Shown here one piece after another: positions 1 to 64,000 of a stretch of DNA of 64,000 nt. The notes beneath the pieces are model-generated. The model worked only from the letters and a program-made list of their open reading frames with translations, had not been told where the DNA came from and made no database searches. Source of the DNA: Yuukianura sp. NJ FZ-2021 (lineage: Eukaryota); NCBI GenBank assembly GCA_046563655.1, contig CM102286.1, forward strand, positions 5,084,001 to 5,148,000, written 5' to 3'. How positions within the stretch are numbered: position 1 is the stretch's first letter; every line of letters starts with the position of its first letter. The position numbers and the translations under genes were made by a program.

Positions 1-3000
1 TTCTAGCGGTCACGGGTTGCTACCATTAGCACTATTCTTAAAAAAATCCACACTTCTATTCTCACCGTAATCTTGCAACATCTATTGCATAAGCAACCTT
101 AATTAACCTTCAACTTTTAATTGCAATTAGTACACGCGAATGTTTTCTCACGTGAAAATTCAAGCAAATCACTCCACAAAACTTGGTTTTGGAAACCCCG
201 TTGGAAATCGCTGGACAAATCTTACGATCACCCACTGCCCTTCCTTAATGGAGATGTCAGTGTCAATTACTGATCATTACACCAGGTCTTACTATCTACC
301 ATAAATTTTCAAATTGACGCACCTTTCTCACCCTCCGCTTTCTTCAGAGTGCCCGACTGAATTGAAATTCAAACGCTTCTAAAAATAGTTATTAGCTCGC
401 AATTTCCTATTAGTAATGACACGGGACGTACATAGCGCCTTGTGATTAGATCTTCTTTGAAATCCCAGGTCCTCCATAATTTTCACACCATTCCAGAAGG
501 TGTTTATGACCATTAGCCCCCTCTATACTTATTTACAATACTAATTGGTAACTGTCGACAGTTGCTCTCATAAACTTATTCATTCTCCAAAACATCTTCG
601 GGAAATCCAGTCCAATTATAAATCCAGGCGCATTTTCCGCTTTTGCTGCCGACCTCAACTTTAAAAAGGAAAGTTTTCTAAAAAGTTTGTTGAAACTCTG
701 GTGTTTAAGAACTCTGACGGTGTTTCAGTGGAGGTAATATATTAATTGGAATTTATAGACCTAGGTGTCATAATTCAGCTACTTGTGGGCCTGTCGAAGA
801 ACGTGTAAGAGCGATTATTCTAATCGTAATAAATATTTGGGGATGATTTACGACTCGTATAAAAATACCTGCAGCAGTAGACACTTAGATTAGAGATAGA
901 GCTGTCCCTTAAGTCATATTCCAAGCTTATTGTTTGAGCAAGTAGCTTTACATCTGAAGGTGGTTCAAGGAACTTAAGAGGTGTCAAAATCCTTTATTAA
1001 TTGGCCCTGGGATTATCAAAACACTTTAAGCCAGACCGCCAGGCACTTTCTCCGAGCCAGAAGCATATTTTGGTACGAAAGACGCCGAGTCGAACATTTT
1101 TAACTTTGTAAATTTTTTACATACATATATGTTTGTGCTTTTGAAAACCGCACAGACGCTTACAATTTTGTTCTAGAAACTTTCAAAGCGTCAGTGGAGA
1201 AGTTCAAAAAGAAATTTTTGCAAAGAGGACTTTCTTTTTCAGAATTGCAAAATTCAATGTGCGTAAAACGCCACCAACACAAAAGATTCACAGTAGGAGG
1301 CTGGAAACTTTCATTTTTAACTAGAATTAGATTTTATGAAAGCTGAAATTGAAAGTGGCTTTTGCTTTTGTTGAAAATCTTGGAAATTTGGAGTCACAAA
1401 ATATGAAAGCTGAAAGAAACAATAGCTTTAATTCCCAAGGGCTGCAGTGTCTTTTACAATCCAATTTTATCAAAACGTGGAATCTAAAATTCCTTTAGCG
1501 AAGGCAGTAGCTCTCGGATGCTATCAATTTCATTTTTGGTTTAGGAAAAGCATCTGAGTAGATCTAAATCTCGTAAATAATAACCAAGTAGCTACTACCT
1601 CCGTCTGTGCCCTTGTTTTGATTCAGTCGTTCCCTAGGATATGCTTCAGAGTTTATTGGAAGCGACATCTGAATGGGCCAAATTAGCCTGAGAAATGGAT
1701 ATTCTCTTTTCAAATGAACGTCGTGAACAAAGGGAAGATGGGCACGGAAGATTGGTTTCCATTTCAAATATGTCAATTCCTCTACAGGAATTAATACTCC
1801 TGTACGCCTACGATTTCAAACCAAATCTCCCGCCCTGATTCCTTCTCTGCTCCGTCAGTTCGTGTCTTTTGGTTTGGACTTTATTAAGTAGAGGGAACCT
1901 TATATGGGTTCAGCACGTCATCAATCCCCCTTTGTAAATTGCTACTGGGCTTACACAATGAAAGACAGGCGGGAGAGAGGCCATAAGCAAAGTCAGAATG
2001 TCTTTTGTGTTCGAGCTTCAACTTTAGTATTCAGCAGTTAATTGAAAAATATTTAGGATCTGAGATCCCTTTGTTTTCCTGTTCATCGGTTTCAGAAAGT
2101 AATCAGCTTAACTTTCGAATTTTCAAAGAAATCGGGTGAAAAAGACTTTGTTCATTGTTTCTTCTCTTTTACAATTTCGGATCTTTTCGAACTCCAAAAT
2201 TGCGCTTCCTTAAATTTTTTTTCTCAAAAATTTATCCACTAGCGAAAATTCGGAACAAATGCAAACTGTAACTGTAACTACGCAACTTTAAAACTCAAAG
2301 AAAAAAAAATTGAGTCACCACATTATTGTTTCGACTCCAGGCGAAAATTTGGGTGGAACCTGCGCATGCTTTTGCAATTAGTGTTTCAAAAATGCTGTTT
2401 AGAAAAAGGCGTTGGGCAAAGGAAATTACGAAGTTGAATCCTGTAATTTCTGAATTATCGACAAAGAAAACACTAGTCAAAAATTTTGACTGATTGGAAG
2501 ATGCTGAATCCCGACAAGAGCAGACGCTCCACTGAAGTTTCCGTGTAAAGTCAATTTGTATCCTTGAGGCTAAGGGCGTTTTGAGTGTTTTGGCCAAACT
2601 CAACCTCTTATTGAAGGTTTAAAGTTTGATTTTAAAAATTGAGCCACTTGTGACTTTCAAAAAAATTCGTAACTTGAAAACACTTTTTATACAATTTCTA
2701 TTGTTTCTGCAAAGACGCAACCTTTGAATTGTATTTGATTTACAAAAAAATGAAGAAAAGCTATAAGTGGGTTGATAATTTTTGTAATTTTCGTAATTTC
2801 CAAAGCATATAATTTATGAAAGCTACTTTTCAAAAATAATTAGTTTGGCCGGCGGTAGAGTTCAAGTGGTTGAAACATACTGGAAATTGAATAGATTCAA
2901 ATCAAATGCTCCTCTTATTCAAGTTCAAGGCAACTGTTTTAAACGAACCAAATTTTAAATTAAATTGATGCATACGGTTGGTTAGTCAGTGGTGGTGGAA

Positions 3001-5092
3001 GAGAAAATTGGATTTCTTTCGAAACTTCAGCTTCAGCATTAGCTTTATGGTGCTTATACTCAAGATTGATGTCCATATTTATGAACAATATTTTACAAGG
3101 GCATTAGGGATCGAGGGAGCCCTTTGGCAAAACAAATCACATCAATTGCTCAACTTACACCAAAAGTACGTTCAAAGTGGCCAAAAACCTTCACTAAACT
3201 AATTTTTTTTAGTAAATGATAAATGTTTCCACCTTGGACTTTATTACAAACCAGTCAAAAGTTGTTCGTTTTCGGAAAAAGCAGAGCATTGAACGCTTTT
3301 TAAATTACGGTTAACCTTCAGATATGGCTCATTTTCGGTAATGAAAAAAATTGAAAACGAAGCGGCTCGTTTCTACTGATGATTACCGGCTTTCAACTTC
3401 AATTCCAAAGTTCAGCTCATAGTTCCTTTGAACAAAACAAAAGTTAAGCATAGCTTCGCCGATGGGGCATTTTGAAGAGACGCACTTTCCATTTGATTTA
3501 TTTCAAAATGTAAGCCGTAAACACAGACCGTGTTTAAATTTGAAAAGATTAAAAGATTCGTGGGGAAAAGACAATAGGAAAAACTGTCAAATAGGATCTT
3601 AATCATGGGAAATGTCTCACCCGAAAATTGGAGGTCTTTTTGTAGGTCACTTTTTTATGTCTCATCTTGCCTCGACTTTTACCACAGCCTGTCACCTCTC
3701 GACTGTAAAGATCTTCTTTCCATTTTTGGTACCTTAGGAGGTACCCTTAAGGTTAGGCCCATAAGCCCTTTGTTTCAAAATTTCTATCGTGTGTGGTTGA
3801 GAATGATTAATATATGGGCGTCGTAACTTCAAAGTAAATGGCCATTGTTTTGTGGTCAATTACAAGTTCTAGTCGCGACAATTGTCACGGAAGACTCTAC
3901 TTTTCGAAGTTTTTTTTTCTGTTCTTTGGAGTCTCACCTCTAAAGTGAACTTGGGAAAACCTAAGGGCATCATTTTATCTGATTCATATACAAAAACTAA
4001 AGGCTCCAAGTCTCCTCTTGTGTTAGGGTACTTAATGCTTTGAATTTTGGTTTATTACTGTAATACATTGGAGTCTGAGACCTTTTATTTCCGAATACGC
4101 CCTGCATTTCAAAAACAACAGGACCCCCAGCTCGTACGAAAATGTTTGTGTAGCTTGAGATTTTGTAAGCGAAAATTTTTGAAAAAAAAAAACATCGAGG
4201 ACGTAAATTGCTCAATTTGGGATAAATTTGTTGACTTCACAGAATAATTTGATGATTTCAGAGAATTTCAACTTGCAGCGTTAAATTTCACTTTCAAATT
4301 AGTTTAATGTTCAAATTATGAAATTACATCATCCTTTACACCTGAACTTTGGTACACCATGTGGAATTAAAGCGGACGTGCACACTTAATCTTATCATTA
4401 CAAGTGGAAGCATTGCGCCAAGTTGATCACAGACTGTAAACTTCAGAGGTCATCTTCAATGTGTGGTTGTGGATTAGATTTTAGCACTGACCTTTGATGC
4501 TTTATGTATGAGTGTCCACAAAACATTGACTTTATGAATAGGTCATTGGAGTTCAGCTTTGTGTAACTTTTTTGTGGCAAAATTTTTTGCCACTTTGCAA
4601 AAAAATCCTTGAGAACCTGTTACCAGAGCTGGAATAACCTTAGTCTGACCTACCCGTCATCATACGATGCTCCAAAATTTTGAACATTATGAAAGAACGT
4701 GTTCCGCAGACCCCAACATGTTGGATTTCTTGCAGTCGTTTTTTCTGGTGTCATGTGTATTAGCGTTAGGTTGGGAGATTAGAGCCTAGGCTAACCACAC
4801 CATGCGGCTTCTGAATGAGTCAAATCTTGTCTACTTACTTACTTTTAGTTGAAATTGACAATTGAGCGTTTCCTTTCACTGACATTGTATGGATAAGAGA
4901 AGAGTTCGGTCCAACGTTAGTCAAGATAACCCAGGTCAACTTTCACGACAAAGAGGTGTGACGAAGCCTACATGAAGACGGATCTGGTGTGATTTGTCAA
5001 TTTCAAAAAGCTTTTTGTTTTTTGAAAGGTTAGAGGGAGACGCGGAGTTAGAATCAATCAAAAAAGTCTTTGCTGTTGTTGCTGTGTCTCAA

Positions 5093-7271
5093 ATGGCCCC
5101 CAATTCAACAGCGGTGCATGGAGAGTCGGAGTCATTCCTGAAAAAAACACCGGGAAAAGTTAAGGAAATTTTGTGTGATGGATACTTCTATGACGTGACA
5201 AATTTTGTAAAGAGACATCCCGGAGGGAGCATTATTGAATACTACACGCAACATGGAGAGGATGCGACGCTCGCAATTCAACAGTTCCACCAACGCTCGC
5301 CCAAAAAAATTGCAGCTCTCCTGAGTTCCTTTAAAAAGAGAAAGGCAGAGGAATACGAAAGTGAGTTCTAATTTATTGCTAGGAGAAAGTTTTTGAAAAT
5401 TAAAAATTTTCCTGACATAATTTTTAAAAAATGACCTTGTTTTGTAATTATAGTCCAGTCGTGTCCAGAAAAGGCTCGGCGTCACCTCGCTCTAAATGAA
5501 GACTTTACGAAGCTGTTTCTGGAGCTGCAAAATGAGGGAATGTTTGAACCGGCCTACTTACACAATACTTTACGTGTTCTGGAAGTGATTTCACTTGGGT
5601 TGCTAGGATACTTTTGCCTCTTTTCTGGAAACTACTTTGTAAAGTTCTTGGGTGTCGTGCTCATTGCCTTGGCTCAGGGCCGTAGCGGTTGGATTCAACA
5701 TGAAAGCGGTCATCTCTCTCTTACCGGCAAACCCAAACTGGATCGATTTCTCCATGCAATAATATTTGGTAAGATTTGCTATCAAATACCAGGGTTTCAA
5801 AATTCCGCCCTGGCGCTTTCATGGGGACTAACATTTAGGCACAGCCACTATTCTAAAAAAAAAAACTTCAAGAGTGCAAATTTTTTTGTAACGCGAACTA
5901 ATCTTAACCACAAAGAAAGTGTTGCACTTTCCTGTTTTTGGGCTCGAAAATTCGGTAGAATCTACAAGAAAACCGAGGTTGAAAACTTTCAGTTATCAAA
6001 CCAAAGTTTTGTTGACTTTGATTTTCTTTAACAGGTTGGGGGATACCTAATGTTTTTTTTTTTTTTGATCTTGCAAAAAAAAAAGTAACCTTTCATTTCA
6101 GGCCATCGCAGTTATAACAATACAACCGAATTTTTAAGATTTTGCATACGAATTGGTACCAATTTTTTTTTTCGTTTTTTTTTTTTGCCAACAAGTGAGG
6201 AGTACCCAACCTGTTAAAGAAAATTAATTGTCAAGGAACCTTGATCAAACCATTTTTTGCGAACTGTGTGTTTAGTCCGCAGCTTTCGGTGGTAGTTACA
6301 CAAGTTCATATTTCCATGTATTTTTTTTCGGTTGAACCATTGAAAAAGTTTTAAAAAGTTGCAAAACGAAAATATTTACTGGAGACTTGCGTCCCCTGGG
6401 CCTAAAACTTCGATGATGCTCAAATGGTCTTTATGGGATTTATCCAATGGTGCTTTGATGATTTATAGGAATTGGACTTGGGCTCTCATCGACATGGTGG
6501 GCACGTGGACACAACCGACACCACGCCATGCCACAACGCCTCAAACACGATGTGGACTTGGACACTCTACCATTTATTGCCTACAACGCCAAAGTCGTGA
6601 CAGGGAAGGAGGGAAAATCCTTCCTCATTCAAAATCAGGCAAGGCTAAACACAGGAGCTCACTTAACCTAAATTCTGTGCTCTGAAGAGCTCAAAATTAA
6701 TTTGCCAAATGGAGCCCTTAATTAACTTATAAAGTTTCGTTAATTAATTTTTAATTCTTTCTAGGCCTACTTGTTCCTCGCCATTGACACTCTACTGGGA
6801 ACTCTCGCCTGGCAGCTCTACCTCCACCCGAAGCATGTCATCAAACATGGCTACTACTTCCAGTTCTTCTGGATGGGTGTCCACTACGTCCTGGCTTACT
6901 ACTGCGGCTTCTGGCCATGGCTGCTGTCCACATGGATCATGTCCATCTACCTCTTTGGAAACTTCTCTTTGTCACATACTCATTTGCCAGTGACCTCTGA
7001 CCCCACTCACTGGGTCGAATACTCTCTACTTCATACGGCCGACATCAGCCCGTCACCTATTGTGAACTGGTTCATGGGCTACCTTAACTTTCAAATTGAG
7101 CATCACTTGTTTCCCACGATGCCTCAGTTTAGACATCGCCTAATTCGGGATAGGGTGAAGGCTTTGGCTGAGAAGCATAACTTACCTTACATCGTTTACT
7201 CCTTTCCTGAGGCAGTACAAAAGACATTTGAAAACTTAAATGCCGTTTCACAGCAACTCAAGAATTCTTGA
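5093..7271 (+). CDS. Front-end (delta-5/delta-6/delta-8 type) fatty acyl desaturase with N-terminal cytochrome b5 domain, 4 exons, 419 aa
   Basis: Exons 5093-5360, 5454-5768, 6469-6638 and 6765-7271 join in frame (1260 nt). Motifs: HPGG haem-binding motif (KRHPGGSII), His box 1 QHESGH, His box 2 HNRHH, and third box QIEHHLFP with the Q-for-H substitution diagnostic of front-end desaturases. Introns 1 and 2 are GT-AG; intron 3 (6639-6764) is GC-AG. Confidence 0.95.
6012..6234. repeat. Inverted-repeat (MITE-like) element inside desaturase intron 2
   Basis: ATTTTCTTTAACAGGTTGGG (6021-6040) is the exact reverse complement of CCCAACCTGTTAAAGAAAAT (6205-6224). The match extends imperfectly to about 30 bp, and the spacer is T/A-rich. 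Confidence 0.6.
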
Positions 7272-10200
7272 AAAATGTAAGCGCGGGAAAATTGATCTGA
7301 GAAGACCTTGGTGTGTACTTGTGTGTTAAGTTAAAAGGAATAAGTGCTATCTCAATTAAGAGTTTAGACAATAGACACGACACAAGGAAAATTTCAGAAT
7401 TTATTAAACGAAGGAAACATAATGAGGATGTGGAAATGGCATGATTTATGGAAAGGGCAATTAAACTTACAGTTTTTGGAATTTTCAAAATTTTGTGAGC
7501 TTATTAGTTTTGAAAATAAATATTTGACCGTTTGACGTTTCACTGTGGTTTATGATATTTTCGAAAAGTTTTTGAATCATGTTCCAAAATATAACTGTTT
7601 TTTTTTCGGAATAGCCTAGAACAAAACCCATTTCGAAAAGTGTTTGAACCAAAATGTTGAAGCAATAAATAATGACGGTTGGAAAAAAATTTTGCCATTT
7701 TTTTGCAACTTTTTTTCGTCTCATTAAGTATACCCAGGTTGATCCTGTTTTTTCCCTCCTTTCTACTTTTCCGTTTCATTTTTCTAGATGAGTCCTTAGC
7801 GTCCACTCAGAAATTCATAGGAATTGGGAGAACCTTAAAATTTTTACAATTTTTTTCTTTACTTCAAACCTAAACTGTCGGATGCCAAAGTTTAAGTTAG
7901 GTTTTGTAGAGGTAAAACGTTACTTCTTACTTCGTTCCTCGGGTACTTTGCAATGAGCATCTTGGGAGTCATTGCAATTGAACTCATTGCGAAGAACAAC
8001 CATCACTTTCTAATGGAAAAAGTCAATTGAAATGGAAGTCCATTTTCATTCCCCAGTGGATCCCTTGAACATTCTGGACGAGATCTCAAGATCTTGTTCT
8101 TATTACTAATGCAAAATGGGAAGATGAGATCTGTTAATTGGATAATTTCGACATCTTACATCACCCCATGCTGCTTCCAATTAGAACTCACCTGAACCAC
8201 TTTCATTCTCTCGACAATGGAAATGTTAACAATGGAGCGTCCCAGGGTCATGCAAGGATCCACGCATCTTCAAATAGGACAAGACAAAGAGAACATTAAA
8301 ATAACTTGTAACATTAGATCTTCCAAGCATCTTCTCGTTTTCCTCCAGTCAAAGGCTGAACGTAACTGTCATCCGAAATCTTCCAGCTCCAGACCCTCAA
8401 CAACCTCTTCATTTACTCATTTGGTCTGAAAGTGTCGGAATTCGGAGCATCTTGATCCGTACAACATGAAAATACCATTGGAGGTAAATCCTCCCTCAGG
8501 AAATTTAATGAAAGTCAAAAATAAATCTGAGATGTTCTGGATGTTCAAAAAAAAATAAAAGCATAAGTTCGCGTTGTTTCTGTTTTAGTGCTCGGGGGAA
8601 GGTGGGCTATGTTTTAGAAAAAATAAGACCAGAATCATGTAGATACAGATCATCATCAACTTGTTCTTCTTCCTTCAACTCATCTTTACTAAATTGACTT
8701 TTGACGTGTTCATTTTCCATTAAGAAGCAACTTGTTGATCAAAATCATTCTGAACACACCTTCCTTCCTAGAATATGTGTTAACTGGTAATTAAAATTAA
8801 TTTGCAATAAATTGATTAAATGAACAAACAACTTACTGTATTCCAGTTAAACCAACCGCTCAAGGAATCAATTTCTGCCAGAAAAAAAATCCCGTTTTTT
8901 TTTGCCTGAGTTTGGTGAAAGTTTAATACGTTTAAAACAGAAAACATTTTTTTATTGAAAATCTCCAACCGAGTTTGAAATTCCTCGGAATAGAAGAAAT
9001 TTTTTCTCTCAGGGAGAATTTCTTCGAACAATTCTTTTCCTTTTAAAAACTCCTTTGATCATTTACTGAATGAAACGAGCGACAAGAAATTAATGAACGC
9101 CTAGCTACAGGCAACAATCGTGAAGACTCTTTCACTGTTTGAAATATATTGTCCATTTAGTACTGTACTAGACAATGTCTAAATCACCCTATGGGATAAA
9201 AACATGCATTCCGTTCGGAACACAAATGGTTGGGGACATGATGACATGATCAGTGACTTGTTAAGTGTAATTTATGGAAATATAATAAAGCCATGGTACT
9301 TTAATTGAGGGCTCCATTCTTCCTTTAAACTTGGACGCACTAGTTTTAGTTTCTTCATTTTAAGACCTATGAATGAACACATCACAATTCCTAACATCAT
9401 TAAGTAGAATGTTACCATTGACTTGGAAGCTTAAGACATTTTATACAGCACAAACTCCGTAATTATATTTTTCACACTTCTGATAGTCAGCTCCCGTGGC
9501 TTAGGTTTTGTCCAAAATATGATTAATTGAACTAATTCGTGAATAGATGCACGAAGTCAAGCGGCTACTGAATAAACTAAAATCTGTAATTCACCGCCAA
9601 ATTGTCAACTGCTCACAATTTAAACTATTTAGCATAGCAGTCATTTTCGCATGCCAAAAATTTTTTTTTAGTTCTCGACTCTGTGCTTTCACTCGAAATT
9701 AGACCCGACTTTCTCTTGATTTTCTGATTTCAAGGTTGTCAGTTGTTGTTGTTTTTTTTTTCCAAAAAAAAATTCTCTGACTAAAATCTGGTGTTGAGAC
9801 TCGAGATTTTATGCAAATTTAAAATCCGGCTTTTGTTTTTGGAATTTTTAATTTCCAAATGTTTTTCAATGTGCCATGCATAGCTCGAATTGAGAGAAAA
9901 TTTTAATTTTAGCGTCACTTGGCTGCTAAGCCAATTACAAAAAAAGTTTTTAGGTGAAAGTCAAGACAATGTAACTGCTATATTCATCGGCGTCGTGTTT
10001 CTCTAACGTAAGTGCTACTGCGCATATCCCTCTGGACTTTCCATGATTTTGAAACAAGAGAAGACTGCTTGAAAGCGTTTTAATAAACCTAATTAGAACT
10101 ACACCGAACATTGAAAAATATGGAGCGTGTCGTTTCCTTTTAAGCGTTGGGGAACGGCATACCGCTTTCTCATGTTCGCCGCCCTCACGAAGTAATTCAA

Positions 10201-12265
10201 TACTTTAGCTTGGCGTGAGCCTTCATTTAGTCCAAGCAGTATAAAACAATAGAGTTTCTCGGATCGTGTTCTTCTAGAATGTGAGTATTATATAAACTTC
10301 GTTGGAGTCTTGTAATTTTAAAACGTTTTTGAGTTTTATTTGGGTGTTCTGCCACATCCAGAGCAAAGTCATATTTTATTGCTTAATGAAGTCAAATAAA
10401 ACCGTGGCGGTGGTCTATGGTTGGACATGGAGACTCGTGTATGGTGTAGGTAAACTCTGTCAAAATGAGGCTAACGAGTTTTTGAGACTTGGACACTTTA
10501 GGTACGGCGGATCATGTCTGCTTGATGACTTGGAATTTTGCTCGAGTCTGAACGTTTTTGCGTCTGCGTGGAGCTTTTTAAGTTGCAAGGTTCTTAATGA
10601 GTTCATTTCTTTTCTAAACACTTGAAATTGAGCCGAGGAGGGAGTAACTATGACAAGTTTGAAGTTTTGCACTGACTTAACTGTAGTCAGTCTTAAATGG
10701 GCGGATGATGAATTATTGGAGGCGCCAGCAGGATACGCTTTCTCATGAAGAATACATGCTCCTGGTTAATTCAGAAAGGTGTGGATGAGACGCTAACTGA
10801 CAGGAACTCAACATCGGAGTGTTGAGGAGGCATTATTTGAAAATGAGACGAATGGACAACCAGTAAATGATGGGAAGTTTAAAGTTGTTCATTGGAAAAT
10901 GGCATTCAATCAAAAGTGGTTATTGTAATTGGCAATGCATTGGGAAGTTGATGGATTTGACGTGAGTAATGATCATCCCTTGAAGATTCTGCTGGATCTC
11001 AAACTCATCTTGTACATTTGTCATTGCATGATCCTACCTCCAGATTATGCACAATGCATTGTGTCTTTTTCTATTTTTCTTCTAAAGTTCCTTCGTCCTG
11101 GTCAGTCAGAATGCAATCGATGAATAGGCAGTTGAATGACACTGGGTTTCAAAGACTCAACTTGGTGATTATCGTATAATTTGGCATTTGGTGAAGAGTA
11201 ATGGGCTCATTAGCTGCAATCGACCAGAACAGTCAGAAGTTTAAAAAAAACAGCAGTTCTGCAAATGTGTTCCCAAATTTGGCGAAAAATTGTAATCCGA
11301 AAAGCCGATTTTCAAGCGTTTCGGGTAGTCACAAATTGGCAAAAATCGGATTCCAAATCCGAAAAAGCGATTTTTCTATAAATTGTTTGCATAAAACGAC
11401 TCTAACATTTCTTGCTTGGAAATTTAAAAAAAAATTCTGAAAGTGAATCTGGAGATTCTGAAGTCAGCAAAAGTCAAAGTGACAAAAATTTTAATGTGCG
11501 GAATTTTTGGGGACAATTTTAAAATGGTTCAAAATACCGCTCGAGAGGTAAATTAAAAAAAATTAACGGGACTGTACATTAAATAAATTGATTAAAATTT
11601 TGGCAAAGCACGTTAAAATTTATGTGAACAGTAAGAACAAGCAAACGCTGTGAAATACAATAAAAATAAAAACTCATAAATTGTTGACTCTCAACGCGTG
11701 AATGAGAACTTTAAGTTTTAAGTTTTGGCGAAAAATCAGAAAACATTATTGTTAGAAATCACGCCATTATTTTCTCAAAAAGAAACATTTTTAAAATTTA
11801 TTGCCACAACCTGCCTCGGTGGTAAAGTATGGGAGTTAACACCCAAAGGTGTGAATGGAACCTGAGAACTTGATTTTATTTCCCAAATTATTCTAAACTT
11901 AATTACGCATATTGCGCTTGGGGTGAGTTATGAGGGCAGGGTCAATAAATGTTGGACTCATGATCCCTTTAAGCACAAAGAAATCACGGCGTTAATGGTG
12001 CAAAAGTGGGCGTTAAAGGAAATCGGAAATATTTGTGTGGTCGGAGTAATTTTCGAAATTATAAAAACAAAAAAACCCGATTGTGAAATTGCAAATTTTG
12101 CTGCATGGAGTCTACACTTGATGAGAGAAAACAGTGATAAATTGCTAGGCGTAGTGTGACATATTACTAAATAAATTGTTCTTTACAGTAAATAAATTTT
12201 GTGGACTCACCGCATCTGCGTACAGCATTACGTTCAACTCAGAACCGAAACAGAATTGATCCAAA

Positions 12266-12534
12266 GGTAGCACGCCATTGTATCAATTGAATTGTATCAA
12301 CTGCCATTGCATCAACTGAATTGTGTCAATTTGAATTGTATCAACTGGCCAATTGTATCAACGACTAATTGTATCAACGAGTGTAATGCTTAATTTAGCT
12401 TAGGTTAGGTTAGGTTACGTTGGTTGATACAAGTAGCCGTTGACACAATTGAGCGTTGATACAATTCAAATTGACACAATTCAGTTGATGCAATGGCAGT
12501 TGATACAATTCAATTGACACAATGGCATGGAACC
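12266..12534. mobile_element. Non-autonomous foldback/MITE-like DNA transposon, 269 bp, with long internally repetitive TIRs and an 8-bp target site duplication
   Basis: About 80 bp near-perfect inverted arms built from ATTG(T/C)(A/G)TCAA-type subrepeats. Termini are GGTAGCACGCCATTG and CAATGGCATGGAACC. GATCCAAA flanks both sides (12258-12265 and 12535-12542). A central (TTAGG)3 tract lies at 12400-12414. Confidence 0.85.
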
Positions 12535-15500
12535 GATCCAAAGACGTTTGGGCTGTGACATTTCCCAAAGGCAAAGCGCAGTAATAGCGTCGAAAGTAAT
12601 TTAGGCAGTGATTTACGACTCGTGAAATGGCGAAATTTTGCATTCTGTTTTTAAGTAGGCTTTTTGGAATTGAATTTTGATTGTCGAGGTGTGCACATGC
12701 ATTTTTTGTGTTAGAAAAGCATTTGGTTCGGTGACTTGAAAGAAATCGTAACCTCTACGGAAGCGAATCGCTTACTGGTATTTTAAACTGCTTTTGTACC
12801 GCACCGGTGGATACAGAACTGCTTACTGAATTTTGCACAGCTTCCACAAATTTTGATTGGACCAGAGACTAGTCTAGAATTAATTTTCAGCACAAGTGGT
12901 CTTATTGTTAAAATTAGCATAGTTATTGTTGAATTGTTTTTTAAACAATACCGCCAACGTTTTCATATTAAATGAAAAGGACGACTTAAATTGTGCTAAT
13001 TTCACAATTGAAGTTTTTTGACTTCTTTCTCTCTCCACTTATATTTTTCTACGCTTCAGTTTTAAACGTTTTCAATGAAAAATGTTTGTACACAAAGTTG
13101 TCCTCATTCCTCGTTCCCGATGTCTTGCCCTTGATGCGGTGAAAGTGTTTTATTTTAATTGTAAAACACTAGAGACTAGCTAAGCGAGTAGCAAACCCGG
13201 ATTTGCTTAAAATTTCATTGATTTTTACTACTTGCGTTACGCGTGATACTGTGTTTTTGCTTTAAGATTTTGATTTTACTGACGGGCGGTGTTTTTTTTT
13301 TGTTAGAAAAAGCAATGAGCTGGGAATTATGTTTTACAACCAAAACAAGCAGTTATATTCTCATCTTCTTGTGTTGTGAAGTGGTTTATTATAAAGTGCA
13401 CAAGGTAGTAAGTGTGTGCATCATCATCAAATCCTTGAAAAAATTAGTGGACGCGACCAACTGCCCCTAGCTACCGGTTTCTAATACGTTTTTGAAGTTT
13501 ATGATCAACCAAGCAGCAGTAATACGCACAGCAACCATTGATTGGTAGCTCGTCCATTGTCCTGCAAGCCCAATTCTTAGTCCACCTATAAATTTTAAAA
13601 TAAGTTCCAAAGCGCAGGCAATAAATAAATTAATTTCCGTTTCTTAAATTGAATTTTACGAAAGTGTTTTGCTCGTTGCCTGATGGAAGTGGGAGGCTCT
13701 CCGTTATGGCGCAATATTTCAGAATCTCTATCGATCTCTCTTCAGTGGCCAAACCAAAATCATAATGATGCAACACAATATTTTAGCCTGCTAAGATTCT
13801 TCCAAGATTCTTTCCTGTTATAAAGAAACACAGCTTCTTCTTCAACTTGTTTGTTATTGGATTTGTCGCTAGCAGACGACTTGAGTCTCCACAGGTTGAT
13901 AAATTGTCATGTCAAACTTCTACCTCCTGCTTAGCTACTAAAAAAAGTGCCATCGTAGTGTCTTCCGCTCCATTCGTGCGGCTGACTGCTGTTGGTCACT
14001 TGTGACAGTGCCGCCGCGACTTTTGAGGTCTCGCTTGTGACAAGTCGCAAATTCCTACACTCAGGAAAGACGCTGACATGGCTATCAATTATTCGGAGTT
14101 ATTCGATATATTGCTCCAAGTCATTCTTCCTAAGTGTTTCTTTCTGTTTCTCTGAATAACCAACGTGTATCTTCCGGATCAAATTCGAAGAAAACTTTTA
14201 GACTCTGAGCTCCCTTGGTCATTATTTATAGACCTGTCAAGACATTGGGCATACGCTTGTATTAGACACAGTGTGCCAACATAAGCCACACTCCGCTAAT
14301 CTCAGATGTTGTAGACTGGAGCTGCGCGAGATTGCTGGAAACTGACATGCTGCGCACTCTACCCGCTAAAAGCTTCTCCAACAATGACGATATCCGCCTA
14401 GGATTTCGTGGAAGAGACAATCAAAGTTTGGGTGACAGGACTGACATGACAGGGAGAAAGTGAGAGACGCTGATGAATGAATGATTTGACAAATTGTTGA
14501 CGTTAGCTGCCTTGTTCGTTAGGCATCTTTGACTTGTCGCCTCAAAACTTGCGGATGTCTCTGTTTAGGAAGATGACATCTACGTCATGTCCCTTGCCGT
14601 TAGTTGATGGATAAGGAAATCGTAAATGCTGACAAGGAAGTTTGTGAAATGCTTTGCCGAACGCTTCCCATTCCAGAAATTATTAAGCAGTGACTGCTAA
14701 AATCATGGAGGAAAGTAGCTAATGCTAGCAGCACGAAGTCTGTTGGGATTGAAGTGTTTTGGAACACAGTTTTTGTTGATGTTACATCGTGCAAAAGTGT
14801 TTGGATTAACACCTCACTTCACTCGAGAAGCGATTGAATGTTGACACATTCCAATGTTGCAGGTCCAGCACTTTGCTGTAAGTAGCATTTATTGAGCTTT
14901 GTCAAATCCACTCTGAAGTCGCTGAACTTGAAATGAAAAGTAGTTGATTCAGCTTCTGCCTACTTTTTTTTAAATCTCACGCTAAGCTCTTGGAAAATTC
15001 AATTTAGAACTGACAGGAAAGTCTAAAAATAAATTTTTTACTTCTTCTGTCTTGTCATTTAAAAGAAAACATTAGGTAGTGAGGGGAGAGCTTTGCATAT
15101 TTTATTGTCCACTTCAGCACTCTTGAACTTTAAGAACTTTTCACACTTTTTAAGTGTGTTCCGTTGCATTTTTACACTAAAGCTACCTCGAACTGAATTG
15201 CAATGAATGATATTAATTATGCTTATTTACTTTGGTGCGTCATTACAAATTCAAATCCACTCAAAACTATTTGCAATTCTGGCAAAAAAAAAATCAGAAA
15301 AAAATGTTTGAATTCTAATTTTTCAATTCCACATTTCTCACACTTGAACAACATTTTGAGGGTTTCTAATCTCTTTCAAATGCAATAAAAGTAGTACATT
15401 TTTGAAAAGTAAAAAAACTTGTAGCAAAGGCATGCAACTAAAAAATTTGCAGCATTTTCTCAACTTTACGAATTCTTTTTAACTTTTTCAAATTTGAAAC

Positions 15501-18500
15501 AAGGGAGAAAGTAAAAGTGAAAGCGTGACTAACACTTCAAATATTTCACATGGAAAGTGGGTGTTTTTTGTTACTAAAAGCTTAATTGTCGGATTGCGTT
15601 TAAGTTTTACACACCATCATATTTTTTCAAAAAAAAATCTTTTAAAAAAAATGAATTGCTGTAGCTAGAGATTTAAAGAAGGACATAAACACACATAGAA
15701 ATGGGAGGAAGAGAGGGAACTTTCGTATGAAATAGGAGTGGACCTTATTATTATCCTATGATTTACATGGTCACAATTCATTTTGAAATGGTGTTGATTT
15801 GAAGTTCATGTTTCATTAAAACCTACGGGCAGTTTTAGTAGGTTGCTCAAGTGTAAAGTTTAAGTCCATCTTCCATTATGCCATCAGTAGTTGTTGCGGG
15901 GACTTAAATTATGGCAACCCAGACGCTATCAGTTGCTCCAACTCTGTGTAGCCCCACTGGGCCTTCCTGTTGATTTTCAAAATTTATAATGTGTAATTGC
16001 ACACAATGAACTTAGGAGCTGAAGCTACCAATTGGCAGAAGGCGGACGTGTGCTGAAGCAAGTGGCCTATTAAAATAAATAAATAATCCTCCGCCTTCTT
16101 GCTCAAACACTTCTGCCTTTTTCCACGCACTTTTCAAATTTACACACCAAAATTTAAAAAAAAATCCTCTAGGTTTTTGGTGCCTAAATTTGATTTCTGT
16201 TTGATTAATGAATGGTGTAGCTCTCCAACGCGTCCTGATGCTTCTACTCACAACAGCTTCAAGCCAGTAATAAACAAGTGTCAAAATGAGGAGTCAGTAA
16301 AAGCAGATTGTAATTTGAGATGCACTTTGCATCGATTCGTAAATGGATGTTCCTATTTTATAGATTTAGAGAACCTGAAGAGTGCTTTTGGGAACAATTT
16401 GTAACTTGGCTAAGCCTTCAGATTTTCACTTTGGTAGTAGAAACTACTTGGGTTTGAATTGATCCTGGAAAAGTGTGGCTGTAGGTTTTGGATTATGATT
16501 CATGATATTCAATGGGAATAAAATGGCTGTGGATTCGATACATTTGTCAAGGAAAGAGAAAAAGAATGGCGCCTACGTCTTTTGTTGTTGGTGCTTACTT
16601 ACGTCTAGCTTTCTATTCTTCTGGAAAATGAAATATTTTTTGGCAACTTTTACACAATACAAGTCTTGCCTTCTTTTCATGTAAAGTAAGCCTGTGCAGG
16701 TTTCATCCTGGGCAATCCTTGTCAGTTCCATTCAACGTTCATGTGCAACCTCCTATTCAATGTTATGTAAACATTAATAACTAAACTAAAATTCTGCTTG
16801 TTTTTTTTTTTTCAATTCTTCTCAAATCGGATGAAGAATGATTTTTCAATTTTTGGCTTTTTCCGGCATTAGATTGGAAATTACGAGATTGATTTCATTT
16901 TAGTAACCTGGAAAACGGAAGACATATACGGCTCTACTGGTCGAAAATTAATGGCAAAAAGTTTACCAACGGATTAATTTGCTACATAAGCTTGTACATT
17001 TAAGCATGACCTTGTTCCAGCTTGAGGGTTGGTAAATAAATGTTTGCTAAACCTATGTAAATAGCGTAAGTCGGCGCAAAATTTAAAAGATTGGACAGAC
17101 ACGCCCTTTTAGACAATTTCAAATCCATTTTCTAAATTCCAGTTGGGTTGGAGGTTGGAAACAGAATATTGAAATTGGATTTTAAGCCACTTTGGGAAAT
17201 TGAAAAGAGATGTTCAGGAAAATGGCCCAGAGCTGTTTGTAGGATCGAACCAAATCTAATTTAGAGCGCCAGATTTAAACCTTGTACGTCCAGGGGTTCT
17301 AGATTTTAGGAAAATTAAAAATGTATTCTGGCGATATTTTTAAAACTTTGGTGCAGCAATTAATCACTTACTTGCAAAGAATGATGGCTTCACCACTTTC
17401 ATCATGTTGATGAGCATACCGGGAATGACTATTTTTAAATTTCCCAGCAAAGTCAGCGTCAAGTAAGTGTGTTTTTGTCAGCAAAAATATTTAGAATTTT
17501 TTCTTCCGGATCACTTGGTGAAATGCTTTGAGCACTTTTATAACCAAATGTCGCCTTCAATATAATCGGTATTCAATTTTCTTTGCTGCTGGAACATTTA
17601 TTATTGTTAGCAAGACAAAAAAAGTATTGATTACTAAAGTGCTTTTGTCCATAAGTCATAAAATAACGAATAATATCCGAGTCCATCCTCAAAATTGGCA
17701 TAATAATGAAACTTGATGGGCAGAAAGTTTGACATATGCAGGAAAACTTTTCGGATTGGTGCGTAGGGAACCTGATAGGTTTCTGCTACTCTCTTCTTGT
17801 GATGAAATCTATCATGGCTACATACTTTGCAGAGTGGCACAGGGCAAACAACTTTATTATTTCCTCCAGTTTTCTCCACTTTCTCCACAGGAACTCACCG
17901 ATTCTCTGCAAACAGCCCAACCGTCCCCATACTTTCCCCGCGCCATGTGCAGCCAAAACAAACAGAAACAAGCCACTCCGAAGTTGGGTTCTGGAAGACC
18001 CAAATCCCCGAATTTCTGGGAACTATTGAATCTCGCGCGTCTGCCTCTTATCAAGTGACTAATGGCTCTCGCGTGTATCTCCAACAGAGATCGCATGTCT
18101 CCGACTCATCTGACCTTACTTGCCCTCGGCCCTTTACGCGGTCCCTGGAAAAATTGGTTTTTAAATATGCCTCTTTCGTTCTAAAGCTTAGAATAGTGGA
18201 AGATACACTTTTGGGGAAAATTCAACAAGATCCAGGAATTCTGCTAACGACCCCCTTGTGACGTTGGATTTGCTACCAAAAATTGCAAACCAATTCCCTT
18301 GAGTGTTTGAACGATTCCTTGGCCTACATTTGATTCCGAAGTTTTTAAAATTGTGCTACAAAATTCAGGGAAAAAAAGTTAAAATATTAATTTTAAAATT
18401 GGGAATAAAGTGCGAATTAGATATGCACCATATTTTTCTTAAAAGTTTTGTTCATTAGAATTTTTTTTTTGGAAAATGTTCATTCCGATTTATTTTTTCT

Positions 18501-21500
18501 ACTCAAAAACTTCCTCGTGAAGCGATTTTTTTAAAACTTGTGTGCATGGCTCTCTAAAAATGGTGTGCTTGAGTGACAGCAGAGATTGGATTACAGTGGG
18601 TAGTTGACTTTAGAATTCATTTCCGTTGTGGCTTGTGCTCATCCTCCCGAAAACTTTCTATTTTGGGGAAAGTTGGATTTTTTTTTGAAAAAGCTGGATG
18701 AGCAGGAAATGGGTTTTCAGAACTGGAAAATAGAAAAGCTTTTAAAAGAAACCTTTGTATAGAAATCCAAAGTTTGGTTTTTCTATTTAGCCAAGCGTAA
18801 TCTACCCTAATTGTTGGATACACCCTGGATTAATTAAAACCAATTCACTTAATCCGGAATTAATTCGGCTACGCTTCAGAGAAAGTCCGCTGCTAGTTGT
18901 AAACACTAGAAGCAAATTGGACAAAATTCTGCACAATTGCGCATGGTTGGATTTTGGTTTTCTAAAAAAAAAATAGGAAAACGCTTGCTTCTCTAACAGA
19001 GTGTTTTCAAACACTGGACCTAAAATCAACAAAGCTGCCTCTGATTTTACAGAGTGCGAAAGGGAAACTATGGTTTTCAAAAGCGACACTACGGAATTTA
19101 CAATGTAGGAAATCCGGTCTTTGGGTATTCTACTGGAATTTTAAGTTGCGTTTTAAGCACTTCGGCGTGCCTTATTGGGCAGCAGGCTTAGAGTATTTTA
19201 CGCATCAGAATAAAAAAGATGGGAAGCGTCTTCCCATGATGATATCCTTATAAGTAGCAGTTTTATTTACGTCGGTTTTATTACAATGGCATCTCCATTT
19301 GGAACTTCAACTGAGGCACTATTATAACTTGTACCAAAAAGTAAAGAGAGTCACCATTTTCATTGTGTAAAGGGCCCACTGCGACTCCAATTGTCGTTTG
19401 AATGGACGACTTAAAGCAACTTAATGAACTGGCAATCGGAAAGCACCACCATCAACTGACCGGATCCTTACAGATGTAGCCTTATGGACCACGGTGTTCA
19501 TATACGGAATATTAAGGACGGCATGAAAACAACTTTTAGCAGAAAGCTTCAAACTATGTTGTGAACCAGTATTGTAATGGACGCGTTATTTTTTGGGCGG
19601 AGCTACGAAAATGGTCTCAGTCAGGTTCATTAGAGTCCGTCCGGAAACTTTCGGGAACGTCAAGTCAAGGGCCAGAGAAAATCCATAAGTTTCATCAAAT
19701 AAATATTGCGGCGCCTCCACAAACGCCTTGTGTCTTCCCTCAGGTCACAGTTAACTCACAAGTTACAGGCAGAAGGTCAAAGGCAATTCGACCCATCTTC
19801 ACGCAACAAACATTTTTCGGAGCGTAGTTTATTGGGCTGACTGGCTCTCGGGTTGGACTTGGAGTGAGTGAGTTAGAGCCAAAAGCCGAGGCGACCAGCA
19901 CAAGACTTTTTATTACTTCAAATGCCTCTCTCCGCTGGTACTAGAGCCAATTTAATTTATTTCCAGCGGTTCAGCCCATTTTACAATTCCATAAGCTCCG
20001 CTTCCCGAACAATCTTCGGAAAGAAACGGAGAATACTGGGCTAAAGTCAAAGCACACAGCAGAGGAAAGCTGAAGACAAACGTCTTCAAAGGAGACTTAT
20101 TAATTCCGTCTCACCCAAATTACTCATGGATGAGAAAAGGGGAGAGCCCTTTTTGAGTTTGAGTCTTTGCGTCTCCTGATCATTTTTGGTCCTACAATTT
20201 GTGCTCATTCGGCACTTGTATAATGCTGATTTAGTAATAACAATTGAATTTCATTTGGTTCATTTCCCTTCAGTTCCAGTACTGCACTGGAAACAGTTTA
20301 GAACTAGAATGGGCGTGAGCCAGTTACACATAGACATTAAATTTTGCCGCCATCTTCGGAATTTATGGGCCAGAACACAATAAAATACAAATTGAAAAGA
20401 GCCGTGCGTGTATTACGTAATTAGGCGCTCGAATAAAACTCACAATTTCACAATTTATGCTCTGTACGTTGTTTCTAAATAGGTCCAATTCTACGCATTT
20501 TAAAAACAAGTCGTGATGAAAAATTGCCTCATTTTTTTAATTTTAGAAAGAGTGAAGGAGAAAGCTGTGTTTCAAAATTCCCGAGAAAGACGTGGCAGCG
20601 GGTAGCTATCGATTGAGTCACTGAATTAATTCGTCGTGTGCTAGCACAATGAAGCTGATGTGTCGATTAGTTAAAATGAAACGTATTAATTTAAATTCAT
20701 CTCGTGCAGTGTAGTGGTTAAGTGCATTCGCTACTGGAAGTTCCTCATTGGCCTACTTTATAAAAGCGCCTTTGTTCTTCACTACTATTGTTATATCGCG
20801 TTTCCCGCGATCCACGAACTTCCGTTTCCAGAAGGTAACCTTCGACGCCTGTCGCCTAGTTCTCATTAGAGGCAACAGTAAACAGTGACTAAAAGTAATG
20901 AACCCCCACAGTGCCCAAACCTATCTATTATAATTTCGCCTGTGTCTTAGCTCCTCATTGTTGTATTTGGTTTTCTAGCAGGAGCTGGTAACCTACGGAA
21001 GGCGGGTATTTTACTTTAATGTGTCTACAGACACCCAAGTCCTGCCGATATTTCAACTGGTTCCTGGAAGGAGGGGAAAGTGTAATGAATTAAATCCTTC
21101 AGGAACACACTCCCTTAACCAAACGGCAGCCTCTTCGAGACTAAACTTCGTGATTAAAATACCAACAACACAGAATAAGTAACAGTTCTTGTGAAATTAT
21201 TAAGATTCTTAAACATACTTTCGTGCATAATGCAATTCAAATACTGGGACCATGTCTGGAATGAAACAAATTGTGTAAAACCACTGCACTGTTAACTCCC
21301 CATTGCAAGACAAACCTGTTGTTTTAACTTTTGAACCAATGAAGTTATGCGGTTCAAATAAATCTTTCTATACTAAACTTTACGAGAAATTCCGAGGCCT
21401 GTGTTCCTATGCAAATTTTTGCTTTCTCCTGCAGGCTAGCTTAGGGGAACATCCTTGTAAAGAGCTCTTCTGTTTCTGTTACTTTTTGCATCACTACGAG

Positions 21501-22425
21501 GTTACAATGCAAGCAAAATAAAGGAAAGTTGGACCTGTTTGAAACGAAAGTCTCCAATTTTAAAAAAAAACTACTTTATGGCAAAAATTTAAACTCTATG
21601 TTATTCTAAAATGTCAATTCAAAAATGTAAACCGACATGAACCAACCGTTGCTGTTTGAAATCTTACATTTGAGAAAGCAATAACTTTTGTGGAATAGCT
21701 TTCCTGGAGAAAGTTAGGCCATAAATAACACTAGCAAGAAGCTGTGACCTTGGCAGGCACTTTTTGAATACTGTTGACCTCCTGAGACTTAATGTCAAAT
21801 GGAAACGTCTAAATTTATCCATACAATGGTTATGCTGAGTTCTTAATTGTTTTAAGTGCAGGTCATAACAATTACCACTAGAAGAATCGTCTGTGAAGAT
21901 GCGACTCTACCTGTCAGCACGGTGCCTCCTATGGTTTTAGTGGTCAGTCAATTGATATGGGGACATTTGAAACCGTCATAATTTGTCGGATAAAGAACTT
22001 TGCTAAGAAAGTTAACTTTGACTGTCATGTTACTTCAGGAGGCAGTTTGGAATTTGTTGAGTGCATCAAATTCGGATTTAGAGGCTTAGCAGAACAAAAT
22101 AGCTTCCTAGAGTTACAAAGGTCTTCAAGCAGTTCATATGTTGTTCAAAATGATGCGTCAGATAAAATGATGTCGGAGATAACTGTCGGATTTCCGACGA
22201 ATAAAGACGTTTTACCGCTCCTTCCTAGCTTGTGTTGTAATGGCGCTTTCACATTTAAATTTGAACTGCTGGAAGCGTGCTCAGCGGGAACATTAGCATC
22301 TATGTCCACGACGTTCGGAAAGCAGATTCTAATATTTATGTTTCTGTTTACGGAGAAGGTTAACGGTAATTAGAATCCTGGTGCTTAATTGTTATTTGAC
22401 AAGTTCTACATATCAGGCATATTTT

Positions 22426-22435
22426 GGAAATTTCC
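22426..22435. promoter_or_regulatory. Candidate NF-kappaB (Rel/Dif/Relish) site upstream of the defensin-like gene
   Basis: Perfect palindromic GGAAATTTCC about 470 bp upstream of the TATA box of the defensin-like gene; motif match only. Confidence 0.35.
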
Positions 22436-22900
22436 AGCGCTTAAAAACAATTGTTTTGCTGCAAACTTTAAAATTTTTAATTGCTTGTCGTCTTTCCTTC
22501 TGTTCAAATTGTTCAAAAAAAAAAAGTTCAAATTGAGAGTTTTACGACTACGGCCAAATTGAAACCTAACTTTAAAATGTGAAAACGAATTTTTTGGTGC
22601 AGTGACGTCTACAAAAACTTGTGGCATCGAAAACTTGTATTTGATTCAAGGTCATTGTTTTACTTCAAAGTGTTTGCAAATTGCAACTTTGAATTAAGTC
22701 GTTTTGAAAATTGGCGTTAAGTGGTTACTGCAAACTCATTAAATTTAGTTCAAACCAAACTAAAGCAGAAACTAATTGGACAATTATTGGCAGACAAACA
22801 GTACAATTAAGTAATTGGGCTTCCAGTTAACTCAAAAATAAACACGTCTGTGCAAGTTGAAAGTGAATATGTTTATGTAAAGCGGCATTTTAGCACCGAG

Positions 22901-23056
22901 TATAAAAACTGATTCACTTTCAGAGCAATGTTCATACTTAAGTCAAATCTTCCTACTCCATAACCTCACTCTCCGTTTCCCGGTAAGAATTCATCATTTT
23001 TCTGAAGTTGATTTTTTGTTCTCCAGTTGATTGAACAATGCATTACTAAATTTTAG
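22901..23056 (+). promoter_or_regulatory. TATA box, short non-coding first exon and 5' UTR intron of the defensin-like gene
   Basis: TATAAAA at 22901; Inr-like TTCATAC about 30 nt downstream; donor CCG|GTAAGA at 22983; acceptor TTTTAG| at 23056, followed by GAATCAAAAAATG, an arthropod-type start context. Confidence 0.6.
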
Positions 23057-23066
23057 GAATCAAAAA

Positions 23067-23332
23067 ATGGCCAAGCTCATCGCTATCTTTGCAATCCTCC
23101 TTGTCATTGGAGCAATGCTTCCATTGGAAACGGTATGCAATAGTGTCTTTCAATTTTGGATACCATGAAATGTTTATCCGAAGTATGTTTTTCAAAGGTT
23201 GCCAACACTCCGCTGTGTCAAACTGGAGGTGACAACGGTGCAAAAGCATGCTCCGCCGGTTGCGTAGCTGCTGGACTCAAGAGTGGCGCTTGTGGTCAAG
23301 ATGGCGGTTGCAACAAATGTATTTGCAGTTGA
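23067..23332 (+). CDS. Defensin-like (cysteine-stabilised alpha-beta) secreted peptide, 66 aa, 2 coding exons
   Basis: Exons 23067-23132 and 23198-23332 (65-nt GT-AG intron, phase 0) give MAKLIAIFAILLVIGAMLPLETVANTPLCQTGGDNGAKACSAGCVAAGLKSGACGQDGGCNKCICS*. This has a hydrophobic signal peptide and the C...CxxxC...GxC...CxC signature, plus one extra Cys. Confidence 0.85.
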
Positions 23333-25814
23333 ACCAATGAACAATTGACGACTCGGAATCAACCTCTACATAACCAAGTCAAACCCTAACATTGAACTTT
23401 CTCTTTTCGGCATTCTTGGCACATTTATTTAAGAAGTAAACATTAACGGAAGCAGTTGAATGGGACTACAGCACAGCATTTGGGAAAATACACATTTAGT
23501 TTTTGATTACTTCTGATACTGTAATTACTAAATGTAACTATCAGCATAATCGCAATAATAAAATTAATTCTAAAAGTACTTATCCAAGTCAACTCTACGC
23601 TTTACTGAACTAACAACTGAAATTAAACCATTCTAAGAAGCAATTTACACGACATTTTCTATGTCTTAATGAGTACAGAGTAATTTCTTCACCCTAACTT
23701 ATAATGTTGCATTATAACTTGAAACTCGTAGTTTAAAATCTAATTAATCCTAAAGCATAATTAACAATTGAATAAGTATTTTATAATTTCAACAATCTCC
23801 GACCGCCTACGTATGAGTATTTAAATATGTTAAATATTTAATACAAGAAGCTCTTCAGGACTTTCTCTTTTCTTAGATTTTTCAGGTGGAAACTGGTAAT
23901 ATCCTTAAATTTCACAAATTTGTTTAAAAATTAAACGCAACGCTGATCATGTAGGTCAAGGTTTGTTTAAAGTTTAGTATTTTAGGTAAATTCAAATTTT
24001 TTATTTTTTAAAGTTAAATATCATTTTAAATTTAAGTAGCTGACAATTTGCCATACTAAGAAAGGCGACATGGTCGAACGTTGGGATTTGCTGGTCTAAA
24101 TGGGGTAACCGCGGTTACCATAATAAAGTTCATGTGAAAAACCTTGCTAGGTTCCTCGCAAGAACCTTGGAGGTAACACTATGTCAGAAACATATTACGC
24201 ATTCTTGCACTGTTTTTAAATTTTACGTTTTCAAATTGATTTCACTCCCAGCTTTCACTTTCACCGCCTCCGCTTTTAAGGAAACAGCATTCCATGCTGC
24301 ATACAAACAAGTTGGAAAGCGGGAGAATGAAGGAGTGTGAAATAGTACTTTGTTCTAAAAGCAATCTAAAAATCTGCTGCAGTTTTCCTACTTTCAACTT
24401 AAAATTAGAGCTTACAGGTAGAATTTTGTGTTGCACCAAAAACATGTACGGGTACTTCAGTAAGCACTGTCTGAAATCCATGAGTGCAAAAACACTTCAA
24501 GTCAATTGCGAGGAAGGACTATTACTTTATAAAAGTTCTTTTTTGCAAACTTTTGCAATGTTGCTTTCTCCAGAGGATGTGATGAGGGTCCATAAATAAA
24601 GTATACAAGGGTTGCATATAAATTATATAGCCGCTGGCAATTTTTAGCACCATTAGCAAACCCCGCAAACTATCTTAAAATACCAAAAAGGCAATAAAAA
24701 TTGTGGTTCCCATTTTCATTTTTAAAAATTCAAACCTGTTTGAGGGGAATTACATTTTTAGAATAGCTAGATTGGTGACAAGAACAACTTTGTGCATTAG
24801 ATTTCGTATAGGTTAATTTACATCAGAGATGAATATGGTCTAATTTCCGGAACTACTATGAGATTTCCGTAACGTACTTTGTTTAGTATTACATTAACAT
24901 GGGATGGGTAGGAACCAACAGAGTTCTACATTTTCAAAAAATTGGGATATGTTTTAAAATTGTTTCTCAAAAATTTATACTGTTTCACTCAATTTTTGAA
25001 TTATTATAAATGAAACTTGTTTGCCAGGATGTTATAAAATATAGTGTTGAAATATATTTAATTGTGCCTTAAAGTCTTTACTGCAAACAGAGATTTAAGC
25101 TATTACCCTGCTTGCCTCCTGCACTTCACCGGTGGTACTTGAAGTTAAGAAGGGACGTGAATTTGAAAAGTTCAAATTAGTTTTTCGATTAGTACTTCGA
25201 AATCAAAATTTTGTTTCAAAGACTTTACTTTCTGACCCTTATTTTGAATAAACTTCCTAAAATTTCTGCTTTTACACGATTTTAATGGGTTACATTGCAT
25301 TACTTGCTACAGCTAGACTTTGCCTTATAAGTTAAAAATCCACATCTTCACTCTATCACTTCAAGCGTCCAGCCCCAGATAATTGAAATCTAAGTTATTC
25401 GTTACCTCTACAATAAATTACACTGAAAGTCAAGTACTATTTACAGAAGAAATAGAATAGACTTCATTCTTGTCTTCTCTAAAACCAACACCAATGAGCA
25501 TCAGATCGATGTCAGGCATATTGTACTTCAAAACACGAATTTATGTACCTAGAGGGAGACTTGAAGGAACTGTGTTCAGGGGATAAGGGCTTACAATAAT
25601 AAGGGCTCCCCATAATAATTTATCTCCAGGAGAAGATGACTTGGCCTTAACAGGGCCAGGGGTATTGTTCCAATCCAACCAAATAAATGGAGTGTCAGCG
25701 TCTAATCAGATGAAGAACAAAGTGCTTTACCAATTGTTGACTTTCGTTTAATTTATGAGAGTCTCTTTCCCCACCGAATGTCAACGTCTTCTGTCTGCTC
25801 TTGAGTCTCTGACC

Positions 25815-26161
25815 TTATTTGAAGACGGAAGTGCCCGTGAGTGTTGACTCCTGGAAACTACACTCTTGCCAGTCATAGGATCCGCCTGGAACGAAAATTC
25901 CAGTGTTCATGGCGACAGGTAGGGAGTCCAGGTTGGCTGGAACTGGAGACACTGAAGAATCTTCACAGGATCGGAGGAGATTGGGATTAAAATTGTTTCC
26001 TGCCATTGAACTGGATCCAGTTCCAGAAGTACTCCTTCCACCATGCTTCTTACAAAATGTTGGACGACGCAGGAGCATCACCGTCAGAGCTCCCACAATC
26101 AGAATACAAATTACGGCTAGTACGATGATTAAGTAATGTTTTAACCCGGTCTCTCCACGAT
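25815..26161 (-). CDS. Last coding exon of the Sushi/CCP membrane protein: TM helix and cytoplasmic tail
   Basis: Acceptor TTTTTGTACAG|, then RGETGLKHYLIIVLAVICILIVGALTVMLLRRPTFCKK (hydrophobic span followed by basic stop-transfer residues), ending ...LTGTSVFK*. Confidence 0.8.
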
Positions 26162-29100
26162 CTGTACAAAAACCAAGAAAAAAGAACGAGAAAAATTAGA
26201 AAAAAGTAATAAATTTGACCAAAATTTCCTGGAATGTGGGTTTGAAATATCATTTTCGTGTGTTCCCATCCATCCATTGTCCCAGAACAACCTCAAATGC
26301 CCTGTCAACGCCCTTTCCATTCCATTACTTCACACAAAGGAGGGCCCTTTGTTTCAAAGGTAGACTTGAAAGGGCCATGTCTAGAGAAGACATGAAAGTG
26401 TAAGTGCACTTACGAAGATCTAATTCAATTTGTACATCCTCTCAACTGTCAATGTCCTTCTTATCATACGGAATAGGGAAATGGATCAGGAGGAACAATA
26501 ACAATTTGTTAGTGGAAAAACTTACATAAGTAAAGTCTAAAAGCTCTCTCTGGCCAAAACTGTAATTCAATTTCTCTCCACTGCTGCCCCACAAAATGTG
26601 GACATAAAACGGAAATCCATAATTTAATACTTTCTAAAGGGTGGGGACGGAGCTCGAACGGAAAACGAATAAATTCTAATAACAATGTCAAAATGCCAAC
26701 GCAAAAATAGCGACTGCTGGAACCAACAGTGGGCGGGAAACGCAAGAGCTAGATTAATTTTTGGTTTCTGCAACCAAGGACACGCGGTCGTCCGAGGAGG
26801 CTAAAAACGTTAGGCTGGAGCATCCTAGAGTAAATTGGGAAATAAAAAGAAAGTTGTGACAACAAATTCTGGAGGAATGCTTGGGGATTTTGTGTTGTGG
26901 CGTGTCACGTGGGAATTGTAGGACCGTGTTAAGGGGAAATGTTAATGCTCCTCTGGAATTCCAATTGAGAACTAGGCAAGTACATTTATGGAGTGTCTTT
27001 TTTGGAAAAAGTAAATGAACGGGTCACAAATCAGGTTTGGAGTCAAGGGCCGACCCTTAAAAGTTCCAGGACAGAATGCAACACTTTCCATTCAAAGGAA
27101 GGCCTTTGTGGTAACAAGACTTGAGGAAGAAAGGAATTGAAATGGGCCAATACGTTGCTTTTCCCTAAATTGGATGTAGGACATATAAAAGCAAAATATA
27201 TTGCACATGCCATACAACTCAAAGGCAAAAGTGGACTCAAAATGTCACGGGATTAATCAATCTGCGCTACAAGTTATACAGTCCCTTTGTAAACCCTACT
27301 AAACATATGGGAGTTAACTTATTTCAAAATTTGGTGCGTTTTACATACAGTAGTGAATGTCCATGAAAGTAAAACCAACACGCCGACATGAAATGGAGTA
27401 AAACATATGAGACCGGAACGAATGACTCTGTAATTGCTTTGAATTTTTTTTTTGCAGACGCTTAAAAACGAATTGGTATGTTATATAAAATTTATTAAAA
27501 TTTATGAAATTTTCCATGCTGCTTTTTGAATTGCAAATTACTTAGTCGGTTGCGCGAAAAATGAAAGAAATACGAGCAGGTTTTGCCTTTTCTTTGAAGA
27601 GGAACTATGAGGAGAAAGTTTGCGAGGGAAAGTTCTCATATCAATTTTTTTTGTAACCTCGCGCTCTAATTTTTTAATTAATAAGTTCGTAGTAGGTCTG
27701 AATTTGATTGATTCTTTCTAATTGCATTTGTGTCTCACCTTCGTGTGATGATGCAGAGTTTGTGGTTCTTAGTGCTTGAGCAACGCATTGTGAAATGAAT
27801 GTCCCATCTCTAGGGAGCCAAGATCCGTCAGCTCCGCAAGTGATTTTTCCACATGAAACTGTGCAATTAATTGTGTAGCCCATGTCACAGCCAGGAATCA
27901 GGAACGTTCCAAAGGGATACGTTTCTCCCGCCTTGTCGCCCAACTTGAACCGCGTTTTCTCACTTGTGTAGTACCCGTGCTCTATTGGAGGAGGCCTCCC
28001 GCATTGAACCGGCACTGAAAATCAAAAGTGATGTATAGGTCAAATCAAAGCGATCGACTAAAGTGAAGTCTACCGAGGCGGTCAGCCTCTTTGACCTTAG
28101 CGCACACACTACACTGCTCTGTGCGGATTGGTTTAAACTACAACCTGGAACAGACTGATATTTTTCCAATTATTTTGTCTATTTGAACAGAACGAACTAT
28201 CCCCTTGTGACTTTGTGTCAAAGTTACACTGTTTGACTTTCTACAACTTCTACAAAAACCTTCATTTGAACTTTGTCTGCTCATGCGTAAACAGTCTTTT
28301 TCAACAAATCAAAAAATCTCATCAACTGTCTTATACGATTGACATCGTCGGGACCTTAAAATCGATCCCCCCTCAAGTTTTCTGCAACTTTTGACATAAA
28401 AATTGTCGAAAACTTTGCCAAAAAATTAACGAGCTTTTTTATTGCTTACACATGAAAAAAACTGAATTCTTCGAAATTTCAAGTTTAAGCAATCTTTGTC
28501 ATTTTGGTTCGTTATATTTCAGTGAGTTGAAACTCTTTTTAATTAACAAAAGATTTCAAGGAATTAGAATGTCTAATTAAAAAGTTAGGCCAAGTTTCAT
28601 CTCAGACTACATCATTGGCTTTAAACAGGCTTAACTTGTAATTTTGAAGAAAAAAATTGTTCAAAAATTGGATAGAAACAAAAATGAAAATTAAATGTCA
28701 TAGAAAGGCGATGATGTTCAACCTCTGAGCATGCGAGATGTCTTGAGCTTGTTAATCTCACTAAAAAGGGGAGATCGCATGTTTCATTGGAACACTCACA
28801 AGAAATTGTTTCTGATTTATAATTTGGACACTGGGAAGGGTAGACACCTTGGTTCTGTCAAAATCTCTCATCTCTTGTTAAGGGCTCAAGTCAGAAACAA
28901 TTACATTAAAAAACATTGAATTGCCATGATTATGCTTTGGCCAATGGAATCCAATGGGAACCTAACTTTTACTGGAGAACCTCCAGGTGAGTTTGACACT
29001 CCGAAGCTTATCCTCCCATAAAGACTCCAATTCATCAACAAGAACTAGGTGTGGGCCCTTTGGTATGGATACTTATGGACTCTGTGTGCCCTGCAGAGAT

Positions 29101-32100
29101 CACTTTCAGCAGTACGTTCAAGAGCCCTTCACCATTTCTAAAGTGTGGAAAATGGGATCCTTTGTGCTGTGACCTCTGAGAACTTCCCCCCTCTGAGACC
29201 CATGCATCATAATTCCCGCTTTCCGCCCTTGACACCTTCACAAAGTCATTGTAGGTGGAATTAAAGTGGGCCCTTGGTTAACCTGGAGGATTATGGACAT
29301 ACCAAAACTACTTAAAACCAACACTTATGCCAAATGCCCACATTTCACCCTTGGTACACACGCTGTCTCAAAAGAAGAAAGTTACAAGATGTATGAGATC
29401 ACTTCTGACCTTTTGACCACCAATACATCTCTGTGTGTACAGGCCCACGCTGAGCTGTTTACACTTTTTGAAAAATTCATTCTCACAAATTTCCCATTTT
29501 TATGAAGCGTCAAGTCCAGAACTTTTCCAAGTCATTTCACGCCTCTAAAACATTCGAATTGATTTAACCAAATGTTTTATCATTCTCGGAATCTCCCGCT
29601 TGTCATCACCGTTCAAATGTCGCTCTGGCCTTTATACCTGTAGCTCATCATCATAAGAATGTTAGGGAGTTATGAAGTGTCCAACATAGTTCTCGTATGC
29701 CTAAATTGGACACCTACTTTCAGTAGATGACACTGAGGACTCCACCCATTTTCGATCTAAATCCCAAAATGATGATCTTGAGGAGCCATTCACTTAATCC
29801 TGCAACGAGAGTAGTGGAGCAGTATTTCTAATCTTCCCAAAGGAATGTGCGATCCGAATCTCCTTTTCCCAAGGATTCCGCCTGTCATTTCCACCCAATG
29901 CATTCATTCTATTACTCTGCTCCTTTGCTAAAAGGCGGGTCTCATAAAGAATGCAACATTTACGACGATTACGACGAGGGATAGTCTCAGTAGTGACACA
30001 AATTCCCTAGTAGCTCAGAGTTATTTTGCCATTTGTAGATTCTCTACAGCTTATCCTATGAAAGAAGGCGGTTTGTTTGGAACGCTTGACAATTTTTGAA
30101 TGAGAAAAAAGTAGAGGGAAGTTCCATCCTTATGCCATTTGGAGCTTTTTAGACTGCAAAAATTTAGTTTAGAAGTTTAGAAAAATTGTGGGTTCAACTT
30201 TATTGCAATAGAAAGCCAACTTTGTTCTCATTTTGTGTCAGCCTTCAGCTGAGAAAATAGAAAAGGGAGGCGGATGTGTTAAGCACTCAAGCGAAATCAA
30301 AATGAATTGGAATCAGCCAGGAGGAGGTTGTTGGATGGGAAACTTTGGCGCACTTTCTCTTACTTTTGCTGGTGAAAACAACGCTTTTCGCCAAAAAGGA
30401 GAAGTTTTGAGAATATCCATTGAACCTTTAGCCTTAACGTGTGAGTTACTTTTTGTGAGACTATTTTGGCTGATGAAGTTTTGTAAACCTTGTGCGAATC
30501 TAAATCAATCCTAGTATACATAATTTTTTTCGGTTTAAATTTATGAAATTGCTCATGGCATAAATTTGCATATGAATTGTTCCAGACCGCAAGGAATTTT
30601 AATGAAGAGATAACCACTCATTATGCTGCGTAAAATTTAGTGAAAGAATGCTGGCAAGAGAGAGAAAGTGAAAATTAAGGATAACTTTTTCTTAAAAAAT
30701 TTAAAAAGTTTGGAAAGAAGAAAATTATATTCAGTAGATCCGACTTCAATAGCTAAGGTGCAAAGTTTTTTTTCCAAAAATTAATCCAAAAATACCAGAG
30801 AGGAAGATGATCTCAAAAAGTTTTGGATTTCAAAATTCAATTTCCAAATGCCACAAGGGATTTGGAAAGTATTATCTGTAGTTTCCGTGTGAGTAGAAAA
30901 CCATGTTCATCTCACCATTCTCAAATCCCATAACACTTTTTGACAAAAAAGCAAACTTTGTACATTTTTAGCAAAAAATAAGTTAGGGTAAGACAGACGC
31001 ATTAGTAAAGGTGGCACACGCCAATGTTCCGAATGAATTTATCCGAAACGCATTGCTCCGAAAGAATTGCCACGAAAGAATTCCTCCAAATGGAAACTTG
31101 ATCTATTAAGTCACAAGGGTAAGTAGGTTAATATGCAATACTATTTTCGGAGCAATCTGACTTTCGGAGGAATTGGTTTCGTGGCAGTTCGATCCGGAGA
31201 AATTCTTTCGGAGCAATGACATGGAACCGTTAGCAAAAAGTCTAGTACATAAAAATATGGAAATTGTAAAATAAAAAGAGACTCTTGGCTGTTCCAGAAT
31301 ACCGAAAAGTCTTGTCGGCATTTCAGTGCATCTCTGGTGTTGTTTTGTTTTCCCTGAGCGCTAAGCCTAATTCCCTAATGAGAATCTCCGTAAAGAGACA
31401 GAGGCGGCGGAGCGTAGTGTCAGAATCTCCATAAGTAGACTAATTTATATGATACTTAAGGGATATCGTTAAAAATCCTCTAATCACCGACGCGGATCTT
31501 TCACGGTCCGAATCCATGAAAGAGAGTGCGGGAACATTTGAAATTCTAATATTCCCGCCACAACCACAGCCACAAACACCGAAGTGTTATGATAAACCGG
31601 TGCCTTTAGTAGTCTCATTACTCAAATCTCAATTAACTTATTTTATTTTCCTGCCCTCTTAATTCAAATTACCTTAGATTTGTTCAATAGATATGTTTTA
31701 AGGTGCGAAGCATTTGAAGATAATGATAAACATTCAGTGTGATTACTTTTAGGTAACTTTCTAAAAATCTTGTTTTCACAAAATATATTGCTGCAGAAGT
31801 AAATTTTTGAAACTTTTCTTGTACTAATGTCGAAATGAAGCTGAGGCTGAGGAGTACGGGCAAAAGTTCCAAACTTTGTCGCAGTGCATGGAAATAGTAA
31901 ACTTTGTGGTTGGTTTTGGTGCTTTTAGTACGGGTTTTACAACATTCGAGTCGCTAAATGTTTAAAGGCCTTTGTTTTGGAACTTTTAGTTAGACATTGT
32001 ACGGCAACCAAACTGTCAAAAAATGAAAAAAATTATGAAAAACGGCCGCGCTGGTTCAAAAAATGACGCCGAAATGACGAATAAAGAACAGCGGGTTTAA

Positions 32101-35100
32101 CTTTAACTTTTTAGAAATTAGGTTCAAAAGTTATGGATTCTGAAGCCTGGAAAATTGGCCCGGTTACGCTCAAAGTATTTTCTTAACTTTTTGTGAATGA
32201 AGACGGACTTAAGTTTTAAAACAATTTTGTGAGGGCAATTAATTCTAAAACAAACTTTTGGAGGAACTCCTTTCATTTCGACATTCGCCCCGCCGTTTTC
32301 ATTGACCTTTTCAAACGTACTTGTTCAAAAATGGTTTTTGAAGAAAACGCCTTTATTTTACTAAACACCAGGAATCAACTACTACCGTTAAGTAGAATAA
32401 GTTTTAATTCAAAAATTTGTAGCTCCACTTGACGTCTCCCAAACTGTCAAAAGTTGTCAGCGGGAATCCTCCATTTTTAATTCGGTAGCAAATTCTTACA
32501 CTGCACGCTCCCAGTGCCTCCTATTGCTTCCTGGGCACCAAACTTAAACTTTTGGACAGTTTAAATTCTCCAGAAGTACCCGCATTCTATTCACTTGGTT
32601 TCGGAAATGTAATTTTGGAGAAAATGTCCGGGGGAGTTGTCATTTTACACCCACACAGTACAGAGAGGCTTCATTTCTGAAGGGCTGCGTCACCCGGAGT
32701 TGCTGAATTATTGAACAAGTTACAGGAAAAATACAAACAAGACAAATGGGACTCCGTCTTTGGCGTTTGAGGCCTCGTGGATGGAAGGAAACTTTGAAAC
32801 TTTTGAATTCCTCACTGGTGTAAGTGATCATTTACGACACGCACTGAATTCCCAATGACTTTTGAGCAAATAACTAAACTTCTATTCAGGAACTCTGACT
32901 CCTTCCACAACTGTTTGAATCCAGAACGCCAATATCTCGTCTGTGCTTACTTTCTCCACAGAAGTATCAACGCAATACAACTTTCTCTTCCTTTTTTTCT
33001 TTTTTTTTGAAAAATCGCGGGTGTTTGAAGCCTCCGGGAAAGCCAAAAATTGCTCCCGCCGTCCTTTCTGTCCACTCTTATCTCGGAATTGGAAAACGTT
33101 TCCTGCAAGACAAATCTCCGTGTTTTCCAATTCTCCAAAGTATATACTTTTATATTCTCCTATCGTGGAATTTGATGCGATTCTATTGTATTCGGGGTAA
33201 GCGGGAACTCTTAAACCGGAACTGTCAACACGGAGATATCACTGAAGTTAATGGCCCTTTCAAAATCGGTTCCTTCCCCGTCGCCACAGTTAGTATGTTA
33301 TTACATTCGGCTTTGATAGTACAAGAGCTCGAAAGTCATTTTCCGACCTCTGTTTGCAAAATGTCTCGTCTCAACAATTGCAGAGTATTAACAAGTTGAA
33401 TGTCCACCATAATGTTTGTGTTCCAACTTTATAACTTCTCAAGACGAACAAAAGTTCCCACGCCGTCGTCAAGAACGCTTTGTTCTCAGAATACTTAATA
33501 TTACTCGTATGCCATTGTTTCCCATTTGTCATTCGCCACGTCGTTGTGCCCAGCACGTTAAAGTTAAGCTCTTTTTTCAAATGACGTCTCAAGCTCCTTT
33601 GTTATGGAGCCATGGTGATAATTCTTTCATTGTTAGCCTAACATTTAACATAATACTAGTCTTTACAGTCCTTAAGACTTGATGAGTCTTGGGAGGCCTC
33701 GTTCTTAAATGTCAGGAGATCCTTTCATTCGCAATGACCCGTACTTAGGAAAACGAAAGGACTACCCTGTCATTTAAAGTTTTCGAAAGTTCGATCCATT
33801 AATGCATCGTTAGCACTCTGAAGTTATTTTGTCTCCGAAAGAGCATCTCCCTGTTTTCTTCGTGTAATGACAATGGATTGTCTGATGAGAGCGTCTCAGC
33901 CTGTGGTCGCAATGGCCTAACAAGCCTAGTATTTTCAAGTGACAGTTTGACCTGTCAGGCCATTACGGACTTTAATTCGGCCTAATTGACATTTGGAAGT
34001 AATTAAATATCTTCATTTAAGTGAAAACTTTAAAAGAAGATGTGACAGTTGTCAAGAGATTTAGAAAAGGACAATAATAGTTTGGACAGTCTGCGCCGCT
34101 TGGACCGGTGTAGACTGTTAGAAAGGCGGAGAGATGAAGAAAGTCTATCTTCCGCTTAAATTCAAATTCAAACTTTCACTTGCCGCCTCTTCTTCTAGGA
34201 AAGATTTACCTTACCTAGATTCGTATCTTTTACAAGGTTCAAAGAGATTTTGAACCAAAACCGAACTGAGGACGAGGAGTTGCGGTAGCTGGTCTGAATG
34301 CATGATTACATCGATTACTCAAGGAGCAATGGGCAAAGGGTCGGGGCCCTTTGAGAAGATGAGCTCTAGGTAAAGGAGTTTGGAAGATGCGGAGATGATC
34401 CAAGGGTGCGTAATTAGTGCGTAGGGACCTTGTTCCCTGTAATAATGGCCGCCAAGCTTCAGTGAACATGACCTGACTCCCTAATAACCACCCAGTAGCA
34501 ATTGCTCATTTAAACTCTGTTACTACTAATTTTGTGGATCTCTAATTTTCTCCATTAGAAATAAATTAAGTTGAGAAAATACATCATCTCAATGACAGGA
34601 ACAAGGCTTGTAACAGGCTATTCTCATTCTGTATTTTGACCCCTTAGGAATTGATGAAGAAAGGTCACGCATAGGCTTCAATGAACTTTTTCTTGCTGCA
34701 ATGCTTATTAAGTAGCTTTGCACAATGCACCCAAGAGCCACTCCTACGCGTTTCAAGTAGCTCAAATACTTTTGTGTAATTAACTCGCCTCAACTTAAAA
34801 ACTAATTGATTAATAGCTCAAAAGCTTAAAACGCTTTCGGGCACTTGTAGTATGTAAAAGCTTTGCTTGTTCGAAATTATTCACAACAAAAGCATGTTAT
34901 ACACTCATAAACAAAAAAAAAGGATTCCAGAAAAAAAAAATTTTTCACCCAAATTTTATTTTAAATCGGTTTGGTATGAAAAAAAAATCAAATTACTACA
35001 AAATAAAGTATCGATAAAAAATGGGAAAAATTCAAATAAGATTCATTCAGAAATTGTTAAAATTAGAAAAAAGTTAACAGTTTGATGAACAAACTGGATT

Positions 35101-38100
35101 TGGAGACACGGCACGTCAGAGTTATATACAAAATGGAATGTATTCTCCGTGGAGGTAAGCCTTCGGGCCAAGTGAAGCGGTGCGTGAAATCGGGCAAAAG
35201 AAAACTTTCTTATTTCGTGCAGACTTAATTTGCACTTCTTTTGGAAACTAATTAATAATTTTGGGGTTTAGAGCGGTTTAGGCGGACTTTTCCTGGATTC
35301 CGAGAAAGAGGCGGGCGGGCTTGAGAGAAAGTTGAGTCTCAGGCTTTTCCTTCTTCAGTGTTTGAATTAGAATCGCTTCACCGAAGTCGTTGGAGAAAGA
35401 GGCTAAAACTTAAGCAGCGGAGGAGAAAGTTCGTTTCCTGTGGTTCAAAGTACAAGTAGGGATCTGGAAGACCAAGGGATTTGAAAATTGAAGCAAAAGC
35501 TTTAAGCACCGTGGGTCTTTAGACGAAATATTGCTAACTTGTCCTCAGAGAGCAACCAAATTAGAAGAACAAACAGAAGTGCTTCAAGTCTATACGCTCC
35601 TGAGGTACGAATAAATTCGTTTTCAAGTAGGCAAAGAGACTTCTAAAGTTCCCCAGTTTCCCAATTCTATTAACCATTTTGCTTCCGCTTTTGGCCTTAA
35701 CCTAACCTTTGGAACTAAAGAGGACGACAGGGCTCTACTAAAGTCCTTTGAGCTTTGAATTTTTTCAAAAAATGTTTGGAGGATTTGAGACTTCACGGCG
35801 GCGACTCTGTGCTGCGCAGTCGTCGTCGTTGAACTACACTTTGGGAACCGTTGCTTCTTAAAGCTGCTGGAGTTCCAAACTCATTTACTTTTAATGGAAT
35901 GATTTAGGAAGCCGCATTAGTCAGACGAAGATCCATATCAGATTCCCCGCTTTTCTATGGATCTCCCTACGCTCTGTGCCGACCGAGACTTGCGTACCTT
36001 CAGAATCTTGAGAAGATGGTTCAAAAGTTGTAACTTTGGAGAGACCAACATCGAAACCCAAAGTTTGGTCTACCACTGCCTAGTTAACTATTAATTTGAA
36101 AACAGGTTACACGCAGCCAGTGAGATGGCATAAATCATAAATAGATTCCTGACAGACATGCGCACCCAAGACATAAACCTTAGGAGTGTCGACGTATTCT
36201 TCAATTAATATTGTGAACCGTCAGATGCAGTAGGAAGTGGAAGCCAGCAGCTGCCACTGCCAAACAATTCTGTGTAAAATGCAGAAAGAGCAGAGTGGAG
36301 GGAGTAACTATACAGAAGAGATTGGAGGGAGTAACTATACATGATAATGAGCTGGAGCTGGGGATCATTCATTCCCAACTTAATTTCCACCCATCATCTT
36401 CATCCCTTGCAAACTTCATTGTTCACAACCTAATTATAAATGCATCCAAAGGAACTACCTCAAAAGCAGCAGCTTTTTTCCATTCTGTTGAGAATCTAGC
36501 CAGACGGCTGGAAACGCGTGTTCTAAAAAAAGAATTTGGATTTTTGAACAAAAGGAAAAAAATTCTGTTGCATGAGACTGGTTCTATTGTGGGCGGGTGA
36601 GGGCATGGCAGCACTTTCCAAAATTTGCGGATAAAAGTGTCAAAAAAGTTGTGTTGCATGCAGGTAATAATAGCTGTGGAGTTAAAATTGAATGAAGTTT
36701 GGCGCTTAGAACAACCATAACTTCGCAAATATGCCGTAGGCTTCTAGACATGCTGAACAAACAATATGTTGCAACTTGAGGTGAATCCGTTTCGGATTCA
36801 TTTCCGTTGAATCAAAATAAGCCTGCTCTTGGCAAATACACCAACGCTGTGCATACATTTTGAATTTGCAGAAAAGATGCATCCGTCTGCAATTTCTGCT
36901 TCGGCTGGAGTGCTTCCTCCGGAAAATTTTAAATAATCGCCTGAGGAAACAGATTTGTATTTAGTTTTAGTGGATTATAGTTTTTCAATTTCAGCGTTAC
37001 GTGTCAGCCTAGGAAGCCTAGGAAGATTGCAGTTTTAGGCTACATTCCAACTATATCAGGTCAAAGGTCAACGGGGAGTCGGAATGCTAAGTCGCCGGCA
37101 CCCCGCCAAAAATCACATCAATTGAACCTATCTAAATTACATGTTCTCGGTTTAAGTGGTGGGGATGACGGTGCTAAAGTGAATTAGCTCCGTGTTAAAG
37201 AGAGCCTTTGAGACACCCTGCTGGAAGAGGCTTCCTTAAGTGATGGGCTACTGTGGCGATGTAGTCGGTAGTTCGTGGTAAAATTTACGCTAGAAGATCT
37301 TTATCTCAACAGCTTCTGGTGATCACCCACCACAAAGTAGTGTAGTCATGACGGTTGTGGTGGCTACAATATACGATAGTGGCCGTAACCATTCCTGATC
37401 ATACCTTACACATTCTGGAACTCCCAGAATCTCGGTTTCAACTTATTCAAAATTTTCAAATAACACAAAAGGCTTTTCTAGAAAAAGAAAATGGACACAA
37501 AAGAGCGACGAGAGGAGATACGTCTAGGCTTGTGTCGAGTTTGGATTTTTCTATTCAACGAAAATCCCGCCAAAATTGGAACGCAAATACAAAGCTACTA
37601 CACACGAGGAAACCCAATGTCTCATGCTTTATTTCCAAGTCTTTCATAACGCTTCGTTGCCTTATACGCAATATCCTGTTACTCCATGAGCCTTACATCC
37701 GTGTGCTTCTAGGAGGACGTTGCCGAATTTGGAAAATTTTGAATTCGAGAAAAGAATTGTTCAACTTTTTTAGAAATCCTAAGTTACTTTGTTTCGTGGA
37801 GCATAAAGATGGAAAAACGAAAAAATTGAGTGGAGTTTTGATCCTTTAAAGCTCTAAATGGAGTTTCACTTTAAACAAATGAGAGGTCTAAGACTATTAT
37901 TAGAGCCTAGACAAAGTTAATATTTTATTCCATGGGAAATGGAGGGAAGGCTTAAGGAGGGGAGAAAGTTCCAAAGTCAACTTTTAAGTGCGATGAAGCC
38001 AAGTCCTTTCTTTCCACTTACTTCCAACTTGGAGGCATATTGATCTTGGTCGCTCAACAAAAAGTTCCAGTCCACAAAGTGATATAGTCGAGACTTTGCA

Positions 38101-41100
38101 AAATGTGAACGACGAGGACGAGGAAGTTGCCGACGCTGCGCGCCTTGGAGGGAAAAAATGGAAAACGAAAAAGTACAGGATTCAGCAAATCCTGGAGGCT
38201 TGTTTCATATATCCCAGTCGTTTTCAACAGGCAAAATTGGATTTTGTGGTCAGGCTTTTGCTACAACTTCCAGAGCAACATGTATCCATGCTGGACACTC
38301 GTAATTGTTATAGACAGAAATTTATTTTTGGACTGCTTGTAGAAAAAATTTTTGACAACGTTTCACTTTTGGAGCAAATGATCCCATAAAAATATGGATA
38401 GAGCAATCTAGCACGAGAAAAAAATACAACTTTTGTGTAAAACTCTGAAATATTTTTGCCACTTTCTCTTAAAGTTTTCATAACTTCACAAAAAGATTTC
38501 CTTGGAGAAAACCAATTACCTTCCTGTAGTGTTTTGCATCCCAGTGAAACCCAGTACTAAATTGAAAATAACAATTTTCTGAAAATAGAATTTAATCTTT
38601 TGTGAAGTTTTCAAGAAAAGCTGAAATGTGATACTTGATGTCATATACTGAAGAGATGATGTGAAGGGAAACATGACAAGACACGACAGTGGGAGCTTTA
38701 CATTTTCCTGGACGAGTTCTACGAAGGGCTCCAACAGCTTCTAAAGAGTGCCTCTTAAAAGTGAAAGTCATACCTAAAGAAAGTTAGTACAGATTTTAAT
38801 CTCAGGTGAGAGACGTTTCAGACATGACATCACGTAACAAAAGACAAGAGCGGAAATTGAATCTGCCTCAGTTTCCAACACACACGTCCCAGTAGTTGTA
38901 CATAGTCCTTGTCATAACTTTGGTTTAAAATTTACCGCACAAAAATTGGATCAGGTTTTCTTAAAATTGAAATCTTCAACAAGTCTTACTTTTTTCAGAC
39001 TAGAAGCATAAGGGAGGGTATGATTTCAAATATCTTTTGACAGAGATGTCCTTTTCAATTTTCGTTTTGAACTTTTTTTTTCAAAGTTTCTGAGAAACGG
39101 GGAAAGCATAGCTGTGATGGAGAAACACTTTGAACTTTTGACCCCGAGTTATTAACTGTATTGACAAAGACGGCATGAAATATATATTGAAATTCGTAGT
39201 TTGCTCAAAGGAAAAGCAAACACTGAGGCTTTGAGTAAATAACAGCACGGAACATCCCAAATATTTAATAATAAAAATGACTAGAACTTGGAAGTAAAAG
39301 CAAAGTAATAACTTATAAGTCCACAAACGAAAAAGATTTTCGTAAAAGTGAAAGTTGAGCGAGTTGAGATTGCACTCAAAAGTACATTAGGCTGCTAAAA
39401 ATTAAGAGCATATAAGAACTGGCTTAACTCGAATAACTTTTTCTATTAAAACTTTAAATGGGGAAAAAAGCCCATTTGTTGCTGGGAAGCAAGACGGCTG
39501 GAGAGGAAGCAACCAAACTTTTCAACATTTTTTACTCTAATAAAACTTCGGAGTTCTGCACACAATGGACTAGAACTTCTATGTTATTTTTCAAATTGAA
39601 ATTAAAACTAAACAAGTCAAAAGTATAATCTTCAAGTGGCATACCTAAAATTGTGAGTTTAGAATCATCAATCAAAACATTTCCGTTCAAAACAAAAGTG
39701 AAGTGAAAGTTAGAGTTCAAAGTTCTGTTTAGAGTTATATTTTTTAGCAGTTTCAAACGCATCAGTGATGCAACTTATTTCTAGAAAAAAATCATTAAAA
39801 TTGACACGGGAGAAGGGCGGGTCTATGTCGGTAGGTTTGATTTCAAATTCCTTGAAGCTATTGATTTTGGCTTTGGTTTAGACTTACATCTCAAAATGAA
39901 CAATTTCAAAGTGTTTGGTGTTTGAAGTAAAGGAATAAGATTACCCCGAGGGATAAAATCCGAAGATTTGAGATTGTTAATCTTAGTTGAGATCTCGACA
40001 TTTCAGCAAATTAGTTTTCCTTTGACGGAAAAATATTTGGAAGTAATGGAGAGAAAACTGTCGAAGGATGAAGCTTCTTCTATTGAGAAAAACCAAAATG
40101 GAGATCAGTATAGCCTACAGTAGTCAAACAGTAATAATAGCCTCAGTCCACTCAGAGTGGTTTTTCGTGGGTAGTTTAGCTAAAAGTCACTTACTTAATT
40201 ACTTTCTGAGCCTTGGAGAGATGGTTGGGGATAACAACTCCAGAAGCATCAGCATTTATCAATGTCTTCTTACCTCTGAAAAAGAAATTCCAACCGCCGG
40301 AAACTTCAGTTAGCTCCGGTCATTTGCAATCCTGACGCTAAAAAGCTGCTGAAGAGAAGCCATCAGTTATACGCAAGTTCTCAATTAATTTTGGTCTTCA
40401 ACTTTCATAAAGTGTTAAAGACTTTGTTAACGTCGTCAACATTATTTCACGTTTAGCATGAAAAATGAAAGCGTGGAAAAGTTAAATGCTAGATCGCATA
40501 TAATACTCCGTTAATTGTTTTTTGAAGACTTCACGTTCAGAATTTTGAAATTTGGATTAACTTGAATTAGGTGAGGCTGGTTAGGTTAGAAAATTTGTAT
40601 TGACTTAGAATTAGCAGGAATTAGATGAAGCCGAATGAGTTTCCTTTGAAGCTAAGTAGACGTGTTGCCCGTGTTTTCGATTCTGACTCCCGATTAAAGT
40701 TCGACACGTATTTTGTCTATCGTACAATCTGATTCTTCCGACTTCAAATGAATCTTTAATCGGATTCGGAAAGTGATTGATGAAGTAACATTTCACCGCC
40801 CCATCTTAATCCAACTTCCAACTGCTGTTGTATCTCCCACGAAGCGCATCTCCAATACAACACAACATTCGTCAGTCCTTCAAAAATTGGATAGCCCAGA
40901 ATTTGCCGAAATATTTCAATGCCAAGAGCAATGGATGTTTTGTATAGCCCTAACGCCCTAACGCATCTCCCTTAGGTATAACATTTTTTTAATGAGCTCC
41001 GGATTCAACACAAAATGCAGGAAATCAAACGGATGCGTTCAAAATTACATTATTTCCGGTAGAGTAGTGCACCAAATGGATTTATTTAGAGCTATGCACA

Positions 41101-44100
41101 TCAATGGATTTGTAGCAGAGTTGTTTGAAACAACACCCTGCATTAAGTACACAACCTTTGTTTCACAAAGTTCCGAGCGTGTGTTTCCTGCATTATCTTC
41201 TATCCAAATTTTTTGAAAAGGAGAATTAATATTAAATTAATGTTTTGTCGCCTTACTTTTTAATTAAATCGAACTAACTAATCAAATTTAGTTTGTCCTG
41301 GAAAAGCCTAACAAGGGCTAATCTAAGCCTCTGGCATAACCTAATGCGGCCTCATTACTCCAACCGAGAGACGCGGTAACATTTCGTTTTGGCTTCAGTG
41401 GGGTCCAGGAGGGCCCTCACACAGACAGAATCTAGATGAAGGGCTAGATTGTATCAGCGCCTTGTCAGGTCACATTACCCTCAGCCGACTTAATGACAAC
41501 CGGAGAACAAAGGCAGAAGGGGTTAATGATTTCTGAAGGTGGAGAAGACACGAGTCGCTTTGTGTCAACGTAATGACACAACTAAACCACCCGCCATGAA
41601 ATAGGGGAATACTCTCTCAGTTCTGGTCCAAGCTATAACTTGACCATGAAAAATCTTCTGGAAGATGGAGTTTTACAGAGATCCAGTTACAGGATTTTGT
41701 GGGGCTTTGTTCTAAAAACCTAACTCAACCTTTAGAATAAAATGCACTTTGTTCCAGAACTTGCGCTTTTCTTCGCCTTTGATCTAGTAGTTTAACCTGA
41801 TCTAATTTCCCCGGCTTTCTTTCTTTGAAAAATCAATAGAAATTAGCTCAAAGTGAAGGTCACACGAGTCAAAAACGGCTGAAGCTAGCAAAAAAAATGT
41901 CTAGAAGCTTTTTCATCAATGACATCCTATTTCCAATCCAGAAATGGCATATAAACTTGGAAGTTTTGAAACAAAGACTTTTTTGTGTAACTTCCCAAAT
42001 TTTCCCAAGGTCAGGCAGGCGTGAACGAATTCGCTCCCAATTATATTTGTTCAAAATTTGGAACGTTTACAGAATTCATAAGAACTGAAAAAACTCAATT
42101 GTGTTCTCAGCACAAACAAGTCCATAGTTTTTCCCGCTGTTTTTCCCTGAACCACAATCATGTTCAATTCCCAACAGGCGGAGCAAGTCCGAAAACCGGG
42201 AAGTTTTAAGTTTGAAACCGGAAAGTTATTTGACTGCACCGCATTTTGTATTCAGGTATTCACTGCCCGAAGTTCACTCCAACAACCTCGTTACCCTCAC
42301 CCTCAGACACACTACTGTAGGTTTGGGTAGAACACGAAAAAGTGGGTTAGTTGTTTCAATGTTCTGAATACTAAATAACAAATCCCAACAAATAAATAAG
42401 GAAAATAAATCGGAAAGGCAGGATTCCGCCCTCCCTTGGCCCCCAACCACTTCAGTGGTATTACCAAACCAATTTTGCAAATCCAAAGTTGCTTTCACTC
42501 CTCTTCCAGACAACCCGGCCATGTCAAAGTCTCAATTTGAAAAATCCTTCTTCCAGATCTCCATTTTTTGAAATCCTCTAAACAAGTGACGTGATGCATC
42601 TAAGAAATCGATTGGGAATTGCATTTTTTCAAGCGTCAGTCGGTTTTCCATTAACTCCCACAAAAAAATCAATACCTACGCGTGCTAAGATTCCAAGACA
42701 TTGCAGAATCTAGAATAGGTTTCCCAGAATCATAATGACCTCAGAAACTTCGTTTAAAAGTGGCTCACTTTTATCCGCGAGCGTCAAAAATAAGTGATCG
42801 ATAAAAGCTAAATCTTGAGTAAAAAAAATCAAAGTTTTTTGATCCGCAACTTTCACCACGCATCGAGTAACTTTCATCTATTCAAAAAAATGGGAGTTCT
42901 AATAAATCTTTGTCGAGCGAAGAAACCGATTTTTCCATTAGCTGAACTCCAAATTTGAATTTGAATTGCCGAAAAACTTCCAAGTACATTCAGAACCCAC
43001 ATTTTTAATCGGTTTGCCAAATCATCGGAACAAAATAGGTTGCCTATGATAAGAAAATGGAAATGTTGCATGTTTCTGTCAGAATTTTTCAAAGAAAAAT
43101 CAGCGTTTGGCAGGAGCAGGAAAGCGTGTGGTGAAAAAGTGACTGTGAAATTTTCAAAACGAGTTGACAAACCGTAGGAGGCATTGTGTGATGTGACATT
43201 AAGTCATTACTTCCAACAACGAGTCCAGTGATTGGCATTCCTCTTAAGCCAATGGACGACATGTGACGTGAGCCCCAAAGTCTAACGGAATTTTTCAGCA
43301 TTTTTCGATTCAAGTACAAAAAATAGAGCTTACAAAGTGTCATCGCATGACGTATTTTGTTTTGAAAGGAATGCGTGACCCCGTTTTTTTTAGACATTAG
43401 GAATAACCTAAACCCTGTTTGATGTTGAAACAGACGTAGGCGCACAAGTTAAGAATATGTTGGAAATGCCCTTTCCATTTGTGGTTTGACCTCTTAGTTT
43501 TTTCTTTGACTTTCGCACTACAAAGGGCCGTAGATCATCAATTCTGGTTTACAACAATGGTGGAATCGACAGATGCCGACGCCTGTCACCACCCCGTAAC
43601 TCCTGCCACGGATTGAATTCATTAATTCAAAACCAGAGTCTCTAATCTCCCAACACATTTCTCACAAAATGTCATTCGCCAATGACAGAGTGACACTCCC
43701 TTCTTGTACAACCTAACGTAACACCACAGTCATAGTTGATGGCCAGGATATAAAGAACAAAAAAAAACCACGATCCCAGGAAGATTAACCTAGACATCAC
43801 CAAAAATTTTCCAAGATTGGAGTTTATTCAGAAACGATTTTTTTTATTCAAAGGCTACTTGACACGGTTGGAGATTTAGTCATTTAAAAAAATGGAGCCT
43901 ATAATAATTACATGTTCGTCGCATTCTTTCTTGAAAAGTTGCGGAAACGATTTGCACTTTAATATACTCACGTAGAAGGCGCAATTTCAATGTTACGGCT
44001 TCCTCCTACCATTTCCGCCAAACGGCGCTCTAAAGGAAATTGAACCTTTGCTTTATAAGAAGTCGCGGCGCGAAAGTTTTGGTGCCGTAAACTTTCACTT

Positions 44101-47100
44101 CTTTTTGAATTCAGCATTGAGTGCCATATTAACCCCACACGTCTGCCAAGCCTTTCTCCATGTACATGACAAGAAGGACAATTTATAATATACAGAACCC
44201 TCCTGCCTGTACGAGATAATGCTCAAAAGTGAACTTCCGCCTGTTAGACTCTGAAGACTCAAAAAAGTATACTTTCACCTTATTCTTGAGTACCCTCAAC
44301 TTTCTTCTTCAAATTAAAAAGTATCATCCCACAGAGAATCAATACTCACACAGAATCAGCTAGGTTCTTCATTTTTGTTGAAAGTTCTGCTAAGTTGCAG
44401 TTTGAACGCAACCAAGGTGCTTGCCACCAACTTTCTCCTTCCCTCCGGAAATCCAAGGGGCCCTTAATTGCTCAAGTGCCCATAGGTCAACTCACTCTCA
44501 CATGACATTGAGCCATTCGGGAGAAAGCAGACAAAAGCCTCTTTTGTTACAGACAGTTGAAGGACAAGATTAGGATTACAGCTGAAGAGATTGTCCAGCA
44601 CAGACTTCTTGTAGCCTATCCTCCTTAATGGTTCACTTTGGTTGAAACCATTTACAGGACAAAGGGGCTGCTGGATATGGCTCAAGTCCTCAAGATTCTT
44701 CAACAGAAAAAGTCTCAGACGTTCAATTTTGAAGAAGGCTCAAGTAGTCTCAGACGCTTTCTTGTTCTTTACACAGAAAATCAGATTTACAGTTTGGAAA
44801 AAGGATTTCTACAAGGGAGGAAATGGTTTAGCGTGTGTATGTGAAGACATACAAGGAAAAGCCTTACGGAAGGAATGAAGCTTGTAGGGGCCCTATGCAC
44901 AGTGAAAGCCTAACCTAACGTAACCAAGGAAATACCAGATTCTTAAATTCCATTGAAGAAGCTGTGATTCTGGAAGGGAGCCTTTTGGTACAGCAGTTGG
45001 CTTATTTGGGAAACGCAAAGGAAAGTTCTGCAGGCGTTTTTTGTGAACAGTGAACAACCGCTTGGTTCCGTTTTCCTTACACTTTCTCTTTTTTGGCGAA
45101 ACCCTTGCTTTAAAAATCCTGGCCCAATTCTCGCTTTTTTAAAACTCGGCTTCGATTTTTTCTTGAGTTTTTTTTTCGGAGGAAAACCAAAGGCAAGGGT
45201 CTAGTCTGGTTTCTATTGCTTTCCATGTTAGAAAATGGATAGCGGAATAATAATGTTAACCTAGAACGAGCTTTTGAAATAAAGTTCAGCAAGAAGGTTT
45301 TCTAAAAACCACGGCTCAATCGAACTCTGCCGCCTCAGAATTTTGCTGAATAGAGCGGAATTTCCATATATTTAAATGACATTCCGTTCCGCTTGTTAAA
45401 CTACGAAGTGCAGCCCACCATTTTGTCTCTGCTTTGAGATCAATGTGGTCTGACAGCAGGAGAAAGCACAGTACGCATAAAAATAATCACGCTGTAGTAC
45501 CATATGCCTCTTCATCATTTTTGTATACAAAGAGCTTGTTAAGAAAATGTTAGCGCAGTACTTCGCTTACTATACTACGTACATACCTCTTTTCCTACGC
45601 AAACACTATGTTCAACTTATGCACATGAGTTATGCAGTAATAAATTACTAAGTTTGTCGCGTTGTTCTAATTTGGTACATTTTTTTAAAACTATTTTTTG
45701 CTCTGTGTGAAACCGTGACATTCTGTCTTATACAACTGTAAAGTGAAAGTGTTATGCTGACAATGTATGACGTGCTAAAGGAGGGAAAATGCGAACGCTA
45801 CTTTGAATTCATGGAAGACTTGGGTTTATTCCTCAGAGAAAAATTCCATTTTAGTTTTCACTTTGTCTTTTGGCTCGAAATTTGAAATTCTTTGCTCATG
45901 CTCGTTTCATTGAAAAAATCTGGCGAGAAAGGGTTTCAACTTTCTCCTTAGTTTTCGCTTCTTTTTTTTAAGCCTTGATAATTTCCTATCCTTTTTTCTT
46001 TCAACCACTCTAGTACAAAATGGAAATCAACATTTAGACCTTAGAACAAAAAAGAACATGAATATCATTTCTTTCAGCTCACAGTAAAGAGAAGATGCGC
46101 CACGTCTTCATTCTTCCTTTTCTCGGGGAAATATGAATACTCGTTCTGTGCTAAATTAGATTTCATTCCCACTCTTTTCTGCTTTCCAAAATTCCAAGTC
46201 TAGAGAAATCGAATATCAACTTTCTTCAAAATTCGATACGAACTCACCTCTTTTTTTAAAGGAGAAAAAAATAGAGTAGTAGAAAATCATTGCATCAAAT
46301 AACGATGAAAAGGATCTTCTTTCCCTACTGCTGGGTACTGAGCAAAAATGTGATGCAATTTTTTCAAGGCTTTTTGTATCTATTTTCAATGGAGGCACTT
46401 AGCATAATTCAAAATGTTTCTTGGCAGGAACTTCAACTTCTATTCGAATTGAGGACGTGCACACACGAAATCAAAAAACAATAAAATGGCCTTGCTTTCT
46501 CCTTTCTCCAATTCTCAGACCAACTTCCTTTACAAGAGTCGTGGATTTTACAATTGAAATTTTTTTTTTTGAATTTCAAAATTTTTTGAACAACTGTGAA
46601 TTGGTTTGAGGAAGAAAAATTGTTTTTAGGCAAGGTTATTTCCCGGAGGGAAGCTTTAGACACTTGGAAGAGAAAATCTTTCTTTGTCCTACAGAACAAT
46701 AGAAGGGGAAGAAGATGGAGGATGATGCAAGATGCTTAGTCCAATTAAATTGTTTTGTTCCCATTTGCCATTGTTCAGGTCTCTAAATGATTTTTCCTTA
46801 GAAGAAAGTAGTAGAAAAAACAACCAATCTAAAACGTGTTTTGTACCTCTGGATTTTACAAATCCAGAAGCATATTCCCACGGTGGTCATTAGCTTTTTA
46901 GAAAATAGACGGTGACGTTTCTAGAAATGTATGACCCGTATTTTCTCCAGGAGGACTTTCCCTAGAGGTTTGTACTTTGGACTTCGTTCGCTTTCTTTTT
47001 ATCTTGATTGAGCACGAGAGAATGCAAAGTTACAGGGACATTACAGGGCAAAACACTTTCGCTCTAAAACATACTCAAATTTTAAAACAGACGGAGCAAA

Positions 47101-50100
47101 ATAGATTTTAAAATTGGCGGTCCAAGAAAGCAAAGGTAGAAAGGTTGGAACGTGCGCAAGCGCAGAACCTGCTAAGTGGTAGTTTCTTCTGGAATTTTTC
47201 ACAATAATCAAGCCTTTTCCTTTTGGTTCCCACTCGTCTCTAAAATTAATTCAAAACTTTTTTTTAGAAAGCTGGAAGCCATAAAGAACACAATACTGGC
47301 ACTTTTACTTTGATGAGTTACCGAATTTCACGGTCTGGCGCATGGAATAGGAAGCAGGAGTTTCAACAAGTCAGTTTCACTTTGCTGTTCGGTACACTTC
47401 AGATGTTTGGATACACAGAGGGAGAGAAAGTTGGAGAAAACTGAAATTTTTTGAAACTCCCATAACTTTCAGAAGCAGATGAACATCAATAAGGATAATT
47501 AAAAGGAACCGAGAGAAACGTAGAAGAGGCAAAAGAGAAAGTTGCTCATTTGTTTGTTTTAATTTCAGTTTCCACTTCTTTTGGCACTGAACTACCTCTT
47601 CTCTGTTTTTAAAAAATTAATTCAATCTCGAACAAGTTCGCGTTTCCACTTAAATAATTGTTTTTCACGATGAAAATCTCTCTCCTGTCGGTTTCTTTTT
47701 AATTAAAACAGGAATCCTCCTTGGAAAAATAAAAAAAATAGAAGAACTTTTTAATTTTCTTCTCAATATATTGCATTTTAAATATTCTTGTTTTTTCCCT
47801 TTATGTTTAACCTGAAAATTTGGTTAGCGTGTAAAGGCTTTTGAAATAAACTGGAACTGAAAACTTGCCTTTCACAGATATTAGTTTTTTTTAGTTTTTA
47901 GTTTCTAATGCCTAAAGCCTCCGACGACCAGCTTTGCTTTTTTTTGGTTCGTTTTTTTGAAATAAAAAAAAAACAAATTTTTACTAATTTTAGCCCAGCG
48001 AAAACTGTACGAGCAGAAAATTAAAAAGAAAGTGGAAAATAAAACTATGCATCTGGAGAAACATTTACAAAAGAAATTTGGCGTTCTCAGATGTATTGGA
48101 TTGCGTTCTTTTTTAAATTAATTTCGCAAATATTACAAAGTGCTACCTCATTTCTCTCAAACAGTTGATCTAAGTAATTTGCGATTTTTGTTTAACTAAT
48201 GTTTAAACTGACATTATATAAAAAGCAACACCAAATTGTCACCTTGTAAAACCAGAAGCATGAAAGGCTATATACCAATCCACAGTCGATGGCAGAGAGC
48301 ATTAATTATTTGAAATGGACAGTGGTGTCCATTTTCGCGCAACTGGGAGATAGAGACAATGGTTTTGCAGCCCTATTAAACGACACTCTCGAGTCCAATC
48401 TTTTCCACACAAACTTGGCACTGATTTTGGCAAAGAACCTCATTTACGACATTTGCTAAAATACGGCGTCCCACTCCGTGGTAATTGCAGCGGTTGAAAG
48501 TTTTCCTTTTTCCATAAAACTTTTTTCTAACCCGCAGCATCCTGTGGTGGTACATTTTTTTTTGGCAAATACAAAGTTTAGTTTCCCTGAAACCTTGTTG
48601 GCAAAAAATTGTAATTGCCCGTGAAGCTTACATGAAACATGGGTTTTGCAGAATATTATGTTAGTTTCGTTGTAAGTTGTTGGGCGTTAGCTAAACTTAG
48701 TACAGCAGGGTTGACTATGATGGAGTTTAGTCGCTTCGGGAATTTGGACTGTATTGGTCAACACAAAAGCGTTCAAACGCCGCTGAAGCAATCCTTCTTC
48801 AAGCTTTACTCCTTCGTTTTTGCTTCTACTTGGATTTAATACGCCCATCAGTTTTCCCTCTCATACATTTCCAGTGCGTCCAAAAAGGACGGTAGAGACC
48901 TCTCCCATTCACTTTGTCCACAGAATAGTTACTCCCTCCGCTTTTGATTACGACGTCCAATTTCCTGCCTCAAATGGAAAATGTCTCACCAAATACGTTT
49001 CTCTTAAGAAATAAAGGAAATCCTCATTTCTCATGCATATGAGCTTAAGAGGCACCAAATTTCTTTCTCCCTGACACCAAGATTGAAATGAATTGCCCTA
49101 AATCTCCCTGGAGCCGGTAGGAATTATGGAGAAATGGAAATGGTAAAATAACAGACGTCGACCTACGATATGCTTTTCTAAAAATGTGAATAGATTCAAA
49201 TGGAATATGAAATCACTTTCTCTTATTCCATGGCTCCATAAGGCTTTAAGGGAAAAACCCTTGTTCTGGTGCACAAAATTATTGAAGAGAAATGGCGGAC
49301 AAATGGAACAGGTAACTGTGAGGTCGGAGTTATGGGAATTGAAATGGATGAATGAGTGATGGAATGACGCTGGGAAAAGAAGCCGAGCGAATTTTGAGCA
49401 GCAGTTGTTTCCCAACAGAGCTCAAAATTTCCAAAAGAAAGCAAAACTTTCCAAATTAGAGTGAAAAAAAAAATGATCACCGTTCATTTTTTCTGATCAC
49501 CGTTTCTAATTTGGAAAAAAAAAACGTAGAAGCACCTTACGTTCAGTGTTAGCTGATATTTTAAATAAATATTCCTGTAGATAATTTTTTTGAAAGACAG
49601 CTAAGAGTATTCATGGCAGAGATTGCATGTCCAGCTAGTGCTGTCATATTAATATTTCATTTTGCTAATTTTTTCTAGGCTAGTTTTAGGTGTGCCTATC
49701 AAGTCACATCATGTTAGGCTTTCAACGATGCATGTTTGCAAGTCATCCATCGTATTTAACCTAAACACGTTTAGATTCTTCGTGACATCAATTATTTTTA
49801 CGAAACTCAACCTTCAAAAACCCATTTGATCATAATCAGATAAATATTTTCTAGTATCCTTTTTTTTTTACCAACAGCGCCACACATCTGCGGCGAGAAC
49901 TCGCGAAGAATCTTTTTTCTACATTTTTTAATGCGTATCATTTGCTTGAAATATTTGTTACAAATGTTTGATCGTTTTTAGAAGTTCAAGTAATAAGCGA
50001 TGATATTTATGAAAAACAACCACCACCGTAAAAGTGAGCGACGACGGTACAAATTGCAATTTACCGTAATGTGTATAAATTTTGGCTAAAATGTTCATGT

Positions 50101-50438
50101 TTAAAATTGAGCGACAGAAAGAGTAATGTGGATCGCTTACCACAAATGGATTCATCTGCCTTGACACCGTGCTGCTTCCACTCCCCATTAGTGCAGATTA
50201 GGTTAGGGGCATCTGGGACACTGAGTCTAAAGCCCGCGTTACACTCCACCTTCGCTTCAGCATTTTCCGGGTATTTTCCAGTCACTGGATTCGGTTTTGG
50301 ATTTGGCGGAAGGATAGTTCCGCTTTTGATGGGTAGTGGAGCAGAGCATGTAGACCAAGTGGGCTCAACACTCAGACTTAACAGCAGTACAGTCACCAAT
50401 ATGCACTTCATGCTGCCACTGAAAGTGTCCATCTTCAT
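25815..50438 (-). CDS. Type I transmembrane protein with two Sushi/CCP domains, 3 coding exons, 306 aa (joined model)
   Basis: Exons 50438-50141, 28014-27739 and 26161-25815 are linked by phase-1 GT-AG introns and total 921 nt in frame. The junction reads ESIC-V-PVQCGRPPPIEHG, a typical CCP-CCP linker. Domain order is signal peptide, CCP, CCP, Ser/Thr stalk, TM helix, cytoplasmic tail. Confidence 0.7.
27739..28014 (-). CDS. Internal exon encoding the second Sushi/CCP domain
   Basis: PVQCGRPPPIEHGYY...YPFGT...GCDMGY...ITCGADGSW...QC matches the CCP consensus. Acceptor TTTTCAG| and donor GAAG|GTGAGA are both phase 1. Confidence 0.88.
31010..31228. mobile_element. Degenerate foldback/MITE-like element with termini related to the 12266-12534 element
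   Basis: Left end GGTGGCACACGCCAATG, right end CAATGACATGGAACC. Internal inverted subrepeats TTGCTCCGAAAGAATT and AATTCTTTCGGAGCAA. Flanks ATTAGTAAA and GTTAGCAAA look like a decayed 9-bp TSD. Confidence 0.7.
36296..36341 (+). repeat. Short direct repeat, TGGAGGGAGTAACTATACA x2 with 27-bp period
   Basis: Copies at 36296-36314 and 36323-36341. The 15-mer core also occurs at 10637-10651. Confidence 0.8.
50141..50438 (-). CDS. First coding exon of the Sushi/CCP membrane protein: signal peptide and first CCP domain
   Basis: MKCILVTVLLLSLSVEPTWS signal-like segment, then TCSAPLPIKSG...YPENAEAKVECNAGFRL...LICTNGEW...IC (CCP consensus C..P..I..G...C..GF.L...C..G.W...C). Donor TGTG|GTAAGC is phase 1. 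The start Met could be 50438 or either of the two in-frame Mets just downstream. Confidence 0.88.
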
Positions 50439-53400
50439 TTTCCTTTTGGTAGGTTAGTCTAGGTAAAGTTGGGTTTCTTCCACTGCCAAACAGAATTCGA
50501 GACACATCCTTAAAAACCGGCATCCAACATTCAGTTTCACTGTGTTGACTTTGTTCAAGTCTATTAGCATAGCTCTAGTCACTGGAGAGAGCAACGTCTG
50601 ATTCCTTTCAGCAATTCACCAAGCAAACACTTCCAGGGTTCGGTTTTTCTGCCTTTTGAAACTCTTTTTGAATCCAATTCTCAAGTGATCCGATTTCTAG
50701 GAAAACGAAATTTCTTGGCCAAGTCGGATAATGTTCCTGTAGAATATCATATCAAACAAAGTTTGAAAAAGGATCAAGTTCAATGCGATTCAAAAGTCAA
50801 CGGTTAGGCTAGGTTTAAGTAAAGATCACTTGACTTTATACTGGAATTCAATTCATTGTACTTGAAAGACAGAGAATGTGCTTGCAATGTAATATTACTT
50901 TTGAAAACTTTTTTTTTGAAGAAAACTGTTTATTTCTCAGGTGCTCTTCACACCAAATTGAGGTCAATAAGAATACGGAACTTCAAAAACGTTTCCAAAA
51001 AAAATTCTGAAAATCGAATTCAGTCGTTCTGACAGAATAGAAAAGCTACCGGAAAAATGATACGGCCTAATGATAAACGTATCAAAGCAAGAAAGTGTGA
51101 AAGAGAATTCCAATCGGTGTGTATTTTGATTCCAAAACTGTTTCCGATTTCTTTGTTACGAACTTATGGATTTTTCTATAAAAGATTGGAATTGCAGAAA
51201 AACAGTAAGGAAAACAGCGGTAAAAAGGAAAAGAAAGCAGTGAAAGTCAATTCAACTTTTGCCGTCTTTGGTTTTATTCTATTGTACGAAGGCAGCCAAG
51301 CGGAAAGGCGATCTTGGAAACTGAAGGCCCCTCGGAGAAAGTGAATTAAAACGAAGCTATGGCTTTCTCTTGGTGGATTCAGCACTTTCTCTGTTCTACT
51401 GGAAGTGGGTCCTTCAGTCTTTCAGAAGCCTTTTGTCTTTTGAAAGACGGATCTCATTCGTGTGAACAGAAAGATGAAGATAGTGTAGGGACATTGCCAA
51501 CACGGCATAAATCTACCTTCAGATCTTCTTTTTGGATATTTCATTTCGGAAATGAGATTTCCGCTTTTACAACCACTTCGGGTTCCTCGGGAGATCAGGA
51601 GTTGAGGAAAAGGATCAGTGTAACCTAAATTACATTTCTAGAATTAGTTTTTTGCAGTTTCTGAAAGCTAAAACCTTAGGTTGAAACCTAACCAGGGAAA
51701 TTGGAAAGTCATCGAAACATGCTGGTGCTTTCACAAATCGTAAATCTCTTGAGAGAGTTACAGAAACGAAATTGGAATTGTAAGCGTATTTTATATTATT
51801 TTGGAATTAACTTTCAGTTGTTCTAAGAAATCAATGTCTAAGCATTGAATCTGGAAATGCTTTGGAAGTACTATTAAGATTCGAAATTACGAAATATTGT
51901 GAAAGTTTGTTTTAAGAAATGAAAACTTACCGTTGTGGGTGTAATCTTTTGGTTTGCGTGTAATCCACTCTAAGTCTCAGAATGCTTTGATGTTAGTGTA
52001 CTTTAGCAATTTAAAAGTTTAGGGTAACTCCAACTTTTTGTACAAAACTTAAAGTGGCAAGGGACACTGGAATTGGAAGGGAAACCTGTTGTGCGTGTTG
52101 CGTTCTTTTGTGAAAGTACCACTTTCACTTTCAAAATTTGTCACAAACTGAAAGTAAAAAGTTCAGCAGACTATTCTCCAATGGATTATGGGTAGGGATA
52201 GACTTGTTTCTGAAGTCTGTAACACTGGTGACCTCGTGTCAACAAAAGTTTGTGGGCGTTGAAATTAATGAGTTTTCTTTGGTATGGTTTCTTCTTTTCT
52301 GGTCAACACTTTCGGCTCGAGAGCTTTTCCAGTTGAAATGATCCCGCTTTCAGCCCTTTCGGTTGGATCTTGTGAACTTCCGTTGTGTTCTGGAGACTTT
52401 GAAAATCGGTCTGACGGGTAGGACAATGTGGAGCTGAGAGTTTATAGGGCACAGAGACTGATGCTGGAGGTTTTCTGACTGGATTTCTCCAGAGTGAAAG
52501 CAAGCGGCCCTGCAAATAGTCAACCATGGAAACTCAACTGAGAGAAAGTACACAAGAGATGGAGTGGGAACGGTTGACGTTGCCACGGAATGTTTCAAAA
52601 CCAATTTTCATCGATGAAAATTCTACTACGAATGCAGGTTAGTATGATAAGGTTTTAGCAACGACTGTAAAACATATTAAATGTATTGCGGGTTGCTGTA
52701 AAATTACATGTATGGTGAAAACCGTAAGTTTAGCTAGCTAAATTCCTTAAGTACAGTAAGAGAATTTTTTTAGACGACAAAAATTCAATTACAAACATCA
52801 AAAATAACTAAACCGTTGCTTTATTTCTTTTTTTAAACTACAATAGACTACTGTCCGTAAATGATGTCATTTATTGTGAAGGTCGCGCCTTAACTTTCAC
52901 CAGAAGAAAGCAGCTGTAACTATGCGCAGACTCTTGTCTAAAACAGTAAGTTAAGCTAAATTTCGCAGAGGATGGTAGAATTTGTATATTACACGTTCAA
53001 TAAATTGATAGAAATTATGTGACAACTTTGGTTAAAGAAATATATTTTCAAATTACTAACTTGTATTAGAAACAATGGTTTCAAATTCCTAAATTATGTT
53101 TGAATTGAAAATTAACATTATATGAATGTAAAGTATACTCGGGTTTTCCTATCGTGACGTCAATGACGTGTCAATGACAAGTCACATGCTTCAAAAGTTG
53201 TAAAACGTGTGACTTTATCCATAAATCTCAAATAGATAAAAAATGAAGTACTGAAAAGCGTTAAGTGGAGATGTGAAATCGTTAAATCGTTTTGTATGTA
53301 CAATGTTGCGGTGCGACGCCTTGCTTTATCAATATGCCGGTAAAGAATACACGAGCTTAACCGAGTCCAACTGAATCCGTTCTAATTCTGTAATAATCAA

Positions 53401-53545
53401 TCGTGGCCTTGGCGTTTTCGTTGGCATAGCTCTCCTCAAAGCGAAACGCCAAAAAGTTTTTCATAACAAACTGTCAGTTGGTTTTCGTTCTTCGTTTCCT
53501 ACGCTTTACATTTTTCTTATAAACACACAATAATTATTCCAAATT

Positions 53546-56500
53546 ATGAAGGGTTTAAAAAAGTAAGTGTGAAATTTAATAATTATAAATAATCGGAAAA
53601 ATACAAATACCAAATCGATTATCTTTTAATTAATTTAATTAGCACTTAAATACTAATTTGCTAATTGTTGGTGATTTTTTGAAAGGAGAAATGACGGAAG
53701 TAAACTACAGGAATCAGAACTCAAAGATCTGTCGGAAGACAAGAAAAAGAAGAAGGCAGATGAAACACCGAAGCATCCTCCGGTTTCATATTTCAAACTT
53801 GTAAGAATGTGATGTGCATTTTGAATTAGAAAAACGTTTAATTTGTTCTTTTTTAAATTGTGCAACTTCTTGCAAATATTTAGTTTCGATTTGCCAAGCG
53901 TCTTGAAATTGTGCTGATGCTTGTTGGTGTGGTGGGTGCCATTGTTGGTGGGACTTGCACTCCAGTGATGATAACTTTGTTTGGAAACATCACGCAAATA
54001 TTGATTGATCATCAAGTGCAGCAGTACAATGGGTGAGTAGCACAACTCCTTTTGTATGCAAACTGGTCAAAGGTGAAGTTTGAACAATCCGAATTTGTGA
54101 GGACAGTACATCCTCGGCTGCTGATGACGAGTTTCTGAGCGAGATGGGTAGAAGTTCTTTGTACCTCGCACTTCTTGGCACTTTGGCCTTCATTTCTCTA
54201 TGGGTTGCTGTATCCTGTTTCGGAATTATTTCAAAAAACTTGGTAAACTAAGTATTCTTCTTTGTGCAAAAATTATTCATTTGCAATTCTTGTTCAGACA
54301 TGTCCAATTTCATGATTTCTGCGATTGAGGAATTTTGGAATCAAACCATATTATTTTTTCAGACCCATCGACTACGAATTAAATATTTGCAAGCTCTACT
54401 CCGTCAAAACGTTGGTTGGTTCGATACCGTCCAAGACAAAGCCTTCGTTTCCAGAATTGCTGAGTAAGTTTATTGTAAAAAAAAATGGCGGGCCCTTGGT
54501 GCAAAATTGTTTTGTAATTTGTAGAGATGCTATGAAAGTTCAAGAAGCAACCGGAGAGAAAGTTGGACTTTGCGTTTACTTCCTCACAATTGGAATCCTG
54601 TCTGTTGCTAATGCCTTTTGGCATGGGTGGAAAATGACGCTGGTCGTCCTCAGTTCTGCGCCGGCGCTTGGAATCGTCGGTGGGATAATGACAGCTCTGC
54701 AGTCCAAGCTTGTGCAGGACGAACAAACATCCTATGCAAAGGCAGGAAAAGTAGCTGAAGAGGCAATTGGAAACATACGAACTGGTTTGGCTGAAGTCTT
54801 ACAACTAAATTAAGGTCAAAGGTCAACTTTGAATGAGTTTAAATTTTGAACAGTGTATGCATTCAGTGGACAACGCAAAGAAGCGAATCGATATGAGGAA
54901 GGCCTAGAAATTGCCAGAGTGGCTGGAAAGCGGCGTGGTATAATTTCGGGCATGGCAATCGGCTTAGTTTGGTTCATCATTTATGCTAGCTACGCCCTTG
55001 CATTTTGGTATGGAACAAAACTTGTGATAGAAGAACCTGAAAATTACTCGTATTCGTCGATGTTAGTGGTATGTGGCTTATATAAATAAAAAATCGCCAT
55101 TCATATCAAAATAGTTACATATATTTTCATATTTTTTACTTAATGTTTTGTGCTAACAAAAAGTTTTCATATTTTTCTTGGGCAGGTATTTTTCAGCGTT
55201 TTCCAAGGAGTTTTCATTAGTGCGCAAGCGATGACATATTTTGAAATTTTCGCAGCAGGAAAAGGTTCAGCGGCTGGAATGTACAGTGTGATTGACAGGT
55301 AAACTGTGAAAGTCAAAGCGAAAGTGCGGATCTTAAACAAATCTGCAGAAATATTTGGAAAATTATAGTAATTTTAACAACGACTTAAACAAATTTCCGC
55401 TAATTTTCTTTTCATTATTCAGGACTCCCGAAATAGATGTGTATTCCGACAAAGGGAAGATTCCCGAAAAAAGCAGAGCAACAGGAGAAATTGAATTTCG
55501 GGATGTTCACTTCGAGTATCCGTCCAGACAAGAAGTTCAGGTTAATTCAAAACATTTTAAATGCCTCAACTGCTTTTTGAAAAAACAAGGCAAAATTTGT
55601 TTTGGCAATGCAACTTCTTCTTATTCATTCAGGTGCTACGTGGCTTTTCTTACACTGTGAAACCAGGACAAACTGTCGCAATTGTTGGAAAAAGTGGCTG
55701 TGGAAAGTCGACTGCATTGCAATTACTTCAGCGGTTCTACGACCCTTCACAGGGAGAGGTATATTCTTGCAATCTATGTTCAAAATTTTCAGAATTTAAA
55801 ACCCCTATCCTAACATTTCAAAATTTTTTCGTAGATTCTTTTAGACGGAAATGGCATTAAAGATCTCAATCTGAAATGGCTACGATCTCAAATTGGCGTT
55901 GTCAGCCAAGAACCCGTCCTATTCAACGACACAATTGCCAACAACATCAAATTTGGCAGGGAAAGCGCCTCGACACAAGAAATCGAAGATGCTGCACGTC
56001 AAGCCAATGCGCATGCGTTCATCAAAAAGTTGCCTAAGGTGTGACCGCTTTCGAAGAGGAACAAAAAACAAAGTTTACTCATAATTTTCAAAAATTTCAG
56101 CGCTACGATACAGTTGTTGGTGACCGCGGAACTCAACTAAGCGGTGGTCAGAAGCAGAGGATTGCCATTGCTAGAGCCATAGTTCGACAATGTCCGATTT
56201 TGCTTCTGGATGAAGCCACTTCAGCACTGGACACACAAAGTGAAGCCATTGTTCAAGCGGCTCTAGACCGCGCTACTATTGGTCGCACAACCCTAATAGT
56301 TGCCCATCGCCTTTCAACAATCAGAAACGCCAATGTTATCATTGTGCTTGATGAGGGAAAAGTAAGTTTCCGAATTTTAAATGCCATTTTTAAGCAATTT
56401 TTTAAGTCCTATTTTGTTAAACTCTTGAAAATTCAGATTGCTGAGTTTGGGACGCACTCTGAGCTTCTGGCCAAAGGCGGTTTATACCATGGTTTAGTAA

Positions 56501-59101
56501 CCTCTCAGTTGGCAAATGACCTTGACCTGGACAACATCTCAGCAGAAGATAACAAAGATTATGTTGACTCTATCATTAGAAGGAAAAGTATACCAGAAGA
56601 TGAAGAAACTGAGGTGTATGTTCCACCGCCCGATGAAGGAGAAATGGATGTAAGCCAATAATTGATTGTTTGCTTTCCTAAGAAAAGATTTTGAAGGTTT
56701 TGAAAATTGGCGGTTACAGGCAAAGACCTTGGCGAAGAAGGCGTCTGTTCTGCGGATGTTCAAATTGAACAAGAAAGAGTGGCCGTACATTTTGTTAGGT
56801 TGTGTCAGTGCCGTCATACAAGGTGCAATGGTCCCATTGTATTCCATTTTGTACGGAGAATTTCTGGGCGCCTTAGCAGGACCGAATCCCCAAGAAGAAG
56901 CAAATCGATATTCATTGTATTTCCTTGGAATTGGAATAATCGCTGGAAGTGCACAATTTCTTCAAGGATTCAGTTTTACAATTTCCGGAGAAGCCTTGAC
57001 TATGAGAATTCGGAAATTGTACTTTGATGCCATTTTGAGTCAGGAAATTGGTTGGTTCGACGATTCGCGCAGGAGCGTTGGCGGTCTCTGCACAAGACTT
57101 TCTGACGACGCTGCAAGTGTGGCTGGGGTAACAATTTAAACTTCATAATTTCATACTTCGTTTTTGGAAAAGTGGTGATTTTTTTTTTGCCTAGGTCACT
57201 GGAACCAGAATTGGTGTAATTTTTCAAGCTGTGTCAATTTTGACAATTTCTATTGGGATTTCGATGTACTATTCACCAAAGCTAGGCGCCGTCGCCTTAC
57301 TTTTTGCTCCCTTTATTCTGCTTGCCTCGTACTTTGGCGGATTTATCATGACGAAACAAAACGTAGGGGAGATGGCAGCACAAGAGGGATCGGCTAAGGT
57401 AGCAGTCGAATCTGTGTCTAATATTAGAACAGTGGCAAGTCTTGGAAAAGAACAATCCGTCTGTAAGGAATACAGTGGCCAACTTGAAAAATCACACAAG
57501 TAAACGTCAAAGGGCAACTGGTTTGCATAATTTTTGAAATGACCTGTAACAGTGTAACAAGTTTAAGCTTGTTTTATAGGAGCAGCAAGAAGGCTGCTTA
57601 TGTCCAGGGGTTTACAATTGGACTTGGACAAGCAGTGCCTCTTTGGGCGTATGCTACTGTCATGTACTACGGAGCTATTTTGATTGTAAAGGAGAACGAA
57701 ACGTACGACAATGTTTTCAAAGTTGCGCAAGCGCTGATTTTCGGGTCAATGATGGTGGGACAAGCACTTTCGTTTGGTAACGGAAACAAGTGAACTGTTT
57801 TAAAAATTTATATTTAAAATTGTTTTACGTATTTCAGCACCAAACTACTTCAAAGCAAAGGTTTCATCGGCCAGGATTCAAATGCTGTTGGACAGAAAGC
57901 CACTCATCGAAAGTGGAGAGGCCGGACTTCGAATAGTAAAAAACTTACCAAAACAATTCTTAAACAAAAAGAAAATGTAAAATTATAAATTACCCGGAAT
58001 TTGGTTTTTTAGAAAAGTGCTGTTGGAGATGTTGCGTTTAAAGACGTTGTGTTTAGCTACCCAACACGCCCAATGATTAAAGTGTTAAACGGACTAAGTT
58101 TTGAGGTCAAATTTGGAAAGAGTTTAGCTTTAGTTGGACATTCCGGATGTGGTAAATCCAGTTGCATCAATCTCATCCTCAGATTTTATGATCCATTAAG
58201 CGGAAAAGTTGTAAGTTTTTTTTTCTTCAAATTTGTCTTTTAAAAATTTTCTGATTTGTAGATAATTTTTGCACGGACTTTGACATTTCAGAATCTTGAT
58301 GGGATGGACATATCTCAATTACATGTGGAATCTTTGCGATCTCAAATGAGTATTGTCTCACAGGAACCGGCATGTGAGTTAGCAAATGTCATGTTTTTAG
58401 CACAACCATGTCAAATTTAAAATTCAATTTGAAAAATCTGACATGTTCTTAGTATTTGACCTCACATTGCGTGAGAACATTGCGTATGGTGACAACTCTC
58501 GAGAAGTTGACATGGCCGAAATCATCCAAGCTGCTAAAATGGCGAATGTCCACAACGTCATCTGCGCTCTGCCAGCGCAATATGAAACACGAGTAGGTGA
58601 ACTTGGATCACAGTTGAGCGGAGGTCAAAAGCAACGTGTAGCCATTGCACGAGCTCTCGTCAAAGGAGTCGACGGGCCTAAAATTCTACTTTTAGATGAA
58701 GGTACATTTAGCATTTTCAGATTCACTTTATGAAAACTGTGGAGTAACATTTTTAATTAATATAATTGGTTAGCTACTTCTGCTCTGGACATGGAAAGTG
58801 AGAAAGTTGTTCAAGATGCTCTAAACGAAGCTAGCGTTGGAAGAACAACAATAACCATTGCTCATCGGTAACATTCCATCTTTGTTCGGCTCTCTTTTAA
58901 TATTTTTTAAAAATAATTTTCACTTTAACTTCAAACCGATTATTCAAAATTTGATTGGTTCCCAGTTTGACGAGTATCCAGAATGCCGACCAAATTCTAG
59001 TACTTCAAGACAAAATCCTCGCAGAAGCCGGTACTCATGCAGAACTTATTCAGAAAAAAGGAATTTACTATCAGCTATGGAGTGTCCAAGGACATAAATA
59101 A
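53546..59101 (+). CDS. ABCB1: ABC transporter subfamily B full transporter (P-glycoprotein / multidrug resistance protein), 22 coding exons, 1264 aa
   Basis: Exons 53546-53562, 53686-53800, 53884-54032, 54107-54242, 54363-54463, 54525-54784, 54854-55068, 55186-55298, 55423-55540, 55633-55758, 55835-56038, 56101-56361, 56437-56649, 56720-57127, 57195-57499, 57580-57776, 57838-57935, 58013-58210, 58292-58373, 58453-58701, 58774-58867 and 58966-59101 join in frame (3795 nt, all GT-AG). Architecture is TMD-NBD-TMD-NBD with Walker A GKSGCGKS and GHSGCGKS, Q-loops VSQEP, signature LSGGQKQR twice, Walker [12 protein letters not shown] twice and AHRL H-loops. The symbol denotes the family, not one-to-one orthology. 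Confidence 0.97.
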
Positions 59102-60510
59102 GTCAGAATCACGCAGTCAAATTATGAAAATATTCTTGTTAGATTAATTTAAATTGTTAAATTACAAAAAAATATTTACAACTCCATCTAATACAGCGCG
59201 AATAAGTTCCTGTTTTGCTATAATTTTGCCTAAAACTCTAATGTGCACTAATGCCAGAATAATGCTTTTGATTTGACCTGGCCAGACGGCGCGATGACGC
59301 ACGTCAAATGTTGCTAAAAAAAGAAATACAATAGCAAATTAAATTTACTATATCATTGATTAGATAATCGGCGAAAAATTGATGGTGCAGAAGTAAGATT
59401 TTCTTTCGAAGTTGGAATGATAGCTTGTAAATCGCAGTTTATTTGACCTAACTAACCGTTGGCCTTGATCAGCACGATGACAGATAAATACGTAACGTTT
59501 CCTGTGTAATGTGATAAACAGTCAACATTATTTATTACAATCAACAAACAGCAACTCACCTTTTTTGTCGAATAGAATTGTACTAATTTGCAAACAACCT
59601 GTTATTCTTTTGTGCTTGCAAAAAACACCATTCGATCGTTCCGAAGAAAAATATTTTCCACGAAAACGACTGGCCTAATGCTGTTTTCTTTTATGCCCTT
59701 TTGTTTTCTTTTGCATTGTTCGTTCCAAAAGCTTTACTTGCACAGAACTAATGAATTTTTGCCTTGACTAATTACAGCCACTACTATTTTACCTACACTA
59801 AGGTAACTGAATCCGAGTTGTCCAGTCGGCAGACTTCGCCCAGCATTCCCAGTGGAAACAACAATTCCAACCACCATCTTCATCGTTCTTATTGTAAAAC
59901 AGAGCTCATATGAATCAACTTACTGTTTGTTCTTACTTCACCTAACCATTCGCTACGAATCATAATTCTGACTCCAACCTTTCTCAACGGACCGCGAAGG
60001 ATCCGTAAGACGTTCACTCGTGAAACAAACGCTTAAGAGCTATTTTTAAAGCCACAAAATTTTTTGCAGTAGCCGGCCTTCAGCGGAGTGACTCATTCGG
60101 AATCACTTTTGCGCCAGAGAGCCGGAGTCAGCGAAATAAATAAATGTGGCTTTAATTTGCTAAATAGCAAAATATCCACTTGAACCAACCCATTACCACC
60201 CATCAGCTACTACGAAGCAATACGATAGTGAACAGTGGAGTTTTCTAAAAATATTCTCTGAATTTTTCGATTTAACTAAACAAATTATCATAACTGTGCA
60301 GTTAGTGTGGTTCTGTTCATCAGTGAACCTATTGTCATTTTTTCCAGATTGTGGTATTCGTTTGGTGTTGACGCAGGTTTTCACAACGTTCAGATTTTTG
60401 TGAAGGTAATTGAGAGAAAACTTTTTGATTCGGTTTTTATAAATTCTATTCATTAGTACACAACAGAAAAATATTGATTGCCTGTTCTCCATAGGTAGCT
60501 GAAAGACAAA

Positions 60511-60771
60511 ATGTTTGGGAAAACGACGTTACCAATCATAGGCATCTTCCTAATTTTGGCACAAGCGCAAGTCGACGCTGGTCCAGCGGCGTATGGTATT
60601 TGCCAAGCCGGTTGCGCTGCAGTTGTTGTGGCATGCTATGGAGCGGCTGGAGCCGTTTTTGGAACTGTAACGGCCGGCGTTGGCGTGCCAGCAGCAGTTG
60701 TCGCATGTAATACCGCTTTCGGTACTTGTCAAGGGGCTTGTTGGGCAGCTCTCATAGCACCCACGCCTTGA
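60511..60771 (+). CDS. Small secreted Cys/Ala/Gly-rich protein (zygote-specific class V-like / fungal-type cysteine-rich family), copy 1, 86 aa
   Basis: Intronless CDS with TATAAA at 60438 and CAAAATG start context. Signal peptide ends VDA. Mature sequence GPAAYGICQAGCAAVVVACY...CNTAFGTCQGACWAALIAPTP has 6 Cys. The frame is preserved in the duplicate. The family label is from recall of similar proteins, not from a search. Confidence 0.9.
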   Translation: MFGKTTLPIIGIFLILAQAQVDAGPAAYGICQAGCAAVVVACYGAAGAVFGTVTAGVGVPAAVVACNTAFGTCQGACWAALIAPTP

Positions 60772-61581
60772 ACAAAACTTCTCAAAACGATTTGATTGTG
60801 TATAGATTGCCATTAGTGTCAATAACTGCCAATGTTATGCTTAATCTCAATAGATTCATACTTACAAAATAACTTGTCGAGTTAACGTGTTTTAATTTTT
60901 TCCTTATTAATTACGATTATCTAACTTTAAGTCAAATACGAATCAACTACTTTACTGTTTACAATCTCGACCTGCGGAATCCAATCTCAAATGACATCTT
61001 GCTTTAAATAAAAATTTGGGCAGTTTGACTTGGAAATGTTCATCAAAATCATTTTTGCATGACGGTGTTACAGCGGTATTTTGACCACCGTTTCCAGGGT
61101 ATTCGTAAGCCTAAAAGTGCTATTTTTAAAGCTTCAAAAATTTTTGCAGTAGCCGGCCTTCAACGGAGTGACTCATTCCGGATAAGTTTTGCGCCGGAGA
61201 GCCAGCCGGAGTCAGCGAAATAAATAAGTGTGGGTTTAATTTGCTAATAGCAAAATATCCACTTGAACCAAGTCATACCACCCATCAGCTACTACGAAGC
61301 ATTACGATAGTGAACAGTGGAGTTTTTTAGAAATATTCTCTGAATTTTCGATTTAACTAAACGAATTATCACAAATGTGCAGTCAGTGTTGTTCTGTTCA
61401 TCAGTGATACAACTTTTCCAGCTTGTAGTGTTCGTTTGGCGTAGGTTTTCACAACGTTCAGATTTTCCAGAAGGTATTGAATTGAGTGAAAAGTTTTTGA
61501 TCCAGCTTTTATAAATTCTATTCATAGTACACTACAGAAAAATATTCCGTGCTTTTTTCCATAAGCAGCATGAAAAACAAA

Positions 61582-61845
61582 ATGTTCCGGAAAAGGACGA
61601 TACAAATCCTAGCCATCTTCCTAGCCATTTTGGCACAAGCGCAAGTCAACGCTGGTCCAGCGGCGTATGCTATTTGCCAAGCCGGTTGCGCTGCAGTTGT
61701 TGTGGCGTGCTACGCAGCGGCTGGATTTGTTTTTGGAACTGTTACGGCCGGCGTCGGCGTACCACCAGCGCTAATCGCATGTAATACCGCTTTCGGTGCT
61801 TGTCAAGCGGCTTGTTGGGCAGCTCTCATAGCACCCACGCCTTGA
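61582..61845 (+). CDS. Small secreted Cys/Ala/Gly-rich protein, copy 2, 87 aa
   Basis: Paralogue of 60511-60771. The ATG at 61582 is positionally equivalent to that of copy 1 (an in-frame ATG also exists at 61570). All 6 Cys and the APTP C-terminus are conserved. Confidence 0.9.
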   Translation: MFRKRTIQILAIFLAILAQAQVNAGPAAYAICQAGCAAVVVACYAAAGFVFGTVTAGVGVPPALIACNTAFGACQAACWAALIAPTP

Positions 61846-63849
61846 ACAACACTTCCTCAAAACGAATTTATTGTGTATAGTTTGCCATTAGTGTCAATAA
61901 CTGTGAATGTTATGCTTTTAATCTCAATAGATTCCTACTTACAAAGTTACTTGTCGAGTTAACGTGTCTTAATTTTTCCCTTATTAATTACGATTAACTA
62001 ACTATAAGTAAAATACAAATCAACTACATTACTGTTTACAATCCAATCACGACCTGAGGAATTCAATCTCAAATGACATCTTGTTTTAAATAAAAATTTT
62101 TGGGCAGTTTGACTTGGAAATGTTCACTAGATTCCAAATTTTTTCTCCATAAATAAGTATAACTGGCGACACTACAGTGCATTAATTTGAAAGTGAATTG
62201 ATCGAAGAATGTCAACAGTATAAACGATAGTGCGAGGATCGAGAGGGAGGATTTCTCAGAGTCGATTTAGTGAAAGCTCTTGTTCTTAATCCTAACCCAA
62301 GGCTGCATAGTAGAACTTGAAATGAGCTTTAATAATTTTTGGTATCATGCTTCACAAAACAACCTCCGTCTGTCTCTTATTCTTAATTGCAAATTGCAAA
62401 ACACAAACAGAAATGCTTCCCGGGCACAACGGCACTCCTAAACTTCAAAAAAGTATCCCGCTCCTCCAGAAGAAAGAAAGAAATTGCATCAAAGAGGCTT
62501 TCTCCTCCGCTAAAACCATAGCGTTGGAAGAAATTAAGATAAATGTGGATTTTATATTAAAGGATGCTTAGCACAAATCCAAATTATAATAACCCTTCGT
62601 TCATCTAACAAACTACGAGCATCAACCAATGCGCTTTCGAATTTCTTTCCCGGGAGAGAAAACAGAGAGGAGCAGAGAAAGTGGATTTTCTCATCCACAT
62701 CTTTTTCCAGCTAAGGACTTCACCTGATATTGATCAAATAATGGAAATTGATGAAGGGACGACTGGGACTTGAGTCGTGCTTTCACTGTTTCCATTAGAA
62801 CCTGCACAAATAAGGTCACATACGGAAGCAGGAAAAACAGAAGAGTTTGAATCGGCACGAATAGTCCCTAACTTCTTGATTCAGTTTGAACATTACAAGA
62901 AATACGTAGCCATAAGTTCAAACAGAGGTCATTATAATTTAATATAACTAAAAACAACTTTTTGAGTTTAAAAAAAATGAACGCAAGAGTATAAAAATTG
63001 GCCCAAAGAGTCACCTTTTTCAAAGTAATAAACGTTTTGAAAAAAAAAAAACTTTCTCTTCCTTTTGAAAATACAATACTTTCCCTACATACTCACACTA
63101 TTAAAGGAAGTTCAAAAACTTCTAAAACTTTTGCAAAATTCAGAAGGTGTTAGCACAAACATTCCCTTCCACCTTAACGGGAAATAATATTGCTCTGGGA
63201 AATAGTGTAATTTGTTTTGTGTTTCTTTACCTTAGATTCACTTACCTGTCTTATTTCCAGTGCTAAATGACGGAACAAATGTCTGATTTTCTTTGAGTAA
63301 AAAGAAATACATTAGCAGAGGGCTTACAACTAGTAACAAATGGCGGAAATCAAACCTAATTGAACGAGTGGACTGTAATTCAATTCCTCATGTCTTTTGT
63401 TAGGAGAAAGCACAAAGGAATTTAAGTAGAATAGACAAAGTGGAGCAGATGACGCGTACGTTTTGGTATTTTATTTTTTTGTATATTATTACGTTTACTA
63501 TTCTTACTTGCTTACGTTAGGTTTTATAAGTTTCTTGTAGTACAATGGAAAAGGAAGCTAGAATTACACCTAAATTGGTTAAACGACTGAACAAATAAGT
63601 AACGTGGTTTAGCAAGGCGTAATCTAACTGTAGTCACGGAAGTTGGGGTAATGTGTTGTACTTGTCGATTTAACATTTTTACATTACAAAAATTTTAATA
63701 ATAATTAGCGAATGTGTTAATCAAAGTGCCAATTTATATCAAACAATTAACGCAACGAACGATTTTAATCTTGCATTATAAGAAAGTAATTGAATTTAGT
63801 TTTTAGAATTTATTGGCAGCGTCGTGATTGATTTGTTTGTAGTGCGTAT

Positions 63850-63861
63850 GCGCCATCTATG
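63850..63861 (-). promoter_or_regulatory. Candidate CTCF-binding motif
   Basis: GCGCCATCTATG reads CATAGATGGCGC on the minus strand, matching the insect CTCF core TAGATGGCGC; motif match only. Confidence 0.3.
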
Positions 63862-64000
63862 ACCTGACAGACACCACACTTGAAGCGGAAAATTTAAATT
63901 TTTACTACCGAGACTCGACTCAGATTCAGGGACGGGAATCCCGTTTATGGTTTATTACCGGCGTATCCCGGGTGGGTACTATGCAGAAAGAAGACAAAAA

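What the first reader, a model, noticed from the sequence alone, without database searches (positions are those of the whole stretch)
60511..61845. Tandem pair of secreted, completely uncharged peptides with mirror-symmetric cysteines, of a family recalled mainly from fungi, oomycetes and algae
Seen: after a 23-24 aa signal peptide, the 63-aa mature region has no D, E, K, R or H, is dominated by Ala/Gly/Val, and has Cys spacing C-x3-C-x6-C-x23-C-x6-C-x3-C. This palindromic pattern suggests a helical hairpin stapled by three nested disulfides with a hydrophobic GTVTAGVGVP loop. The coding regions are intronless beside a 22-exon gene. Knowledge (recall, unverified): near-identical GPxxYGICQxGC...APTP proteins are annotated as zygote-specific class V or cysteine-rich proteins in fungi, oomycetes and Chlamydomonas, with unknown function. 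Inference: a horizontally acquired, recently amplified membrane-active or surface-active (antimicrobial, hydrophobin-like or fusogenic) peptide system not characterised in animals.
Basis: partly seen in the sequence, partly recalled or inferred. Interest (0 to 1): 0.78.

Follow-up and report, generated by a model that had tools for sequence, protein, structure and literature searches.

The report
Uncharged disulfide hairpin peptide gene pair
An arthropod genome carries a tandem pair of small secreted, oily, charge-free peptides from a little-studied family that is nearly unchanged between fungi, algae and scattered small animals and seems to have moved between them; they most likely act on membranes or other oily surfaces, but their job is untested.

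Summary
Two intact ORFs (60511-60771, 61582-61845) lie in a 1.08-kb tandem duplication, 91% identical. Each encodes a signal-like leader and a 63-residue charge-free peptide with C-x3-C-x6-C-x23-C-x6-C-x3-C. A third, older copy sits on another contig. The host is an arthropod and the locus is embedded in its DNA.

The family is large (672 clusters), essentially eukaryotic (2 of 185,579 prokaryote species, on tiny contigs), and matched no Pfam model. It is not mainly non-animal: cyst nematodes, Ascaris, bdelloids, a mite, Daphnia and chironomids carry it. Mature peptides are 60-94% identical across kingdoms. Animal monophyly is rejected (AU p=2e-5), but so is fungal monophyly, on 63 columns. 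Repeated transfer is likely, not proven.

AlphaFold gives a confident helical hairpin (pLDDT 93.5) with one conserved polar-aromatic face and greasy small-residue faces. Best reading: a membrane-inserting, self-associating defence peptide (0.4). Rivals: surface coat (0.27), ligand binding or stress signal (0.2). Function is untested.

The parts
60035..61042 (+). Tandem duplication unit 1 (upstream region, gene, downstream region)
   Evidence: local alignment with unit 2, 902 of 990 aligned bases identical; repeat families D1-D8; upstream region found only twice in the genome search
61115..62126 (+). Tandem duplication unit 2
60511..60771 (+). Copy 1 coding sequence, 86 aa, intronless
60511..60579 (+). 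Copy 1 signal-peptide-like leader, 23 aa, ending VDA
   Evidence: by eye; junction pattern shared by the family; no predictor run
60580..60768 (+). Copy 1 mature 63-aa uncharged hairpin: helices 2-23 and 36-59, Cys 8/12/19/43/50/54
61582..61845 (+). Copy 2 coding sequence, 87 aa from the ATG that matches copy 1 (alternative in-frame ATG at 61570)
61654..61842 (+). Copy 2 mature 63-aa uncharged hairpin, 55 of 63 residues identical to copy 1
60406..60494 (+). Candidate 89-nt 5'-UTR intron of copy 1 (GT..AG ending 16 nt before the ATG); unproven
   Evidence: seen in the sequence; a splice-site model from 20 ABCB introns did not single it out
61474..61568 (+). Candidate 5'-UTR intron of copy 2 (acceptor ending 61565 or 61568); unproven
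61007..61012 (+). AATAAA about 240 nt after the copy 1 stop; kept at 62089 in copy 2; possible poly(A) signal
   Evidence: common hexamer in AT-rich DNA, weak
53546..59101 (+). Neighbouring host ABCB (P-glycoprotein-like) gene, about 22 exons; context only, no functional link shown
   Evidence: ends read by eye

Best explanation
These are working genes for a secreted 63-residue antiparallel helical hairpin, locked by three nested disulfides (8-54, 12-50, 19-43) after the leader is removed. One face carries the large conserved polar and aromatic residues (Y5, Q9, Y20, N44 and positions 13, 47, 51); the rest is flat Ala/Gly/Val. The likeliest mode of action: the peptide partitions into a lipid membrane, probably loop first (GxxFGTVTAG), and self-associates through or around the polar face, so that it disturbs or opens the membrane of microbes the animal lives among or eats. 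An unchanging lipid target plus self-contacts would explain why the peptide barely changes across kingdoms, and a stand-alone secreted product would explain why it survives transfer between lineages. Shown: intact genes, host integration, constraint, family range, predicted fold. Inferred: disulfide pairing, oligomer, membrane insertion, defensive role, horizontal origin.
For: AlphaFold2 with 122 sequences: mean pLDDT 93.5, helices 2-23 and 36-59, each long enough to cross a bilayer. The three Cys pairs all sum to 62, and 9 of the 25 top covarying pairs sum to 62+/-4 against 14.7% expected (p=0.007, not corrected for kinship). Idealised wheel on 237 ungapped homologues: polar face mean hydropathy 0.23 and volume 135, the two other faces 1.4-1.5 and 106-109. 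157 of 237 homologues have no charged residue and 62 have one. GRAVY 1.2-1.3. Constraint: copy 1 against copy 3 dN 0.27, dS 0.8, Fisher p=0.0006. Mature identity to a lichen ascomycete 83% and to a cyst nematode 83%; Daphnia magna to the fungus Benniella 94%, with unrelated leaders. No shared modifying enzyme or partner among 79 neighbouring ORFs from 24 locus groups. Tandem copies recur (adjacent locus tags in Heterodera and Earliella). The tree puts the window copies with ascomycetes and cyst nematodes (95/90) and Daphnia and chironomids with Mucoromycota and protists (95/95).
Against: No activity or localisation data for any member were found. Most membrane-active defence peptides are cationic and evolve fast (general knowledge); this family is neutral and very conserved. 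The one commonly tolerated charge is at position 49 (48 of 237 rows, mostly Lys; position 53 in 12), mid-helix on the small-residue face, which fits poorly with that face being buried in lipid. Best 19-residue hydropathy is 1.9-2.1 but whole-helix means are only 1.3-1.6. A Daphnia transcript bearing the family's name rises in acute hypoxia (PMC9548574, Table 8), a stress rather than infection context, and I could not check that transcript's sequence. Fungi, oomycetes and algae make it too, so a toxin model needs self-protection. Selection between copies 1 and 2 alone is not significant (p=0.08).
Confidence: 0.4

Rival explanations
1. A surface-active coat protein. The hairpin lies flat and assembles into a water-repellent film on cuticle, egg, cyst or spore walls, working like a hydrophobin without being one.
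For: Two-faced anatomy with Lys tolerated on one mid-helix stripe, as expected for a peptide lying at an interface. Carriers include groups with resting or desiccation-proof stages: bdelloids, Daphnia, cyst nematodes, a mite, oomycetes, green algae (the life-history link is my knowledge). The family name comes from a Chlamydomonas gene expressed in zygotes, when the wall is built (recalled; paper not held).
Against: Coat proteins such as hydrophobins keep little but their cysteines (general knowledge), whereas non-Cys positions here are 80-100% conserved (Y20, G24, F27, G28, T29, N44, G48). Only three copies were found in the genome.
Confidence: 0.27
2. A secreted ligand-binding or signalling peptide. 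Two or more hairpins close their polar-aromatic faces around a sterol, lipid or metal, or present that face to a receptor during stress or development.
For: Conservation of Tyr, Gln and Asn on one face and histone-like cross-kingdom identity suit an unchanging ligand. Induction of the same-named Daphnia transcript in acute hypoxia.
Against: A single hairpin has no cavity. A peptide that needs a receptor should not transfer well between kingdoms, and no partner gene travels with it.
Confidence: 0.2
3. On origin only: an ancient eukaryotic gene with old paralogues, inherited vertically and lost many times, not transferred.
For: Present in animals, fungi, green algae, stramenopiles and a foraminiferan. 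Fungal monophyly is rejected as firmly as animal monophyly (p=0.0002), which old paralogy or convergence in a short, low-complexity peptide would also give. 24 of 60 inner branches are unresolved.
Against: Among the named hits listed (120 of 216; 120 of 514; cluster members) animals are limited to small soil and water invertebrates, with no vertebrate, mollusc, Drosophila or Caenorhabditis row; unlisted hits were not seen. Starred branches force at least 4 changes of the animal label. Joining the window copies with Daphnia and chironomids is rejected (p=0.0013).
Confidence: 0.3
4. Contamination, mis-join or dead copies.
For: Intronless coding regions; the candidate 5'-UTR introns were not singled out by my splice model.
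Against: 15.5-Mb contig, no N in the window, even GC; intron-rich animal genes on both sides; arthropod cuticle genes on the same contig; GC3 of 0.39-0.47; a third diverged copy under purifying selection on another 10-Mb contig.
Confidence: 0.04

Closest known systems
[quoted passage not shown]
   Same: Same family by sequence: 70% mature identity to the Gonium pectorale member labelled 'Zygote-specific protein'; same leader, six mirror Cys, PTP end (188 of 282); tandem copies.
   Different: Function unknown; no Pfam match. The window copies fall in the CQAGC group with ascomycetes and cyst nematodes, not in the CQTGCN group of algae, Daphnia and chironomids. The C. reinhardtii protein and its paper were not seen; details about it are recalled.
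Glycocins (sublancin, glycocin F) of bacteria (recalled)
   Same: Helix-loop-helix with nested C-x6-C ... C-x6-C disulfides and a Gly-rich loop.
   Different: Three disulfides and longer helices here, Sec-type leader, no glycosyltransferase or transporter neighbour, eukaryotic range, no sequence match in the PDB.
Plant alpha-hairpinins (recalled)
   Same: Secreted helical hairpin stapled by C-x3-C ... C-x3-C; defence role.
   Different: Those are short, charged, variable and cut from repeat precursors; this is 63 aa, neutral, six Cys and highly conserved.
Fungal hydrophobins
   Same: Small, secreted, Cys-rich, hydrophobic; one Ganoderma homologue carries an automatic 'Hydrophobin' label.
   Different: Six Cys without CC doublets, and a helical hairpin instead of a beta-barrel core.
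Fungus- or oomycete-related gene families in centipede venom (unchar05, unchar16, GEOTX02; PMC7864903)
   Same: Precedent for small secreted proteins shared patchily between fungi or oomycetes and soil arthropods including springtails and mites (passages read).
   Different: Different families: none of four family motifs nor 'zygote' occurs in the 11 supplementary files searched, and the unchar05 profile has 326 positions.

Membership tests
Zygote-specific class V / cysteine-rich family | Sequence homology to database members bearing the name | tested here: met
   Hits labelled 'Zygote-specific protein' from Clohesyomyces, Pseudocercospora, Amylocarpus, Gonium, Daphnia sinensis, Trametes; labels are automatic
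Zygote-specific class V / cysteine-rich family | Leader plus six mirror-symmetric cysteines in about 86 aa | tested here: met
   (309 of 370 homologues hold the full pattern); that this defines the Chlamydomonas protein is recalled
Zygote-specific class V / cysteine-rich family | Direct match to the C. reinhardtii class V protein | not tested
   not among the listed hits; paper not held
Zygote-specific class V / cysteine-rich family | Zygote-stage expression | not testable with these tools
   no expression data for this genome were available
Hydrophobins | Eight cysteines with two CC doublets | tested here: not met
   six Cys, no doublet
Hydrophobins | Beta-barrel core | tested here: not met
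   model is a two-helix hairpin, pLDDT 93.5
Hydrophobins | Self-assembly into an amphipathic film | not testable with these tools
   needs a bench assay
Glycocins | Nested C-x6-C ... C-x6-C in a helix-loop-helix (recalled) | tested here: met
   inner four Cys 12/19/43/50
Glycocins | Gene cluster with glycosyltransferase and peptidase-containing exporter; double-glycine leader | tested here: not met
   no such neighbour in 79 ORFs from 24 locus groups; leader is signal-peptide-like. The adjacent ABCB is an ordinary animal P-glycoprotein
Glycocins | Structural likeness to solved glycocins | tested here: inconclusive
   fold searches gave only generic hairpins
Plant alpha-hairpinins | Four Cys as C-x3-C-xn-C-x3-C in a charged peptide (recalled) | tested here: not met
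   six Cys and no charge
Twin CX9C (CHCH) proteins | CX9C spacing, no secretory leader (recalled) | tested here: not met
   spacing x3 and x6, leader present
Horizontally acquired gene | Integrated in host chromosome-scale DNA | tested here: met
Horizontally acquired gene | Animal monophyly rejected | tested here: met
   AU p=0.001 (LG+G4) and 2.3e-5 (mixture model); 63 columns
Horizontally acquired gene | Nested with support inside one donor clade | tested here: inconclusive
   sits in an unresolved 95/90 group of ascomycetes and cyst nematodes; fungi themselves not monophyletic

The most novel reading that the evidence does not exclude
The family is an undescribed class of neutral, disulfide-locked helical-hairpin pore formers or lipid binders that is almost invariant across eukaryotes and has jumped repeatedly from fungi and protists into small animals (this arthropod, cyst nematodes, bdelloids, mites, Daphnia, chironomids) as a stand-alone weapon against microbes.
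Probability: 0.22. Interest if true: 0.8.

Novelty: new member of a known kind. Interest (0 to 1): 0.48.

Why it matters
The gene pair itself is one more instance of an already labelled family, so the locus alone is modest. The family is the interesting part: a secreted 63-residue peptide with up to 94% identity between a crustacean and a fungus, no matching Pfam model, no solved relative by sequence, and a tree that follows no species tree. Secreted Cys-rich peptides rarely stay this constant. It is small enough to synthesise, so its function can be tested at once. A charge-free membrane-active scaffold would be a new kind of defence peptide or biosurfactant, and a case of repeated eukaryote-to-animal transfer of one small gene.

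Tried and rejected
Expression: no RNA holder listed; this is no evidence either way, and no reads could be laid. Oligomer: the four-copy complex job gave no verdict (score 0.01, mark 0.32). Family libraries: Pfam 0 families for both ORFs; across 122 members only weak scattered matches, at most 5 of 122; NCBIfam at most 1 of 47 per family. Atlas: only unnamed 'cysteine-rich' clusters and no usable named hit. PDB by profile: one chance match, thanatin E=0.44. Fold searches: nothing at E<=0.001 in PDB or viral models; best Z 6.7, generic hairpins, no glycocin or hairpinin among the 50 rows shown. A natural two-repeat homologue folded alone was uninformative (pLDDT 57.8). 5'-UTR introns: GT..AG pairs end 15-16 nt before the ATG in copies 1 and 3, but none of the three copies passed my splice-score thresholds; left as candidates. 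Prokaryotic origin: 2 matches among 185,579 species, on contigs of 3,337 and 437 bases that look non-bacterial or broken; treated as contamination. Viral carriage: 1 contig; four near-full-length relatives end just after the polymerase ORF, so probably a chimeric join. Centipede unchar05: rejected. Conserved gene neighbourhood: none; WDR55 in 2 and F-box in 2 of 24 groups (79 of 93 ORFs scanned, the rest mostly overlapping the family gene or one another). One profile hit, a 1011-aa repeat protein (P0243), lacks the pattern and was dropped as false. Fusogen: no membrane anchor or ectodomain, and the name-giving gene acts after gamete fusion (recalled). Ice-binding by the Ala-rich face: considered, not tested; the wide range of carriers gives no reason for it. 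Literature: ten searches found the family name only in one Daphnia table (article and preprint). Supplement searches of PMC13389597, PMC11258130, PMC5490193 and PMC4987106 found nothing (3, 4, 0 and 1 files not searched, and bioRxiv supplements are closed, so mentions there may be missed). Most subscription papers are not held.

Full report
Observation. The two ORFs are present as described: 60511-60771 (86 aa) and 61570/61582-61845 (91/87 aa). After a 23-24 residue leader both give a 63-residue peptide with no D, E, K, R or H and cysteines at 8, 12, 19, 43, 50 and 54; they differ at 8 of 63 positions. The pattern appears twice in the window's six frames and in 0 of 100 shuffles, and no shuffle gave a charge-free run above 48 residues. 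The genes lie in a head-to-tail duplication, 60035-61042 and 61115-62126, with 902 of 990 aligned bases identical. Synonymous divergence in the mature region is 0.17 and the flanks differ by 7-8%, so the duplication is fairly recent but not an assembly echo.

Host and integration. The window lies on a 15.5-Mb contig of a 98.7-Mb genome, has no N and an even GC content. The genome gave 41 matches to the arthropod cuticle motif PF00379, several on the same contig, and only 2 borderline odorant-receptor matches. The best named full-length ABCB match among 120 was a crustacean. The host is therefore an arthropod. Earlier notes of this scan call it a springtail with many foreign genes; I did not confirm the order. 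A third copy lies at G000:C1:7513973-7514152; a search with a Daphnia homologue found the same three and no more (counts are lower bounds). Copy 3 has a seventh Cys in the loop and one Lys, and shows purifying selection against copy 1 (dN 0.27, dS 0.8, p=0.0006). Between copies 1 and 2 the same test is not significant (p=0.08). All three copies have a GT..AG stretch of host-like intron length just before the ATG, but a model built from 20 ABCB introns did not single these out, so they remain candidates.

Family and range. The precursor found 216 relatives among 274 candidates, 120 listed; a divergent profile found 514 among 8000 scored, 120 listed; the full profile search found 672 clusters at 50% identity. 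Named members are ascomycetes, basidiomycetes, Mucoromycota, oomycetes, the green alga Gonium and a foraminiferan, and also animals: Heterodera, Globodera, Ascaris, Rotaria, Adineta, the mite Halotydeus, four Daphnia species, Clunio and Chironomus. In prokaryotes only 2 of 185,579 species matched, on tiny contigs. Of 370 homologues 309 hold the full Cys pattern; of 237 ungapped mature rows 157 have no charge and 62 have one, chiefly at position 49. Conservation is extreme: copy 1 is 83% identical to a lichen ascomycete and to a cyst nematode, and Daphnia magna is 94% identical to the fungus Benniella, while leaders share nothing obvious. A Daphnia protein and four fungal genera share one 90% cluster. 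Five of 78 metagenome loci hold two to four copies. No neighbour is shared beyond WDR55 and F-box genes in two groups each, so this is a stand-alone gene.

Origin. I built trees from 63 rows (three window-genome copies and 60 named homologues; left out: unnamed rows, the mis-predicted Ascaris model, seven further polypore rows and two of three Bremia repeats) on 63 columns. Under the mixture model the three copies fall in a 95/90 group with 13 ascomycetes and 9 cyst-nematode rows; Daphnia and chironomids fall in a 95/95 group with Mucoromycota, oomycetes, Gonium and other protists; starred branches force at least 4 changes of the animal label. AU tests reject one animal clade (p=0.001; 2.3e-5) and a clade of the window copies with Daphnia and chironomids (p=0.0013), but also one fungal clade (p=0.0002). 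The groups are taxonomic, but the tests were run after I had seen the trees, the alignment is short and low in complexity, and 24 of 60 inner branches are open. Repeated transfer into small invertebrates is the better reading (about 0.7); old paralogy with loss is not excluded, and no donor can be named.

Structure. AlphaFold2 with 122 sequences gives helices 2-23 and 36-59 joined by a loop with a short beta turn, mean pLDDT 93.5. An idealised wheel puts Y5, Q9, 13, V16, Y20, I40, N44, 47, 51 and 55 on one face (mean hydropathy 0.23, larger residues) and small hydrophobic residues on the others (1.4-1.5); the cross-helix covarying pairs 13-47, 13-51, 20-44, 15-49 and 18-46 each join residues of the same face. 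The loop GxxFGTVTAG is 80-100% conserved at its fixed positions.

How it most likely works. A rigid, neutral hairpin with bilayer-length helices, a conserved polar stripe and no partner gene most simply acts on lipids and on copies of itself. I commit to a secreted, membrane-inserting, self-associating peptide used against microbes (0.4). Secretion, disulfides, oligomer, insertion and target are all inferred. Against it: no cationic charge, slow evolution, Lys tolerated mid-helix on the greasy face, and producers that must resist their own peptide. A surface-coat role (0.27) fits that Lys stripe and the resting stages of many carriers. [quoted passage not shown]

Comparison with known systems. 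The genes belong to the database family named after the Chlamydomonas class V zygote gene (homology shown to Gonium and other labelled members; the Chlamydomonas protein and paper were not seen). They are not hydrophobins, alpha-hairpinins or twin-CX9C proteins by cysteine pattern, and share only the inner C-x6-C nesting with glycocins (those definitions are recalled). The centipede venom families of PMC7864903 (outline and passages read; 11 supplements searched) are a precedent for fungus-arthropod sharing but are other families. Other papers opened, by passage search only and without useful content: PMC11808170, PMC9511220, PMC7874021, PMC4889651; by supplement search only: PMC13389597, PMC11258130, PMC5490193, PMC4987106. 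Ten full-text searches found no functional or evolutionary study of the family in the library held.

Verdict. Real, intact, integrated genes; a new member of a labelled but uncharacterised eukaryotic family. Interest 0.48.

Noticed in passing
G000:C1:7513973-7514152 (L003:1498-1755, minus strand): Third, older family copy with a seventh cysteine in the loop, one lysine and a one-residue shorter spacer; sits between intron-bearing host genes.
   Followed up: partly
L006:43-2697: Viral-collection contig with a 759-aa RNA-virus polymerase-like ORF followed by a fungal-type family gene; four near-full-length relatives end just after the polymerase ORF, so probably a chimeric assembly.
   Followed up: yes
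proteins P0427, P0493-P0499: Daphnia proteins and Mortierellomycota/Mucoromycota proteins share one 90% identity cluster; a candidate recent fungus-to-crustacean transfer or extreme constraint.
   Followed up: partly
window:60089 and 61169: TGACTCA (AP-1-like site, label recalled) kept in both upstream regions about 420 nt before the ATG; 6 such sites in the window, so weak.
   Followed up: no
window:4976-7271: Fatty acid desaturase gene (PF00487) whose first exon looks like a cytochrome b5 domain with HPGG, i.e. a front-end type desaturase; origin not examined.
   Followed up: no
window:27674-28021 and 50061-50453: Two minus-strand Sushi-domain ORFs.
   Followed up: no
proteins P0247, P0322, P0390: Family members with two or three repeats in one chain; P0247 and P0322 are acidic, more soluble-looking variants. 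P0390 (Bremia) repeats the leader, so it is probably merged tandem genes.
   Followed up: partly
L004:443-703: A family gene on a 3.3-kb contig filed under a Dysgonomonas MAG, with no bacterial-looking genes; probably eukaryotic contamination.
   Followed up: partly
L085:6975-9604: Intron-bearing adenosine deaminase (ADAR-like, PF02137) gene downstream of the window.
   Followed up: no
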